Of a stretch of 64,000 nt of DNA, positions 1-64,000 are shown one piece after another; positions within the stretch are counted from its first letter, which is position 1; each line of letters starts with the position of its first letter. The notes beneath the pieces are model-generated. The model was not told the origin of the DNA and searched no databases. It worked only from the letters and a program-made list of their open reading frames with translations. The stretch spans positions 8,942-72,941 of the forward strand of contig DUUJ01000040.1 in assembly GCA_012841635.1 (NCBI GenBank). The letters are read 5' to 3'. This DNA is from Clostridiales bacterium (GTDB lineage Bacteria > Bacillota > Clostridia > Oscillospirales > CAG-272). Position numbers and translations under genes: made by a program.

Positions 1-1409
1 TACTGACCGTCTTTCTTCCGATTTTTTCTCATACGGCTTACGCCGGGGAAGCGGACGGCAGCGACACCGAATTTGCCCGCAGCATAATAAACAGCGGAGC
101 GGGAGCCCCCGACCGTTTTCTCGCGTCCGCTTATCCGGAATACGAAAGCATTCTTCTGAGCCATACAGGAACTATCACAGCCGGCGCTTCCGATCTTTAC
201 GAAGCGGCGCTGATGCTTTACGACTGGATGGTCTATAACGTAACATACGCTTACGGACATTTCGGAGCCGAGTCCATCGGCGATATCTTTGAAAAGAAAA
301 TCGGAAGCTGCACCGACTTCAGCTACGCTTACATGGCGTGGCTCCGCTACAACGGCATCCGCGCGTGGTGCGCCAGCGGAAGCTATTATTCCGGTTCGTA
401 CCGCTGGGATCACACCTGGTGCGTCGCTGAAATAGGCGGAGTCGAGTATGTCTTCGACCCGGAAGTTCAGAATTACAACTATGTCAGAACCGGCGTAATG
501 AGCCACACGAAATTCTGCGTCGATCCCGATAAGGCAGCGGCGAATTATGTCGGATCCTCCGCCCGTTATTTCAATTATGACAGCGGAGATAAATCAAATA
601 CCGCCGTCGATTACAAATCTCCCGCGCCGGCAGAAACTCCGTCTTATGAAACCGCTCCGGAAAACTCAGTTGAAGTTCCGGTTGATCCCGAGGTCGTATT
701 CAGCTACCCGGGCTGGGAGGTCCTCACCGAAGAAGACTTTTCCCGGATAGAAGCGCCTGCGCCTTTCGAAGAGGCTGCGGTTTATTCGGCCCCTGCCCCG
801 GTTCCCGTCATATCCGCGGCTCCTTCACGGCTGTCGTATAAAGACGTCCCGCTTGATTACGAATTCATCGAAGGGATCGATTTTGTCAGCTGCCTGAAGC
901 TTATGAACGGAACCGGAGAAAACACATTCGAGCCGAACGGCGGAATAACCCGGGGCATGCTGGTGACGGTTCTGGGAAGGCTTGCGCAGATAAACCCGGA
1001 CGATTACATCAATGCCGACGGCGGCTGGTCCAGGTTCGCGGATGTGCCGGCGGAAAGCTGGTACTCCCCTTACATCGGCTGGGCGGCAAAGAACGGGATT
1101 GTTTTAGGTTACAGCGACGGCAGCTTCAAGCCCGACACGGTTGTAACCCATCAGCAGTTCTATGTTGTCATGAAGCGATATATGGAAGCCAATCTTTTCC
1201 GGTTCGCCGAAGTCAAAACAGACGGCAGCGCGTATCCGGATTTTGACCAGGTTGATTCCTGGGCTCAGGATGCCGCTCTGCTCTGCGGCGCAACCGAAAT
1301 AATCCCCTCGACGGACGGCAGGCTGAATCCGTTCAGCACACTGAGCCGCGGAGAACTTGCTCATTCAATAATGAAGTACTGTGTTTTCGCCGAAAAATTG
1401 CAAAACTGA
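1..1409 (+). CDS. Secreted transglutaminase-like domain protein with three C-terminal SLH repeats; 5' end lies outside the window
   Basis: Frame 3 is open from the window edge (LTVFLPIFSHTAYAGEA looks like the end of a signal peptide), so the listed Met at 213 is internal. GSCTDFS ... DHTWC ... FDPE resembles a transglutaminase-core Cys/His/Asp. Three SLH-like repeats are present (YKDVPLDYEF.., FADVPAESWYSPYIGWAAKNGIVLGYSDGSFKP, DFDQVDSWAQDAALL..). Confidence 0.7.
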   Translation, partial: LTVFLPIFSHTAYAGEADGSDTEFARSIINSGAGAPDRFLASAYPEYESILLSHTGTITAGASDLYEAALMLYDWMVYNVTYAYGHFGAESIGDIFEKKIGSCTDFSYAYMAWLRYNGIRAWCASGSYYSGSYRWDHTWCVAEIGGVEYVFDPEVQNYNYVRTGVMSHTKFCVDPDKAAANYVGSSARYFNYDSGDKSNTAVDYKSPAPAETPSYETAPENSVEVPVDPEVVFSYPGWEVLTEEDFSRIEAPAPFEEAAVYSAPAPVPVISAAPSRLSYKDVPLDYEFIEGIDFVSCLKLMNGTGENTFEPNGGITRGMLVTVLGRLAQINPDDYINADGGWSRFADVPAESWYSPYIGWAAKNGIVLGYSDGSFKPDTVVTHQQFYVVMKRYMEANLFRFAEVKTDGSAYPDFDQVDSWAQDAALLCGATEIIPSTDGRLNPFSTLSRGELAHSIMKYCVFAEKLQN

Positions 1410-1424
1410 AAACAAAATCAACGT

Positions 1425-1469
1425 AAGCGGCATGCGGCGGCAGAACCATACGCACGCCGCTGCTTTTTT
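1425..1469 (+). terminator. Rho-independent terminator after the SLH/transglutaminase gene
   Basis: Stem AGCGGCATGCG (1425-1435) pairs with CGCACGCCGCT (1450-1460) with one mismatch, followed by GCTTTTTTA. Confidence 0.6.
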
Positions 1470-1522
1470 ATGCCGAAAGACAACAATTATTTAAATAACA
1501 CAATAACGGTGCGGAATTAATC

Positions 1523-2866
1523 ATGGAAAAAAAGAACCACAATGCCCTGCTCAAAACCATCAGCCGTTCCCTTATAGTCATCGCTATGGCCGCCGTCCTG
1601 GTCGCGATACCCGAAATGCAGATGCGCGCCTTTCTTTCGGCGGAGCTTGCAGCCGTTGAGGAATCTTCCCGCCGGGCGGGAGAAGCCGCCGCCGCGGCAA
1701 GAGCGGAAGACACCCCCTACTCAAGGCGCATGCTGGAAATAGCCAAGCTGGAAGCGCAGGAAGCTTTCTACCAGAAATACAAATACCGCAATGAATTTCA
1801 TTATTACGGTCAGTTTTATGAGATGTATCAGCAGGTGTATAAAGCCGACACGATATTTATCGGCACCTCTCATGCTTCTCACGGAGTGAACCCGAAATAC
1901 ATCGAAGAGGCTTATTCCGGCAAGGGAGACCGCAGTTTCTTCAACTTCTCGCTGAACGGTTCAAATCCCGGATACTATGTCGAGTGGTATAAGTTCTTCA
2001 AGGAATCCGGCTACCCGAAGCCGCGAACCATCGTCTACTGCGTCGATTGGTTCATGACCGATCTCGGCTGGCTCTGGCGCCGTAAAGAATTCGACTCGAA
2101 TTACGACTGCCCGCAGTATATAGCAAAGCAGCTTAAAAAAGCCGAGGAAAAGGCCATCGCCGAGGCGCTTGAAACGCCGGAAGAAACGGAAGCGCCGGCA
2201 GAACCTGAGACAACGGCGGAAACGGCTTCCGTTTCCGATTCGGGAGAGGAAAAGGCGTGGTTTACTCTCGAAGGTCTGCTTACCAAATTCATGAACAGCA
2301 TGATGATAATCCACAACCGCGACCGGATCCCCGAAATGGTCAGCTCCTGGTTTGACGTCAAGGGAGATGAAACTGCAGCCGAAACCACCGCCGCCGAGAC
2401 CGCTGAAGAAGAGCTGCCGCCGCTGCCGGTATATACCCATAACGAAGGGATAGTCGACGGTACCGGAATACTTACCGATTCCTACTACAAAGGCTATATC
2501 ACCTGGGAAGCTTATTATGACGGCTGGACAAATACGCAGAATTATCAGGAATATCCCGGTGAATGGGACTCGTTCGTATGGCTCGTCGAACAGTTCCAGA
2601 AAGAGGGGATCGAGGTTATATTTATCCAGGTTCCCGAATATGTTCCGGGGCGCCGGGTTCCCGGCAAGCGCGATATCGAAGCAAACGAACGGCTTGAGGA
2701 CTTCGCCTGGGAACACGATATCCCGTTTATAAACTACAATGCCGAGGAAAGCGAGCTCAACTCAAATCCGGATTATTTCAGCGACTGGGGACACATGAAC
2801 GAAGTCGGTTCGACCAACTTCTCAAAGATACTGATAAAAGACCTCGAAAAAGTCTTTAAAAACTGA
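1523..2866 (+). CDS. Membrane-anchored SGNH/DltD-like esterase or O-acyltransferase-family protein (function uncertain)
   Basis: N-terminal TM helix (LIVIAMAAVLVAIP). An IGTSHASHGVNP block and a C-terminal DWGHMN (DxxH-like) motif are reminiscent of SGNH/DltD-type proteins. Two acidic Glu/Thr/Ala-rich linkers. Confidence 0.5.
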   Translation: MEKKNHNALLKTISRSLIVIAMAAVLVAIPEMQMRAFLSAELAAVEESSRRAGEAAAAARAEDTPYSRRMLEIAKLEAQEAFYQKYKYRNEFHYYGQFYEMYQQVYKADTIFIGTSHASHGVNPKYIEEAYSGKGDRSFFNFSLNGSNPGYYVEWYKFFKESGYPKPRTIVYCVDWFMTDLGWLWRRKEFDSNYDCPQYIAKQLKKAEEKAIAEALETPEETEAPAEPETTAETASVSDSGEEKAWFTLEGLLTKFMNSMMIIHNRDRIPEMVSSWFDVKGDETAAETTAAETAEEELPPLPVYTHNEGIVDGTGILTDSYYKGYITWEAYYDGWTNTQNYQEYPGEWDSFVWLVEQFQKEGIEVIFIQVPEYVPGRRVPGKRDIEANERLEDFAWEHDIPFINYNAEESELNSNPDYFSDWGHMNEVGSTNFSKILIKDLEKVFKN

Positions 2867-2930
2867 GCATCGCCCGGAACCAAAGCCTGACCGGAACCGT
2901 ACCGCCGCAACTTCGCAAAGGAGCATTGCC

Positions 2931-3872
2931 ATGCCGGAAAAATACAGCTGCAACATAAAAGACCTTATAAAGGAATTCTCGCTTGAACCGCTTTATATGC
3001 CGCCCGGAGAGTGCATTATCTACTCGATGGACTTAAACCGCCCCGGTCTTGCCCTGACCGGTTTTACCGGGCATTTCGACAACAAGCGGGTTCAGATATT
3101 CGGCAGAAGCGAACACCAGTATCTCGAGGAGCTGCCGCCGGATGTGCGCATCGCTCATATCGAAAATTTCATGAAACTGAAGCCGCCCGCCCTGATATAT
3201 TCAACTTCGCTCGTGCCGAGCGAGGGACTTATCGAGTGCGCAAAGAAATATCAGATACCGGTGCTCAGCTCGGCGGACGATACTTCGGATCTTTTCGCCA
3301 TGGTGCTCTCCTTCCTGCACGTCCGGCTGGCGCCGCGGATCACCCGCCACGGCGTTTTCGTCGAAGTTTACGGCGAGGGTATTCTCATTTTGGGAGACAG
3401 CGGCATCGGCAAGAGCGAAACGGCTATCGAGCTTGTCAAGAGAGGCCACCGCCTTATCGCCGACGACGCGGTCGAGATAAAGAAGGTTTCGGCAAAAACC
3501 CTCGTAGGTTCGGCGCCGGATTTAATAAAATATTATGTCGAGCTGCGAGGCATCGGCATCATCGATGTACGGCGGATATTCGGAGTCGGCGCCGTCAAGG
3601 ACACCGAAAAGGTCGACATGATAATCACTCTCGAGCCGTGGGTTCAGGGAAAGATGTACGACCGCATCGGCGGGGAGTCGGAATATATCGAAATCATGGG
3701 GATAAAAATCCCGATGACGACGATACCGGTGAAGCCGGGCCGCAACCTGGCCGTGATTCTCGAAATCGCCGCGATGAACAACCGTCAGCGGCGGATGGGC
3801 TACAATACCGCCGATGAATTTAACAAGAAACTGATAGAAAGCATGGAAGCGCAGAGCGCGGAGACTTTATGA
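2931..3872 (+). CDS. hprK: HPr kinase/phosphorylase
   Basis: AAGGAG RBS before the ATG. P-loop GDSGIGKSETAIELVKRGHRLIADD, YYVELRGIGIIDVRRIFG and typical length (313 aa). Confidence 0.95.
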   Translation: MPEKYSCNIKDLIKEFSLEPLYMPPGECIIYSMDLNRPGLALTGFTGHFDNKRVQIFGRSEHQYLEELPPDVRIAHIENFMKLKPPALIYSTSLVPSEGLIECAKKYQIPVLSSADDTSDLFAMVLSFLHVRLAPRITRHGVFVEVYGEGILILGDSGIGKSETAIELVKRGHRLIADDAVEIKKVSAKTLVGSAPDLIKYYVELRGIGIIDVRRIFGVGAVKDTEKVDMIITLEPWVQGKMYDRIGGESEYIEIMGIKIPMTTIPVKPGRNLAVILEIAAMNNRQRRMGYNTADEFNKKLIESMEAQSAETL

Positions 3873-3880
3873 ATTAACTG

Positions 3881-3912
3881 CCCTCCCGGGACACCGGGAG
3901 GGGTTGTTTTTT
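3881..3912 (+). terminator. Rho-independent terminator after hprK
   Basis: CCCTCCCGG (3881-3889), GACA loop, CCGGGAGGG (3894-3902), then TTGTTTTTTGG. Confidence 0.75.
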
Positions 3913-3974
3913 GGTGTTATTTCACTAATATTTTTTGTGCATCTATCCAATCTTGGAATTTTTTCGTAAAGATA

Positions 3975-4003
3975 TTGACAACTCATTCCGGTTGGAATAT
4001 AAT
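3975..4003 (+). promoter_or_regulatory. Sigma-A-type promoter for the SLH/WG-repeat gene
   Basis: TTGACA (3975-3980), 17-nt spacer, TATAAT (3998-4003); about 110 nt upstream of the start codon. Confidence 0.6.
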
Positions 4004-4115
4004 TAAATTGTCTTAAGACAGCAGCGCGAAGTTTTAAAAGAACATAACCTGCCGCTTAAAACATGGTTATACAGAAGTTATTCCGTTCGGTTGTTTTTTG
4101 TGGGGAGGTACTTTT

Positions 4116-6128
4116 ATGAAACTCAAAAAGCGCATACTCAGCTTCCTTTTAATCGCGGTTCTCTTAACTTCGATGATTCCCGGCGCCGTTTATGCCGACG
4201 AAGGCAGTTTCGACAACTTCAAGGCTTCCAAAATCTGGAACAACGATGTCTTCGGAGACGTCGCGTCTTCCGACTGGTTCTTTGAAAACGTAAAGACGGT
4301 TTTCAAGCTCGGGCTTATGGTCGGAAAGAGCCAGGGCAGATTCGACCCGGAAGGCAGCGTTACCGTTGCCGAGAGCATTACCATCGCCGCCCGCCTGCGC
4401 TCGACATATACCGGTGACGGCCACAAGTTTGAAGCGACCGACCCGTGGTATCAGGCTTATGTCGATTATCTAAGCAAATACGGAGTCAAAAACACCGGAG
4501 TCGATTACAACGACCCGGCTCCCCGCGAAGTTTTCGCGTATATTCTCGTAAGCGCGCTTCCCGGCTCGGCGCTTGAAGCGAAAAATACCGTTGACGACGG
4601 CATGATTCCCGATGTTCCGTCAAACGGAAAATACTCGGAGTATATCTACAAGCTTTACCGCTCCGGCATAGTCGTCGGAAACGACGCGGCCGGAAATTTC
4701 GCGCCGAAATCGAATGTCAGGCGCTGCGAAGTCGCCGCGATAATCGGCAGAATAGCGATTCCGGAACAGCGCCGGTCGGTTGAATTAAAGGCGGCGGTGA
4801 AAGCCGAAGAAACAAAAGAACCCGCGACTTCATCTTCCCCGTCGCTTAAAATCACTTCCATGACGAAAATCACCGAACCGATATACAGCGATCTCGGCGT
4901 TTTCAGAGAAGGTTATATGGCGGTCAAAAAAGGCAGTCTGTGGGGATATATTGATATAACCGGAAAAGAAGTTGTGTCCCCTCAATACTATAACTGTACC
5001 TCGGTAAGAAACGGGTATGTGCTCGTCGCTGACGGTTTTCGTGACGGGACATACAACGTAAAGCTTTTGAAGGACTTCAAGGAAGTCAAATGCCTGACCG
5101 AATATCGCTACGATTACGAACACGGCAAATATGTTTCGGAACCGTTATGGCTGACCGAAGATGAATTCGACGACATCACGTTCGGCGAACATGCGATGAT
5201 GATCGGCAGCAGTCCTTATACTTATGACGGCGAATACATCTCGGTTAAAAATCCGGAAGTGCTCCGTCCCGCCGGCGCTGAATATGCCGATACATATAAA
5301 ATTTTCGATATGATCGGCGGCGAAATCAACGGAATAATTCCGATGTGCGCTTATTCCGACGCATACTATCAAATTCCGCCGGAAAACGCCCGGGTGCCCA
5401 AAGTATTTCATATGGACCTTAAGGGCAATATAGTCAAAACCTTTGATTCAAATCCCAAAGCGTATGCGATTATGGATTCCGAAGGAAATTATACCGTTCC
5501 CGCCGAACGCTCGATCGTTTATGCATCCGCTCAGGAAAACGGATTTCGGATAGTTGAGGAAGGCTACCGCTTATATGCCAAAACGTATATTCAGACTGTC
5601 TACACCGGGTTAAAATTAATCAACGAGAAAGGCGAATGTATAATCGGACCGCTCGACGCCTTACCTTATTACTGGACTAGCACAGGAAAATATCTTGCCG
5701 ACGGCATCCTGAAGGTTTTCGACAATAATTTACATAAATTCGGCGTTTACAACACTTCCGGAAAGCTGATCGTCCCTTTCTCATTCGACGACATTACAAG
5801 ATCCTCTTTCAGCAGGTTTATTTATGCCGAAAAGGACGGTGTCAGCTATATTTTTGATTCGACCGGAAAAATGTATGATATACCTATTCCCGAATCATGC
5901 GGCGAAGGCAAGATTAAAGATTATGGCTTATCCGGAGACATAATCTGGCTCAGCGTCGGCAAATCGAACGAGCACACCTGGCTTATCGCATACAACAAAG
6001 CAGCTGACAGCTTTGAAATCGTCGACGGCTCCGTCGATGTCGGCATTGTAAGCAGCATATACGAAGGTTACGCGGCTTATGCCGGTCCTAAAGGCAAAAT
6101 CGGCATAATGAAGATAACGATAGGGTGA
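4116..6128 (+). CDS. Secreted surface protein: N-terminal SLH repeats plus C-terminal WG-containing (KWG-type) repeats
   Basis: GGGAGG RBS then ATG at 4116 (the GTG at 4098 in the track is too close to the RBS). Signal peptide MKLKKRILSFLLIAVLLTSMIPGAVYA. SLH-like segments (FGDVASSDWFFENV.., IPDVPSNGKYSEYIYKLYRSGIVVGNDAAGNFAP). WGYIDITGKEVVSPQY-type repeats in the C-terminal half. Confidence 0.75.
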   Translation: MKLKKRILSFLLIAVLLTSMIPGAVYADEGSFDNFKASKIWNNDVFGDVASSDWFFENVKTVFKLGLMVGKSQGRFDPEGSVTVAESITIAARLRSTYTGDGHKFEATDPWYQAYVDYLSKYGVKNTGVDYNDPAPREVFAYILVSALPGSALEAKNTVDDGMIPDVPSNGKYSEYIYKLYRSGIVVGNDAAGNFAPKSNVRRCEVAAIIGRIAIPEQRRSVELKAAVKAEETKEPATSSSPSLKITSMTKITEPIYSDLGVFREGYMAVKKGSLWGYIDITGKEVVSPQYYNCTSVRNGYVLVADGFRDGTYNVKLLKDFKEVKCLTEYRYDYEHGKYVSEPLWLTEDEFDDITFGEHAMMIGSSPYTYDGEYISVKNPEVLRPAGAEYADTYKIFDMIGGEINGIIPMCAYSDAYYQIPPENARVPKVFHMDLKGNIVKTFDSNPKAYAIMDSEGNYTVPAERSIVYASAQENGFRIVEEGYRLYAKTYIQTVYTGLKLINEKGECIIGPLDALPYYWTSTGKYLADGILKVFDNNLHKFGVYNTSGKLIVPFSFDDITRSSFSRFIYAEKDGVSYIFDSTGKMYDIPIPESCGEGKIKDYGLSGDIIWLSVGKSNEHTWLIAYNKAADSFEIVDGSVDVGIVSSIYEGYAAYAGPKGKIGIMKITIG

Positions 6129-6169
6129 TAAACACCTGCGGTCAAACTTTAACAGTCCATTAAAAATCA

Positions 6170-6204
6170 CAGCGACAGACCTTAAACGTCTGCCGCTGTT
6201 TTTT
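6170..6204. terminator. Bidirectional terminator between convergent genes
   Basis: CAGCGACAGAC (6170-6180) pairs with GTCTGCCGCTG (6188-6198) with one mismatch. TTTTTT follows on the plus strand and an A-rich run precedes it, giving a T-run on the minus strand. Confidence 0.6.
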
Positions 6205-6217
6205 CATTGATACCGGC

Positions 6218-7681
6218 TCAGAATATCCCTATCTCAGTGTATGCGATCTCAGCATCCCCGCCGGATTTGAACTCAACGCGGTATCTGTCGGCGGGTTTGA
6301 CCGGCGCTTTGTAATAGACGGCGCCTTCGGGACCGTATTTGATAACCCGCTCCGGCTCGGCGGAGGAATACCCGTTTTTTTCAAATGCGGCGGCGACTCC
6401 GTTTACGCTGACGGCGACGCTTTCGGGAGAACCGGCTGCAAATCCTATGATCACCTCGGCGGAGGCGTTTTCTCTCGCTTTGCCTATGTCGATATCGAGG
6501 ACGGCGCTCTCGCCTGCCGAAAGTCTGACAGGGAGCGGCTTACGGCGCCCGTGACCTCTCGGTGCGATATCTTGGAAAGTCAGCACATGGCGGTATGGGC
6601 GCTTCATCGCCGCTTCAAGGCTTCCCGCGGTCTTGTTGACTTCGTCCATATCTGTGGAAACAGAATCGGGATTTATGAAATAATTGAAAAGATACATCGA
6701 ATCGGCGCCGCGGGAGAGATATCTGACAGCGTATCCTCTTGCGACGGCGGGGGTGCAATACGTCTCGTCAGACGGACGGCAGCAAAGGATCTCAATTCCG
6801 GCGGCAAGCTCGACGCCTTTCACTTTGGATTTCCATTCTTCAGAAGGCATATCGCTGTCGGAAGTTTCCCAGCGCGGGGTGTAACAAACGAGGTCGACAA
6901 GTTCCTCTTTTACCCAATTAACGATGTCAAAGCCGTATATCAGGTTCTGGGCGATATCCGGCATAAGCCGGAAGCCGAGGCGAATTTTGTGTCCCAACTG
7001 CTTCCCTCTTTCTTCAGTCATTTCTCTGACGGCGCGGACGAAACCGGTCATTATCTCAACTCTGTCGGGGCAGTTTTCGATGTCGAAGCAGGTTATCTCC
7101 CTCTGGAAATCAAGTTCAAGTCCGTCGGGGTCGTAGCGCCAAAGCTGCTCTTTTATGTAATCGAGCATTTTTTGACGCACTTCGGGGACGGAGTAGTCGA
7201 AGCAATAGCGGAAGTAGCCGTATTTATCGCCGATTACCCAGCCTTTTTCCCGGGCTTCGTAAAAGAAATCCGAGCGCAGAAAGCTTGCCGGATCATCGGG
7301 TTCGTGGCAGTCGTTCATGCGGATGGTCAGCCAGCCGGAAAGTCCGATTTGGCGAAGACGGCGGAGCCAAACTTCATAGGGGTCTATCGAATATTCGGAG
7401 TTGAGCTTATATATTCCATTGTAAAGGTCTTTATAATCGACTTCAACGCCGTTTTCGATCTCCTGCTCGTATTTGTCGGCGTAATCGCTCCAGATCTCGC
7501 TTTTCGCTGCGGAATACTGGCAGAAGATGTTCAGCAGAACGTCGGTGATGAGTGTGTCTTTGTAGATATCGACGAAGGGATACAGCAGCTCCTCGCTGAC
7601 CTTTTCTTCTTCGGAGACGCGGTTCAGAAACGGCGTCACGACCGAATTGATGTCAATGTTGGTGTAAAATCTGCGTTTCAT
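6218..7681 (-). CDS. Glycoside-hydrolase-like TIM-barrel protein, paralogue B (family not identified)
   Basis: I take the start at the internal Met (MKRRFYTNIDI) because it has a GAGAGG RBS and matches the start of the upstream paralogue. MNDCHEPDD, GLELDFQRE and CYTPRWETSDSDMP blocks suggest a (beta/alpha)8 hydrolase-like fold with a C-terminal beta-sandwich. The function is a guess. Confidence 0.55.
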   Translation of the reverse strand: MKRRFYTNIDINSVVTPFLNRVSEEEKVSEELLYPFVDIYKDTLITDVLLNIFCQYSAAKSEIWSDYADKYEQEIENGVEVDYKDLYNGIYKLNSEYSIDPYEVWLRRLRQIGLSGWLTIRMNDCHEPDDPASFLRSDFFYEAREKGWVIGDKYGYFRYCFDYSVPEVRQKMLDYIKEQLWRYDPDGLELDFQREITCFDIENCPDRVEIMTGFVRAVREMTEERGKQLGHKIRLGFRLMPDIAQNLIYGFDIVNWVKEELVDLVCYTPRWETSDSDMPSEEWKSKVKGVELAAGIEILCCRPSDETYCTPAVARGYAVRYLSRGADSMYLFNYFINPDSVSTDMDEVNKTAGSLEAAMKRPYRHVLTFQDIAPRGHGRRKPLPVRLSAGESAVLDIDIGKARENASAEVIIGFAAGSPESVAVSVNGVAAAFEKNGYSSAEPERVIKYGPEGAVYYKAPVKPADRYRVEFKSGGDAEIAYTEIGIF

Positions 7682-7706
7682 GCGATTACCTCTCTTCATT
7701 ATGTTT

Positions 7707-9185
7707 TTATGCTTGATAAATTCCAATCTCTGCGTAGACAAGTTCGGCATCTGCGGCGGCTTTCAGCTCGACGCGGTATTTGTCGGCGGGTTTTACCGGC
7801 GCTCTGTAATAAACAGTTCCGTCGGGACCGTAATAAATTCGCCTGTCCGGTTCGGCGGACGGATATTCGGTTTCGGTGAAATCTGCCGCATCGCCGTTTG
7901 CGAAGACGGAGATGTTTTCCGGCGAGCCGGATGTAAAGCCTAATATCAGCTCGGCGGAGGCGTTATCTCTCGCTTTGCCGATGTCTATATCAAAGGCGGC
8001 GTTTTCTCCCGATTTAAGTTTTATCGGCAGCGGCTTCCATCGCCCGTAACCTCTCGGAGATATGTCCTGGAAAGTGACCGCATGGCGGTAGGGATGCTTA
8101 ATCGCTTCTTCAAGGCTGCCTGCCGTCTCATTGACCTGCTGTATATATTTTGCGCGCGAATCGATATTGCCGGGATCGATATAATAATTATACAGGTACA
8201 TCGAATCGGCGCCGCGGGAGAGGTATCTTACGGCGTATCCTCTTACGACGGCGGGGGTGCATCTCGTTTCGACCGACGGACGGCAGCAGAGAATCTCGAT
8301 GCCGGCGGCAAGCTCAACTCCCTTGACTTGTTCTTCCCATTCTTCCGACGGCATATCGCTGTCCGATGTTTCCCACCGCGGAGTGTAGCAGACGAGGTCG
8401 ACAAGTCCCTCTTTTGCCCAATTTACGATGTCAAAGCCGTATATCAGGTTTTGCTCAATATCCCGCATCAGCCGGACGCCGAGGCGGATTTTATGCCCTA
8501 ACTGCCGCCCTCTTTCTTCCGTCATTTCGCGGACGGAGCGGACGAAGTCGGTCATTATCTCTATCCTGTCGGGGCAGTTTTCGATGTCGAAGCAGGTTAT
8601 CTCCCTCTGGAAATCAAGTTCAAGTCCGTCGGGGTCGTAGCGCCAAAGCTGCTCTTTTATGTAGTCGAGCATTTTTTTCCGCACTTCGGGGACGGAGTAG
8701 TCGAAGCAATAGCGGAAGTAGCCGTATTTATCGCCTATCATCCAGCCTTTTTCCCGGGCTTCGTAAAAGAAATCCGAGCGCGCAAAGAAGGTCGTCTCAT
8801 CGGGGCTGTGGCAGTCGTTCATGCGGATCGAGAGCCAGCCGGAAAGTCCGATTTGACGAAGACGGCGAAGCCAGACATCAAAAGGATCTATCGAATATTC
8901 GGCGTTGAGCTTATAGATGCCCCTGTATAATTCCCTGTAATCGACTTCGACGCCGTTTTCGGTTTTCTGCTCGTATTTGTCGGCATAATCGTTCCATATT
9001 TCGCTTTTTGTCGCGGAATATTGACAGAAGTTATTCAGGAGAACATCGGTTATCAGGGTGTCTTTATAGATGTCAACGAAGGGATACAGAAGCTCTTCGC
9101 TTACATTCTCCTCTTCGGAGACGCGGTTCAAAAACGGTGTCGTGACCGTATCGATATCGATGTTGGTGTAGAATCTGCGTTTCAT
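7707..9185 (-). CDS. Glycoside-hydrolase-like TIM-barrel protein, paralogue A (family not identified)
   Basis: GGAGG RBS. Collinear with paralogue B over its whole length. The N-terminal ~330 aa are very similar and the C-terminal third is more diverged. Confidence 0.55.
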   Translation of the reverse strand: MKRRFYTNIDIDTVTTPFLNRVSEEENVSEELLYPFVDIYKDTLITDVLLNNFCQYSATKSEIWNDYADKYEQKTENGVEVDYRELYRGIYKLNAEYSIDPFDVWLRRLRQIGLSGWLSIRMNDCHSPDETTFFARSDFFYEAREKGWMIGDKYGYFRYCFDYSVPEVRKKMLDYIKEQLWRYDPDGLELDFQREITCFDIENCPDRIEIMTDFVRSVREMTEERGRQLGHKIRLGVRLMRDIEQNLIYGFDIVNWAKEGLVDLVCYTPRWETSDSDMPSEEWEEQVKGVELAAGIEILCCRPSVETRCTPAVVRGYAVRYLSRGADSMYLYNYYIDPGNIDSRAKYIQQVNETAGSLEEAIKHPYRHAVTFQDISPRGYGRWKPLPIKLKSGENAAFDIDIGKARDNASAELILGFTSGSPENISVFANGDAADFTETEYPSAEPDRRIYYGPDGTVYYRAPVKPADKYRVELKAAADAELVYAEIGIYQA

Positions 9186-9214
9186 GCGGTTACCTCCATT
9201 TTTAAATTAAAATA

Positions 9215-9243
9215 AGTATAGCACAGGCATTGCCGAATGTCAA
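9215..9243 (-). promoter_or_regulatory. Sigma-A-type promoter for the tandem GH-like genes
   Basis: On the minus strand: TTGACA (9243-9238), 17-nt spacer, TATACT (9220-9215); about 30 nt upstream of the 9185 start. Confidence 0.6.
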
Positions 9244-9302
9244 CATTATTCGGTATTCTGCACCAATCCGAAAATCTGACGTTTTTTGTGAATATCCGCA
9301 AT

Positions 9303-9347
9303 AACAAAAAGCCGGGGCGTCTCGGCTGATTTGAGATTATCCCCGGC
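9303..9347 (-). terminator. Probable terminator of the zinc-ribbon protein gene
   Basis: Read on the minus strand: GCCGGGG/CCCCGGC arms (9311-9317 / 9341-9347), or an inner AGCCG/CGGCT hairpin, followed by TTTTTGTTAT. Confidence 0.5.
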
Positions 9348-9419
9348 AAAGCGGCATTAAACTGCGATTTTTTCAAAAGGTAAAGTCACGGTCAAATATA
9401 TTGATATGGTTATACAAAT

Positions 9420-11783
9420 TCAGTTTACCTGCTTCCACTCGTAGACATAATTTGTACCCATAGATACTCCCATGTAGAATTTGGTGCGCAGCGCGATTCG
9501 GCTCCCCTCGCTGCCGGATCCGATTGTTGCCGTAAGCGTTTCGCTGTAAGAAGTCGGATTGCCGTTGACATCAAGGACAAAGTGATATTTGTTGTCTTCA
9601 TTAACAAACACCTTTGCCCCCCTTGTAACCGCACCGGGACCTAAATCCCACTCATCAAAATCCGCGCTTGCGGCACTGGAAAACGCAAGTTTAACCACAT
9701 CATTTTGCGTTGTGTTAAATGATAAATTCAATGAAACCGGTTCATCCGGGTAAATAATCTGCGGCATGCCGGAAAATACGGCTTGTACGCCCAATGTTCC
9801 TTTAAGTCCCTGGCCGTATGGATCATCTCCTTCATATGTCACGCTTGCGCTGTAAGAACCGCTTGAATATCCATGTCTTACAATATATGCCGGGTGCGCG
9901 TCCGAGGCTGCCCAATCCTCGGCATTCTCAAAGTCCAAAGTTTCGACCAGTACCCAGGCATAGGTCGGATCGTATTTATACGGCTCTTTGATATATCCCA
10001 TATCGCGCATATATTGCCAAAATCCGCTGTAATCTTTCTTTTCGCCCCAATATATCCATTGATCTATGGCTTTTACCAGTTCCTCATCCGAAATTGTTGC
10101 CGCAACATCTTTGTCCATAACCCCGAGTACTGTCGATTTCAGCTTATAAAGGCGAGCCAGGCGATCTCCTATGTTGAAATTACTCAGATTCTTTTCGATT
10201 CCGAAATAATCACGGTAATTGGAAGCTCCCAGCAAGTTCTGCTTTTTCAGTTCCGCAATAAAGAGTTCTTCTTTCCACTGTATGTTTGATATTTCGTAAT
10301 CGGATATTTTTCGTTCATCAAAATGACGTTTCAGATAGGTCATTGCGTTTGAAACGATACGATCTCTTTCCGACTGAGACAGATCGCTTTCTCTTTTGCC
10401 GTATTTTTCGCAATACCTTTTAACAACATTGATTTTCATCATGCGTTCGCCGCCGCCGAGAGTGGTGAATATGGCATCAAAATCACCTTCAAGTCCGTTG
10501 TCATATCCATATTTCCCCGCGGCATTGCCTATATAGACCTGATACGCTTTCTCGATCTCGTTTTGTGTCCACAAATTTATGCCGGTTTCCATGCTTTCCT
10601 TTACGAAAGTCAAAGCCGTATCGGCTAATGCGATTATAGGATCGGCGCCTCTGATCATGCTTGCAATCCCCTGCAGCGCTCCCTCGGTATCTCCTTCGTA
10701 AAGAGCCCCGGCAGCAGTGCTTAATCCTCCCGTTACATTTGCAAGAGACGCGAATTTGCCCGGATCTTTTTCCATAACCCTATAGAGGGCTCTGCCGGTA
10801 AATTCGATAAGCTGACCGCGAAAATCCTCCATCCCGGCTTGTCCCTGGCTGACTGCATTGGCCATGTTTGCAAGAGTGGAGATGGGGGACATATCGCCTG
10901 TATCCAGTTTTTCGCTTTCCAGATAGTTGATAACATCCAGCGCAAGCTGTGTTCTGAGTGAGCTGTTATTGACACCCATAGAGACAAACAGATCTTCATA
11001 CTGGCGCTGAAGAGAATCAGTCATATTTTTGGTTTGCTTTTGGCTTTCCCATTGAAGTGATGCGAAATTCTTTGCAAAGGTTCTTATCTGCTGGTCCTCA
11101 GACGGCCTGCCGAAGCCAAAAAAGCTGAAATGATAGATCTCGGCAGCAGCGGTGCCTTTTTTCAGATCCACATTGTCGGGGAAGAAATATTCCCAATTGC
11201 CGTCATAATATACGCCGAAGAACAACTCTTCTGCCGCAATGTCCTTTTGCAATTCTTCCGGGATCCGCAGTGTTATCTGAACAGCTCCGCCCAATCTCAC
11301 ATTCTCATTGTTTTCCATTGTAATTTCAACGGGCGTTCCGTATAATTCAAAATCCGAACTTTTGTATGCCTCGCTTTCGGATTCTGACAACACCCGCATA
11401 TACAGCCTGCCGTCTTCCAATGTGTTTGCCGGAATATCAAGCTGCCAGCCGGTTTTTTTCAGGTTTCCGACTTTATAACCGCGATCGGTTTTTATCGTCT
11501 GTTCCACAGCGGCGCCGTCATGATACGGGTCTTTCCCCCCGAACAACAGACGCAATAAAAACAGATTGCCGACAATCGATACCAATACAATGGCAGCCAC
11601 GGCAATTATGATCTTCATAGCCGGTTTATTCTTTTTTAAAGCAGCGGTCCTTGTATTGTTCGCAGCTCGCGGGGGTGAAGACGGTGCCTGACCGGAAGGC
11701 ACGGACGCTTTCGTGCCGCATACGGAGCAGAACTTAGCCTCCAGGTTCAGTCTGGCGCCGCATTTTTTGCAATGTTTATACAT
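9420..11783 (-). CDS. Large single-pass membrane protein with N-terminal zinc ribbon; extracytoplasmic domain of unknown function
   Basis: AGGAG RBS then ATG at 11783 (MYKHCKKCGARLNLEAKFCSVCG is a CxxC...CxxC zinc ribbon). TM helix IIIAVAAIVLVSIVGNLFLL. About 690 aa with no motif I recognise. Lower GC than the flanks. Confidence 0.7.
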   Translation of the reverse strand: MYKHCKKCGARLNLEAKFCSVCGTKASVPSGQAPSSPPRAANNTRTAALKKNKPAMKIIIAVAAIVLVSIVGNLFLLRLLFGGKDPYHDGAAVEQTIKTDRGYKVGNLKKTGWQLDIPANTLEDGRLYMRVLSESESEAYKSSDFELYGTPVEITMENNENVRLGGAVQITLRIPEELQKDIAAEELFFGVYYDGNWEYFFPDNVDLKKGTAAAEIYHFSFFGFGRPSEDQQIRTFAKNFASLQWESQKQTKNMTDSLQRQYEDLFVSMGVNNSSLRTQLALDVINYLESEKLDTGDMSPISTLANMANAVSQGQAGMEDFRGQLIEFTGRALYRVMEKDPGKFASLANVTGGLSTAAGALYEGDTEGALQGIASMIRGADPIIALADTALTFVKESMETGINLWTQNEIEKAYQVYIGNAAGKYGYDNGLEGDFDAIFTTLGGGERMMKINVVKRYCEKYGKRESDLSQSERDRIVSNAMTYLKRHFDERKISDYEISNIQWKEELFIAELKKQNLLGASNYRDYFGIEKNLSNFNIGDRLARLYKLKSTVLGVMDKDVAATISDEELVKAIDQWIYWGEKKDYSGFWQYMRDMGYIKEPYKYDPTYAWVLVETLDFENAEDWAASDAHPAYIVRHGYSSGSYSASVTYEGDDPYGQGLKGTLGVQAVFSGMPQIIYPDEPVSLNLSFNTTQNDVVKLAFSSAASADFDEWDLGPGAVTRGAKVFVNEDNKYHFVLDVNGNPTSYSETLTATIGSGSEGSRIALRTKFYMGVSMGTNYVYEWKQVN

Positions 11784-12291
11784 AATAAGTCTCCTCTTTG
11801 ATAAATCTGTAAATAAGTTAAAACCGCAACAAGGCATTCAAGTAATCTTGTTTATCAGGGCGGCGCATAAGCCGTTAAATCAGCTTATATCACATATCAA
11901 CCCGCGAGCAAAAAACGGACAATTTGTCAAGAACGACAAAACCGGAAAACAAGATTCTGCAAAGCAAAACAATGTCCGGAGTCCTTGACGAGGCAGACTT
12001 TTTTGATGGTTCGGCCGGTCATACAACATTATTTAATATCATCGAAGATATAGGAAGAGTTCAACACCTCCTTTTGCTTTCTTATAACTATAACCGATAT
12101 TTCCGCAGATTATGACTTTTCAGCCGCTTCGGAGCTTATAATTATTATATCACATTAACAATATAATGTAAATATCTCATATAAATTTCATATCTGCATA
12201 ATTTACAAATATCGGTTGAAATTTTGCCGCATATGAGTACAATAATTATATACGCTTAAAAAACACACTTCCTGCGTTTTTGGTAGATAGT

Positions 12292-13155
12292 ATGAAAAAA
12301 AGAAATATATTTTTCCGTCTTGCCGTCCTGCTGCTTGCTCTGCCGCTTGTTTTTGCCCTTTTCTCCTGCGGCGGATCGAAAGAGGACGCCGAGACTTCGA
12401 CTTCTTCGACTGTCGCTCTGCCGGATGAGGACAGCAAATCGAAGATATCCGACGGGACTTTCAATTATTCCCTTTACAAAACTTTTGCCGAAGTGTCCGA
12501 GTATATCGGGAACGACACCGTCGTTATCATCCCGCCCTCGGTCGAAGGGCTTCCGCTGATGTCGATCGGCAAGAGCGCTTTTGAATACAACACGACGATA
12601 ACCACCGTAATAATGCCGGAATCGCTTACCAACATCGGCAATTACAGCTTCCGCGGCTGCACGAATCTCACTTCGGTAAACTTTCCCGACGGACTTGTCG
12701 CCGTCGGCAACTACGCCTTTGTTTCGACCGGGCTTACCGACCTTATCTTTCCCGATTCGCTCACCGTTTTGGGCAAATACTGTTTTGCCGAAACAAAGAT
12801 AACGAAGCTGACGATGCCGAGATATATAGCCAAGACCAACGACTACATGTTCTGCGGCTGCCCGAATCTCGTCGAGTTTGACCTGCCCGAGTGCATGACT
12901 AAGATCGCGAACCGGATGTTCTACAACTGCGACGCGCTGACGGTTGTCACCATTCCTGATTTTGTCACCGAGATCGACGACTACGCTTTTTCCGGCTGCG
13001 ATTCGCTGACCGACATTTACATCCCGGCGACGGTGACCACATTGGGAGAAGGGGTTTTCATCGGCTCCGACAATCTCACCATACACACCCCCGCGGGCAG
13101 CGCCGCCGAAATTTACGCCTCTCATTACAAGATAAGCTGCGACAACAACATCTGA
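12292..13155 (+). CDS. BspA-type leucine-rich-repeat lipoprotein
   Basis: Lipobox LFALFSC|GG. Repeated ~23-aa units (IGNYSFRGCTNLTSVNFPDGL, VGNYAFVSTGLTDLIFPDSL, IANRMFYNCDALTVVTIPDFV, IDDYAFSGCDSLTDIYIPATV). Confidence 0.8.
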   Translation: MKKRNIFFRLAVLLLALPLVFALFSCGGSKEDAETSTSSTVALPDEDSKSKISDGTFNYSLYKTFAEVSEYIGNDTVVIIPPSVEGLPLMSIGKSAFEYNTTITTVIMPESLTNIGNYSFRGCTNLTSVNFPDGLVAVGNYAFVSTGLTDLIFPDSLTVLGKYCFAETKITKLTMPRYIAKTNDYMFCGCPNLVEFDLPECMTKIANRMFYNCDALTVVTIPDFVTEIDDYAFSGCDSLTDIYIPATVTTLGEGVFIGSDNLTIHTPAGSAAEIYASHYKISCDNNI

Positions 13156-13166
13156 AACCAATCCTC

Positions 13167-13194
13167 GCCCCGGCGATCCCGGGGTTGTTTTTTT
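13167..13194 (+). terminator. Rho-independent terminator after the LRR gene
   Basis: CCCCGG (13168-13173), 5-nt loop, CCGGGG (13179-13184), then TTGTTTTTTT running into the gatC ATG. Confidence 0.7.
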
Positions 13195-13195
13195 A

Positions 13196-13486
13196 ATGCA
13201 AATGGACATAAAGAAAATCGCGCGCAGCCTGCGCATACGCCTGAGCGATGCCGAAATCGCCGAATTTGAAAAAGACTTCGCCCGGCTTGATGAACTATCC
13301 GGGATTTTTGCCGATCTTCCTTCGTATATCTCGAATATACCGGAAAATCCCGACTCCTTCAGCGGCGCCGCTCTCCGGCCGGATGAACCGAATGACGGAC
13401 AGACCATGGGCAGAGACGAGCTTCTGGCTAACGCTCCGAAGCTGAGTAAAGATAAGACTATGGCCGCCGTGCCGAGGACAGTGTGA
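13196..13486 (+). CDS. gatC: Asp/Glu-tRNA amidotransferase subunit C
   Basis: 96 aa. IRLSDAEIAEFEKDFARL and the C-terminal LRPDEP...ELLANAP pattern are typical of GatC. Lies immediately upstream of gatA. The start could also be the second ATG at 13202. Confidence 0.8.
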   Translation: MQMDIKKIARSLRIRLSDAEIAEFEKDFARLDELSGIFADLPSYISNIPENPDSFSGAALRPDEPNDGQTMGRDELLANAPKLSKDKTMAAVPRTV

Positions 13487-13487
13487 A

Positions 13488-14831
13488 ATGGATATCACGA
13501 GAATGACGGCGGCGGCGCTTTCAAAAGAGCTTGCATCCGGAAGGCTCAGCTCTGTCGAGCTTGTTTCGGCTGAGCTGCAAAGAATAGCCGACAAAAACGG
13601 AGAGACAAACGCCTTTATAACCGTCTGCGCCGACGAGTCGCTTAAAGCCGCGGGAGAAGCGGACAGACGCCGCGCCGACGGCCGGGTTCTTTCCTATCTT
13701 GACGGAATCCCGATCGCCGTAAGTGATAACATAATGACTAAAGGCGTAAAAACCACCTGCGCGTCAAAGATGCTGCAGGATTTCATCCCGCCGTATGACG
13801 CGGCTGCTGTCGAGAAGCTTAAATCGGCGGGGCTTGTTATAATCGGAAAGACGAACCTTGACGAATTCGCGATGGGAAGTTCGTCCGAAGCTGCGGCAGC
13901 GGCTGCTGATTTTATGACGCCGCTGGCTTTGGGCTCCGACACCGGCGGCTCTTTGCGGCAGTCTGCCGGTTTATGCGGAGTTTACGGCTTTCGCCCGACT
14001 TACGGCGCGGTTAGCCGGTACGGTCTTGCCGCCGCTGCTTCCTCGATGGACACCGTCGGCGTCATGGCGCGGTCGGTAAGAGACATCCGTCTGCTGTGCG
14101 ATATAATTTACGGCGGAGACATCCGGGATGCATCTTCAATAAACATTAAGCTGACGGAAGGCGGAAAGCCGGATTTTTCATCAATGAGCTTTGCTCTGCC
14201 GGATGAACTTTTTGCGAACGCCGGGAAGAATGCAATTTCTGCCGCGGAAGAAACGGCGGCGAAGCTGGCGGCGCTTGGAATGACGAGAAAAACTTTGTGT
14301 CTGTCTTCTTTGAAATACGCGCCTGCCGCATATATAATAATCTCCTGCGCCGAAGCGGCGTCGAATCTCGCCCGCTTCGACGGGGTGGGTTACGGCTATC
14401 GTTCCGAAGAATATGACGGTATAAACGAGCTTTTCGAAAACACCCGCGGGGAGGGCTTCGGGCAGGAAGTCAAACAGCGGATTTTGCTCGGAGGCTGCGC
14501 GCTTTCGGCGGATTTCAAGGAGAAGTGGTTTTTTAAGGCGAATGCTGCCCGGGCGCTTATAAAAGCCGAGCTTGACGAGGCTTTGTCCGACATAGATATT
14601 ATCGTATCTCCGACTTCGGCGAATCCCGCGGGGAATAAAACTTCCGGGAATATCTTCGACACGGATATAGCGCTGATTCCGGCGCCGCTTGCCGGACTTC
14701 CCGCCCTTTCGATTCCGGCGGGGCTGTGCGGCGGGATTCCGACGGGCATTCAACTGACTTCCGCCAGGCGCCGCGACGGACTTGTTCTCAATATCGCCGA
14801 GCGGCTTTTCGAAACGGAGGCGGGAAGATGA
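13488..14831 (+). CDS. gatA: GatA-like amidotransferase subunit A with a degenerate amidase-signature active site
   Basis: GatA blocks are present (TTCASKML, GKTNLDEFAMGSS, GSDTGGSLRQ, SNLARFDGVGYGYR, GEGFGQEVKQRI). The catalytic Lys position reads Ser (AVSDNI) and the GGSSGGS block is missing. 447 aa versus the usual ~485. Confidence 0.8.
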   Translation: MDITRMTAAALSKELASGRLSSVELVSAELQRIADKNGETNAFITVCADESLKAAGEADRRRADGRVLSYLDGIPIAVSDNIMTKGVKTTCASKMLQDFIPPYDAAAVEKLKSAGLVIIGKTNLDEFAMGSSSEAAAAAADFMTPLALGSDTGGSLRQSAGLCGVYGFRPTYGAVSRYGLAAAASSMDTVGVMARSVRDIRLLCDIIYGGDIRDASSINIKLTEGGKPDFSSMSFALPDELFANAGKNAISAAEETAAKLAALGMTRKTLCLSSLKYAPAAYIIISCAEAASNLARFDGVGYGYRSEEYDGINELFENTRGEGFGQEVKQRILLGGCALSADFKEKWFFKANAARALIKAELDEALSDIDIIVSPTSANPAGNKTSGNIFDTDIALIPAPLAGLPALSIPAGLCGGIPTGIQLTSARRRDGLVLNIAERLFETEAGR

Positions 14832-16237
14832 AAAACGGATATGTTCCGGTTATCGGGCTTGAGACCCACGTTGAGCTGTCGACAAAAACCAAGATATTCT
14901 GCTCCTGCGAAAACCGGTTCGGAGCCGAGCCGAACACTCTTTGCTGTCCCGTTTGCATGGGGATGCCGGGGACGCTGCCGGAACTTAATGAAAAGGCGGT
15001 CGAATACGCCGTCCGCGCCGGGCTTGCTCTCGGCTGCAAAGTCGCAAACGTAAGCGGCTTTGACCGCAAAAACTACTTTTACCCCGACCTGCCGAAAGGA
15101 TATCAGATAACCCAGCATTTTACTCCGATATGCTCGGAAGGCAGCCTTGAAACGCCCGACGGAGCCGTCCGAATCGCGCGTCTTCATCTTGAGGAGGACG
15201 CGGGAAAGCTGTTTCACGACCGAGAAGATGCGACGCTTATCGACTTCAACCGCTGCGGCGCGCCGCTTATCGAGATAGTCACATACCCGGATATCAAATC
15301 TCCCTCGCAGGCGGCGGATTATATTTCGGCGCTTCGCGGGGTCATGCTTTTCTGCCGCGTCTCCGATGTCAAAATGAACGAAGGATCGCTCAGGATCGAC
15401 GCGAATATATCCCTTCACCGCCACGGCGAACCGCTCGGCACGAAAGTCGAGATAAAGAACATTAATTCGGTTAAATACATGGAAAAGGCGCTTGAATACG
15501 AGATTTGGCGCCAGACCGAATTGCTGGAAAGCGGCGGCGTTGTCGTAACCGAGACCCGGCGCTTTGATGAAAAGACCGGCGCAACCGAGCCGATGCGGAC
15601 AAAGGAAAGCGCGGAAGATTACGGTTATTTTCCCGATCCGGACCTTGCCGCGGTTATCTTGAGCGATGAATACATCGGGCGGCTGCGGGCTTCGCTGCCA
15701 CGGATGCCGGAAGAGCTGAAAGCCGGGTTTATATCGGATTTCATGCTTTCGGATGAGGCTGCGTCAAGGCTTGTCGATTCTCCGGATACGGCGGAACTGT
15801 TTTTAAAATCGGCTGCCGGACTTGACCTTGCCGCCGCCGGGCTTGCGGCGAATCTTATAAATTCCTACCCCGCAGAGGCGGTTTTCGTCCGTCCGGAAAG
15901 ACTCAGCCGGCTCGCCGAAATGCTCGGTTCCGAAGAAATCACTTTTTCCGTCGCAAAGGCTCTGCTTTCGGAACTTGCCGCTTCCGATTTCGATCCCGCC
16001 GAAGCGGCGAAGGAGCGGAGTCTTACCGCGATACGCGGAGAGGAGCTGAAAGAGCTTGCAAAAGAAGCCGTCAAAGGCAGCCCGAAGGCTGTCAAGGCTT
16101 ATCTCGGCGGAAAAAAGACCGCCGTCATGGCGGTAGTCGGCGCCGTTATGAAAGCGAGCGGCGGGCGCGCCGACGCTGAAAAAGCCCGCGAGCTGATTAT
16201 CGGAATAATCGAAAAAATCGGAGAAACCGAGGGTTAA
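14828..16237 (+). CDS. gatB: Asp/Glu-tRNA amidotransferase subunit B
   Basis: ATGA overlap with the gatA stop. VIGLETHVEL, FDRKNYFYPDLPKGYQITQ, LHLEEDAGK, MNEGSLRIDANISL, ETRRFDE, YFPDPDL, and a C-terminal YqeY-like tail. The track's 14726 start is an upstream extension inside gatA. Confidence 0.92.
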   Translation: MKNGYVPVIGLETHVELSTKTKIFCSCENRFGAEPNTLCCPVCMGMPGTLPELNEKAVEYAVRAGLALGCKVANVSGFDRKNYFYPDLPKGYQITQHFTPICSEGSLETPDGAVRIARLHLEEDAGKLFHDREDATLIDFNRCGAPLIEIVTYPDIKSPSQAADYISALRGVMLFCRVSDVKMNEGSLRIDANISLHRHGEPLGTKVEIKNINSVKYMEKALEYEIWRQTELLESGGVVVTETRRFDEKTGATEPMRTKESAEDYGYFPDPDLAAVILSDEYIGRLRASLPRMPEELKAGFISDFMLSDEAASRLVDSPDTAELFLKSAAGLDLAAAGLAANLINSYPAEAVFVRPERLSRLAEMLGSEEITFSVAKALLSELAASDFDPAEAAKERSLTAIRGEELKELAKEAVKGSPKAVKAYLGGKKTAVMAVVGAVMKASGGRADAEKARELIIGIIEKIGETEG

Positions 16238-16262
16238 GGCGCTTATTGTTTCCAAAATAACA

Positions 16263-16291
16263 TTGAAAATTCCCGGCAATTGCCGTATAAT
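16263..16291 (+). promoter_or_regulatory. Sigma-A-type promoter for the GHL10-amidase gene
   Basis: TTGAAA (16263-16268), 17-nt spacer, TATAAT (16286-16291). Confidence 0.65.
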
Positions 16292-16322
16292 ATATATAAT
16301 CGACATTTTGCCAAACAAAAAA

Positions 16323-19300
16323 ATGCAATATTATAATATGTCAGAAAACAAGATTTTAAGAAGCAGCGGCGAAGGTTCCGGACGGCGCCGGGCGCGTCGG
16401 ACTCCCGCAAAAACCGAACCCGCGGCTCAGCCGAATATAACCGCTTCAAAACGGACAGGAAAGATCCGCCCGAAAACCTGGATAATAATGGCGGCAGTTA
16501 CACTCGTCATAGGAGGTGCGCTGATCTTGGCACTCGCTCTCAGGATGCCGGGGCTTGAAAGCCGCGGCGACGGACTTAATTCCGGTGTCACCCGACCTCT
16601 GCCGAGCCGTTTCTCGGAGATGCGGGGGATATGGATCGCGACGGTCGCCAATATCGATTATCCCGAAAAACCTACCACCGACAAGAGAGCGCTGCAGAAT
16701 CAGCTGGATGATATCATCGAAAACGTGATAAGTTCCGGCGCGAATACCGTATTGTTTCAGGTACGGCCGTCTTCCGACGCTCTTTATCAATCGAAACTCT
16801 TCCCTGTTTCGGAATTTCTTACCGGAGAGCAGGGGGGCGACCTTCCCGGCGGTTTTGATCCTTACGGCTATCTTGTCGAAGAAGGGCATCGGCAGGGGCT
16901 TCGCGTCTACGCATGGATAAACCCTTACAGGATCACCACAGGTACCGCCGAATCGCCGAAAACCGACGTAAACGCCCTTGATAAATCAAATCCCGCCCGG
17001 ATTCATCCCGAGTGGACGATTGCCTACGCCGACGGCCGGCTTTATTACGATCCGGGTCTTCCCGAAGTGCGGGAGCTTATCGTCTCCGGCGTCAGGGAGC
17101 TGGTCGAGAACTACGAGACCGACGGTGTGATTTTTGACGACTATTTCTATCCATATCCGGTAAAAAACGCCGATTTTGACGACGACGCGACATATATAAA
17201 ATACGGCGGCATCACCCGCCTTGAAGACTGGCGCCGCGAAAACGTGAATATCCTCGTCCGTGACTGCTACGCCGCGATAAAAGAAATCAATCCCGCCTGT
17301 GAATTCGGCATCGCTCCGTTCGGCATCTGGCAGAACGACAACGGATCGAACGGCGGTTCGAAAACTTCCGGATTTGACAGCTACAGCCTGATATACAGCG
17401 ATCCCGTCGCTTGGATCAAAGGCGGATACCTTGATTTCATCGCGCCGCAGATATACTGGCAATTTACCACCTCCGTCGCGCGGTTCGACGTGCTGGTGAG
17501 ATGGTGGAATGCGGTGATGTCGGGGCATGAGTCGGTCAAGCTCTACATCACCCACGCCGCTTACCGCGCTCCCGAATGGGATACCGGAGAAATCCCGCAG
17601 CAGGTGGAATTCGCCCGCTCCGAGCGCAGCTACTGCGGCAGCATTATGTACGGCTACGGGGCTATTAAAAACAACGACAACGGCGTAAAAGACAAGCTTT
17701 TGTCCGTCTGGAACGAAGAAATAATATACGACCGGATAGGTGTCGAAAACGGCGTCAAGCTGACGGTAACATCACCGTATGACGGATCGGATATCGGGGC
17801 GAACGGCAGTTATCTTATCGGGCAATGCGACCCTGTTTTGCCGCTTTATCTCAACGACAGCCCTGTTTCCCTTACCAAAAGCGGGTTTTTCTCGGTATTC
17901 TGCGAACTTAAGTCGGGGGCTAACGAGTTTCTGTTTACTCACGGCGACGAAAGACTGAAATACACCCTTTACAACGGCAAGCCCTCCAAAGGAGCGGATG
18001 CTGCAACGCCTGCATCGCCGCAATACCGGACGCTCGACAGCTTTGTTATAACCAATGTTTCGCCGTCTTCCGGCTGTATCATAAAAAGCGGCTCGACGCT
18101 CGATATCAGCTGCACCGCTCCGGCGGGAGCGACGGTCAAAGCCGAGCTGGGCGCGAAATTTATAACTCTCGAACCGCTCTCCCCGCTTCCCGAAGACGCC
18201 AAAACCGAATCCGGATTCCTCTGTCAGACCTACAAGGGGCAGTTTAAGGCGCCGAATCTTGCCGGTTCCGGGGAGCTTGCCGAGCTCGGCCGGCTGAGGA
18301 TCATCGCAGAATCGGGAGATAATTTTGCGGAAGCAGACGGAGGAAGAATCAGGCTTTCTCCGAAAAACGGGTTCAGCCTCGCGGTCAGGGTCAAAGCCGA
18401 CGATACCGAGATAAAGGTAGCGCCCGACAGCTGGTATTACGACGACTACACCTCTTCCGCCGCCGGGATGGAAGACAACGTGATCGCGATGAAAGACGGC
18501 TGGTATCAGCTTCGGATGAAGGGTTATGTCCGGGAAAGCGATGTCGAAGAGATCGAAGGCACGGTTCCGAACTCGGTTATAAAAGAAGCCGCGCTCTACC
18601 GCTCGGGCGAAGATGTCGTCGCGGCTTTCACGGTCGACAGAAACGTTCCTTTCAACGGATATGTCGACGACAGCGGGCGTTTTGTGATGACGCTTTACAA
18701 TGTCAGCACCCGGGATCCCGCCGGGCTTGAAATCATCGACAACCCTCTGTTCAAGACGGTCGGACAGGAAGACGGCGCCCGCGAAAACGTATATAAATAT
18801 TACCTTGCCCTCAAAGACAAAGATAATTTTTACGGCTTCACCCCGAGCTACGAAGACGGAAAGCTGCTTATCACCTTCCGCGGTCCGCGGAAAATCGACG
18901 CAGGATCGGCGGCGCCGCTTTCCGGACTGAAAATCGTCGTCGACGCGGGACACGGCGGGAGCGAACACGGCGCGAGGTCTCCGATATACGGCTATTACGA
19001 GAAAGACATGAACCTCGAAATCGCGAAAGCCGCGGTGAGAAGGCTGGAGCAGCTCGGCGCCGAAGTCGTGATGACGCGGACGGACGACAGTCTCATCCGC
19101 CTTGCCGACCGCTGCCGGGATTTGCTTTCGATAAAACCGGACCTGCTTATATCGATACATCAGAATTCGATGCCGCATTCTACCGATATAACGATGATTC
19201 GCGGCGTTGTCGCGCTGTATTTCGCCGACTCCGGACTTCCGCTGGCAAAAACCGTCTCGGCAAAGCTTTCCGAATCGCTGAACCGCCTTGAGCGTGCGAC

Positions 19301-19499
19301 GCGGCAGCAGCGTTTGGCTATCGTCCGAAATCCGCAGTTCCCGTCGGCGCTGGTTGAAGTCGGTTTTATCACCTCCGTCGAGGAGTTCGATATGATGATG
19401 CGGCGGGGCGGCGAGAATGTCGCGGCTTCCGGCCGGACTATCGCCGAAGGGATACTTGAATATTATCTGAATCAGGCTCGGTGGCTTGTCGAAGACTGA
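16323..19499 (+). CDS. Membrane-anchored fusion protein: GHL10/DUF187 (YngK-like) glycoside-hydrolase-like domain, Ig-like middle region, and C-terminal N-acetylmuramoyl-L-alanine amidase (Amidase_3)
   Basis: The start must lie downstream of the promoter (ATG 16323 or 16338; neither has a clear RBS). TM helix IIMAAVTLVIGGALILALAL. MRGIWIATVANIDYP...NTVLFQVRP...YAWINPYR resembles DUF187/GHL10. The C-terminus LKIVVDAGHGGSEHGA...YEKDMNLEIA...LLISIHQNS is an Amidase_3 signature. Confidence 0.75.
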   Translation: MQYYNMSENKILRSSGEGSGRRRARRTPAKTEPAAQPNITASKRTGKIRPKTWIIMAAVTLVIGGALILALALRMPGLESRGDGLNSGVTRPLPSRFSEMRGIWIATVANIDYPEKPTTDKRALQNQLDDIIENVISSGANTVLFQVRPSSDALYQSKLFPVSEFLTGEQGGDLPGGFDPYGYLVEEGHRQGLRVYAWINPYRITTGTAESPKTDVNALDKSNPARIHPEWTIAYADGRLYYDPGLPEVRELIVSGVRELVENYETDGVIFDDYFYPYPVKNADFDDDATYIKYGGITRLEDWRRENVNILVRDCYAAIKEINPACEFGIAPFGIWQNDNGSNGGSKTSGFDSYSLIYSDPVAWIKGGYLDFIAPQIYWQFTTSVARFDVLVRWWNAVMSGHESVKLYITHAAYRAPEWDTGEIPQQVEFARSERSYCGSIMYGYGAIKNNDNGVKDKLLSVWNEEIIYDRIGVENGVKLTVTSPYDGSDIGANGSYLIGQCDPVLPLYLNDSPVSLTKSGFFSVFCELKSGANEFLFTHGDERLKYTLYNGKPSKGADAATPASPQYRTLDSFVITNVSPSSGCIIKSGSTLDISCTAPAGATVKAELGAKFITLEPLSPLPEDAKTESGFLCQTYKGQFKAPNLAGSGELAELGRLRIIAESGDNFAEADGGRIRLSPKNGFSLAVRVKADDTEIKVAPDSWYYDDYTSSAAGMEDNVIAMKDGWYQLRMKGYVRESDVEEIEGTVPNSVIKEAALYRSGEDVVAAFTVDRNVPFNGYVDDSGRFVMTLYNVSTRDPAGLEIIDNPLFKTVGQEDGARENVYKYYLALKDKDNFYGFTPSYEDGKLLITFRGPRKIDAGSAAPLSGLKIVVDAGHGGSEHGARSPIYGYYEKDMNLEIAKAAVRRLEQLGAEVVMTRTDDSLIRLADRCRDLLSIKPDLLISIHQNSMPHSTDITMIRGVVALYFADSGLPLAKTVSAKLSESLNRLERATRQQRLAIVRNPQFPSALVEVGFITSVEEFDMMMRRGGENVAASGRTIAEGILEYYLNQARWLVED

Positions 19500-19614
19500 C
19501 GGGACGGCCGAAGACCTTCAGCGGTTAAAAACCGGAGAGTGATTTCAGCTGAAAACAAGAAAGGAGCTGACGGGGCGCGAATACTTTATATATCTCCGTT
19601 CCGTCAATTAATAC

Positions 19615-20187
19615 ATGACCTGGGAAGAACTTGAAGCGGCCGCGATGAACTGCCAAAAATGCCCCCTCGCAAAGACGCGGACAAACTGTGTGCTCGGCTG
19701 CGGCAACCGAAATACCGACCTTATGTTTATCGGCGAAGCTCCGGGGGAGAGCGAGGATTTGCAGGGAATCCCCTTTGTCGGCCGCGCCGGAAAACTGCTC
19801 GACAAATACTTCGAAGCGGTCGGAATAGAGCGGGATGACATTTATATCGCAAACATCCTGAAATGCCGCCCTCCTCAGAACCGCGACCCCGCTCCGGCGG
19901 AGGAAGAAGCCTGCATCGATTATCTGCGCGCTCAGGTGAAGCTGATACAGCCGAATATAATAGTCTGCCTCGGCAGGATATCCGGACAGCGGCTGATGAA
20001 GCCGGATCTGCGCATCACTAAGGAGCACGGCATCTGGGTGAAAAAAGCCGGCGTCATGATGACGACGGTTTATCATCCCTCATATCTGCTGAGACCGAAT
20101 CCTCAGGCGCGGGAACAGATGCTGACGGATATGAAAGAAATCGTCCGCATGCGGGAAGAACTGAGAGGGGGAGGATCAAATGGCTGA
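19615..20187 (+). CDS. Uracil-DNA glycosylase, family 4
   Basis: CQKCPL...MFIGEAPGESEDLQGIPFVGRAGKLL...ANILKCRPPQNRDP motifs. No obvious RBS. Confidence 0.85.
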   Translation: MTWEELEAAAMNCQKCPLAKTRTNCVLGCGNRNTDLMFIGEAPGESEDLQGIPFVGRAGKLLDKYFEAVGIERDDIYIANILKCRPPQNRDPAPAEEEACIDYLRAQVKLIQPNIIVCLGRISGQRLMKPDLRITKEHGIWVKKAGVMMTTVYHPSYLLRPNPQAREQMLTDMKEIVRMREELRGGGSNG

Positions 20188-21142
20188 CAAAGCTTCCACC
20201 GTTGACTTTTCGATGATGTTATCGATGATGCTGACGCTGTTTTTAATGCTCCTCATCGGCTACATTGCAAGAAAAGCCGGATTGATGGACGACAAGTTCT
20301 CAAAGCAGCTCTCCAACCTGATTATCTGCGTCGGACAGCCGTTCATGATATTAAACGCGGTGACAAACGTCGAATATTCAACGGAAAATCTGAAAACCGC
20401 CGGGATAGTCCTGCTTCTGGGTCTTATTATTCACGGCATCACCGCCGTCGTCGCGCATATCGCTTCTTTGCCGATAAAGGACAAGGACGAGCACGCGATA
20501 TTTGAATACGGGCTTATCTTCGGCAACTGCGGCTTCATGGGCTTTCCGATACTCAAATCGCTTCTGGGGGACATCGGGCTTTTCTGGGGCGCGTTCTATG
20601 TCATCGCGTTCAACATCATCGTCTGGACATACGGAATGTTCGTTTTAAGCCGCGCGAGAAGCGAGATTAAGATGAGCTTCAAGGGGATGATTCTCAACTA
20701 CGGCACGACCCCCTGCCTTATCGGGCTGCTGCTCTGGGTGACGCAGATCAAGCTCCCGACTCCCGTCATTGATACGATGAGCTACATGGGCAGCATCTGC
20801 ACCCCGATTTCGATGCTCATCGTCGGCGCGCTGCTGGCGCAGATACCGCTGAAGAATATGTTTACCAATTTAAAGGTATATTATTCGAGCTTTATCCGCC
20901 TTTTGGTGAATCCGCTCGTCGTGATACTGATAGGGAAGCTTGTCGGAGCCGACCGCTTTTTGGGCGAAGCTTTTCTTGTCTTTGCCGCCGTCATGGCGTC
21001 GGTGCCGACCGCCGCGAACTCGGCGATGTTCGCCGAGAGATACGACCTTTTGCCGGTCCGCGCCGCGCATATTGTCGGAATTTCGACCGCGCTGTCGGCG
21101 GTTACCATTCCTTTGATGATACTTGTAGTTTCGATAATATAA
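20180..21142 (+). CDS. AEC (auxin efflux carrier) family transporter
   Basis: GGAGG RBS. About 10 predicted TM helices. The N-terminal LLIGYIARKAGLMDDKFSKQLSNLI pattern is typical of the AEC family. Overlaps the UDG stop by 8 nt. Confidence 0.8.
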   Translation: MADKASTVDFSMMLSMMLTLFLMLLIGYIARKAGLMDDKFSKQLSNLIICVGQPFMILNAVTNVEYSTENLKTAGIVLLLGLIIHGITAVVAHIASLPIKDKDEHAIFEYGLIFGNCGFMGFPILKSLLGDIGLFWGAFYVIAFNIIVWTYGMFVLSRARSEIKMSFKGMILNYGTTPCLIGLLLWVTQIKLPTPVIDTMSYMGSICTPISMLIVGALLAQIPLKNMFTNLKVYYSSFIRLLVNPLVVILIGKLVGADRFLGEAFLVFAAVMASVPTAANSAMFAERYDLLPVRAAHIVGISTALSAVTIPLMILVVSII

Positions 21143-21163
21143 AAATCCGCCTTATAAGGCGGG

Positions 21164-21200
21164 AACGGGACAGCCGGTTTTTGGGCTGTCCCGTTGTTTT
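21164..21200 (+). terminator. Rho-independent terminator after the AEC transporter gene
   Basis: ACGGGACAGCC (21165-21175) pairs with GGCTGTCCCGT (21184-21194), followed by TGTTTT. A smaller CCGCC/GGCGG hairpin precedes it (21147-21162). Confidence 0.8.
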
Positions 21201-21321
21201 GCTCTTATCTTCAATTCCATTATATCACCCGAATCATGCTAATTCAAGCGTTTAATATGCAAAAGTCTGTCTTTGAGTTTTAAATTTAAAGCCGCTTTTT
21301 CGACTTTTTTCGTCTTCCCTC

Positions 21322-21350
21322 TTGCCAAACCGATTCAAATGTGGTATCAT
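21322..21350 (+). promoter_or_regulatory. Sigma-A-type promoter with extended -10
   Basis: TTGCCA (21322-21327), 17-nt spacer, TGgTATCAT (-10 hexamer at 21345-21350). Confidence 0.55.
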
Positions 21351-21396
21351 ATCGACAGAGAAATATAATGTGGGCAGACGCCCGGAGGTATATATC

Positions 21397-22632
21397 ATGG
21401 CACAGAGAAAAACACGCTTCGACAGAAGCCGGTTAAATATCGGCACCTACTGCATCGCCGAATACGCCCGCGAAGACCGGCATGTCCGCGAGATGAAAGA
21501 ATGCGGCATCGACTTTCTGACTGCCGCTCCGAAAGACAAAAAACTGCTTGACAACTGCGAAAAATACGGCATCGGGGTTGTCGCGACCGGAGTTATCCCC
21601 GGCTGGTGGGGCGGCGACGGAGAAAATGCCGGAAAATTCGCAGACGCCGTTCCGCTTGAAAAGGTGAAGGAAGCCGCCGACAAATATGAAGATCACCCCG
21701 CCGTCTGGGGCATCGACGCCGGCGACGAGCCGTCCGCGCTCGACTACGCCCATTACGGAAAGCTGATAAGCTATGCCGAGACTTTATTCCCGGACAAGCT
21801 CATTTACCTGAACCTTTATCCCAACTACGCATCGGTGGCTGAAAATACCGAAAATCAGGTTTACTCTCAGCTCGGCACCGCGACGTATCAGGAGTATATC
21901 GACAAATACGTGCAGCTGGTTCACACCGATTACATCTGCCTTGACAACTACGAATTCGCCGCCGGAGAGCTGAAGCTTTACGACAATCTTCGGATCGTCG
22001 CCAACGCCTGCCGCGATTCGAAGCGCGATTTCTGGATAGTCCTGCAGGTGAATTCGAACAATCCCGACGTATGGCTGACTGCCGACAACCTGCGGCATCA
22101 GGCGTTTTCCTCGATGGCTTTCGGCGCGGTTTCGATCAACTGGGCCTGCTGGACTGCCGGCTGGTGGCACAATCAGGTGCTTGACAAAGAGGGCGAGAAG
22201 ACGGAACAGTATGACAAGCTCAAAACGGTGAACATGGAAATCCGCAAGCTTGAACCGGTTTATATGACCTATAAAAACATCTCCGCCCATTTTGCCGGCA
22301 AAACGAAAGACGCCGTCGCCGGAAGCGGAGTGCTCTGCGTTCCGGTATGGGCAAACGAAATCTTCGCCAATGTAAAGCCGGGCGACGGAGAAACTCTCGC
22401 CGTCGGATACATGAATAAGCGCGAAGGCCGCGGTCACGCGCTCTTCCTCGCCGACGTCACCGACCGCGACGGCGGGGACAAGAACAGATCGGTATCCTTC
22501 ATGGTAAATCCCGGATACAAGGTGAAGGCATACCACAGCGGAGAAGAATTTGAACTCAAATGCGAAAACGGCGTTTACGAAACCGAAATCACCCCCTGCG
22601 GCGCCGTGATGATTACGGCGGAAAAAGAATAA
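21397..22632 (+). CDS. Hypothetical cytoplasmic protein, possibly a clan GH-A-like TIM-barrel hydrolase
   Basis: GGAGG RBS then ATG at 21397 (the track start 21322 lies inside the promoter). VWGIDAGDEPS and YICLDNYEF blocks are loosely GH42/GH-A-like. Not confidently assigned. Confidence 0.45.
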   Translation: MAQRKTRFDRSRLNIGTYCIAEYAREDRHVREMKECGIDFLTAAPKDKKLLDNCEKYGIGVVATGVIPGWWGGDGENAGKFADAVPLEKVKEAADKYEDHPAVWGIDAGDEPSALDYAHYGKLISYAETLFPDKLIYLNLYPNYASVAENTENQVYSQLGTATYQEYIDKYVQLVHTDYICLDNYEFAAGELKLYDNLRIVANACRDSKRDFWIVLQVNSNNPDVWLTADNLRHQAFSSMAFGAVSINWACWTAGWWHNQVLDKEGEKTEQYDKLKTVNMEIRKLEPVYMTYKNISAHFAGKTKDAVAGSGVLCVPVWANEIFANVKPGDGETLAVGYMNKREGRGHALFLADVTDRDGGDKNRSVSFMVNPGYKVKAYHSGEEFELKCENGVYETEITPCGAVMITAEKE

Positions 22633-22650
22633 ATTTCTCACAGAAAAATT

Positions 22651-22694
22651 GCACCCGTGAGGTTTCAGATTACCTCACGGGTGCATATTTTTTA
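22651..22694. terminator. Bidirectional terminator between convergent genes
   Basis: GCACCCGTGAGG (22651-22662) pairs with CCTCACGGGTGC (22673-22684). Flanked by an AAAAA run upstream and ATATTTTTTA downstream. Confidence 0.8.
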
Positions 22695-22699
22695 TTCAA

Positions 22700-24145
22700 T
22701 CAATAACTCTTGCCCCAGAGAACCATCTGCTTTGCCGGTTTGCCGCAGCAGACGCAGACGTCGGAAATGGTTTCCTGATCAAAGGGGATGCAGCGGCTGG
22801 CGACGCCGGTTTCTTCTTTAACCTTGTCTTCGCATTCGGGATCGCCGCACCACATGGCTTTTATAAACCCGTCGCCGTGTTCTTCGAGCGATGCGCGGAT
22901 TTCATCGAGAGTTTTACAGGAGTGAGTGCGCTGTTCTCGGTTGGCGAGCGCCTTTTCGTAAAGCCCGGCTCGGACAGCTTCGAGAGCCTTTTCGACTTCC
23001 GCTTCGATGTCGTCGAGCGAGACGACTTTTTTCGAGCGGTCGAGGCGGGAAACGAGTACGCACTGATTTGCTTCGAGGTCGCGGGGACCTATCTCGAGCC
23101 GGAGCGGAACGCCCTTCATCTCGTATTCGCTGAACTTCCAGCCGGCGCTGTTGTCGGAGTCGTCGAGTTTTACGCGGAAGCGGGCGGAAAGGCGGTCGCT
23201 GAGCGCCGCGGCGGCTTCGCTGACCCCCGCTTTATGGGAGGCTATCGGGATTACAACTATCTGTATCGGCGCGACGGCGGGCGGCAGGACGAGTCCGGAA
23301 TCGTCGCCGTGAGTCATTATAATGCCGCCGATCATGCGGGTGGTTGTGCCCCAGGAAGTCTGGAAGGGATGAACTAACTTATTTTCGTTGTCGGTGAATT
23401 GTATTTCGAAAGCTCTGGCGAAGCCGTCCCCGAAATAATGGGAGGTGCCGGCCTGGAGCGACTTGCCGTCGTGCATCATCGCTTCGATGCAGTAGGTGCG
23501 TTCGGCGCCGGCGAATTTGTCGCTGTCGGTCTTGCGGCCGCGGATAACCGGGACGGCGAGGTCGTGCTCATGGAAATCGGCGTAGATATTGAGCATCTGC
23601 TCGGTCTCGGCAATCGCTTCCTCGGCGGTGGCGTGCATCGTGTGTCCCTCCTGCCAGAGGAATTCGCGGGTACGCAGGAAGGGGCGGGTGTTCTTCTCCC
23701 ACCGGACGACCGAGCACCACTGGTTATACAGCTTCGGCAGGTCGCGGTAGGATTTGATGACATGCTGGAAATGCTCGCAGAAGAGCGTTTCCGACGTCGG
23801 GCGGACGCAGAGCCGTTCGGTCAGCTCCTCGTCGCCGCCGTGGGTTACCCAGGCGACTTCGGGGGCGAAGCCCTCGACGTGGTCCTTCTCCTTCTGGAGC
23901 AGCGACTCGGGGATAAAGAGCGGCATATATACGTTTTCGTGGCCGGTCTCTTTGAATCTGCAGTCAAGTATCCTCTGGATATGCTCCCAGATGGCGTAGC
24001 CGTAGGGGGTGTAAACCATGCAGCCCTTTACCGAGCTGTAATCGCAGAGATCCGCCTTTTTGACGACGTCGGTGTACCACTGGGCGAAATCGGTATCCAT
24101 CGGGGTTATCGCTTCGACTAACTTCTTGTCTTTTTCCTTTGACAT
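22700..24145 (-). CDS. proS: Prolyl-tRNA synthetase (short, archaeal/eukaryote-like type)
   Basis: 481 aa. [42 protein letters not shown], and a C-terminal Cys-rich zinc module (WCGDPECE...CVCCG). Confidence 0.92.
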
Positions 24146-24170
24146 TTGAATATATCTCCGAATTTATTTA

Positions 24171-26177
24171 TCAGTCTTTTCTCTCATAGCCGGCCATTCT
24201 CGCTTGGTGCTCTTCTTCGGCGCGGCGCTTGTCTTCTTCAACTACCCGCCTATGCTCCTCCGCGTCGCGGCGGCGGATCATATCTTCCTCCTGAGCCATG
24301 CGGCGACGCCGCTCTGCGTCGAGCTCCTCAAGCTCTTCGAAGGTTGGGGCGGGGTCATCTTCCATCGCGCGGCGGAACTGCTCTTCGACCATCAGCTCGT
24401 TCTTCATCAAAAAGGCGGCGATGTATTCAAGCTTGTCGTCGTTTTCGGTGAGTATCCGGCGGGCGGTTTCATAGGCGTCGGTTATTATCCGCTTGATCTC
24501 TGAGTCTATAAGCGCCGCGGTCTCCTCGGAGTAGTTGCGGGCGGTGTTCAGGTCGCGGCCGAGGAAAACCTCGTCATTTGTGTGCTCCGAGCCGTAAACC
24601 ACCGGGCCGAGAATGTCAGACATGCCGTATTTCATCACCATGCTGCGGGCAAGACGGGTCGCGCGGCCGATGTCGTTGGACGCGCCGGTCGAGATATCCC
24701 CCATCTTAAGCGATTCGGCTACCCGGCCGCCCATGAGGGTGATAATCTCGTTTTCGATATCCGAGCGGGACTGGTAGTTTTTGTCTTCTATCGGCAGGCT
24801 CATGGTATAGCCGCCGGCGAGACCGCTCGGGATAACGCTTATTCTGTGGACCGGCTTGTCCGGCTGGCGGAATTTCGTTACTATCGCGTGGCCGGCTTCA
24901 TGATAGGAAGTAAGCTTTCTTTCCTTCTCGGAAATGACTTTCGATTTCTTTTCCGGACCGACGACAACCTTTAAAGCGGCTTCGTCGAGGTCGGTGTTTC
25001 CGATCTTCGGCTTGCCTTTCCGGGCTGCGAGCAGCGCCGCTTCATTCAGCAGGTTAGCCAGATCCGCGCCGGTAAATCCTACGGTGGATCTTGCGAGAGT
25101 GGTGAAATCAACGTCGTCTTCAAAGGGCTTGCCCTCTGCGTGAACTTTGATTATCTCCTCCCTGCCCCTGATATCCGGATAGCCGACCGCTACCTGACGG
25201 TCAAAGCGGCCGGGACGCAGCAGAGCCGGGTCAAGGATGTCGGGGCGGTTTGTCGCGGCTATGACGATAACGCCGTCGTTTGAGCCGAAACCGTCCATCT
25301 CGACCAGAAGCTGGTTCAGAGTCTGTTCGCGCTCGTCGTGTCCGCCGCCCAAGCCCGCGCCGCGGTGGCGTCCGACGGCGTCGATCTCGTCGATAAAGAC
25401 TATCGACGCGGGATTCTTCTTCGCGGTTTCAAACAGGTCTCTTACTCTCGAGGCGCCGACGCCGACATACATTTCGACGAAATCGGAACCGGATATCGAG
25501 TAAAACGGAACTCCGGCTTCCCCGGCGACGGCTTTGGCAAGCAGGGTCTTACCGGTGCCGGGAGGGCCGACAAGCAGAATTCCGTGCGGTATCTTCGCGC
25601 CCAATTTAGTGAAGCGGGAGGGGTCGCGCAGGAAATCTACGACTTCGCGGAGTTCGTTCTTCTCTTCGTCGCAGCCGGCGACGTCCTTGAAATATACCTT
25701 GTGTTTTTCTTCGGCTCCGAGCTTTGTCCGCGCCTTGCCGAAGGTGTTCAGTCTTCCGCCTCCGCGTCCGCCGACTGCCTGGTTCATTACGTAGATCCAG
25801 AGCGCTATCATCAGCACTATGATGATTATATAAGGTATCAGCGACACCCACCAGGGGATATCCACCGGAGCCGGCATGTCGTAATCTGTGATAATGCCCT
25901 TTTCGTACTGCTCGGCTATGAGGTCTGAAAGATCGCTGTAAAAGAGCTCTATCGAACGCAGCTTATACAGGACGACGGCTCCGTCCTGCGTGACCATCGC
26001 GAGGTTGTTCCGGTCGTCGATCTCGAACGCCTTGACTTCCTCGTTTTTGAACATAGATATGACGTCGCTGTAAATTATCTTGTCGGAAGCGGTGCGGTTG
26101 AAAAGCGCGGTTGCCGCGACGAGTATAACGACTATCAGAACGGCATAAAAAATAAAAATCTTATAACTGTTTTTCAT
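24171..26177 (-). CDS. ftsH: ATP-dependent zinc metalloprotease FtsH
   Basis: Two N-terminal TM helices, Walker A GPPGTGKT, Walker [13 protein letters not shown] region, and the HEAGHAIV zinc site. Unusually long Arg/Glu-rich C-terminal tail. Confidence 0.95.
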
Positions 26178-26224
26178 AATTCCCTAATGTTTTCCGGGGA
26201 TTTTTCCGATCTGCCGGGGCAGAC

Positions 26225-26791
26225 TTACTTTTCATAAATATCTCGTCTGAGAATGCCGATATAAGGCAGAGTGCGGTATTTCTCCGCGTAATCAAGGCCG
26301 TATCCGACGACGAACTCATCCGGTATGATCTTCCCCTTGTAGTCCGGCTCGAAGTCGGTTTCGCGGCGGTCGGGCTTGTCGAGCAGTGCTGCCGATCTTA
26401 CGCTGCGGGCTCCTTTGAGCCTCAGATAGTCGGCGAGATAGGCAAGCGTTCTGCCCGAGTCGATGATATCCTCGACTATGAGTATATCGGTTTCCGGAAG
26501 GTCGCTTCGGAAAAGGTCGAGGATGATATTGACCGATCCGCCGGATTTTGCCGCCTGACCGTATGAAGAGACCTTCATGAAGTCGATCTCCGCCGGAGTT
26601 TTGAGATGCTTCATGAGATCCCCCATGAAGACCACCGAGCCTTTCAGCACCCCGAGCAGCAGCAGGTGGTTTTTGCGGCCGTCGATATAGGAGTAATCGG
26701 CGTCTATCTCGGATGCGATTCTGCGCACGATGGAATCGAGCTCTTCGGCATCTATGAGTATTCTTTCGATGTCGTTTGATAATTCGTTCAT
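26225..26791 (-). CDS. hpt: Hypoxanthine phosphoribosyltransferase
   Basis: 188 aa. PRPP-binding loop ILIVEDIIDSGRTL and VVGYGLDYAEKYRTLPYIG. Lies in the conserved tilS-hpt-ftsH order. Confidence 0.9.
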   Translation of the reverse strand: MNELSNDIERILIDAEELDSIVRRIASEIDADYSYIDGRKNHLLLLGVLKGSVVFMGDLMKHLKTPAEIDFMKVSSYGQAAKSGGSVNIILDLFRSDLPETDILIVEDIIDSGRTLAYLADYLRLKGARSVRSAALLDKPDRRETDFEPDYKGKIIPDEFVVGYGLDYAEKYRTLPYIGILRRDIYEK

Positions 26792-28203
26792 GTTATGTCC
26801 GGACTTTCGTTTGATATATATTCGGCTATCAGAAGACAGCCGTTTTTCGGCTTTTCAAGAAACAGCCCGTCGCGGCAGAGGGGACGGCCGTTGATATGCA
26901 GTTCGGGAACGCAGACAATGCCTTCTTCGTCCCGTATGACCGGAGCCGACGCCCGCCTTTCCGGCGGCATATCCGCGGCGCTCATCAGCTTTGAAAGGCT
27001 TTTTGTCATGCCCAGGCATCTGACATATTCGCCGGGACGCCGGGGGGCAGCAAAAAGCTGTCCTTTTATTTTATCAGAATCGAGGTAAGCTTTCAGTCGG
27101 TTATTGTAAATATTCGGTATCCGTTCTGTATACTTCTCATAATATATTGAAATAAACAGCGACGCTCCCGCCTGAGGCAGCGGATTTTCTCCCTCGCGGA
27201 GGGGAATGTTGTATGATATCTCCGGCTTTTGGCGGATATCTTCGGAGAAAACGGCGCGGCCGCGTTTTATGTCGAGTCTTATCCGCCCCGGCAGAGAAAT
27301 TCCGCCGATATCGACGGCGCCGACGCCGCTTTTAATAAATCCGGCAGCCGCTTCGATATGCCGGCTTTCAAGCTCTCCCGCGCCTGCTTCAAGGCACCTG
27401 CGTCTCAGCCATCGGGTCAATATAGGATCTGCCAAAGCGGCAAGTTCCGATACTTGAGCGTCGGCGGGAAGGGCTGCGGCAAGGCTTTCGAGATATTCGT
27501 CGTCGCGGCGGGCATAGGCGGAGAACCTTGATATCGCCGCAACCGCGGCGGGGTCGACCCGCTTCAGCGCCGGGATTATTTCGCTTCGGATAAAATTCCT
27601 TGTGTATATAGTTTCGGCGTTTGTGCTGTCGGTGACATATGCAAGGCTTTTCTCGGCGCAGTAATCGAGAATCAGGCTTTTTTCGCAGCCGATCAGCGGA
27701 CGGATGATATTCCCTCTTACCGGCGGAATTCCTCCGGCGCCTCTGAGCGACGCGCCGCGGCAGAGGTTGAAGATAAGCGTTTCGGCGTTATCGTAGGCGT
27801 TGTGCGCGACGGCGATTCTGTCGATTCCCCAGAGCCGGCAGAGGCTTTCGAAATACCGGTATCTTATCTCTCTCGCCGCAAGTTCGAGGGGCTGTTTTGC
27901 GGCTTTTGCCGCCGCCGGAACGTCGAAAACTCCGGAAAAAAGCAAAATTCCGCGGCTTTCGCACAGTTCCGAGCAAAAGCGCGCGTCATAAAATGCTTCA
28001 TCCCCGCGGATGAGGTGATTTACATGAGCGGCATACAGCTTAATGCCCCGCTCGCTGCAGATCCTGACCATCAGGTCAAGCAGACAGACCGAGTCGGAGC
28101 CGCCGGAAAGGGCGCAGAGAACGCTGTCTGCGCCTTTCAGCATACCGAAACTCTCGATTGTTTCGCCCGCGGCCGTATAAAGCCGCTCTGCAGAACTGTT
28201 CAT
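26788..28203 (-). CDS. tilS: tRNA(Ile)-lysidine synthetase
   Basis: PP-loop ALSGGSDSVCLL. ATG at 28203, 2 nt after the dnaB stop (the 28242 start in the track would overlap dnaB). Overlaps the hpt start by 4 nt. Confidence 0.85.
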   Translation of the reverse strand: MNSSAERLYTAAGETIESFGMLKGADSVLCALSGGSDSVCLLDLMVRICSERGIKLYAAHVNHLIRGDEAFYDARFCSELCESRGILLFSGVFDVPAAAKAAKQPLELAAREIRYRYFESLCRLWGIDRIAVAHNAYDNAETLIFNLCRGASLRGAGGIPPVRGNIIRPLIGCEKSLILDYCAEKSLAYVTDSTNAETIYTRNFIRSEIIPALKRVDPAAVAAISRFSAYARRDDEYLESLAAALPADAQVSELAALADPILTRWLRRRCLEAGAGELESRHIEAAAGFIKSGVGAVDIGGISLPGRIRLDIKRGRAVFSEDIRQKPEISYNIPLREGENPLPQAGASLFISIYYEKYTERIPNIYNNRLKAYLDSDKIKGQLFAAPRRPGEYVRCLGMTKSLSKLMSAADMPPERRASAPVIRDEEGIVCVPELHINGRPLCRDGLFLEKPKNGCLLIAEYISNESPDIT

Positions 28204-28204
28204 C

Positions 28205-29554
28205 TCACTTCTTACCGCCGTCCTGATCGTCCTGATTCTCATTGAGGTCGGTAAAGCGGGTATACTGACCCCACCAGCCCATCTTTATCCTGCCGGTCGA
28301 ACCGTGACGGTTCTTGGCGATAATAACTTCGGCAAAATTCTGATTTTCCGCTTCTTCTTTATAATATTCGGCGCGGTAAAGGAACATGACTATGTCCGCG
28401 TCCTGCTCGATGGCGCCCGAGTCGCGGAGGTCGGAAAGCTGGGGTATCTTATCGCTCCGGCCTTCGGGTGCGCGGGAAAGCTGGGCGCAGCAGATGACCG
28501 GAACGCCCAAGTCTTTTGCAAGCAGCTTCAGGTTCCTTGAAATGTCGCTGACTTCCTGTACCCGGTTATCTATCCTGCGGTCGGATGTCATCAGCTGCAG
28601 ATAGTCGATTATTACAAGACCCAGATTTTTTACCCTGCGCAGCTTCGCTTTCATGCCGGTGATCGTGATGCCGGAAGTGTCGTCTATAAGTATCTCGCAT
28701 TCGGAGAGCATTGCGGCGGTATTGGCAAGCGCAGCCCACTGCCGGTCGTCGAGCGCGCCGGTACGGAGGGCATAGTTATCTATCAGGCCTTCCGATGACA
28801 ACATTCTCGTCGCAAGCTGCTGCTTTGACATCTCGAGAGAGAAGATGCATATCGCTTTTTTGGTAGCCCGGGCGGCTTTCACGGCGATATTGAGGGCGAA
28901 AGAGGTCTTTCCCATTCCGGGACGGGCGCCGATCAGGATAAGATCGGAGGGCGCCATGCCGACAATGACGCGGTCAAGCTCGGTGAAGCCGGACGGAGTT
29001 CCGACGGCGGCGGCGCGGTCGCTTTCAAGCAGCTGAAGATGATCGTATACCGAGATGATGACTTCTTTGATGTGGGTAAAGTTTTTCTGGTCGCTGCCCT
29101 GCGCTATCGCGAAGATCTTCTGCTCGGCGTTGTTTACTATGTTGTCGACTTCGTCCCCTTCGGCGAAGGCGTTTTCGGTTATCTCGGCGCAGGCTTCGAT
29201 TAAGCGGCGAAGCGTCGATTTGTCCTTTACTATGCGGGCGTAATCGAGGATATTCTGAGCCGTCGGCACCGCTTCCGCGATCACCCGGATATAGTTGCGC
29301 CCCGATTCGTCGGTATAAACGCCTAATTTGACGAGTTCGTTTATGAGGGTGACGACGTCGATGCTTTTGTTGACCAGAAACAGACTTGCCATCGCTTCGT
29401 ATATCGATTTATGCTCCTCGATATAGAAGTCTTCCGATGTAAGTATCGTCGCCACTTGAGTAAAGCGCTCGGGATCGATCAGGATCGACCCGAGCACCGA
29501 TTGCTCGGCTTCGAGCGAATAGGGCAGCCTTTTTACAATCTGCTCGTCTGCCAT
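28205..29554 (-). CDS. dnaB: Replicative DNA helicase
   Basis: LPYSLEAEQSVLGSILID N-terminus, Walker A GARPGMGKTSFALN, DYLQLM, and the RAPEGRSDK.PQLSDLRDSGAIEQDAD motifs. Confidence 0.95.
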   Translation of the reverse strand: MADEQIVKRLPYSLEAEQSVLGSILIDPERFTQVATILTSEDFYIEEHKSIYEAMASLFLVNKSIDVVTLINELVKLGVYTDESGRNYIRVIAEAVPTAQNILDYARIVKDKSTLRRLIEACAEITENAFAEGDEVDNIVNNAEQKIFAIAQGSDQKNFTHIKEVIISVYDHLQLLESDRAAAVGTPSGFTELDRVIVGMAPSDLILIGARPGMGKTSFALNIAVKAARATKKAICIFSLEMSKQQLATRMLSSEGLIDNYALRTGALDDRQWAALANTAAMLSECEILIDDTSGITITGMKAKLRRVKNLGLVIIDYLQLMTSDRRIDNRVQEVSDISRNLKLLAKDLGVPVICCAQLSRAPEGRSDKIPQLSDLRDSGAIEQDADIVMFLYRAEYYKEEAENQNFAEVIIAKNRHGSTGRIKMGWWGQYTRFTDLNENQDDQDGGKK

Positions 29555-29558
29555 AAGC

Positions 29559-30005
29559 TTATTTTGCGGTTACGATGACGTTTATCTTCCCTGAAATCTC
29601 GGGATACAGTTTCACGTCTACCGTATATGCGCCGTAAGCCTTGATAGGATCGGCTATGCTGAGTTTGCGTCTGTCGATGTCGATGCCGTGCTGCGCTTTC
29701 AGCGCTTCGGCGATATCCATTGCAGTGACCGAACCGTAAAGCCTGCCGTCATCGCTTCCCGATTTAGCCACCTTTACCGTAACTCCGAGAAGTTTTTCGG
29801 CGGTTTCGAGAGCATTCTGCTTTTCAAGCGCGGCGCGGCGGACTGCGGCTTCTTCCTTTGCCTTAAGATCAGCTATCGCTTTCTTGGTCGCTTCAATCGC
29901 AAGCCCTCTCGGCAGGAGATAGTTGCGGGCATAGCCGTCGGAAACGTTTATCAGGTCGCCCTTCTTGCCCTGACTCGGAACGTCCTGTGTTAATATGACT
30001 TTCAT
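29559..30005 (-). CDS. rplI: 50S ribosomal protein L9
   Basis: MKVILTQDV...GKKGD...[17 protein letters not shown]-terminus; 148 aa; upstream of dnaB as in most Firmicutes. Confidence 0.93.
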
Positions 30006-30036
30006 GATATGTATCTTATCCCTTTCCTGCTCTCTG

Positions 30037-31110
30037 TTATTTTGAAATATGATTTTCGTTCTCGTAAAGAATATAGCGGGCGGCTATATCGCAGTCTCCC
30101 TCATGGAAGACGAGGCGGTAGCTGTATTTCAGGCATTCGCCTCGGCAGAGCGTCAGGCCGCCCTTGAAAAAGAAGTTGTTCGGCGCGAAAAGGCCGTAGT
30201 CGCGGATATGCCATGTCGCGGGGTAGCGCTCGTTGCGCTCGCAGTCGAAGACGGCGACGCCGCATTCATGACCGTCGAGCCTGCCTGAATAGTCGCACCA
30301 GACGGCGGGACGTCCCCAGCATTCGCGCTCGGTTACGGCGCCCCAGCTGTTTTCAAGCCTGCCTCCGCGGTCGCCTCTCAGCGGATCGGCCATCCGGACC
30401 CCCAAAGGTCCGGCTTCCTTCGTCGCGCCGATCTCGACATCCCCGTAGCTCGCCTTGAACTCGATATCAAGGTCGATATAGCGGCAGGCGGTATCCTGAT
30501 TGTAGAAGGTGAAGCGGCGGCGTTCGTCGAGGTATTTGATACCGTCCTGACCTTCCCATATGTTATATGCGGTAAAGGATGCGCAGGCGTCGTTTGAAAA
30601 TACGTTTTCTATCCGCTGATGCTTCTGATATCCCCAGTTGCCGGATTCGTTCCAGAAATCGACGGCCTGATCGGCTCCGCAGAGCTTTATGTCGCCTATG
30701 CCGAGGAATACCGAACGGTGGTGCGGATGCTCTTTTGTGTCAAAATCAAGGCGGGTGAAGCTTCCGCCGAAGCTCGTCGCTATCGGGCCGAGATACGGCT
30801 TTATGAATTTATCCGAAAAGCAATAGGATGTGAAACGATTCTTGCCGATAAAAACATCGACCGCGCCGTCACCGTCGCAGAGCGATACTTTGTCGGATCC
30901 GCTTTCACAATCGGACAGCTCAAGCTTTACATCGCCCGCGGGGCAGGAAATAACCGCCAGAAGATATTCTTCGCCGTTCCGCTCAACTTTTGCGGCGGGA
31001 TAAAGCTTGTCTCCGATCTTTACGCTGCGGGTCGATTCCGGGATGCCGTCGGCTTTTATATATACCGGTGCGCCGCAAACGGGACGCGCCGCGAAAAATG
31101 TAAGTTCCAT
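30037..31110 (-). CDS. DUF6807 / PmoA-family protein
   Basis: [28 protein letters not shown] and RDYGLFAPN blocks resemble the PF14100-type family usually found beside sugar isomerases and oxidoreductases. Assigned from memory of the family motifs. Confidence 0.6.
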
Positions 31111-31152
31111 TATGAATTCCTTTCGAAAACGAGTTTGTGCGGTTGAATTAAA

Positions 31153-31995
31153 TCAGAATACGCGGCGCATATATTCGTATATGCGGGGAAGTTCGGCGTG
31201 ATAGTCTTTATATACAGCTTCGCAGCTCACCCTTCCGCAGTATCCGGCGCGGCTGAGCGCGTCGGCGGCATTCGGAAGAAGCTCTCCTTTTTCGGCGCCG
31301 TCGTAAGCTCCGGGGAAACTCCTGTCGAATTCGGAGACATGAACATGGGCGAGCTGATCCGCGACAAGCGGGATATTTGTCAGCGGCTCGTTCTGCTTTG
31401 ACATATGATAGATATCGGCGAGCAGCTTTACCGCGGGATGGCGGACATGCGAAGCGATCGCATGGCCCTCGATCGTTGTAAACATGAAGTTGGTCTCGGC
31501 GGGATTCAGCGGCTCAAGCGCGAATTTGATGCCGTAGGACGCGGCGATGTCGCCGCAGATACGGATAAACTCATAATATTTGCAAAGCAGGGCGCTGCGC
31601 TCGGAATAGCCTATGCCGTCCGGCAGGCTGCGGGCGCGGCCGGAGCCGAAGACCACGGTATCCACCCCTATTCCGGCGGCGCGGTCGAGCGCGCGCTCGA
31701 CATATTCCCTTATAACCGGAAGCTCGGTTTTCGCAAGCGCATATTCGCCGGGAAGAAAGCTGTTGGCGCATTCGAAGCGGACGCCGTCTTTAACCGCTCT
31801 TTTGTATTCCTCATCCGACATGCTCATGAAGACCCCGAAAGCGGTTTCGGCAAAATCAAATCCCGCGTTCATGCAGGCTTCCCATCCGAAAAAGCACTGA
31901 TCGTAGGGGGTCACTATTCGGTTTTTATCCTGCGGCATGAACGAACCGCCCGGAACGCAAACTCCGATCCTGTGTTTTATCTGCCTCACTGACAT
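31153..31995 (-). CDS. Sugar phosphate isomerase/epimerase (xylose-isomerase-like TIM barrel)
   Basis: AGGAGGG RBS then ATG at 31995. The FDFAE...GVDTVVFGSG...ALEPLNP...HVHVSE pattern is typical of AP-endonuclease-2/xylose-isomerase-like TIM-barrel proteins. Confidence 0.7.
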   Translation of the reverse strand: MSVRQIKHRIGVCVPGGSFMPQDKNRIVTPYDQCFFGWEACMNAGFDFAETAFGVFMSMSDEEYKRAVKDGVRFECANSFLPGEYALAKTELPVIREYVERALDRAAGIGVDTVVFGSGRARSLPDGIGYSERSALLCKYYEFIRICGDIAASYGIKFALEPLNPAETNFMFTTIEGHAIASHVRHPAVKLLADIYHMSKQNEPLTNIPLVADQLAHVHVSEFDRSFPGAYDGAEKGELLPNAADALSRAGYCGRVSCEAVYKDYHAELPRIYEYMRRVF

Positions 31996-32139
31996 ATAAG
32001 TTCCCTCCTTAAATCTTCTTTGTGGTATTATACCACAATTTCGAAAAATTATCAAGGTTCTGCCGGATTATATATCAAATAATATATCGCGGCGGTATGC
32101 AGAACATCCCTCTCCGGATTAAGATTAACATTTATTGAC

Positions 32140-32168
32140 TTGACATGATACGCCGTATATGTTAAAAT
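32140..32168 (+). promoter_or_regulatory. Sigma-A-type promoter of the mgtE leader
   Basis: TTGACA (32140-32145), 17-nt spacer, TAAAAT (32163-32168). Predicts a ~355-nt 5' UTR. Confidence 0.6.
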
Positions 32169-32254
32169 ATTAAATGCGGAAATATTTCGCTCTGCCGGCA
32201 ATAGAGCGTATTTTTCCGGACACTTGAGACAAAGACGCTTGAGTACGAATTTTA

Positions 32255-32451
32255 TTTATTATTTTGAGCCCACAAGAGGTGAGAAAAGCATGGACGAAGG
32301 CGGTAACACGTACCCCGGTCCGCGAAGCCAGATAAATAAAGCGGAAAAGCAGGAAGTGCCGCCCGGCGGCCCCAGCTTTTTCACGGAATTTAATATAAGC
32401 GAAAGATAAACCAAGGCCGCTCAATTAAGGGCGCGCCGGCCTTTTCGCGCC
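32255..32451 (+). promoter_or_regulatory. Structured mgtE leader; candidate Mg2+ (M-box/ykoK-type) riboswitch with a terminator-like hairpin; not verified
   Basis: Long UTR upstream of mgtE, the classic M-box context. AGAGGTGAGAAAAGC and AAGCGAAAGATAAAC loosely resemble the M-box GGUGAGGC and GCUAAAGC elements. Two mutually exclusive hairpins are present: AAGGCCG (32413-32419) with CGGCCTT (32437-32443), and GGCGCG (32430-32435) with CGCGCC (32446-32451). Confidence 0.35.
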
Positions 32452-32528
32452 GCTTCGCCCCCCGGTATCGTGCTGCGCCTCCTACAAATTCCCCCGCGAA
32501 AAAATTTTGTAGAAGAGGAAGCATTTAC

Positions 32529-33893
32529 ATGACCGATATCAGAACAATGAGCGAAAAAGTTCTTATACTGCTTATCGAACGCAAGTATAAAGAGCTGCGG
32601 GAGCTGCTCTCGGATATGGAGCCCGTCGATATCGCGGCGCTGACATCCGAGCTGCCCCGTGACATTATCCCCCTGATTTTTAGAGTCCTGCCGAAGGAGC
32701 TTGCCGCCGACGCATTCGTCGAGATGGACGCAGACCTTCAGGAGACTCTGATCCAGGCGTTTTCCGACCTTGAGCTGAAGGAAGTTCTCCAGCAGCTCTT
32801 CCTCGACGACACCGTCGATATAATCGAGGAAATGCCGGCAAACGTCGTAAAAAGAATACTCAAAAACTCCGATCCCTCGATGCGTCAGGACATAAACGAG
32901 GTTTTGCACTATCCCAAGGACAGCGCAGGCTCGGTTATGACGAACGAGTATGTCGATCTTAGGTTAAGGATGACCGTCGAGGATGCTTTCAAGCGCATAA
33001 AACGCGTGGCAATCGACCGGGAAACGATTTATACCTGCTACGTCACCGACCAGGACAGGATACTGCTGGGCGTCGTGACGGCAAAAACGCTGATGCTGTC
33101 AGAGCCGGACGACATCATCGAAGACATCATGGAGACGAACGTGATAAGTTCGCTCACCACCGATGACAAAGAGGACTGCGCAGATAAGATTTCAAAATAC
33201 GACCTTCTTGCCATCCCGATAGTCGACACCGAAAACCGGCTTGTCGGAATAGTCACGTTTGACGACGCAATCGACGTAATCAAAGAAGCTACCGAGGACG
33301 ATTTCGCCAAAATGGCGGCGGTTACCCCCTCGGAAAACACCTATTTCCGGACCGGCGTATTCGCGCACACGAAAAACCGTGTGTTCTGGCTTTTGATACT
33401 GATGCTCTCCGGCATCGTGACCGGAGCGATACTTCAGAGCTTCGAAAATGCGATAGCCGCGATCCCGGCTCTCGTAACTTTTATTCCTATGCTGATGGAT
33501 ACCTCCGGCAACTCGGGAACCCAGGCTTCGACAATGGTTATCCGCGGTCTTGCCATGGAAGAAATACATCTCCGTGATTTCATCCGCGTATGGTGGAAGG
33601 AAATCCGGGTCGCATTCTGCATCGGCGTGGTGCTCGGCGTGGTAAACACGGCGCGCATACTGATACAGTATCACGGCTCGCCGGAAAGACTGTATTTTGC
33701 GCTTGCCACCTCTCTTACAATGCTTGCGGTGGTATGCATTGCGAAATCCTTCGGCGTCATTTTGCCGATGCTGGCAAAAAAACTGCGCCTTGACCCCGCC
33801 GTCGTGGCTTCGCCGGTGCTTACGACAATATGCGACATTTCAACGGTAACTATATATTTCACCCTTGTTACCATTTTATTTAAGCTGTCCTGA
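32529..33893 (+). CDS. mgtE: Magnesium transporter MgtE
   Basis: N-domain (MEPVDIAALTSELP), tandem CBS domains, C-terminal TM domain with PMLMDTSGNSGTQAST and the ASPVLTTICD motif. Confidence 0.92.
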   Translation: MTDIRTMSEKVLILLIERKYKELRELLSDMEPVDIAALTSELPRDIIPLIFRVLPKELAADAFVEMDADLQETLIQAFSDLELKEVLQQLFLDDTVDIIEEMPANVVKRILKNSDPSMRQDINEVLHYPKDSAGSVMTNEYVDLRLRMTVEDAFKRIKRVAIDRETIYTCYVTDQDRILLGVVTAKTLMLSEPDDIIEDIMETNVISSLTTDDKEDCADKISKYDLLAIPIVDTENRLVGIVTFDDAIDVIKEATEDDFAKMAAVTPSENTYFRTGVFAHTKNRVFWLLILMLSGIVTGAILQSFENAIAAIPALVTFIPMLMDTSGNSGTQASTMVIRGLAMEEIHLRDFIRVWWKEIRVAFCIGVVLGVVNTARILIQYHGSPERLYFALATSLTMLAVVCIAKSFGVILPMLAKKLRLDPAVVASPVLTTICDISTVTIYFTLVTILFKLS

Positions 33894-34000
33894 GGGCGGC
33901 AATAATCAAGCTCCCTGACCCCCGGGGCCGCGGAAAGTCCCGCGGCTCCGGTCTTTTTTTCGAAAACACGATTCGGCCGGAGACTGAATCCGAATATACT

Positions 34001-35200
34001 ATGATTAATCATCCGCCCGGACAAGACCGGACAAACAATGATTCTTGGGGAGGAATAAAACCCGCGGCAGCGGCGGCTGTCAGTCTCCTTCTCTGTCTTA
34101 TGCTGCCGGCGTTACTGTCCGTACCGCTTGAAGGAGTTTATCTTTTCCTTCCCATAGGCATTGCGGGAGGGGCTGCGGCATATGCGCTCTTTTACGCCGT
34201 AAAGGAACTGAAAACGGGGGTTGTTAAAGCCGCGCTGCTCCTTTTGCTTACCGCCGCCGCATCTGCCCTTCTCTGCATGCTTTGTACCCGCGATATCGAG
34301 AAAACGATTCTTTCCGCGGGATATATCTTCCCGGGAGGGATCCTTTCCCTGAAACTTCTGACAAAGCCGCGAATTCCGAAGGAAAACAAGCCCGACATCT
34401 TCGAACGCGCCTTCGCGCGGATGCGGGAGACATTCAGACCGGATGACGAAGAGAAAAAAGAAAAGGCAGACGAACCTGCGCCGATTCCCTCTTATCCGTC
34501 CCGTGTTTCCTGCATCGTTTCGATGTCCGCCGTCTTGGGCGCCGCCTTCGCGGTATTCATGACAGTTCTGCTCGCGGCGGAACGAGGCGGATTCTCCCCG
34601 TCGATATTTTCCGACTGGCTGACCGAACAGACGGATAGGATACGGTCGATAATCTCATCGTTCACCACATCGGACGGCGGCGAAACAAAACCGCTGTATA
34701 CCGGGGAAAACCTTACCTTTATGGTGAACTACATTCTCCTCGTCCTGCCTGCGGTTATAACAGTCTTCTGTTTCATTTCATCCTGGCTGTCGACTCTGGT
34801 ATTCACGGCGTTTTCGGCTGCCGCCGGATATTACCGCCGCTTATTTGAATACGGCTGGCCTTTGAAGATCAGCCGCGGATCCGCCGTCGTCTTCATTGCG
34901 GTATATCTTGGCGCGGTGTTCTTCGGCCGGAATCCTGCCGTATACATCCTGTTTGCAAACTTTGTCCTGATACTGACACCCGGTTTTGTACTGATCGGCG
35001 TCCGGGAAACTATTTTCAAGCTCGCCGATGACTACCGACGTCCGTCCGGCATACTCCTGATAATCGCATCCGTTGTTTTAGCCTTCGTCAACTTTATGGC
35101 GGTGTTTGTTCTGATGTCGTTCGCCGGCGTCGTTTATACCCTTTTCAGCAGCCGCCGTGATAAAGGCGAGCGCCGCGACAGCGGCGGAAACATAACCTGA
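34001..35200 (+). CDS. Polytopic membrane protein, YybS/DUF2232-like
   Basis: About 9 TM helices. Lies directly upstream of gdpP, as yybS does in Bacillus. Contains a charged cytoplasmic insert. The assignment rests mainly on synteny. Confidence 0.5.
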   Translation: MINHPPGQDRTNNDSWGGIKPAAAAAVSLLLCLMLPALLSVPLEGVYLFLPIGIAGGAAAYALFYAVKELKTGVVKAALLLLLTAAASALLCMLCTRDIEKTILSAGYIFPGGILSLKLLTKPRIPKENKPDIFERAFARMRETFRPDDEEKKEKADEPAPIPSYPSRVSCIVSMSAVLGAAFAVFMTVLLAAERGGFSPSIFSDWLTEQTDRIRSIISSFTTSDGGETKPLYTGENLTFMVNYILLVLPAVITVFCFISSWLSTLVFTAFSAAAGYYRRLFEYGWPLKISRGSAVVFIAVYLGAVFFGRNPAVYILFANFVLILTPGFVLIGVRETIFKLADDYRRPSGILLIIASVVLAFVNFMAVFVLMSFAGVVYTLFSSRRDKGERRDSGGNIT

Positions 35201-35220
35201 CAATAAAGGTTCTCCTTGCC

Positions 35221-37323
35221 ATGTTCGATTTTTTCAAAAAAATCTTTGCCGACAAAAGCACGACAAAGAAGCTGCTTTTAAGTCTCGGCTTCGCGCTTTT
35301 CGGCGCAATATATACGGCCGTATGTATCATAGCGGCGCCGTATATGCCGCTTAAGACCGGCAAATTCGCGGCCGCCGCCGCGGCTCTGCTCCTTCTCATT
35401 TCCGTCGCCGCCGCGCTGATCTGGCGAACGCTCCAGATAAACAGAGCGCGCATCGAAGGAGATACTCAGAGCTCGCTGCTCGGTTCGATAACCCTTGACT
35501 TTATGGTCAAGCTGAAAAACCCCCTGCTCATCTGCGACGATAACGGCAGGATAGTATGGTACAATCCCGCGCTTGCCTCGTTCATGGTGGCATCCGGCGC
35601 GCAGCGGGAGGATATGCACGGCAAATCGATATCTCATATTTTGGGAATCGGCCTCGAATCGATGCGCGCAGACACCACGAACGAAGGGGTTGAAACAGCC
35701 GTCCGCGGGTCAATCTGGCGGATAAAGCCTTACCGCTTCGAATCCGACTCGAAGGGGAAATATCTAAACGTACTTGTCTGGACCAATGCGACCGAACTTT
35801 CAAAGACGCGCGCCGAGCTTGCAGACAACAACACGGTAGTCGCCTATATCGTCATCGACAACCTTGAGGAGATTTCCCAGTTCACCCGCGCATCCGACCA
35901 TATCCTTGACGCCGCCTTCGATGTGCGGCAGATACTTTATGAGTGGGCGAGGTCCTGCGAAGGGGTGATACGCGACTACAGCGCCAACAAATTCATCTTC
36001 TTCTTCTCCGCCGACAAGCTTCACGAATTCACCGCCGACAAGTTCAGCATTCTTGATAAAATCCGCAACATAAGGGTAGGCTCCGATATAAGCCTGCCGA
36101 TAACGGTTTCCATCGGCATCGGTACGCTTGAAGGCAGCCTTCTTGAAAAGGAACAGTCGGCGCAGTCGGCGCTCGACACCGCCCTTCAGCGGGGAGGAGA
36201 TCAGGTCGTCGTCAAAACCGAGACCGGTACGGAGTTTTACGGCGGACGGACGCGCGGTGTACAAAAGCGCACGAAGGTCCGCGCGAGAGTCGTTGCAAAC
36301 AAGCTCGTCGGACTCATATCTTCAAGCTCGAACGTGCTTGTCATGGCGCATCGCTGGGCGGATTTCGACGCCTTCGGCTCGTCGGTCGGAGTCGCAAGAC
36401 TCTGCATGTACTGCGGGGTAAAAGTCAATATAATCTGCAACATGTCCGACCCGAACCTTCGCGGCTGTCTCAGCCTGCTTTCCGAGGTTGCCGAATTCGG
36501 AGGCGTCTGCGTCGATTCCGCGGCGGCTCAGGACATGATAGAAGCGGACACACTGCTGATAATCTGCGACGTCAACAGCCCGGCGATTTTTGAAGCTCCG
36601 GATATAGCCGCCAACTGCGGAAGGATAGCCATCATCGACCACCACCGCCGGACCGCATCGAGCGACGTCATCAAAGCGGAAAATATCATGATGTCCTATA
36701 TCGAGCCGACCGCTTCCTCGACCTGCGAGCTTGTTTCGGAAATACTCGAACTTTCGATGCCGAGCGGCACCATCACTTCTCAGGAAGCCGAATTGATGCT
36801 CGCCGGCATCCTGCTCGACACAAATCAGTTTTCCCGCAACGTCGGCGTGCGCACCTTCGGCGCGGCGGTCTGGCTGCGCGCCGAGGGAGCCGATACCGGT
36901 TCGGCTCAGGCGCTCTTCAAGACGGATTTCGCCAATTTCCTGTCGGAAGCCGGTTTTGAGTCGAATATCTTCATCTACCGCGAATTCATCGCGATAGCCA
37001 AATCGGATTACGAAAGCGAAAAGGCAAAGCACGGCGACGCGATAAGCATATCGGCGTTCAGGATCGCCGCGGCAAAATCCGCCGACCGGATGCTCAACAT
37101 CACCGGCGTCCGCGCCAGCTTCGCGATCTGCCGGATAGGCAAGACGATACATATCTCCTCCCGCTCCGACGGCTCGATAAACGTTCAGCTGATACTCGAG
37201 AAGATCGGCGGCGGCGGGCATTACGACATGGCGGGAGCGCAGTTTGCCGACGACGATATGATGGCGGCTCAGGTGGCGCTGAAAAAAGCGATAGACGAAT
37301 ATCTCGATTCAATCAAAGGCTGA
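35221..37323 (+). CDS. gdpP: Cyclic-di-AMP phosphodiesterase GdpP (TM-PAS-degenerate GGDEF-DHH/DHHA1)
   Basis: Two N-terminal TM helices, a PAS-like segment, and DHH motifs (MAHRWADFDAFGS, ICDVN, IIDHHRR, GILLDTNQF). DHHA1 GGGGH near the C-terminus. Confidence 0.85.
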   Translation: MFDFFKKIFADKSTTKKLLLSLGFALFGAIYTAVCIIAAPYMPLKTGKFAAAAAALLLLISVAAALIWRTLQINRARIEGDTQSSLLGSITLDFMVKLKNPLLICDDNGRIVWYNPALASFMVASGAQREDMHGKSISHILGIGLESMRADTTNEGVETAVRGSIWRIKPYRFESDSKGKYLNVLVWTNATELSKTRAELADNNTVVAYIVIDNLEEISQFTRASDHILDAAFDVRQILYEWARSCEGVIRDYSANKFIFFFSADKLHEFTADKFSILDKIRNIRVGSDISLPITVSIGIGTLEGSLLEKEQSAQSALDTALQRGGDQVVVKTETGTEFYGGRTRGVQKRTKVRARVVANKLVGLISSSSNVLVMAHRWADFDAFGSSVGVARLCMYCGVKVNIICNMSDPNLRGCLSLLSEVAEFGGVCVDSAAAQDMIEADTLLIICDVNSPAIFEAPDIAANCGRIAIIDHHRRTASSDVIKAENIMMSYIEPTASSTCELVSEILELSMPSGTITSQEAELMLAGILLDTNQFSRNVGVRTFGAAVWLRAEGADTGSAQALFKTDFANFLSEAGFESNIFIYREFIAIAKSDYESEKAKHGDAISISAFRIAAAKSADRMLNITGVRASFAICRIGKTIHISSRSDGSINVQLILEKIGGGGHYDMAGAQFADDDMMAAQVALKKAIDEYLDSIKG

Positions 37324-37340
37324 GATCAATTTAATATCTT

Positions 37341-37379
37341 CTCTCCGAATGCGATTTTTCGGAGGGATTTTTTGTTTTT
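37341..37379 (+). terminator. Rho-independent terminator after gdpP
   Basis: CTCCGAA (37343-37349) pairs with TTCGGAG (37358-37364), followed by GGATTTTTTGTTTTT. Confidence 0.7.
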
Positions 37380-37432
37380 ACCGCCAAACACGGTTTTTCC
37401 GATTAAGGTCAAAATATTGTCACATTTCTCGG

Positions 37433-37462
37433 TTGATATCAAAGCAGAAAAAATGTTATAAT
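37433..37462 (+). promoter_or_regulatory. Sigma-A-type promoter (extended -10) for the ABC exporter operon
   Basis: TTGATA (37433-37438), 18-nt spacer, TGtTATAAT (-10 hexamer at 37457-37462). Confidence 0.5.
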
Positions 37463-37493
37463 AATTATTCAGAACAACTCGGAGGTATCAGCC

Positions 37494-39242
37494 GTGCGGC
37501 ATCTTTTCGCCCTTCTTAAACACGCAAAGGCTTACAAAAAAGAATATATTCTGGGTCCGATATTCAAGGTTCTGGAGGCGATATTCGAGCTTATAATACC
37601 GCTTGTCATCGCCGACATGATCGACCGCGGGGTAAACGCCGGGGACAGCGCGTATATCTATCGCAGCGGAGCTCTTCTGGCGGCGCTCAGCCTTATCGGC
37701 TTTTCTTCGACTCTTGTCTGCCAGTTCATGGCGTCGCGCGCGGCTCAGGGTACCGGCACGGTACTGCGGGGAAAGCTGTTTTCTCATATCATGACTCTCT
37801 CTCATTCGCAGCTTGAATCATTCGGCGCGCCGACGATGATCTCAAGGATAACCGGGGATGTAAATCAGGTGCAGACCGCTTCCGCCATGCTGATCCGTCT
37901 CGCGGTCCGCGCTCCCTTCCTTGCCGCCGGGGCGATAGTGATGAGCGCCGCGATAGATCTGCAGCTGTCGCTGATACTGCTTTTCGCGGCTCCGCTGATA
38001 TATTTATCGATTTTATTCGTCACCCGCCGCTCGAGGCCTTATTTCCGGAAGATGCAGCGGGAAAACGACAACATGACCCGCATCACCCGGGAGAACATTT
38101 CGGGAGCGAGGGTTATCCGCGCCTTTTCGGCGCAGAGCCGCGAGCGGGAACGCTTTTTTGCCGCCGCAGAGAATTCGGATTCCGCGTCCGTCCGCGCCGG
38201 GGTCATTTCGGCGCTGCTGAATCCGCTGACGACCGTTATAATGAACGCCGGAATCATCCTGCTGCTTGTTTTCGGCGGAGTTTCCGTCGACACCGGAAGG
38301 CTTTCGCAGGGAGAGCTGATAGCGCTGCTGAATTATATTAATCAGATACTATTGGCGCTTATCGTCCTTGCAAACATAATCGTGATATTCAACCGCGGTG
38401 ACGCCGCGGCAGAGAGAATTTCAGAAGTGCTTGAAACCAAGCCGGAAATCACCGACGCGGAAGAAACCGGCCGGGGATTTGACGAATCCGCGCCGGCAGT
38501 TCGCTTTGACGGCGTTACCTTTCGCTACAACGAGGATGCCGCCGACTCGGTCCCGGCGCTTTCGGATATTTCCTTCACCCTTCCCCGCGGCGGCACGCTC
38601 GGGATAATCGGCGGAACCGGCGCCGGAAAATCGACGCTTGTCTCGCTTGTTATGCGATTCCGCGATGTAAGGACCGGCGGGGTTTCGGTAATGGGCAGAG
38701 ATGTAAAAGACATACAATCCTCCGAACTGCGGGAAATCATCGGATATACGCCGCAGAAAGCCGAACTGTTTTCCGGGACAGTCCGCTCAAACCTTTTGTG
38801 GGGCAAACCGGACGCCTCCGACGAAGAGCTTATCTCGGCGCTGAAAACGGCGCAGGCGTTGGATTTTATTATGGCAAAGCAGGGGCTTGACACAAGGGTC
38901 GAAGCCGGCGGACGAAACTTCTCCGGCGGACAGCGGCAGAGACTGACCATCGCCCGGGCGATAGTTTCAAAACCACCTATTATAATCCTTGATGACCCCA
39001 GCTCCGCGCTTGACGCCGCTACCGACGCCCGGCTCCGCGCCGCGCTGAAGAATGATCTTGCCGATTCGGCGGTGATAATCGTTTCCCAAAGAGTCGCGTC
39101 GGTACGAAACTGCGACAACATTTTAGTGCTTGACGGCGGAAAGGACAAGGGACAGGGCAGCCACGGGGAGCTTTATCGCAAATCCCCGATCTACCGAGAA
39201 ATCTGCGATTCCCAGAACGCTGCGGGAGAGGTGGCGGTATAA
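37494..39242 (+). CDS. ABC exporter permease/ATPase fusion, subunit 1 (degenerate nucleotide-binding site)
   Basis: GGAGG RBS then GTG. Six-TM exporter domain, Walker A GGTGAGKST, signature FSGGQRQR. Walker B reads IIILDD (Asp instead of the catalytic Glu) and the switch loop reads VSQR (Gln instead of His). Confidence 0.85.
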   Translation: MRHLFALLKHAKAYKKEYILGPIFKVLEAIFELIIPLVIADMIDRGVNAGDSAYIYRSGALLAALSLIGFSSTLVCQFMASRAAQGTGTVLRGKLFSHIMTLSHSQLESFGAPTMISRITGDVNQVQTASAMLIRLAVRAPFLAAGAIVMSAAIDLQLSLILLFAAPLIYLSILFVTRRSRPYFRKMQRENDNMTRITRENISGARVIRAFSAQSRERERFFAAAENSDSASVRAGVISALLNPLTTVIMNAGIILLLVFGGVSVDTGRLSQGELIALLNYINQILLALIVLANIIVIFNRGDAAAERISEVLETKPEITDAEETGRGFDESAPAVRFDGVTFRYNEDAADSVPALSDISFTLPRGGTLGIIGGTGAGKSTLVSLVMRFRDVRTGGVSVMGRDVKDIQSSELREIIGYTPQKAELFSGTVRSNLLWGKPDASDEELISALKTAQALDFIMAKQGLDTRVEAGGRNFSGGQRQRLTIARAIVSKPPIIILDDPSSALDAATDARLRAALKNDLADSAVIIVSQRVASVRNCDNILVLDGGKDKGQGSHGELYRKSPIYREICDSQNAAGEVAV

Positions 39243-41038
39243 TGAAATCAAACAAAAACGGAAAAGCCGCCCGCCCGACGCTGCCCCGGCTGATCGAATA
39301 CATAAAGCCGCATTCCGGCTGGCTCGCCCTCTCGATGGTATGCGCCGCGGCTTCGGTTATATTCACCCTCTTTATCCCGGTTCTGACCGGAGACATAATC
39401 GACCTCTGCATCGGCGAAGGAAAGGTGGAGCTTTCGGCGTTTCCTCCGATGCTTATAAAACTCGGCGTCTGCGTTCTTGCCGCGGTTTCGGCGGGGCTGC
39501 TCAGCTCTTATTTCAACAACCGCATTACCTTCCGCTGCGCTCGGGAGCTGAGACTGAAAGCGTTTGCCCGGATAACCGGCGCGCCGCTGTCGCTCCTCGA
39601 CTCGGCGCCTTCCGGAGAGCTGATAAACCGAGTAACCGGCGACATCGACTATGTTTCCGACGGACTGCTGCACGCCTTTACTCAGCTGTTCACCGGTGTG
39701 GCCGCGATCTGCGGGACCCTCGTTTTCATGCTCCGCGCCTCCGCCCGCGCGTCGCTGCCGGTCATACTGCTTACGCCGCTGTCTATCGCGGTAGCAGCCG
39801 TCATTGCCCGGGGGTCTTATAAATATTTCAGCCGTCAGACGGCAACACAGGCGGACATGGCGGGATATCTCGACGAATACGTCGGGCGGGCGGGGCTGGT
39901 AAAGGCTTTCGGACGGGAAAAAGCCGCCTGCGACGGGTTTGATAAGATAAACTCGGAGCTGTATGAATGCGGCTATATGGCGCAGGTATACTCGGCGCTG
40001 GTCAATCCTTCGACGCGGCTGGTGAACAACTTCGTCTTCGCCGCCGTCGGAGTAACCGGCGCGCTGATCGCCTGCCGCGGCGGGCTGACGGTCGGGCAGA
40101 TCACCATGTTCCTCGCCTACGCAAGCCAATACGCCAAGCCTTTCAACGAAATTTCCGGCATCGCCGCTCAGCTTACCGCGGCGCTTGCCTCTGCCGACCG
40201 GGTGTTTAAGCTTATCGACACTCCGTTTGAAGACGCAGACGATCCGAAAGAGCCGCTCGAAGCGGCTGTCGCCGAAAAAATCGGCGAAGTTTCACTCGAA
40301 AATGTCAGTTTCAGCTACTCTCCCGACAAAAAGCTGATAGAGGAGCTTAACCTTCAAGCAAAGCCGGGACAGCGAATCGCGATAGTCGGTCCCACCGGAT
40401 GCGGCAAGACGACGATTATCAACCTGCTGATGCGGTTTTATGACATCCGCGGCGGGAAGATCTATGCCGACGGTCGCGACGCCTATTCGATACACCGCGG
40501 CGAGCTGCGGCAAAGATACGCGATGGTGCTTCAGGATACATGGCTGATGCGGGGGACCGTCGCCGAAAACATCGCCTACGGCGCCAAAGGCGAAGTCAGC
40601 CGGGCGGAAATCGAGCAGGCCGCGGAAAGAGCGATGGCTTCTCCCTTCATCCGTCAGCTGAAAAACGGTTATGACACCGTGATAGACGACGGCGACACCC
40701 TTTCCGGCGGTCAGAAGCAGCTTATCTGCATCGCCCGCGTCATGCTTGCGGCGGCCCGGAATCATGGAAACGGCACCGCCGAATCGATGCTTATTCTTGA
40801 CGAAGCGACGTCAAATATCGACACCCGAACCGAACTTCTGGTTCAGCAGGCGTTTTCTGACCTGATGCGCGGAAGAACGAGCTTTGTCGTCGCGCACCGT
40901 CTTTCGACGATCAAATCTTCCGATATCATCCTCGTGATGGATTCGGGAAAGGTGGTCGAACAGGGCAGCCACGAGCAGCTTTTAGCCAAAAATGGTTTTT
41001 ACGCCGCGCTGTGGAAGGCGATGACCGAAAACAGCTGA
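39242..41038 (+). CDS. ABC exporter permease/ATPase fusion, subunit 2 (canonical site, with an insertion before Walker B)
   Basis: TAATG overlap with subunit 1. Walker A GPTGCGKTT, signature LSGGQKQL, Walker B LILDEATS, H-loop VVAHRLST. About 10 extra residues (AAARNHGNGTAESM) between the signature helix and Walker B. Confidence 0.85.
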   Translation: MKSNKNGKAARPTLPRLIEYIKPHSGWLALSMVCAAASVIFTLFIPVLTGDIIDLCIGEGKVELSAFPPMLIKLGVCVLAAVSAGLLSSYFNNRITFRCARELRLKAFARITGAPLSLLDSAPSGELINRVTGDIDYVSDGLLHAFTQLFTGVAAICGTLVFMLRASARASLPVILLTPLSIAVAAVIARGSYKYFSRQTATQADMAGYLDEYVGRAGLVKAFGREKAACDGFDKINSELYECGYMAQVYSALVNPSTRLVNNFVFAAVGVTGALIACRGGLTVGQITMFLAYASQYAKPFNEISGIAAQLTAALASADRVFKLIDTPFEDADDPKEPLEAAVAEKIGEVSLENVSFSYSPDKKLIEELNLQAKPGQRIAIVGPTGCGKTTIINLLMRFYDIRGGKIYADGRDAYSIHRGELRQRYAMVLQDTWLMRGTVAENIAYGAKGEVSRAEIEQAAERAMASPFIRQLKNGYDTVIDDGDTLSGGQKQLICIARVMLAAARNHGNGTAESMLILDEATSNIDTRTELLVQQAFSDLMRGRTSFVVAHRLSTIKSSDIILVMDSGKVVEQGSHEQLLAKNGFYAALWKAMTENS

Positions 41039-41124
41039 TATCCGGTTTTTTCGTCATTTGTCACAATATTTTGGCGGGAATATTGTTCATTGCGTCATAA
41101 TGCTGAATGTTTTCTTTTTATCTA

Positions 41125-41153
41125 TTGCATTTTTTCTCCCGACATGATATAAT
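41125..41153 (+). promoter_or_regulatory. Sigma-A-type promoter with extended -10
   Basis: TTGCAT (41125-41130), 17-nt spacer, TGaTATAAT (-10 hexamer at 41148-41153). Confidence 0.6.
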
Positions 41154-41327
41154 CTCTCAGAAGGGATAAAACAGTTTCGGCTCGGATACGGGTTATAAAA
41201 TACGGCTCCGCGAATCGGGATAACAAGCCCGCAGCGAAGCCGAAGCGGACCAAACCGGCGCCGCAACCCGAATACAGCCGGATTCCCCCGACAAAAGCTA
41301 TAATTTTAATGTATGAGGTAAAAAACC

Positions 41328-42473
41328 ATGCCAGACGAAGTCCTTAGTCAGTTTACTCCCACGGTCGACAAGACCGCGAAGATCGACACCAGCAAAAAGC
41401 TGAAGGTCGGCATTATCGGAACCGGCTGGATTGCCGAGTCCCATATTCAGTCCTTCAAGAACATGCCCGACGTCGATGTGGTTGCAGCTGCCGACCTTAT
41501 CCCCGGCAAGGCTGAAGCTTTCATGAAGCGGTTCGGCGTTGAAGGCGTACGTTTTTATCCGTCCCATAAGGAGCTTATCGACAACGAAGAACTCGACGCC
41601 GTTTCGATCTGCACCTACAACCGTCAGCACGCCGGTCCGACCATCTACGCTCTTGAGCACGGAATCCATGTCCTGCTTGAAAAGCCGATGTGCGTAACTC
41701 TTGACGAAGCAGTCGAGATCTGCCGCGCCGAGAAGGCTTCCGGCAAGATTCTTTCGATCGGATTCCAGCCGCGTTTTGACGCCAACATGCAGCAGATCGG
41801 CAAGATCGTCCGCTCCGGCGCTCTCGGCGAAGTCTATTACATGCAGACCGGCGGCGGCCGCCGCCGCGGCATTCCGAACTCCACCTTTATCGAGGACAAG
41901 ACGGCAGGCGTCGGCGCTCTCGGCGACATCGGCTGCTACTCCCTCGACATGGTGCTCAACGCTATCGGCTATCCGAAGCCGCTCACCATTTCCGGCTACA
42001 CCTCCGACTTCTTCGGAACCTCAACCGATTATCAGTCCGAATATGACGCCAAGCGTTTCTCGGTCGACGATTTCGCGGCAGCGTTCATCCGTCTCGAAGG
42101 CGGCATAATCCTTGACTTCCGTATCTCCTGGGCAATGCACCTTGACACCCCCGGCGACACCATCATCCTCGGCAAGAAGGGCGGTCTCCGCATTCCTTCC
42201 ACCGACTGCTGGAACGGCACCGTCGGCGGCCCGATGAAGATATATCACGATGTTGCGGGAACCCAGGTGGAAACCGTTATTCCGATACTCCAGAACCCGG
42301 GCAAGATGGGACTCTTCGACAGAAAGATCCGCTCTTTCCTCGACGCCATTAAGACCGGCGGTCCGGCTCCCGTTCCGACCAGCCAGATTCTCTACAACCA
42401 GGCTATCATCGACGGCATCGGCCGTTCCGCGAAGCTTGGCCGCGAGATCCAGGTCGTTATTCCGGAGATCTGA
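41328..42473 (+). CDS. Gfo/Idh/MocA family NAD(P)-dependent oxidoreductase
   Basis: Rossmann motif KVGIIGTGWIAESH and the EKPM catalytic-region motif (HVLLEKPM); 381 aa. Confidence 0.85.
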   Translation: MPDEVLSQFTPTVDKTAKIDTSKKLKVGIIGTGWIAESHIQSFKNMPDVDVVAAADLIPGKAEAFMKRFGVEGVRFYPSHKELIDNEELDAVSICTYNRQHAGPTIYALEHGIHVLLEKPMCVTLDEAVEICRAEKASGKILSIGFQPRFDANMQQIGKIVRSGALGEVYYMQTGGGRRRGIPNSTFIEDKTAGVGALGDIGCYSLDMVLNAIGYPKPLTISGYTSDFFGTSTDYQSEYDAKRFSVDDFAAAFIRLEGGIILDFRISWAMHLDTPGDTIILGKKGGLRIPSTDCWNGTVGGPMKIYHDVAGTQVETVIPILQNPGKMGLFDRKIRSFLDAIKTGGPAPVPTSQILYNQAIIDGIGRSAKLGREIQVVIPEI

Positions 42474-42496
42474 GTTTAAACTTCAACCAACGTACA

Positions 42497-42523
42497 AAAG
42501 CCGGGTCCCTCGACCCGGCTTTT
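42497..42523 (+). terminator. Rho-independent terminator after the oxidoreductase gene
   Basis: AAAGCCGGGTC (42497-42507), CCTC loop, GACCCGGCTTT (42512-42522). The T-run is short. Confidence 0.6.
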
Positions 42524-42600
42524 GACGGTTATTTATGTCCAGTAATGATTAGCGGATATAAGTAACCGTAAGGCTAAATCAAATTATTCAGGAGCCGCAA

Positions 42601-43980
42601 ATGAAACAGACGACGATGAAGATACTGTCCTTCATTACAGCAATCATAATTTTAGCGATACCCGCAATATCCTGCAACATCGAATACAACTCCGCTCCGG
42701 CGGAAACGGATCCGCCGGTCACAAGACCGAGAACCACCACCGCCGCAACAACGAAGGTAACCACCGCGGAGACAACGACCGAGGAAACCACGCTGCCCGA
42801 CACGACGCCGAGTTCCGTTATACCCGTCGACACAAAGACCTATTCGGAGAAAACGGCAAGACCGAAAGTATCCAGCAAGATAAACACCGAGCCTGATTAC
42901 ATCGCTATCGCCGGAAGCTGCGAAAAGAACGCCCGCATCATAGTCCGCGGCGGCGAGCACGACGTAGAATTCAATGCCGACGGCACATATTTCCTGGGTT
43001 CGGTCCAGATCTTCCCCTTCGGCAGTTCCGAATTAAAGGTATACGCTCAGGTTGAAGGCAAAGCGGAAAGCGAGCCGTTCACCCTGCCCGTCGCATACAA
43101 CCGCTCGGCGACGGGAATCCGCGACGACCGGTTTGAAGTCATAGTCGGACTTGATTCGCAGGGACATTTCATCTCAGCGCTTGAAGACTGGCTGGGTGAG
43201 AACCTTCTCACCGACAAGCAGATTTCAAGGATAACCGAAGTCACGGCGCAGAGGGTGAAATACCTGAAAGATACCACCGGCGGAGAGCTTATATATTTCC
43301 TTGTCCCGAATTCGATGACGGTTTATCCGGAGACGGTCCCCTCAAGGTACAAGCGCTCGGAGAAGACCCGCACCGCGCAGTTTGTCGAGGCGGTCAAAGC
43401 CGGCGGCGCCACGGTAATTGACACAACCGAGACGCTGATCGAGCACAAGACCGACCCGCTCAAACTTTTCCACAAGACCGACTCGCACTGGACGGAATAC
43501 GGCGCTTTCGTCGCCTATACCGAGTTCTTTAACTACATAGCGAAGTCATTCCCGGCGGCGGCTCCCCGCGATTTCACCGAGATGGGCTTTTACACCATCG
43601 ACTGCGACGGCGGCGATATGCCGTATTATCTGACTTTCGACACCATCCTCTGCCGCGAACTTGCCGTCAAGGCGGATTATACCTTCACCGAAACCACCCA
43701 GAAATTCACCGCGGACGATCATCTGCTTATGCAGCATTCGACCACCCCGGCCGCAAAGGTGTTCGAAAACGACACGCCGGGGCTGCCTAAAATGTTGGTC
43801 TATCGCGACAGCTACGGCATCGCCCTCTATGATATGTTCCAGGACAGATGCAGCGTCTGCGATTATGCCGCGATGTGGGATTACGGCTTTGACCGCGACA
43901 GGGTAAAGAAACTGCAGCCCGACTATGTCATCTATATCACCGCCGAGCGCGACCTCGGCGATGTAATCGGATATTTCTGA
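42601..43980 (+). CDS. Lipoprotein of the DHHW / AlgX-AlgJ-like SGNH family (putative polysaccharide O-acetylation component)
   Basis: AGGAG RBS. Lipobox AISC. Thr-rich linker. FHKTDSHWTEYGAFVAY matches the DHHW-family signature (here DSHW). Confidence 0.6.
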   Translation: MKQTTMKILSFITAIIILAIPAISCNIEYNSAPAETDPPVTRPRTTTAATTKVTTAETTTEETTLPDTTPSSVIPVDTKTYSEKTARPKVSSKINTEPDYIAIAGSCEKNARIIVRGGEHDVEFNADGTYFLGSVQIFPFGSSELKVYAQVEGKAESEPFTLPVAYNRSATGIRDDRFEVIVGLDSQGHFISALEDWLGENLLTDKQISRITEVTAQRVKYLKDTTGGELIYFLVPNSMTVYPETVPSRYKRSEKTRTAQFVEAVKAGGATVIDTTETLIEHKTDPLKLFHKTDSHWTEYGAFVAYTEFFNYIAKSFPAAAPRDFTEMGFYTIDCDGGDMPYYLTFDTILCRELAVKADYTFTETTQKFTADDHLLMQHSTTPAAKVFENDTPGLPKMLVYRDSYGIALYDMFQDRCSVCDYAAMWDYGFDRDRVKKLQPDYVIYITAERDLGDVIGYF

Positions 43981-43990
43981 TAAAAACTCA

Positions 43991-44020
43991 GCGTCCCGAA
44001 AAAATCGGGACGCCTTTTTT
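43991..44020. terminator. Terminator between convergent genes
   Basis: GCGTCCCGA (43991-43999), AAAAA loop, TCGGGACGC (44005-44013), then CTTTTTT. Confidence 0.8.
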
Positions 44021-44028
44021 GTTCTTCA

Positions 44029-45192
44029 TTATCCGAAATAAGGTCTCGCTTTCAGCGCCCATCCGGCTTCATAGGCGGGGGCGGCGCAGAGGGCGGAGAA
44101 TTCGTCCGAAAGGGCGGTCAGCGCCGCTGTTTCTGAGGTTTGGGCAATTTTTTTGAGTTCCGCCGGGCGGCTTATCACTTTTGCCTCCTTCGGGATTCTT
44201 GCTATCAGCTCTCTTCCCTTTTCGGACGCCGCTAAAATGTTTATGTAACCGGGGGACGAGGAAATATGCTCTCCCTTTATCCCGAAAAGAAGATACAGCA
44301 CCGCGCGGCGGAGACGGGCTGCGGAATAGGTCTTTGTCGGCAGACGCGCAATAAGTTCGTTATAATCTCCGGAAATCCTGGCGGCTTTTTTTATCCGGGA
44401 GGGCAGGCCGTGCGGGAGGGCGCCGAGGGCTTCCGCCGAGTCGATATCAAGCCGTCGAAGGTTATAAAGTATTGCCGCCGAAGCGATATTCAGCGACATC
44501 GGTTTTGCTGTTTTGTAAAGCTCAAAAACTTCCGCCGGTACGGCGCATTTTAATCCTTCAAAGTCGCGGGCGAAAAACAGCCGCCTTGATTCCGTCGCGC
44601 TGTCCTGCGTCTCCCGGCTGATGAAAAGCGGCTTTATATCCTTCCCCCTCAGGTGTTTTAAATATTCAACGGCGAGAATGTCGTTCGGGGAGCGGGGGAA
44701 TTGCTCTTCGAAGACTTCTTCGTATCTGCGGGACAAAACCTCCATATACGGCTCTGAGCTGCCGTCGGCAAGCCCGGCGCATTCTTCCGAAAGGGTGAAA
44801 AATCGCTCATTCGTCATGATTTCGGCTGTCCGACGGATATACTCGCTGCCCCCGCGGCAGCCGAACGCGAGATGGGTAAACACTCCGGCAAGGGCGGCCA
44901 TATCAATTCCGCCGCGGGCAAAATCCGAAGCCGAAGATATGCTCCACGGCGGCGGAAGTTCGATCACAAGGTCATATCCGCACAAAACGGCGGCTTTCGC
45001 GCGGAGGTATTTGTCGATGACAGCCGCCTCCCCCCGCTGCACATAACTTCCGCTCATAATTGCGGCGACAGGGGCGCCGGGCAGCTTTTCTTTTATCTTT
45101 CTCAGCAGTATTTTGTGGCCGTTATGAAACAGATTGAACTCGGCTATGACCGCGGCTGCCGCGGGAGTCGGTGATATATTAATTAATTCCAT
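44029..45192 (-). CDS. tmcAL: tRNA(Met) cytidine acetate ligase-like nucleotidyltransferase (YlbM/TmcAL family)
   Basis: IAEFNLFHNGH (the family's HxGH-type motif) near the N-terminus, VQRGE, and ~390 aa length. Confidence 0.65.
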   Translation of the reverse strand: MELINISPTPAAAAVIAEFNLFHNGHKILLRKIKEKLPGAPVAAIMSGSYVQRGEAAVIDKYLRAKAAVLCGYDLVIELPPPWSISSASDFARGGIDMAALAGVFTHLAFGCRGGSEYIRRTAEIMTNERFFTLSEECAGLADGSSEPYMEVLSRRYEEVFEEQFPRSPNDILAVEYLKHLRGKDIKPLFISRETQDSATESRRLFFARDFEGLKCAVPAEVFELYKTAKPMSLNIASAAILYNLRRLDIDSAEALGALPHGLPSRIKKAARISGDYNELIARLPTKTYSAARLRRAVLYLLFGIKGEHISSSPGYINILAASEKGRELIARIPKEAKVISRPAELKKIAQTSETAALTALSDEFSALCAAPAYEAGWALKARPYFG

Positions 45193-45212
45193 TCTTATTT
45201 AACCTTTTTGTC

Positions 45213-45241
45213 TTGAATTCACAGCCGATTTGTAGTATAAT
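45213..45241 (+). promoter_or_regulatory. Sigma-A-type promoter of ackA
   Basis: TTGAAT (45213-45218), 17-nt spacer, TATAAT (45236-45241). Confidence 0.6.
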
Positions 45242-45338
45242 AGCAACAATATACTTTGGCGGATGTTAATTTTAACAGCTTCGGCGGGTTCGGCCTGCGA
45301 GGCTCTGCCCCAATAAAAATATTTGACAGAGGTTTGAA

Positions 45339-46574
45339 ATGAAAGTCTTAGTTGTAAACGCGGGATCCAGCTCGCTTAAGTACCAGCTCTTCGACACCAC
45401 GGCAAAAGAAGTGCTTGCCAAGGGTATCTGCGAGCGTATCGGCATCGACGGCAACATCGAGCATCGCAAGGGTGAAAAGGGAGAGAAGATAACCAAGGAA
45501 ATCCCGATGCCCGACCATTCCGTCGCCACACAAATCCTTGTCGATTACCTTACCGATAAGGAAACCGGCGTTATCGAAACGATGGATGAGATCGAAGCGG
45601 TCGGCCACCGCATCGTATCCGGCGGTCCGTACTTCTTTGAAAGTACCCTTATTAATAACGAGGTCCTGGCGATGCTCGAAAAATGCGTTCCCTTCGCTCC
45701 GCTGCACACCCCGCCGCATCTTATGGGAATCCGCGGCTGCCTCAATGTAATGCCGAATGTGCCCCAGGTACTCGTTTTCGACACCGCCTTCCATACCACC
45801 ATCCCGAAAAAGGCTTCGACTTTCCCGATCTCAAAGGAAATGCGCGAGAAGTACTCCATCCGCCGCTACGGCGCCCACGGAACTTCCCACCGCTTTGTCG
45901 CAAACGAGATGATAAAAATCCTCGAAAAGACCCGAGGCATGAAGCGGGAAGACACGAAGATCGTCACCTGCCACATCGGCAACGGCGCTTCGATATCCGC
46001 CGTCAAAGGCGGCGTCTGCGTCGACACCTCGATGGGCTTCACCCCGCTCGACGGCATAATGATGGGAACCCGCTGCGGAGCCATCGACCCGGCTATCGTT
46101 ACCTTCATCATGAAGAACGAGGGATATGACCCCGACCGGATGGACAAATACATGAACCAGGAGTGCGGATTCCTCGGCATGACAGACGGCTTCTCCTCCG
46201 ACTCCCGCGACCTTGAGAGAGCTATTGCCGAAAACGATCCGGAACACAAGGAAGACGCGGTGCTTGCAACCTCGATCATGGCGTATCAGGTTCAGAAATA
46301 CATCGGCGCATACTCCGCCGCGATGAACGGCCTCGACGCCGTCGTTTTCACCGCCGGAATGGGCGAACATAACCTGGAACTTCGCGACCGCGCCTGCGCA
46401 AACATGCAGTATTTCGGCATCGAGATAGACCGCGAGCTCAACTCGGTAACGCATCACCAGCCGAATATAGTAAGGCTTTCAACCGACAACTCCCACGTTG
46501 AAGTTTATGTAATCCCGACGGACGAGGAGTATATGATAGCCACCGACACCGAAGAGATCGTAAGCAAGCTTTAA
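45339..46574 (+). CDS. ackA: Acetate kinase
   Basis: MKVLVVNAGSSSLKYQLF N-terminus, VGHRIVSGG, FDTAFH, YGAHGTSH and THIGNGAS-type motifs. Confidence 0.95.
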   Translation: MKVLVVNAGSSSLKYQLFDTTAKEVLAKGICERIGIDGNIEHRKGEKGEKITKEIPMPDHSVATQILVDYLTDKETGVIETMDEIEAVGHRIVSGGPYFFESTLINNEVLAMLEKCVPFAPLHTPPHLMGIRGCLNVMPNVPQVLVFDTAFHTTIPKKASTFPISKEMREKYSIRRYGAHGTSHRFVANEMIKILEKTRGMKREDTKIVTCHIGNGASISAVKGGVCVDTSMGFTPLDGIMMGTRCGAIDPAIVTFIMKNEGYDPDRMDKYMNQECGFLGMTDGFSSDSRDLERAIAENDPEHKEDAVLATSIMAYQVQKYIGAYSAAMNGLDAVVFTAGMGEHNLELRDRACANMQYFGIEIDRELNSVTHHQPNIVRLSTDNSHVEVYVIPTDEEYMIATDTEEIVSKL

Positions 46575-46587
46575 TATCTGAGCTTTA

Positions 46588-46622
46588 CCCGGACGGCAAT
46601 TGCCGTCCGGGATTTTTGTTTT
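46588..46622. terminator. Terminator after ackA (convergent with the amidohydrolase gene)
   Basis: CCCGGACGGC (46588-46597), AATT loop, GCCGTCCGGG (46602-46611), then ATTTTTGTTTT. Confidence 0.8.
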
Positions 46623-46633
46623 ATTGCCGGGAC

Positions 46634-47497
46634 TCAGTTTAAATGAAGTACTCTCTCGGCGTTTTTATGGTAGATTTTTTCTTTGACTTCGCCGGACAGC
46701 GGAATCGATTCGAGAAATTCGATATGCTGATTGTCAAAATAATCGCGGCCGAACAAAATTCTGTCCTGATACTTTGTAAGGAATCCGAGAGCGTGCTCCG
46801 GGTCGCGGGTGAGAGCGCGGCAGCCGGAACCGGCGGAAATGTCGCACATCAGGTTCGGATATTTGTCAAGATAAAGCGGCAGAAGCCCGCCCGGCTCCAC
46901 TTTGCCCAGCGGATACGCTTCTTTATACGCCTTTCCGTCGCCGGAGATATGAGCCCAGAAGCCAGGGGCGTGTCCGATGAACGTCGTTTCCGGACAGGCT
47001 TCGCAGGCGCGGCCGAACGCCTCAATCCCGCCTCCGTACCAATAATTCGGGCGGGGATGAGAGGACGCCGCCGGAAACTCATAGTCGATATGAACCAATA
47101 CGGCAAGTCCCAGCTCTCCGCATTTGCGGTAAAACCTGAGGGCGTCGGGATTGTCGTACATCATCCGCAGCTTCAGCTCGCCGCAGATGCGGACGCCGTA
47201 GGTATTATAAGCCGAAACGAGCTTTGGTATCGCATCCTCCCGGCGCGGGTCGGGACAGTAGCCGATATAGAAGCGGTCGGGGTATTTTTCGGCAAAGGAG
47301 ATACAGTATTCAAAAGGTATCGCCAGATTCTCCCTCGAAAACGGGAGTATATGGCTGTATGACGGGTCGTATTCGTCGGGCAGAGCCTCCCAGGACAAAA
47401 GGCAGGTCTTGTCTATGCCGTACTTGTCCATATTTTCGACGAATCTGTCGGCGGTATAGTTATACCACATCGGATGGTTATGTATATCGATTTTCAT
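46634..47497 (-). CDS. Amidohydrolase-family (metal-dependent TIM-barrel hydrolase) protein
   Basis: The MKIDIHNHP start with the HxH metal motif and ~287 aa are consistent with Amidohydrolase_2-type proteins. Substrate unknown. Confidence 0.6.
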   Translation of the reverse strand: MKIDIHNHPMWYNYTADRFVENMDKYGIDKTCLLSWEALPDEYDPSYSHILPFSRENLAIPFEYCISFAEKYPDRFYIGYCPDPRREDAIPKLVSAYNTYGVRICGELKLRMMYDNPDALRFYRKCGELGLAVLVHIDYEFPAASSHPRPNYWYGGGIEAFGRACEACPETTFIGHAPGFWAHISGDGKAYKEAYPLGKVEPGGLLPLYLDKYPNLMCDISAGSGCRALTRDPEHALGFLTKYQDRILFGRDYFDNQHIEFLESIPLSGEVKEKIYHKNAERVLHLN

Positions 47498-47651
47498 TTT
47501 ATCGGCCGTCCTTTCGGTTTTTTACAATTATATACCAAAGCCGGATTTTTGTCAACCGAAAAAAGTATGGAACTTTTATTTTTGAGCGGCGTCATATCGT
47601 ATGTAAACCGAAAACAATAATAAAAAACATTGCTTTATAAAGGAGAACGCT

Positions 47652-48899
47652 TTGAACAACAAAATTAAAATCATAGCGGGAATACTCGCGGCAGCCCTAC
47701 TTATATCCGCAGTCGCCGTGGTATCTTCCCTTGCAAAGACGAAACCGAGAGTGCCGAGGCTGATAAACGGCACTACCGAAGCGTGGGAGGAAGAAATGCC
47801 CGAAACGACCGATACCCCCGAAACCGAATATGATGCCGAATACGTAAGCTTCGCGCAGAAGCTTGCCGGACAGATGAACGACGAGGAAAACTGGTTTATC
47901 AGTCCTCATTCGATCTACACCGCGCTGCTTATGGCGGCTAACGGCGCCGGCGGGGAGACGAAGGCTCAGCTTCTGAAGGCGCTCGGAGTAAAAGATATTA
48001 AGTGGGCGAACGAATACGCTGCCATCTTCCGCGAAAAGGTAAAGACCAACGACAAGATTACCCTTGAAACCGCCGATTCGCTCTGGCTCAACACCGACGC
48101 CATGAACGGCATAGAGTTCAGCGACGGTTTTAAGAAGCTTTGCGCCGAAATATTCGACGCGGCGGTCGAGGAAGTGACTGCGGCCGATGCAGTCGCAAAG
48201 GTTAACGCCTGGGTCAGCGAAAAAACTCACGGCAGGATAAAGAACCTTATATCCGACAACGGATTCGACGCGGCGCTTGTCGACACTATCTATCTCAAAG
48301 CCGACTGGGAAAAGGAATTCGATAAAAGCAACACCTATAAGCAGGTTTTCCACTCGAAGAACGGCGATGACAAGGAAATCGATTTCATGCACCAGACAGA
48401 GACCTTCGAGTATGCGGAAAGCGGCGACGCGCGGATAGCCGTGCTGCCTTACGTTGGCGGGGCTGTCTCTATGATGCTCATTTTGGGGGAATACGAAGGC
48501 GATGTCGAAAAGCTTATAAGCGAAGCCGAATATTCGGATACCCTCCTTTATCTCGCTCTTCCGAAGATATCGAGCGAATCCTCGTTTAACCTGAACGAAG
48601 TAATGGAGAAACTCGGCGCGGCCGATTGCTTCAACCCCTCAAAGGCGGATTTCACCCCGATGGTAACCGCCGGCAATATGTATATTGAAAAGATACTCCA
48701 CAAAGCCAACGTCGATGTCGACGAAAAGGGAACCGAAGCCGCCGCCGCGACCGCAATCGTTCTGCGCACGACGGCTTTTATCGAACCCGATCCGACAGAG
48801 CCGACCGAGTTTATCTGCGACAAGCCGTTTACCTATCTTATCCGCGACAACGAGACCGGAGAGATACTCTTTATCGGCAGATACAACAACGCCGAATAA
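47652..48899 (+). CDS. Serpin-family serine protease inhibitor with an N-terminal membrane anchor or signal
   Basis: AAGGAGA RBS then TTG start. TM/signal helix IIAGILAAALLISAVAVVSSLA. FISPHSIYTALLMAANGAGGETKAQL, NAWVSEKTHGRIKNLI, hinge and reactive-centre loop EKGTEAAAATAIVLRTTAF, and the C-terminal FxxDKPFxYLIRDxxTGxILFIG pattern. Confidence 0.85.
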   Translation: MNNKIKIIAGILAAALLISAVAVVSSLAKTKPRVPRLINGTTEAWEEEMPETTDTPETEYDAEYVSFAQKLAGQMNDEENWFISPHSIYTALLMAANGAGGETKAQLLKALGVKDIKWANEYAAIFREKVKTNDKITLETADSLWLNTDAMNGIEFSDGFKKLCAEIFDAAVEEVTAADAVAKVNAWVSEKTHGRIKNLISDNGFDAALVDTIYLKADWEKEFDKSNTYKQVFHSKNGDDKEIDFMHQTETFEYAESGDARIAVLPYVGGAVSMMLILGEYEGDVEKLISEAEYSDTLLYLALPKISSESSFNLNEVMEKLGAADCFNPSKADFTPMVTAGNMYIEKILHKANVDVDEKGTEAAAATAIVLRTTAFIEPDPTEPTEFICDKPFTYLIRDNETGEILFIGRYNNAE

Positions 48900-48941
48900 G
48901 ACAAACCTCACGGGTATAACCCGAAAAATCCATAAAATCAT

Positions 48942-48969
48942 GCCGCGCTTTCGGGCGCGGCGCTTTTTT
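48942..48969 (+). terminator. Rho-independent terminator after the serpin gene
   Basis: GCCGCGC (48942-48948), TTTCGG loop, GCGCGGC (48955-48961), then GCTTTTTTA. Confidence 0.75.
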
Positions 48970-49013
48970 ATATTGAAAATTAACGGTTTGGATGTAAAAT
49001 TATCAGATTTAGG

Positions 49014-49042
49014 TTGAAAAAAATTGCATAAGGTATTATAAT
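49014..49042 (+). promoter_or_regulatory. Sigma-A-type promoter of ilvE
   Basis: TTGAAA (49014-49019), 17-nt spacer, TATAAT (49037-49042). Confidence 0.65.
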
Positions 49043-49077
49043 ATAATAGATAAGTATTTTTATACGGAGGAAACACC

Positions 49078-50148
49078 ATGCTCAATATCAGAATAACCCC
49101 GACTCAAAATAAAAAAGAAAAGCCGGATCAGACGAAATTAGGCTTCGGCCGCTATTTCACTGACCATATGTTCCTGATGGATTATAACGAAGGACAGGGC
49201 TGGCACGACGCTCGGATCGTTCCGTTCGGAAACCTTTCCCTCTCTCCCGCCACCATGGTATTCCATTACGCGCAGGAGATGTTCGAGGGAATGAAAGCCT
49301 ATCTCTCGCCGGAAGGCAAAATCCTGCTCTTCCGCCCCGATATGAACGCGAAGCGGCTGAACCGCACCAACCAACGAATGATCATACCAGAACTTCCGGA
49401 AAAAGACTTCGTCGACGCAGTCAAAGCTATCGTTAAATACGACTCCGACTGGATTCCGACCGCGCCGGGAACTTCGCTGTATATACGTCCCTTTATCATC
49501 GCGACCGACCCGTTTTTGGGAGTTCATCCGTCGGAAAGCTATCTTTTCGCGATAATCCTCTCCCCTGTCGGCGCCTATTACGCCTCGGGGATAAATCCGG
49601 TCAAGATTTTTGTCGAAAAGCACTACACCCGCGCCGTCAGGGGCGGCACCGGATACGCGAAGGTCGGCGGAAACTACGCCTCTTCCCTCATCGGTCAGCA
49701 GAAGGCCGAGGAGATGGGCTACGCTCAGGTGCTCTGGCTTGACGGAATTGAGCATAAATACATCGACGAAGTCGGCGCGATGAACGTCTTTTTCGTCGTC
49801 GACGGAGAGGTGCTCACCCCTTCGCTCGACGAAGGCTCGATTCTTCCCGGCGTTACCCGCGATTCCTGCATACATCTGCTGAAAAGCTGGGGATATAAAG
49901 TGACGGAGCGCAAGATTTCCCTTGAAGAGATCGTCCGCGCAAACGAAGAAGGAAGACTCGACGAAGCCTTCGGCACCGGAACCGCCGCGGTAATCTCTCC
50001 TATCGGCGAGCTTAATGACGACGGCAACAAGATGATCCTCAACGAAGGAAAGATCGGCCCCATCAGCCAGAAGCTTTACGACAGCCTCACCGCGATTCAG
50101 TGGGGACGGGCGGAAGGACCTGAAGGCTGGTCTGTCATCGTCGATTAA
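49078..50148 (+). CDS. ilvE: Branched-chain amino acid aminotransferase
   Basis: GGAGG RBS. FGRYFTDHMF, HYAQEMFEGMKAY, PLP-lysine context GTGYAKVGGNYASS, and GVTRDS motifs. Confidence 0.92.
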   Translation: MLNIRITPTQNKKEKPDQTKLGFGRYFTDHMFLMDYNEGQGWHDARIVPFGNLSLSPATMVFHYAQEMFEGMKAYLSPEGKILLFRPDMNAKRLNRTNQRMIIPELPEKDFVDAVKAIVKYDSDWIPTAPGTSLYIRPFIIATDPFLGVHPSESYLFAIILSPVGAYYASGINPVKIFVEKHYTRAVRGGTGYAKVGGNYASSLIGQQKAEEMGYAQVLWLDGIEHKYIDEVGAMNVFFVVDGEVLTPSLDEGSILPGVTRDSCIHLLKSWGYKVTERKISLEEIVRANEEGRLDEAFGTGTAAVISPIGELNDDGNKMILNEGKIGPISQKLYDSLTAIQWGRAEGPEGWSVIVD

Positions 50149-50158
50149 ACCGGTATAA

Positions 50159-51070
50159 ATGGAATACATAATATCCGCATCCGACGCGGGAGAGGACATC
50201 AAAGCTTTCCTGCGCCGGAAGGATATATCAAGGCGGATCTGCATCCGTCTCAAGAACACCGAGGGCGGGATACTTGTCAACGGCGAATTCGCGACGGTGC
50301 GGCGGGTGCTGCATGAAGGCGATGTGCTTACCCTTTCATTCGAAGACAGGGAGCCTGCCGCGAATATTAATTACGCTCCGCCCGCCGACTTTGAAAGCTC
50401 CGGCGTAACGATTCTTTATGAAGACGAACGGCTTATCGCTTTCGACAAGCCGCCTTTCATGCCGACGCATATATCATGCGGGCATCTTGACGACAGCCTT
50501 CTGAACGCTGCCGCGGGGCTTTTCAAAAACCGCGGTGTCCCGTTTGTCTTTCGTCCGGTGAACCGTCTTGACCGTGACACCTCCGGCATCGTGCTCTGCG
50601 CGAAGGATCAGCCGGCGGCGTCGATCATGTCAAAGCTGCTTATCGCGGGCAGGGTCGAAAAGAGTTACATCGCCGTTCTGGACGGCGCGCCGGAGCTGCC
50701 GCAGGGAATTATCGAGGGCTATATCCGCCGCAAAGCCGGCAGCATAATCGAGCGGGAGCCGGCGGAACAAGGCGAGCCGTCGCAGTTTGCGTCGACCCGA
50801 TACAAGCTCCTCGGCAGGAGTTTCTGCGGAGGAGCCGTTGTCGAAGCTATGCCGATAACCGGGCGGACGCATCAGCTGAGAGTGCATTTTAAGATGATCG
50901 GCTGCCCGATTCTGGGCGACACCCTTTACGGCGAAGGATCGCCGCTTATAGAAAGACAGGCGCTGCACGCATCAGAACTCAGCTTCCCCGACCCTTTCGG
51001 AGAAAATCAAATCACCATTGTTTCAGAGCCGCCGCCCGACATCAGGCGGCTGTATAAGGAGTTAACTTGA
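50159..51070 (+). CDS. RluA-family pseudouridine synthase
   Basis: N-terminal S4-like segment, catalytic RLDRDTSG motif, and GRTHQLRVH. Confidence 0.85.
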   Translation: MEYIISASDAGEDIKAFLRRKDISRRICIRLKNTEGGILVNGEFATVRRVLHEGDVLTLSFEDREPAANINYAPPADFESSGVTILYEDERLIAFDKPPFMPTHISCGHLDDSLLNAAAGLFKNRGVPFVFRPVNRLDRDTSGIVLCAKDQPAASIMSKLLIAGRVEKSYIAVLDGAPELPQGIIEGYIRRKAGSIIEREPAEQGEPSQFASTRYKLLGRSFCGGAVVEAMPITGRTHQLRVHFKMIGCPILGDTLYGEGSPLIERQALHASELSFPDPFGENQITIVSEPPPDIRRLYKELT

Positions 51071-52251
51071 CAGATCAAAAACCGGCAGCGATAGAAATAT
51101 CCGAAGAAAAAACCAAAAAACGAAGCCGGATATTCGATTATATGACGCCCGCTGCGCTGGTTGTATTCATTATCGCCCTTTTAGGGGTGCCGGTACATAT
51201 AATTTCCTACCGAAGCGCAGCGTTTGCCGACTTCTGGAACCTTACCGTCTGCGCCGCCGTCAGGTGCATCATCGCGCAGCCGACAAACCTGCTTCCCTTT
51301 TCGCTCGGGGAGATCGTTATTTTGCTGCTCCCTTTCGGGATAATCGCATTTTTGACCGCCGTTATCGTAATGTCGATAAAAGGCAGCAAGAAGGTATGGA
51401 AGCTCATAACCTCCGTCTTCGCCGTAGCGGCTTACGTTTATATCCTGCTGTCGATAGGCTATATCGCCGGATACAACACCACGACCGTCGACAAAAAATT
51501 AGGGCTTGACAGACAGAACGTCAGCGGCGAGGAACTTTACAAAACCGCCTGCCTGCTGCGGGAAAACGAAAACAAATACCTTAACCGGGTCGTCTTCGGC
51601 GGCAGCGGCGCTTCGGTCATGCCTTATTCGATAAAGGCGATGAACGACAAGCTTATCGATGCTTATGAAAAGGCGTCCGAGAAATACGACTTCATCCCGA
51701 CTTTTTACTCGAGGGTGAAGCCGATTCTGCTGAGCGAGCCGATGACATACACCCATCTCTCCGGTGTTTATACCCTTTACACCGGAGAAGCCAACATAAA
51801 CACGAATTTCCCCGACTACACCCTGCCCTTCACCGCCTGCCACGAGCTTTCGCATCAGCGCGGGATAAACCGCGAAGACGAGGCGAATTTCCTCGCCTTC
51901 ATAGTCTCGATAGAGAGCGACGACCCGTACATACTTTACAGCGCTTATCAGAATATGCTTGAGTATGTTCTCAGCGCGCTTTATTCGGCGGATAAGGACC
52001 TTTATACGGCCTTCTTCCGGGAAATGGACCCCCGGCCTTATTACGAAATGGTGGCTTACAACCGCTTCTTTGATAAATACCGGGAAAGCAAAGCGGCGGA
52101 GGTTACCGACTCGGTAAACGACAGCTATCTCAAAGCGTCGGGACAGCCTCAGGGGACAAAGAGCTACGGGCTTGTGGTAGACCTGGCGGTGGCTTATTAC
52201 CGGGATTCGTTTGATATGGTTGAGATGCCGGAAATCAAACCCGCGGAATAA
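51067..52251 (+). CDS. DUF3810-like membrane zinc-metallopeptidase-fold protein
   Basis: AAGGAG RBS then TTG start overlapping the previous stop. Three N-terminal TM helices. HELSHQRG (HExxH) followed by EDEANF. Confidence 0.6.
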   Translation: MTDQKPAAIEISEEKTKKRSRIFDYMTPAALVVFIIALLGVPVHIISYRSAAFADFWNLTVCAAVRCIIAQPTNLLPFSLGEIVILLLPFGIIAFLTAVIVMSIKGSKKVWKLITSVFAVAAYVYILLSIGYIAGYNTTTVDKKLGLDRQNVSGEELYKTACLLRENENKYLNRVVFGGSGASVMPYSIKAMNDKLIDAYEKASEKYDFIPTFYSRVKPILLSEPMTYTHLSGVYTLYTGEANINTNFPDYTLPFTACHELSHQRGINREDEANFLAFIVSIESDDPYILYSAYQNMLEYVLSALYSADKDLYTAFFREMDPRPYYEMVAYNRFFDKYRESKAAEVTDSVNDSYLKASGQPQGTKSYGLVVDLAVAYYRDSFDMVEMPEIKPAE

Positions 52252-52273
52252 CACGGATTTAAAATAATAAAAA

Positions 52274-53524
52274 ATGAAGAAAACGAGCTGTAACAAAACA
52301 TTGCGCACGGCGGCGGTAATTTTGGCCGTCCTGATCTTCGGCGGGACTTTCGCCGGGGTCTTTTCGCTGCGCGCCGTGAAAAAAGACAATTCGTCGCCTT
52401 CGAAATTCATAAACGACGAGCCGTGGTACGACGAGGAACTTTTTTACTGGGCGCAGATTGCCTCGGTCTGGTTCGTTCCGATAACCGTCTTCTCCAAGCT
52501 TGACGGAGTTGACGTGAAATCATCCTCCTTTTACAAAAATACCGTTATTTCGAAGGGGGACAAATACTTCACCATCGACAACGACACCATGATGTTCGCA
52601 TATACCGAAGAGAGCGGGATGTTCTATTTCAAGACGTATATGCTGCGCTCCGGCACGATCTGGGTGCCGGCGGAAAGGGTCTGTTCCTATTTCGGGCTGG
52701 GATTTGAAGTGCTGGCATCATCCGCCGGGACCGCGGTAAGGATATCCGACGACAAAGCCCAGACTTCGCTCGAACAGCTGCTCGCTACCTACAATCCCGA
52801 CCTTCTGGCGGCGGCATATGCCCCCGAAACAACGACGGCGAAGCCGCCCGCAAAAACGACCGCGCCGGAAACCGAGACGACCGAAGAACGCGATATTGAA
52901 GACATTAGCTACGACCGGGTGCGCTTCACCTTTGAAGACTGCCCGAACGAATATACCCGGGAACTGCTCGATGTGCTTGAGAAACACAATATCCGCGCGA
53001 CCTTTTTCGTGACCGGAGGAGGCATCGCCGCATATCCCGAGCTTATCAGCCGGATGGCTGCCGACGGCCATTCGGTGGGGCTGCACTCGATGTCGCTCGA
53101 TGAAAAATTTTTCGCCGAAGATATTCGCAATTTCATAAACGAGCTTGAAGAAGAAAACGCATTGCTCGACCGGGTAATAAAAAGCCGGACAAGGCTCGTT
53201 CGGGCGCCGAACGGCTCGTGGTCGGACAAATTTCACATACTTAATACCGAATACGATGAGATCAAAGCCGCGGGATTCGTCGTCTGGGACTGGAACATAT
53301 ATGTTCCGGACGAGGCGGACGTCGCCTCGATATACGAAGCGATCATCCCCGAACTGCTCTCGGACACGGCGGAAGACCCGGTGATACGGCTTTCCGTCGG
53401 AGAGCATACCGCTGCGGGAATCGATGAAGTTCTCACCTATCTTGCCCCGATAAAAGGGCGGGTAAGCTTTGCCGGCATAACATTCTCGGAACCGGAACTG
53501 AATTTCATAGGGGTATACGAATAA
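52274..53524 (+). CDS. Membrane-anchored polysaccharide deacetylase (NodB homology domain) with non-canonical motifs
   Basis: TM/signal AAVILAVLIFGGTFAGVF and a Thr/Ala/Pro linker. NodB region FTFEDCPNEYTRELLDVLEKHNIRATFFV...GHSVGLHSMSL...LVRAPNG. Confidence 0.75.
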   Translation: MKKTSCNKTLRTAAVILAVLIFGGTFAGVFSLRAVKKDNSSPSKFINDEPWYDEELFYWAQIASVWFVPITVFSKLDGVDVKSSSFYKNTVISKGDKYFTIDNDTMMFAYTEESGMFYFKTYMLRSGTIWVPAERVCSYFGLGFEVLASSAGTAVRISDDKAQTSLEQLLATYNPDLLAAAYAPETTTAKPPAKTTAPETETTEERDIEDISYDRVRFTFEDCPNEYTRELLDVLEKHNIRATFFVTGGGIAAYPELISRMAADGHSVGLHSMSLDEKFFAEDIRNFINELEEENALLDRVIKSRTRLVRAPNGSWSDKFHILNTEYDEIKAAGFVVWDWNIYVPDEADVASIYEAIIPELLSDTAEDPVIRLSVGEHTAAGIDEVLTYLAPIKGRVSFAGITFSEPELNFIGVYE

Positions 53525-53547
53525 TAAAGAGGAGCATTCAGAGGCAT

Positions 53548-54255
53548 ATGGACAACGAAAAGAAGAAAATACTCATAGTCGAGGATGAGAAGAACATCGC
53601 TCAGATGCTCGCCTTCAACCTTTCGCAGGCCGGATACGACTTCGATATCGCCTATGAAGGCGAAGAAGGGCTGAAAAAGGCGCTTGATGAAGATTTTGAC
53701 CTCATACTGCTTGACATAATGCTGCCGAAGCTGGACGGCTTCGAAGTCTGCCGGCGGATAAGGGTGAAAAAATCGACGCCTATCATCATCGTGACAGCGC
53801 GAGAGGAAGAGATCGACAAAATCCTCGGACTCGACCTCGGCGCCGACGATTACGTCACAAAGCCGTTTTCCATCAAGGTGCTGCTGGCGAGGGTAAAATC
53901 AAATATCCGCCGCGCTTCAAACGAGCTGGTAAACGGCACCTCCGGCGACAATCCGGAGGTTATACGGATCCGGGATCTCATGATCGACTGCGAAAGGTAT
54001 CAGGTAACAAACCGCGGCGAGCAGATAATGCTTACCAAAAAAGAATATGAGCTGCTGCTTCATCTTGCCCGCAACAAGGGGAAGGTCTTTTCTCGCGAAC
54101 AGCTGCTTGAGGAGGTCTGGGGATATGAAGGCTTTTACGGCGACCAGAGCACGGTCGACGTTACCATATCGCGGCTCCGCTCAAAGCTTGAGATCGACTC
54201 CTCCCGTCCCGAATACCTTTTCACCAAGCGCAGCATGGGCTACTACATAAAATGA
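53548..54255 (+). CDS. OmpR-family response regulator (WalR/YycF-like)
   Basis: Receiver domain (ILIVEDE...LLDIMLPKLDG...DDYVTKPF) plus a winged-helix C-terminus (LTKKEYELL...VDVTISRLRSKLE). Confidence 0.9.
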   Translation: MDNEKKKILIVEDEKNIAQMLAFNLSQAGYDFDIAYEGEEGLKKALDEDFDLILLDIMLPKLDGFEVCRRIRVKKSTPIIIVTAREEEIDKILGLDLGADDYVTKPFSIKVLLARVKSNIRRASNELVNGTSGDNPEVIRIRDLMIDCERYQVTNRGEQIMLTKKEYELLLHLARNKGKVFSREQLLEEVWGYEGFYGDQSTVDVTISRLRSKLEIDSSRPEYLFTKRSMGYYIK

Positions 54256-54276
54256 CTTCCCTTACACCCGTCTGTC

Positions 54277-56121
54277 ATGTTTAAAAGTCTGTATTTAAAG
54301 ATAATGCTGCTGTTCGCCATCTTCATGGCGGCTGTCATGGCGGCGGTCGGAACGATACTGATGGATTCGGTTTACCGCTTCTATGTAAACGAATTCTCGG
54401 CGCAGATGGAAGACTGTCTTTCCGAGGGCAGCCGCTCCGGTCTGCGCGATGAGCTGATATCGGCGCTCGGCGATACCGATCCGCCGAAAGCGCAGAAGGC
54501 GATACTGACGGCTTACGGCACCCGTCTCGGCATAGACGAATACCGCAGCTTCTATATCCTCGACATGTCGGGGAAGACTCTCGCCGGCTCGCGGGAGGAT
54601 CAGAACGAAAATCCCCCTCTCACCCCGAATCTTATAAGCGCGATGTCCGGCATGGACGGAAGCGATACAAAGGTGGGAGATTTTTACTCCGACTATGCCG
54701 CCTACCTCACAAACGGCGAACGCTCCTGCGTAATCTATATCATAGATACGCAGGAGGAAATGCGTCTGCTTTCCTGGGAGATCTTTTCGCTTATCTTAAA
54801 ATCGATATTCATCGGGCTTGCGTTGGCCGTCGCTCTCAGCTTCCTGCTGGCAAAAGCGCTGACAAAACCGATCCGCGGACTGACGGTCGGCGCTCAGGCG
54901 GTTATGGCAGGGGAATTTACACACGAAATAACCGTCTCCGGCGCCGACGAGATCGGCGTTCTGACTTCTACCTTCAACGATATGCGCCTTACCCTCAAAA
55001 GCACATTCGACGAGGCGAACCGCGAACGAATGAAGCTGGAAACGGTGATGGCGAACCTGAAAGACGCGGTCATCGCCTATTCCGACACGGGAAAAGTGAT
55101 CCAGATAAACGACAGCGCGAGAAAGCTGCTCGGTATATCCGACGGAACGAATATCGTCCTTACTCTCGGCGATACCCTGTCTCTGCTCGGCGTCGGCTAT
55201 GCCGAGGGAAAGATAGATACCCTCTCGGCGGACAAATCGGTTTCGGATGACGGAGAACATTCGGAGCGCAGCAGCTTTACCCTGCACGAGATAGTATACG
55301 GCGACCGGGCTCTCGATATCGCCGCCTCCGCATTCAGATATTACGAAAGCGATACCGCGAAAAACGGTATTATTCTGGTTATTCACGACGTCACCAGCCG
55401 CTATGAGCTGGACAAGGCGCAAAGGGAATTTGTCGCAAACGTAAGCCATGAGCTGCGCACCCCGCTTACCGTCATAAAAGGCGCGGCGGAAACGCTCTCT
55501 CTCTATCCGGACATGGACCCTTCGATGCAGAGCACCTTCATCTCGAACATCACCGACGAAAGCGACCGGATGATGCGGATCGTAGGCGACCTTCTGACTC
55601 TTTCGAGGCTCGACAACCGCCACACGAAATGGCAGATCACCGAGTTTGACATGAACGCATCCCTCCGCCATATCTGTACCATCCTGGCGGCAGACGCCGG
55701 GCGGAGAAATCAGCGCATCATATTCGCCCGCAGCGATAAAATCCCGCCGGTGCTCGGCGACAAGGAGCGGATCGAGCAGGTCATCATTAATATTATTTCA
55801 AACTCGATAAAATATACCCCGGAGGGCGGCGAGATCCGGGTCCGGAGCCGCGCCGACAACACACGGGCATATATCTACGTCCGCGACAACGGCGTCGGAA
55901 TCCCGCCGGAGGATATCCCGCATCTGTTTGAGCGGTTTTATCGCGTGGAAAAATCGCGTTCCGCCGATGCGGGCGGCACCGGTCTCGGGCTTGCCATCGC
56001 CAAAGAGATCGTCGTCGCCCACGGCGGTGAGATTACGATAAGAAGCAAGGTCGGCCACGGTACCGAGACGATTATTATACTGCCACTCAGAACCGCGCTT
56101 ACCAACGAAACCGGCTCGTGA
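54277..56121 (+). CDS. Sensor histidine kinase (WalK/YycG-like: 2 TM, HAMP, PAS, HisKA, HATPase_c)
   Basis: Two TM helices flank a ~140-aa extracytoplasmic loop. H-box SHELRTPLT, N-box NSIKYTP, G-boxes DNGVGI and GGTGLGLAI. Confidence 0.9.
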   Translation: MFKSLYLKIMLLFAIFMAAVMAAVGTILMDSVYRFYVNEFSAQMEDCLSEGSRSGLRDELISALGDTDPPKAQKAILTAYGTRLGIDEYRSFYILDMSGKTLAGSREDQNENPPLTPNLISAMSGMDGSDTKVGDFYSDYAAYLTNGERSCVIYIIDTQEEMRLLSWEIFSLILKSIFIGLALAVALSFLLAKALTKPIRGLTVGAQAVMAGEFTHEITVSGADEIGVLTSTFNDMRLTLKSTFDEANRERMKLETVMANLKDAVIAYSDTGKVIQINDSARKLLGISDGTNIVLTLGDTLSLLGVGYAEGKIDTLSADKSVSDDGEHSERSSFTLHEIVYGDRALDIAASAFRYYESDTAKNGIILVIHDVTSRYELDKAQREFVANVSHELRTPLTVIKGAAETLSLYPDMDPSMQSTFISNITDESDRMMRIVGDLLTLSRLDNRHTKWQITEFDMNASLRHICTILAADAGRRNQRIIFARSDKIPPVLGDKERIEQVIINIISNSIKYTPEGGEIRVRSRADNTRAYIYVRDNGVGIPPEDIPHLFERFYRVEKSRSADAGGTGLGLAIAKEIVVAHGGEITIRSKVGHGTETIIILPLRTALTNETGS

Positions 56122-56128
56122 AGATATC

Positions 56129-57643
56129 ATGCAGAAAAACAGTTTTATTAAGCGCTTCGCGCACTCGGTGAGGGAGGCATTCCGCGGGTTTTACTCCCGC
56201 AGGGCGCGGGCGATCGAAACGACAAAAAACGCGCTGCTTGCGCTGCTCCTCGTCTCGCTTGCCGTAATGTCCGTCCTGCTTATTTTGAGAACTCAGCGGA
56301 TGACGGTAAACAAGCCAGTCGATGTCGACGTCGACCGCCTGCTTACCCTGAAAGAAAGCGATCGGCAAACAATCGCTTCATACAGCTCCGAAAGAGTCTC
56401 CCCCGAGTTCTTCGCATATCGTGACGGCAGCACCCAAAAAGCGCTGTTCGGTCCGAAAAGCCTGATGAGCGGCGCTTTAACGGTTGTCTCCGACGCAATT
56501 ACCTGTCTTTTCGGCGCCTCCTCCGTCGTTTCCGAAGTTGAAGGTCAAGCCGGAGAGGAGCTTTGGCTTTCCTGTCTTGACGCGGAAAAATTCGTCTATC
56601 TGAAATTCCGCTCTCCGCTGCCGGCTCCGGTACTGCGGATGTTTATTGACGGGTCGCTTTACACCGACAACTCGAATGAAGCCCGGGGAGAGATTTACTA
56701 TCTGAGCGACATGTTCATCCTTCCTGCCGAAGAATCGCCGGACGGCAGACGGAGCGTCAGAGGTATCGCCCGAAGCGGCAGCGGCAGAATCATACGCTAC
56801 GACTGCCCGGACCCCGCGCTTGACTTTGAAATGCTTTCTACCTACGGCGCCAACGCCGAGTTTGTCGGCTTCAAGTTTGCGCACGAGGATAATCCGCTCG
56901 GGCTTGAGCTTGACCCCTGCTGTCCGATAATTACAACCGAAATGCCGGTCAAGTGCATTTCCGTTTCGACCTCGGCCACACCCGTCACCGCCGTCCATAC
57001 AAACGAGCTGCTCAGCCTTTTCGGATACAACCCCAATCGGTTCAACCGCTATAACGATCCGGAAACCCATTCGGATATCTATATCGAGACCTGGGGAACT
57101 CTCCGCTTCGGTACCGATAAAATTCAATTCAGCGCGACCGGAGAAGCGGGCGGGATACGCATCTCCGATTATCTGCCTTACGGTTACAGCGCGGCGGACT
57201 ATAATATCTACGAGCTGTTCAACTGCTCGGAAAACTTTCTTTCGATGCTTACCGCGCTTGACAGCCGGCTGACCGGCGGAGATGCCTCCCCCGTCCTCGA
57301 CGCGGTTTATGCCGAAGATGACAGCGTCGTCATCCGTTATCGGTTCTGCTTCGACAACATAAGCATCGACAGCGAAAGAGCCGTCGAGTTAACCTTTTCC
57401 GGCGACAGGATAACGAAAATACGCCTTGACTGCCTTATCGTCTCGAATCTGCTTACAAGACAGAAGACCTTTACGATGCCGGTGGCTTTTTTAGGAGTTG
57501 AAAGCGGCGATTCCGACGAGACGGTCAGCTCCGGCGCTTCCATCCGGCTTGTTTACGCAATCGGGGAGGAAGAGGGAGGGGCGGTGCCGGCGTCATGGGC
57601 GCTTTCCGCAAAAACGGATGAATTATCGGAGGCGGGAAATTGA
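56129..57643 (+). CDS. YycH-like accessory regulator (single N-terminal TM, large extracytoplasmic domain)
   Basis: Sits immediately after the kinase gene. TM helix LLALLLVSLAVMSVLLIL. Assigned by operon position and topology only. Confidence 0.4.
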   Translation: MQKNSFIKRFAHSVREAFRGFYSRRARAIETTKNALLALLLVSLAVMSVLLILRTQRMTVNKPVDVDVDRLLTLKESDRQTIASYSSERVSPEFFAYRDGSTQKALFGPKSLMSGALTVVSDAITCLFGASSVVSEVEGQAGEELWLSCLDAEKFVYLKFRSPLPAPVLRMFIDGSLYTDNSNEARGEIYYLSDMFILPAEESPDGRRSVRGIARSGSGRIIRYDCPDPALDFEMLSTYGANAEFVGFKFAHEDNPLGLELDPCCPIITTEMPVKCISVSTSATPVTAVHTNELLSLFGYNPNRFNRYNDPETHSDIYIETWGTLRFGTDKIQFSATGEAGGIRISDYLPYGYSAADYNIYELFNCSENFLSMLTALDSRLTGGDASPVLDAVYAEDDSVVIRYRFCFDNISIDSERAVELTFSGDRITKIRLDCLIVSNLLTRQKTFTMPVAFLGVESGDSDETVSSGASIRLVYAIGEEEGGAVPASWALSAKTDELSEAGN

Positions 57644-58623
57644 ACTGGAGAAAGATAAAAACAGTACTCATCCTGCTGCTTGCCGCCGTAAATATCTATC
57701 TGCTCGTCGTGCTCATCTCTCAGTATCAGGTAGGCAGTACCGTCGGCGTTCCGGAAATGAAGGCCGCATTAAAGCTGCTCGAAAAAGACGGTATCCGGGT
57801 CGGAGAGGATGTTTTATCCGGCAAAAAACCTTATTACCGCGTCTGGCAGTCGGACTACGACTCCGACAGGCGCGCTCAGCTGCTTGCGCGTATTTTCGGC
57901 GCGGAAGCGGCGGCGGAGGCCGGGATGCACCTAACCGGAGAAGGTCTCGAGCTGTCGCTTGCCGGCATAGGCGTTGTCCGCTTCACCGATTCCTCTCCCT
58001 TTTTGCTTAAATTCACCGCCGACGGCTGCACATATGCGGGCGAATACGACGAACTTCTGTCATCCGCGGAAAAACTCCCCGACGGGATAAAGCGCTGCGG
58101 ATGGCTGAGGCGAAAGGACCTCGGGAAAAAGCTGGAACAATTTCTGTCGGGTTCGGTGCCCGGCGCCGAAACCGGCGCGCCAATTCCCGCGAAAATCGCC
58201 GATATCGATGTCGATTCCGCAATATACTTAAGCTCGGAACGGCTTTATATCGCCCGTTTCACCCAGCTTGCCGAAGGCTGCGCTATCGAAGGCAGCGGCG
58301 GGATATTCGCAGTCAGAGCCGAACTTGTCTTATATACCGACGCTTCGATAATCTGGCTCAGCAACCCGGAATACTATACCGCGGCTTTGCTTGATGAGAT
58401 AAACATCCTTTTCCGGGAGCGCGATCATATTCTGGCGCAGTCGCCGGCCGATGACCGGGACAAAGCTTCGGAGATACTGGTGACCGGTATCGAGCCTGTA
58501 TACTGCGTGAACTGGAACGCGGATCTCAGCGATTTTTACCTGATCCCCTCCTGGAATATCAGCTATTCCGACGGCAGCAAAAGGACCCGCAACGCAGTCA
58601 ACGGAAGCCTTGTCGGAGGATGA
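57640..58623 (+). CDS. YycI-like accessory regulator
   Basis: GGAGG RBS then a TTG start overlapping the previous stop (TTGA). The MNWRKIKTVLILLLAAVNIYLLVVL N-terminus is typical of YycH/YycI-family proteins. Confidence 0.45.
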   Translation: MNWRKIKTVLILLLAAVNIYLLVVLISQYQVGSTVGVPEMKAALKLLEKDGIRVGEDVLSGKKPYYRVWQSDYDSDRRAQLLARIFGAEAAAEAGMHLTGEGLELSLAGIGVVRFTDSSPFLLKFTADGCTYAGEYDELLSSAEKLPDGIKRCGWLRRKDLGKKLEQFLSGSVPGAETGAPIPAKIADIDVDSAIYLSSERLYIARFTQLAEGCAIEGSGGIFAVRAELVLYTDASIIWLSNPEYYTAALLDEINILFRERDHILAQSPADDRDKASEILVTGIEPVYCVNWNADLSDFYLIPSWNISYSDGSKRTRNAVNGSLVGG

Positions 58624-58688
58624 ACCGAAAATTTCTGTGTTTTTCCGGTATAATAGCTCTCAAAACGTAAGATTTGTTTAATTTTCTC

Positions 58689-58717
58689 TTTACTTTTCAT
58701 TTATTGTATGATATAAT
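58689..58717 (+). promoter_or_regulatory. Possible sigma-A promoter (extended -10) of murA
   Basis: TTTACT (58689-58694), 17-nt spacer, TGaTATAAT (-10 hexamer at 58712-58717). Confidence 0.45.
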
Positions 58718-58839
58718 ATAGTTTGCCTGAAATATACAGACGCTTTGTCTGTCATTGATTTTTTATTTCAAAAAACCGTATGTTCCGCCGGGGCATAAAG
58801 CCGGAGACGAACATCATATAAATAAAGGACTGAATACTG

Positions 58840-60126
58840 ATGGAAAAGCTTATCATCAACGGCGGTACCCCGCTTCGCGGGAAAGTCCAGATAAGCGGAA
58901 TGAAAAATGCCGCTCTGCCGATCGTAGTCGCATCGCTTCTGACAAACGATGTCTGCGTGATCGAAAATCTGCCGTCAATAAGCGATGTAACCCTTACCCT
59001 CACGATACTTGAAAAAATGGGCTGCAGGATACGCATGCTTACCCGCGACCGCGTCGAGATAGACTCGCGGCCGGCCGTCTGCGGCTCCTCTCCCGTCGAG
59101 CTGGTATCTAAAATGCGCGGCTCGACCTATCTTTTAGGCGCGGAGCTGGGACGCTGGCACAGAACCAAAGTCGGATATCCAGGCGGCTGCGATTTCGGAG
59201 TAAGGGCCATCGACCAGCACATCAAAGCCTTCGAAGCGCTCGGAGCGGAAGTCTCTGTCGACAAAGGCTGCGTAACGGCAGCCGCGCCCCGGGGACTTCA
59301 CGGCAGCAGCATATATTTTGACCTCGTTACCGTCGGCGGGACCGTTAATGCGATGCTTGCCTCGGTAATGGCGAAGGGCACGACCGTCATCGAAAACGCC
59401 GCCCACGAACCGCATATCGTCGACACCGCGAACTTTCTGAACACCTGCGGAGCGCGGATCACCGGCGCCGGAACCGATACAATCAAGGTAAGAGGCGTCG
59501 AGAAACTTCACGGCTGCAGCTACGCTATAATCCCGGATATGATCGAAGCCGGCACATATATGTGCGCCGCCGCCGCGACATCCGGCGCGCTGGTTATCTC
59601 GAATGTCATCCCCAAGCACCTTGAGTCGATCTCGGCAAAGCTTGAGGAGATGGGCGTTCTTATCGAAGAATACGACGATTCGGTCTATGTAACGAGATCG
59701 GGTCCGCTTAACCGCGTCAATGTAAAGACCCTGCCCTATCCCGGTTTCCCGACCGATATGCAGCCTCAGATGGGCGCGCTTATGTGCCTTGCGGAAGGGA
59801 CGAGTTATCTCAACGAAACGGTAATCGAAAACCGCTTCAAGTATACAAACGAGCTGCAGAAGATGGGAGCTTCCGTCCGCGTCGTCGGTCATACCGCGAT
59901 TTTCGACGGCGGCGCCCCGCTGTCGGGAGCCAAAGTCAGAGCGGTTGACCTTCGCGCCGGCGCCGCAATGGTAATCGCCGCGCTTGCCGTCCGCGGGATC
60001 ACCGAGATATCGGAGATCGATCATATCGACCGCGGCTATGAGGATCTTGTCGGCAAGCTGCGCGCCGTCGGCGCGGATATCCGCCTGGTGGTCTACAACG
60101 ACACCCAGATGCTTGACGAGGCTTAA
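58840..60126 (+). CDS. murA: UDP-N-acetylglucosamine 1-carboxyvinyltransferase
   Basis: MEKLIINGGTPLRGKVQISGMKNAALPI N-terminus, active-site PGGCDFGVRAIDQH, and C-terminal IDRGYEDL. Confidence 0.95.
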   Translation: MEKLIINGGTPLRGKVQISGMKNAALPIVVASLLTNDVCVIENLPSISDVTLTLTILEKMGCRIRMLTRDRVEIDSRPAVCGSSPVELVSKMRGSTYLLGAELGRWHRTKVGYPGGCDFGVRAIDQHIKAFEALGAEVSVDKGCVTAAAPRGLHGSSIYFDLVTVGGTVNAMLASVMAKGTTVIENAAHEPHIVDTANFLNTCGARITGAGTDTIKVRGVEKLHGCSYAIIPDMIEAGTYMCAAAATSGALVISNVIPKHLESISAKLEEMGVLIEEYDDSVYVTRSGPLNRVNVKTLPYPGFPTDMQPQMGALMCLAEGTSYLNETVIENRFKYTNELQKMGASVRVVGHTAIFDGGAPLSGAKVRAVDLRAGAAMVIAALAVRGITEISEIDHIDRGYEDLVGKLRAVGADIRLVVYNDTQMLDEA

Positions 60127-60129
60127 AAG

Positions 60130-60774
60130 ATGATCGAAGGCATTATCTTCGACATGGACGGAGTGCTGGTCGACTCGGAACCGGCTATAACCCGCGCTTC
60201 GATGGCTTCCCTTTCCGAATGGGGAATAAAAGCCGAATACGACGACTTCAAGCAGTATACCGGCATGGGCGACGACCTTTTTATCGGCGGCGTCGCAAGG
60301 AAATACGGCCGGGAATACGACGTTCGCATGAAAGCGCGCGCCTATGAGATATATCTTGAAAAAGCGGACGAATGGGTAAAAGTCTACCCGTGGTCAAAGC
60401 CGCTTATCGACCTGTTTTCGGAGAAATACAAGCTCGCCGTCGCTTCCGCCTCGGACAAGGTAAAAGTGGAGTGCAACCTCCGCTGCATCGGCGCCGATCC
60501 GTCGGTTTTTGCAGCCCTTATTACCGGCTCGGATGTTAAAAACAAGAAACCGGCGCCGGACATATTTCTGCTGGCTGCGGAAAAGGCGGGCATTGATTGT
60601 TCATCGACCGTCGTTTTTGAAGACGCGGTTTCCGGCGTAATGGCGGCGAAGGCCGCCGGATGCGTCTGCATCGCCGTGACCACTTCTTTCCCCGCCGATA
60701 AGCTGTATCAAGCGGGAGCTGATTTTGTAATCGACGACCTCTCCCTCGCGCCCGAAATTATAGAAAAGTTATAA
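60130..60774 (+). CDS. HAD-superfamily hydrolase (beta-phosphoglucomutase/phosphatase-like)
   Basis: Motif I IFDMDGVLVDSE, motif II VASAS, and motif IV VVFEDAVSGVMAAKAAG. Confidence 0.8.
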   Translation: MIEGIIFDMDGVLVDSEPAITRASMASLSEWGIKAEYDDFKQYTGMGDDLFIGGVARKYGREYDVRMKARAYEIYLEKADEWVKVYPWSKPLIDLFSEKYKLAVASASDKVKVECNLRCIGADPSVFAALITGSDVKNKKPAPDIFLLAAEKAGIDCSSTVVFEDAVSGVMAAKAAGCVCIAVTTSFPADKLYQAGADFVIDDLSLAPEIIEKL

Positions 60775-60821
60775 AACACCGCCGGAGCAGATCCGGCTAT
60801 TTTCATATTCGGAGGAAAATC

Positions 60822-62009
60822 ATGAAAAAGATTACCCTGTTCAGGAACTTCGACGTCGTCCGGGGCGGCTCCGTCCATCGCGGCTGCACCGTCGCCGTAT
60901 CGGACGGAAAAATCCTCTCGGTCGGCGACGATTCGGAGATAAAAGACGCCGAAATAATCGACGGCGGCGGAGTAAATTATCTTTTGCCGGGATTTATCGA
61001 CCTTCATGTCCACGGCGGCGGCGGTTTTGACTTTATGGACGGCGACGCCGCCGAATACAAAGCCATATCAAAATTCCACGCCTCTCACGGCACGACGGCT
61101 CATTATCCGACCACCCTCTCCGCCTCGCGCGAAGAGCTGCTGGCGTCGGTACGCGCTTTCGACGAAGCCGCGGCGGCGGGCGGCGGGGCGAAGATGCTCG
61201 GTATTCACCTTGAAGGGCCGTATATCGCGAAATCGCAGAAGGGCGCGATGGACGAAAAATATATCCGCGACCCGATCAAAGAGGAATATGAGGAACTGCT
61301 CGCCGTCTCCGGCAATATCCGCCGCATGACGATAGCCCCCGAACTGCCGGGAGCGGTTGAACTCGGCGCTTTCCTCTCCGAAAAGGGGGTTCTGCCCTCG
61401 ATCGGGCATACCGACTGCGTCTGCGAAGACGTCATCGACGCATACACCCGCGGCAGCTACCGGCTGATGACCCACCTTTATTCCGCGATGAGCATGACTC
61501 GGCGGATCGGGGTCTGGAGACGGGCGGGCGCGGTCGAAGCGGCTTATCTCCTGGACGGAATGTATGTCGAGATTATCGCCGACGGCATCCATCTGCCGCC
61601 TGAGCTTCTTAAACTTATATACAAGATCAAGGGCAGCGGCAGGATAGCCCTTATTACCGACTCGATGCGCGGCGCCGGAATGGCGCAGGGAACGCAGTCG
61701 ATTTTGGGCAGCCGCAAAAACGGGCTTCCCTGCTGGATCGAAGACGGCGTTGCGAAGACATATGACCGCACCGCGTTTGCAGGATCGATTGCGACATCCG
61801 ACCGACTTGTCCGCAATATGGTATACCTCGCCGGTGTATCTTTGCCGGAGGCTTCGAGGATGGCGTCGGAAACTCCCGCCGAAATAATGGGAATAAAAAA
61901 TTCCCGCGGCTCAATCGACGCGGGAAAGTATGCGGATCTGGTCATAATGGACCGAGAGCTGCGGGTCAAACGGACGGTTGTTGAGGGAGAAACGGTTTTT
62001 GAGGGGTAA
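60822..62009 (+). CDS. nagA: N-acetylglucosamine-6-phosphate deacetylase
   Basis: GGAGG RBS. LLPGFIDLHVHGGGGFDFMDG, HLEGPYI, IGHTD and ITDSMRGAG motifs. Confidence 0.92.
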   Translation: MKKITLFRNFDVVRGGSVHRGCTVAVSDGKILSVGDDSEIKDAEIIDGGGVNYLLPGFIDLHVHGGGGFDFMDGDAAEYKAISKFHASHGTTAHYPTTLSASREELLASVRAFDEAAAAGGGAKMLGIHLEGPYIAKSQKGAMDEKYIRDPIKEEYEELLAVSGNIRRMTIAPELPGAVELGAFLSEKGVLPSIGHTDCVCEDVIDAYTRGSYRLMTHLYSAMSMTRRIGVWRRAGAVEAAYLLDGMYVEIIADGIHLPPELLKLIYKIKGSGRIALITDSMRGAGMAQGTQSILGSRKNGLPCWIEDGVAKTYDRTAFAGSIATSDRLVRNMVYLAGVSLPEASRMASETPAEIMGIKNSRGSIDAGKYADLVIMDRELRVKRTVVEGETVFEG

Positions 62010-62045
62010 TGCAGATGCGCTGAAGGATTCAGCGGCTTGATTTCG

Positions 62046-62081
62046 CCGGAGGAGGCTTTTGTCTCCTCCGGATTTATTGTT
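62046..62081 (+). terminator. Rho-independent terminator after nagA
   Basis: CCGGAGGAG (62046-62054) pairs with CTCCTCCGG (62063-62071), followed by ATTTATTGTT. A small CGCTGAA/TTCAGCG hairpin precedes it. Confidence 0.7.
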
Positions 62082-62326
62082 CCGACCGGGCGGGAGAGTA
62101 TCGGTCAAGCCTTATGATTATTGATATCATCCGCCGTTTGCTTCTATGTCTGCTTTTTATAAATGCAGCTCCGCGTCTATCTGATACGCGCTTACGCCGG
62201 AGGCTATCCGGGCTTTAACCTCTTCCGCTTCTCGGTAAATACGGTCGATGTCGTAATCAAACGACTTAAGCCATATTTCGTAAGACGGAGCAACCGTATC
62301 TGTCAGGTTTCGGTTTCCGTTCTTTT

Positions 62327-63157
62327 TTATTTCCGGTTCTGCCTCAGCGCCTCAAAGGCGAGCACCGAGGCGGCGGAGGCCGCCGAGAGCGCTTCGCCGA
62401 ATTCACGGCCGTAATCGAGGCGGACGATAAGGTCAAGCTCCGGGCGGAGACGCTTCTTTATCCCGCGCTTTTCCCCGCCGACGACGAGCAGCAGCGGGCG
62501 CGTCAAGCTTGCGTCCCAGACAGAAACCGAGTCCTCGATATCCGCGCCTACCGCCTTATATCCGGCTTTTTTCATCAGCCGCAGCGCTTCCCGGTCGTCC
62601 GGAACATCCCTTAAAATACCGTCTTCCCCTAAAATGCGGGCTTCCGGGCAAAGATACATCGGGATAAGCTCGCTTGCTCCGGCGGATGCGCGGCAGACAG
62701 TTCCCGCCGCCGTCATCCAGCTTCGCGGTGAAAGGATGAGCCCGTCCGCCCCCGCGGCGTATATCGAGCGGATCGCGTAGCCGTAGTTATACGGGTCTTC
62801 GATGCCGTCTATCATGAAGAACAAGCCGTCTTCCGGAAGAACATCCGCCGAAAGGGTGATAAATTCCCGGTCGGCGCAGAAGGCGAGCACCCCGCCGTGG
62901 CTGGCGCTGATGGCCGCCGCGTCGATTACCTCCCTCGGAACAAGCTCGATCCGGAAGCCGAATTCGTCGGCGCGCCGCCGCAGCCAGGCAAGCTCTTTCG
63001 GCGTTTTTTCTTCCTTTGCGCGGTCGTAATATATCCGCTCAATCCTGCGCGCCGGCAAGCCGCCGTTTCTTTCCCTTTCAAGCGATCGGATCACCGCGCG
63101 GACCGAAACCATTCCTTCGAAAAGAGAGGGATCGACCGACAGATTTTCTTTCCTCAA
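62327..63157 (-). CDS. SpoU/TrmH-family RNA 2'-O-methyltransferase (RlmB-like)
   Basis: N-terminal substrate-binding segment. C-terminal SPOUT motifs (IEDPYNYGYAIRS, LLVVGGEKRGI, SLSAASAASVLAFEA). TTG start overlaps the murQ stop (TTGA). Confidence 0.8.
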   Translation of the reverse strand: MRKENLSVDPSLFEGMVSVRAVIRSLERERNGGLPARRIERIYYDRAKEEKTPKELAWLRRRADEFGFRIELVPREVIDAAAISASHGGVLAFCADREFITLSADVLPEDGLFFMIDGIEDPYNYGYAIRSIYAAGADGLILSPRSWMTAAGTVCRASAGASELIPMYLCPEARILGEDGILRDVPDDREALRLMKKAGYKAVGADIEDSVSVWDASLTRPLLLVVGGEKRGIKKRLRPELDLIVRLDYGREFGEALSAASAASVLAFEALRQNRK

Positions 63158-63987
63158 ATTTCAACCTCGCCTTTCAGCCGTTCTATTGCAGCCATTACGC
63201 TTCCCTCGGCTTCGACTGCCGCAAAAGCGTCTTCGAAAGAGCAGCCGGAGAGTTCCGCCGCTATACCGGCGGCGCGCCGAAGCAGCTTTTCATTTGTCGG
63301 CTTTACGTTTATCATGATATTTTCGTAAACATATCCCAGCCTCGCCATCACTCCGGTGGAAATCGAGTTAAGTATCAGCTTTTGCGCGGTTCCGGCTTTC
63401 AGCCGAGTTGAACCGGTCAATGCCTCCGCACCGGTGTCGGCGAATATCGTAAGCGACGCGGCGGCTCCGAGCGGGGTGTCGGGATTGCAGACAACAGCCG
63501 CGGTAAAAGCTCCGCATCCGGCGGCGTATTCCACCGCCGCGACGACGTGTTTCGCTCCGCCTGCGGCGGAAATCCCGACGACAGAATCGTCGGCGGTTAT
63601 ATCGAGAGCGGCGATATCTCCCCGTCCCGCTTCGGCGTTGTCTTCCGCGCCCTCGGCGGCTTTGAAAAACGCCTTTTCCCCTCCCGCCATCAATGCGACT
63701 ACCCTGTCATAGCCTACGCCGAAGGTCGGCGGACATTCTGCGGCGTCGAGGGCGCCCAGCCGTCCGGATGTTCCTGCGCCGACATAGATAAGCCGCCCGC
63801 CGCGCGACATCCCCTCGGATATTCGCTCTATCGCTTCGGCGATCTCTCTTTCCGCCGCAGCAACCGCTTCAACGGCGCGGCGGCTTTCTTCGTTCAGCAT
63901 CCGAACAACCTCAATCGGCGCCGCTTTATCAAGATTCATGGTGCGCGGGTTGCGCGCTTCGGTTTTAAGGGGAGAATGTAAGGACAT
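63154..63987 (-). CDS. murQ: N-acetylmuramic acid 6-phosphate etherase
   Basis: GAGG RBS visible in the last 13 nt of the window. SIS-domain motifs TEARNPRT, GGRLIYVGAGTSGRLGALDAAECPPTFG, TGSTRLKAGTAQKLILN. Confidence 0.88.
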   Translation of the reverse strand: MSLHSPLKTEARNPRTMNLDKAAPIEVVRMLNEESRRAVEAVAAAEREIAEAIERISEGMSRGGRLIYVGAGTSGRLGALDAAECPPTFGVGYDRVVALMAGGEKAFFKAAEGAEDNAEAGRGDIAALDITADDSVVGISAAGGAKHVVAAVEYAAGCGAFTAAVVCNPDTPLGAAASLTIFADTGAEALTGSTRLKAGTAQKLILNSISTGVMARLGYVYENIMINVKPTNEKLLRRAAGIAAELSGCSFEDAFAAVEAEGSVMAAIERLKGEVEI

Positions 63988-64000
63988 GAAATTTACCTCG

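Follow-up and report, generated by a model that had tools for sequence, protein, structure and literature searches.

A lineage of uncultured anaerobic Clostridia keeps, under purifying selection, a gatCAB operon in which the active site of GatA is degenerate. We assign a probability of about 0.5 to the reading that this GatA is a pseudo-glutaminase that acts as a scaffold for an ammonia-fed GatB; of the three explanations put forward in the original prediction, a scaffold for an ammonia-using GatB is the one that fits best. In textbooks, GatCAB is defined by its dependence on glutamine, with GatA and GatB coupled through a 30 Å tunnel; most bacteria cannot live without it, and it is regarded as a drug target. 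A full-text literature search found no published account of an operon with a degenerate GatA.

The three genes lie in the order gatC-gatA-gatB within the window (the whole stretch of DNA that was analysed, 64 kb; Table 1). The gatC stop is separated from the gatA ATG by one base (13484-13490), and the translational coupling that had been predicted for gatA and gatB is kept in the related loci L001, L007, and L025, the 4-nt ATGA overlap being present throughout L001-L007 and L025-L027. Upstream, the terminator-like hairpin ends one base before the gatC start codon, and across L025, L001, and L007 its stem does not change, the differences being confined to the loop. No promoter-like site was found in the 40-nt gap between gatC and the upstream gene, which encodes an LRR_5 lipoprotein. 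A terminator that directly abuts gatC and the lack of a visible promoter count against the scaffold reading, and expression of the operon is putative. An Rfam scan of the whole window returned no match, and no T-box (a regulatory RNA) was found upstream of gatC. The window holds no tRNA genes, and neither a second gatA nor asnS, glnS, or asnA/B was found in it or within 10 kb on either side of the operon in relatives.

Table 1. Features of the gatCAB operon and of the GatA active site, in window coordinates
Feature	Position	Strand	Description
Terminator-like hairpin (GCCCCGG-CGATC-CCGGGGT) and T-run	13167..13195	+	7-bp stem, 6 GC pairs
gatC	13196..13486	+	96 aa, divergent; C-terminal GatC features kept (LRPDEP, LLANAPK, VPRTV)
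gatA	13488..14831	+	447 aa, GatA homologue with a degenerate amidase-signature active site
Ser79, codon AGT	13722..13724	+	At the catalytic Lys position (S. aureus Lys79) by alignment
Deletion junction, M129-G-S-S-S-E-A-A-A-A-A-A140	13872..13907	+	23 canonical GatA residues gone
GSDTGGS with nucleophile Ser155 (13950-13952)	13932..13952	+	Kept; followed by RQS, not the invariant RQP
Arg331	14478..14480	+	Kept; counterpart of the glutamine-carboxylate-binding Arg (S. aureus R358; yeast R334)
Asp393	14664..14666	+	Kept; counterpart of the glutamine-contacting Asp (yeast D418)
ATGA, gatA stop and gatB start overlap	14828..14831	+	Translational coupling
gatB	14828..16237	+	469 aa, intact; GatB_N cradle, helical domain, and YqeY tail

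The protein encoded by the middle gene is, as had been claimed, a GatA homologue. It matches the Pfam amidase family (PF01425; 4.5e-100; 336.2 bits, with a cut-off of 27), in an alignment that is broken into two stretches at the deletion, and it matches the solved GatA chains at 2e-97. Against the NCBIfam gatA equivalog TIGR00132 it scores 407.9 bits and so fails the cut-off of 481.1, and the protein of a sister strain is named “amidase family protein” in the current NCBI PGAP annotation. The AF2 model (pLDDT, 89.6; pTM, 0.91) superimposes on solved GatA chains with TM scores of 0.93 to 0.95 and has PDB 6c62 (AtzE) among its structural neighbors. Retention of the GatA fold is thus predicted with confidence.

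Replacement of the catalytic Lys by Ser, one of the two lesions originally proposed, is borne out by the alignments: Ser79 falls opposite Lys79 of S. aureus GatA (2df4_A) without gaps and opposite the Lys of IAVKDNI in 3h0l and 3al0, in a column that is Lys in 99% of the 114 canonical GatAs used as the reference set for column conservation. The predicted shortening is equally apparent as a gap of 23 residues in the alignment with each canonical GatA, at residues ~131 to 135 (DNA ~13878 to 13892). The nucleophile motif is retained, in agreement with the same prediction, with Ser155 opposite S. aureus Ser178, and the alignments show no variation at Arg331 or Asp393. In yeast GatA, the residues corresponding to these two, R334 and D418, contact glutamine (PMC4027206).

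The further claim that the GGSSGGSAAAVA block is absent, and the cis-Ser with it, holds only in part. In canonical GatAs, the G-S-S motifs within FAMGSS and GGSSGGS are offset by exactly 23 residues, and the deletion corresponds exactly to this register; HMMER places residues 130 to 132 (GSS) both on S. aureus 130-132 and on S. aureus G153-S154-S155. Because the deletion joins the two GSS motifs, the alignment of the cis-Ser is ambiguous. Ser131 (13878-13880) lies 24 residues before the nucleophile, which is the spacing of the cis-Ser and the nucleophile in yeast GatA (S130/S154; PMC4027206), and whether the cis-Ser is absent therefore depends on the alignment. What does stand is that the motif is degenerate, reading M-G-S-S-S-E with the GG after SS changed to SE, and that 23 residues are gone, although the AAAVAA helix is kept. 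The Lys, the 23 residues including an invariant N-P, and the GG after SS are lost unambiguously. Judged from the alignments, one residue of the triad is certainly missing and a second is present by spacing, within a degenerate and variable motif. The correspondence of the G-S-S motifs across the deletion is one of protein register only, and an origin by replication slippage on long direct DNA repeats is not supported, since the G-S-S codons differ in the DNA of relatives. Retention of Ser131 at the cis-Ser spacing, together with Ser155, Arg331, and Asp393, leaves room for residual or altered amidase chemistry.

Lys loss and the 23-aa deletion are common to four diverged lineages with 82 to 94% identity, so that the allele sought in related genomes is present there and under purifying selection. 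The allele occurs in NCBI, JGI, ENA, and Logan assemblies, always in the order gatC-gatA-gatB with the ATGA overlap, and proteins identical or 99.8% identical to that of the window are found in all four sources (HHX53709.1, 23 contigs). NLZ36062.1 and MGI6744225.1 are further members of the clade, and GCA_050953205.1 (contig JBMNMF010000005.1) and JAAZGC01 (Clostridiales sp. AS10tlH2TH_327) are among the metagenome-assembled genomes in which the allele occurs. Among 5.8 billion proteins, the closest GatA outside the clade is 45% identical. Well-covered copies across the four lineages, at dS values of up to 0.46, contain no frameshift or stop. The sole broken copy, that of the relative L008, is split by a frameshift, which might be read as a sign of an assembly or sequencing artefact or of a simple pseudogene; however, its contig has a coverage of only 0.92x, and this reading, to which we give almost no weight, is refuted by recurrence in multiple assemblies, by the intact frame, and by dN/dS values well below 1 (0.25 to 0.36). 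The gene thus appears, as first proposed, to be maintained in frame rather than broken.

Across the clade, catalytic positions drift. The Lys site is Ser in the lineages of the window, L025, and L007 and Gly (GGC) in that of L001; the cis-Ser site is Ser or Asn, with Asn in the P0003 lineage; GGS is variable; further changes surround the junction (131 S/N, 133 S/A/T/N, 134 E/G, 135 A/S); and in P0243 and P0247 Ile replaces the otherwise invariant Thr152 of GSDTGGS. At the 103 GatA columns with at least 95% conservation, each clade member deviates at 22 or 23 (76 are kept in all four), compared with a mean of 1.5 and a maximum of 10 for canonical GatAs. A global acceleration of rate was ruled out, since the identity between the protein and a canonical relative (43%) matches that between two canonical GatAs of equal depth (42.7%). 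Residue loss, together with the drift at catalytic positions, suggests that this GatA is probably glutaminase-dead.

Tested against an omega of 1, gatA has a dN/dS of 0.25 (dS, 0.34 to 0.46; p = 1.4e-17) or 0.36 (dS, 0.08; p = 1.8e-4), and it is selected as a protein, under purifying but relaxed constraint. The values are 0.09 to 0.15 for gatB in the clade and 0.17 to 0.29 for gatC (L001, L007, and L025), and those of a canonical control operon are 0.05 to 0.06 for gatA and 0.04 to 0.05 for gatB. The degenerate gatA is therefore about 5-fold more relaxed than the canonical control, and it is also more relaxed than its own gatB (Nd:Sd ratio, p = 0.007 in the closest pair; p = 0.077 in the second closest). 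The relaxation of constraint is specific to gatA. Compared with the control operon, gatB and gatC are 2- to 3-fold more relaxed, which is also compatible with a partly redundant operon. Overall, the gene fits a pseudoenzyme that is retained in a complex: catalytic residues are lost or drifting, and the fold, the frame, and the partner genes are under purifying selection.

Many Clostridia charge tRNA(Asn) and tRNA(Gln) directly with AsnRS and GlnRS. If this lineage did so and obtained Asn by other routes, the operon would be dispensable and could be decaying slowly, with gatA the first gene to fail. Such decay, which we consider unlikely, would agree with the elevation of all three gat genes (dN/dS of 0.09 to 0.36 against 0.04 to 0.06 in the control), with the marginal difference between gatA and gatB in one of the comparisons (p = 0.077), and with the terminator abutting gatC in a region where no promoter is seen. 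However, the dN/dS of gatB falls within the range of the neighboring housekeeping genes (0.01 to 0.24) and its catalytic motifs are intact, that of gatA is far below 1, the translational coupling and gene order are conserved, and no lesion has accumulated in the well-covered copies of four lineages at the dS values given above.

The pattern of constraint within gatA bears on a different reading, namely, that the protein is still an amidase that works through Ser131 and Ser155, either doing without the Lys or using another base in its place, and whose substrate may differ or whose activity may be low. In a variant of this reading, the cell could tolerate a hypomorphic enzyme as a form of adaptive mistranslation. 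The signature region (residues 66 to 200) ranks lowest or nearly lowest in dN/dS within the gene (0.19 to 0.22), and Ser131 sits at the exact cis-Ser spacing with Ser155, Arg331, and Asp393 kept. Yet three lineages carry Ser and one carries Gly in place of the Lys, one lineage has Asn at the cis-Ser position, another has Ile for the Thr of GSDTGGS, and variation of this kind is unlike that of catalytic residues. The invariant N-P segment is deleted, RQP has become RQS, and parallel lineages described below have lost the nucleophile too, at similar dN/dS. To our knowledge, there is no active amidase-signature enzyme without the Lys. Mycobacteria tolerate partial loss-of-function alleles of gatA (PMC8406222), which is in keeping with a weakened enzyme; on balance, we nevertheless judge continued amidase function quite improbable.

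GatB was originally judged to be intact, including its C-terminal tail, and the family models agree. It scores 535.4 bits against the NCBIfam equivalog NF004012 (cut-off, 338), matches GatB_N at 7.6e-112 and GatB_Yqey at 2.3e-21 in Pfam, and aligns end to end in one stretch with 3h0l_B, 3al0_B, and 2df4_B. The catalytic motifs E12/H14, HLEEDAGK, PLIEIV, and RIDANIS are conserved along with the YqeY tail, and 126 of 143 conserved columns are kept, with mostly conservative changes at the others. For GatC, the same judgment is supported by position, size, C-terminal motifs, and the source annotations (members of its cluster are named GatC by JGI and NCBI), but not by the family models: the Pfam GatC score of 20.2 bits does not reach the gathering score (23), and there is no NCBIfam match.

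Degenerate GatAs were also found in two groups that fall outside the focal clade in a neighbor-joining tree, are 40 to 42% identical to the focal protein, and, by these sequence criteria, represent independent origins. Both have intact reading frames and a deletion of 20 to 22 aa at the same loop. In Defluviitaleaceae P0470, an aspS-gatC-gatA-gatB operon with an intact GatB encodes a GatA in which the nucleophile Ser has become Asp, the Lys is kept, and 20 aa are deleted at the same place. In a second clade, the largest of the parallel families, from Oscillospiraceae (P0358/P0414-P0435; more than 23 clusters), all three triad residues are lost, RQP has become RQS as in the focal protein, two additional deletions are present, and dN/dS is 0.17 to 0.27. 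GatC is kept upstream in this second clade, and no gatB was found within 6 kb of the degenerate gatA; thus, a degenerate GatA need not be a scaffold for GatB. A 257-aa ORF between gatC and the degenerate gatA in Oscillospiraceae was considered as a GatB remnant and rejected, having no family match and no similarity to GatB. It is possible, although we would put it somewhat short of even odds, that there are natural GatCABs that run on free ammonia with GatA as a structural pseudo-subunit, and that this switch has occurred repeatedly in anaerobic Clostridia of digesters and gut-like habitats, each time with excision of the same 20- to 23-residue active-site loop. The excision may open the ammonia tunnel to solvent.

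The Oscillospiraceae pairs also raise the question of whether GatA and GatC of the focal operon have been recruited to a role other than tRNA amidation, as AtzE-AtzG were from GatA-GatC, with GatB a mere neighbor. A GatC and a triad-less GatA persist there under purifying selection with no adjacent GatB, and AtzE is a structural neighbor of the focal model. This is very improbable for the focal clade, however, in every lineage of which gatA and gatB share the ATGA overlap and GatB keeps its YqeY tRNA-binding tail and kinase site under purifying selection.

Amidase or gatA paralogues in multiple copies are common in Clostridia, and a canonical second gatA elsewhere in the genome could feed the same GatB-GatC, leaving the operon copy redundant or as a regulatory paralogue. 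This general expectation, the 64 kb of genome seen, and the degenerate GatA that accompanies GatC without GatB in Oscillospiraceae are compatible with such an arrangement, which we nonetheless consider improbable. No second gatA lies in the window or in the flanks of the operon in relatives, and the distance to the closest GatA outside the clade argues against a recent duplicate. Furthermore, a dead, cotranslated GatA would compete with a live one, so that its maintenance, coupling, and purifying selection would be hard to explain.

Under the scaffold reading, the operon would encode a tRNA-dependent amidotransferase that works although its GatA has turned into a pseudo-glutaminase. The protein would fold as GatA and be made together with GatC and GatB, as the conserved gene order and translational coupling suggest, and it would have lost glutamine hydrolysis through loss of the general-base Lys, deletion of the 23-residue active-site segment, and drift at other catalytic positions. 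We propose that it is kept because GatB needs a GatA-GatC partner to assemble, a need suggested by the finding that GatC helps GatA to fold and to bind GatB (PMC2330236). GatB, with its kinase/transamidase site and tRNA-binding tail intact, would then amidate Asp-tRNA(Asn) and/or Glu-tRNA(Gln) with free cellular ammonia, for which the emptied GatA pocket and the ammonia tunnel may be the way in. Loss of glutaminase activity, the scaffold role of GatA, and ammonia as the in vivo donor are the inferred steps of this scheme. Thermophilic biogas reactors are typically rich in ammonia. One member of the clade comes from such a reactor (PMC7038595 supplement). In amidotransferases of this kind, 20 mM NH4Cl supports transamidation once the glutaminase step is bypassed, and in GatFAB a destabilized GatA site leads to higher ammonia-driven activity (PMC4027206).

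If this is correct, the glutaminase half of the enzyme would be dispensable in vivo in some habitats, the operon would offer a natural system in which to study the entry of ammonia into the tunnel, and an amidase-signature pseudoenzyme would join the short list of known bacterial pseudoenzymes. In practice, because the protein falls below the gatA equivalog cut-off and is annotated as an amidase family protein, pathway reconstructions of such metagenome-assembled genomes will mistakenly treat the tRNA-dependent Asn/Gln route as incomplete.

The operon shares with canonical GatCAB its three genes and their order, a GatB that aligns end to end with solved GatBs, a modeled GatA fold close to that of the solved chains, and the nucleophile Ser with the glutamine-contacting Arg and Asp. 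It differs in the replaced Lys, the missing 23 active-site residues with their N-P, the degenerate GGSSGGS, the change of RQP to RQS, the TIGR00132 score, and the roughly 5-fold higher dN/dS of gatA. AtzE has an intact triad, is active as an amidase, and has no GatB partner, whereas the site of the focal GatA is degenerate and its gene is coupled to gatB. The “vestigial” AtzE-AtzG complex (PDB 6c62) is similar in that it derives from a GatA-GatC pair that gave up its part in tRNA amidation, and it is relevant to the Oscillospiraceae pairs of GatC and degenerate GatA. Some NAD synthetases likewise use free ammonia, since they lack a working glutaminase module (PMC3376133), but in those NadE proteins the glutaminase domain is absent, whereas the focal GatA persists as a folded protein under selection. 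That an amidotransferase with a nonworking A subunit can be fed by ammonia has its experimental precedent in yeast mitochondrial GatFAB with a truncated GatF N-terminal domain, in which the glutaminase site is compromised and transamidation with NH4Cl persists and exceeds that of the wild type (PMC4027206). That enzyme was engineered and assayed in vitro at 20 mM NH4Cl with the GatA triad intact, whereas the degeneration described here is natural, fixed, and within GatA itself.

The degenerate GatA encoded in the window (GatA*, gene gatA*) matches Pfam Amidase (4.5e-100) and the GatA chains of solved structures (2e-97), with each match split into two stretches, and scores 407.9 bits against the gatA equivalog model, below the cut-off of 481.1. 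Residues 33 to 136 align gap-free with the S. aureus GatA (2df4_A), and Ser79 is thus the counterpart of catalytic Lys79, as the original prediction held. Ser155, within the GSDTGGS motif that had been read as retained, aligns to the nucleophile, which is named as Ser178 in a review (PMC2330236). Between Ser79 and Ser155, 23 residues found in every canonical GatA are missing, in agreement with the shortening proposed earlier. The further claim that the GGSSGGS block and the cis-Ser are absent needs correcting, because that absence is alignment-dependent. The distance from the G-S-S of FAMGSS to the G-S-S of GGSSGGS is exactly 23 residues in canonical GatA, and HMMER aligns G130-S131-S132 of GatA* to both motifs; the deletion register thus leaves Ser131 24 residues before Ser155. 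The cis-Ser and nucleophile of yeast GatA (S130 and S154) have the same 24-residue spacing (PMC4027206). The sure losses are the Lys, the 23 residues (including an invariant Asn-Pro), two Gly after Ser-Ser, and the Pro of RQP, while Arg331 and Asp393, counterparts of glutamine-holding residues, are kept. Further small deletions directly precede the Asp393 loop. In an audit of 103 columns at least 95% conserved among 114 canonical GatAs, members of the focal clade, which share the short GatA*, deviate at 22 to 23 columns each, compared with a canonical mean of 1.5 and a maximum of 10.

An AlphaFold2 model of GatA*, built from a 60-sequence alignment, has a mean pLDDT of 89.6 and a pTM of 0.91. 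Confidence is 77 to 81 around the deletion junction and lowest (pLDDT 53) at a second small deletion, residues 381 to 390. In a Foldseek comparison, the model superposes on the GatA chains from solved structures of GatCAB with TM scores of 0.93 to 0.95.

Features of the gatCAB region and of related loci (window positions unless a locus of a relative is named)
Feature	Position	Strand	Description
Consecutive upstream ORFs	6218-11837	-	2-3 ORFs of ~490-510 aa, without Pfam or NCBIfam match
Same upstream ORFs in relatives	L001 4124-8610; L025 1384-6950		
Terminator-like hairpin	13167-13195		Strong, with T7 run; ends 1 base before gatC ATG
Three closely packed ORFs	13196-16237	+	
GatC-like gene	13196-13486	+	96 aa
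gatA*, amidase-signature gene	13488-14831	+	447 aa; 1 base between gatC stop and start
Ser79 codon	13722-13724		AGT
GatA* residues 376-390	about 14613-14657		Deletions of 3 and 2 residues versus canonical
gatB	14828-16237	+	469 aa
Disrupted gatA* copy	L008 2836-4162		ERZ2647912
Defluviitaleaceae aspS-gatC-gatA*-gatB	L036 7932-12710; L037 156-5024		Complete operon
AspRS-GatC fusion ORF, control Clostridia	L031 1-1546; L032 1-1545; L033 1-1536		696-699 aa

GatB is intact, including the C-terminal tail, as had been expected. GatB_N and the YqeY tail are present, the protein scores 535 bits against NF004012 (NCBIfam; cut-off, 338), and 126 of 143 highly conserved columns are kept, with mostly conservative changes. 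It aligns with solved GatBs in one continuous stretch that takes in the tail as well as the E/H, EEDAGK, and PLIEIV motifs. Residues 25 to 43 carry a C-x-C...CC-x-x-C pattern that is shared with the enzymes of Aquifex and Thermotoga but not with the aligned S. aureus GatB. The predicted ATGA overlap of gatA* and gatB is present at 14828 to 14831 and is kept in relatives.

The hairpin 5' of gatC resembles an intrinsic terminator; across three other lineages its stem is invariant, and only the loop varies. The 40-nt gap 5' of gatC contains no promoter-like site, and thus transcription of gatCAB may occur by read-through or from a promoter within the upstream LRR_5 gene. The upstream minus-strand ORFs, together with a 787- to 805-aa ORF with a weak zinc-ribbon match, are likewise kept upstream of the operon in relatives. 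The 64-kb window otherwise has the gene content of an ordinary Firmicute chromosome (HprK, ProRS, FtsH, TilS, DnaB, L9, MgtE, AckA, WalRK-like genes, and MurA). Within it we found no asnS, glnS, asnA/B, or second gatA and no tRNA genes, and an Rfam search gave no match. A second, live gatA elsewhere in the genome is possible, although the upkeep of a dead, cotranslated competitor would then be hard to explain.

A protein search for the same allele recovered the short form in four diverged lineages: an identical copy, one at 94% (L025 to L027, found in Logan runs, in JGI 3300060680, and on a 454-kb contig of NCBI MAG GCA_050953205.1), one at 85% (P0002; 27 contigs), and one at 82% (P0003). Cluster members include HHX53709.1, NLZ36062.1, NLB16664.1, and MGI6744225.1. 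The nearest relative beyond this clade, with 45% identity, is of the canonical GatA type. Gene order is kept (LRR_5 lipoprotein, gatC, gatA, gatB, GHL10/Amidase_3, UDG, and onward). An artefact is excluded by the occurrence of the same form in four diverged lineages and in NCBI, JGI, and Logan sources, with synteny and overlap kept. In the sole disrupted copy, a frameshift after TKGVK yields ORFs of 105 and 319 aa; since contig coverage is only 0.92x, the split probably reflects a sequencing error rather than a pseudogene. Separately, P0265, a 2,292-aa, low-complexity, eukaryote-like predicted protein with 10 partial repeated GatA stretches, seems to be an artefact of assembly or of the gene model. 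The single GTDB species representative carrying the allele is Clostridiales sp. AS10tlH2TH_327, a bin recovered from thermophilic hydrogen-fed biogas reactors (PMC7038595).

By a Nei-Gojobori implementation, dN/dS for focal gatA is 0.25 (dS, 0.34 to 0.46) and, in the closest pair, 0.36, with 28 amino acid changes compared with 11 in GatB. Both values are well under neutrality (P = 1.4e-17 and 1.8e-4), which, together with the conserved synteny, bears out the view of a maintained, in-frame gene. Focal gatB, also under selection, gives 0.09 to 0.15, focal gatC 0.17 to 0.29, and eight neighboring genes 0.01 to 0.24; canonical gatA and gatB from related control Clostridia give 0.05 to 0.06 and 0.04 to 0.05. 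The ratio of nonsynonymous to synonymous differences is higher in gatA than in gatB (P = 0.007 for the closest pair and 0.077 for the next). The main rival, a redundant operon in slow decay, draws on the somewhat relaxed state of all three gat genes relative to the control and on a view of gene content that spans the 64-kb window. There is no deep acceleration: GatA* is 43% identical to a canonical relative, and a pair of canonical GatAs matched for GatB distance shows the same identity. In the control Clostridia, an AspRS-GatC fusion ORF (anticodon-binding, class II core, GAD, and GatC domains; fusion type NF009460 in NCBIfam) lies directly 5' of canonical gatA-gatB.

The catalytic positions of GatA* are unconstrained. 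Within the clade, Ser or Gly occupies the Lys site, the cis-Ser site holds Ser or Asn with the next three residues free, and two sequences have Ile in place of the invariant Thr of GSDTGGS. Because these sites vary, residual catalysis via Ser131 and Ser155 is unlikely. Overall, the substitution patterns suggest that the protein is kept and its catalytic chemistry is not.

Degenerate GatA is more general than the original prediction could see. When a junction-spanning fragment was searched against 1.84 billion representatives, the only single-stretch, equal-length matches among the top 150 were the focal clade and P0358, a protein of an Oscillospiraceae family (P0358, P0414 to P0435, and P0464; loci L034, L035, and L038 to L058) with at least 23 clusters of 377 to 399 aa annotated "amidase family protein [Oscillospiraceae bacterium]." These have lost all three triad residues (Lys to Asp/Gln; nucleophile to Ala/Glu/Gly/Leu) and carry a 22-aa deletion at the same place as GatA* plus two more in-frame deletions, with a dN/dS of 0.17 to 0.27 among 12 intact members. 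The gene is always downstream of a canonical GatC, with an unrelated 257-aa ORF between the two in L035 and L057, and no GatB or AspRS was found within 6 kb. Repurposing, as in AtzE-AtzG, fits these pairs better than it fits the focal operon, which is coupled to gatB. Full-length or near-full-length sisters (P0436, P0437, P0439, P0440, and P0462) show apparent intermediate states: Lys to Asp alone, Lys to Thr with nucleophile to Gly, 3-aa deletions that take GSS out of GGSSGGS, and, in a form of 439 aa, Lys to Gln together with a 22-aa deletion. In a Defluviitaleaceae lineage (P0470), the 419-aa GatA keeps the catalytic Lys, replaces the nucleophile with Asp (VSDTGGDIRQP), and has lost 20 aa at the same loop; its GatB is intact (630 bits, equivalog model). 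A distance tree unites neither group with the focal clade, and degenerate GatA thus has at least three origins.

The simplest account fitting all of these data is that GatA*, predicted to fold, under selection, and cotranslated, would be a pseudo-glutaminase kept as a structural partner of GatB, which would take free ammonia as donor. Biogas reactors, the habitat of at least one carrier, are ammonia-rich. The literature supports the feasibility of such a scaffold and donor: GatC aids GatA folding and binding to GatB (PMC2330236), and the yeast enzyme performs transamidation with 20 mM NH4Cl, better when the GatA site is destabilized (PMC4027206). Full-text literature searches turned up no account of a GatCAB whose GatA is naturally degenerate; the degenerate-GatA operon is a variant of a known enzyme system and not another kind of system.
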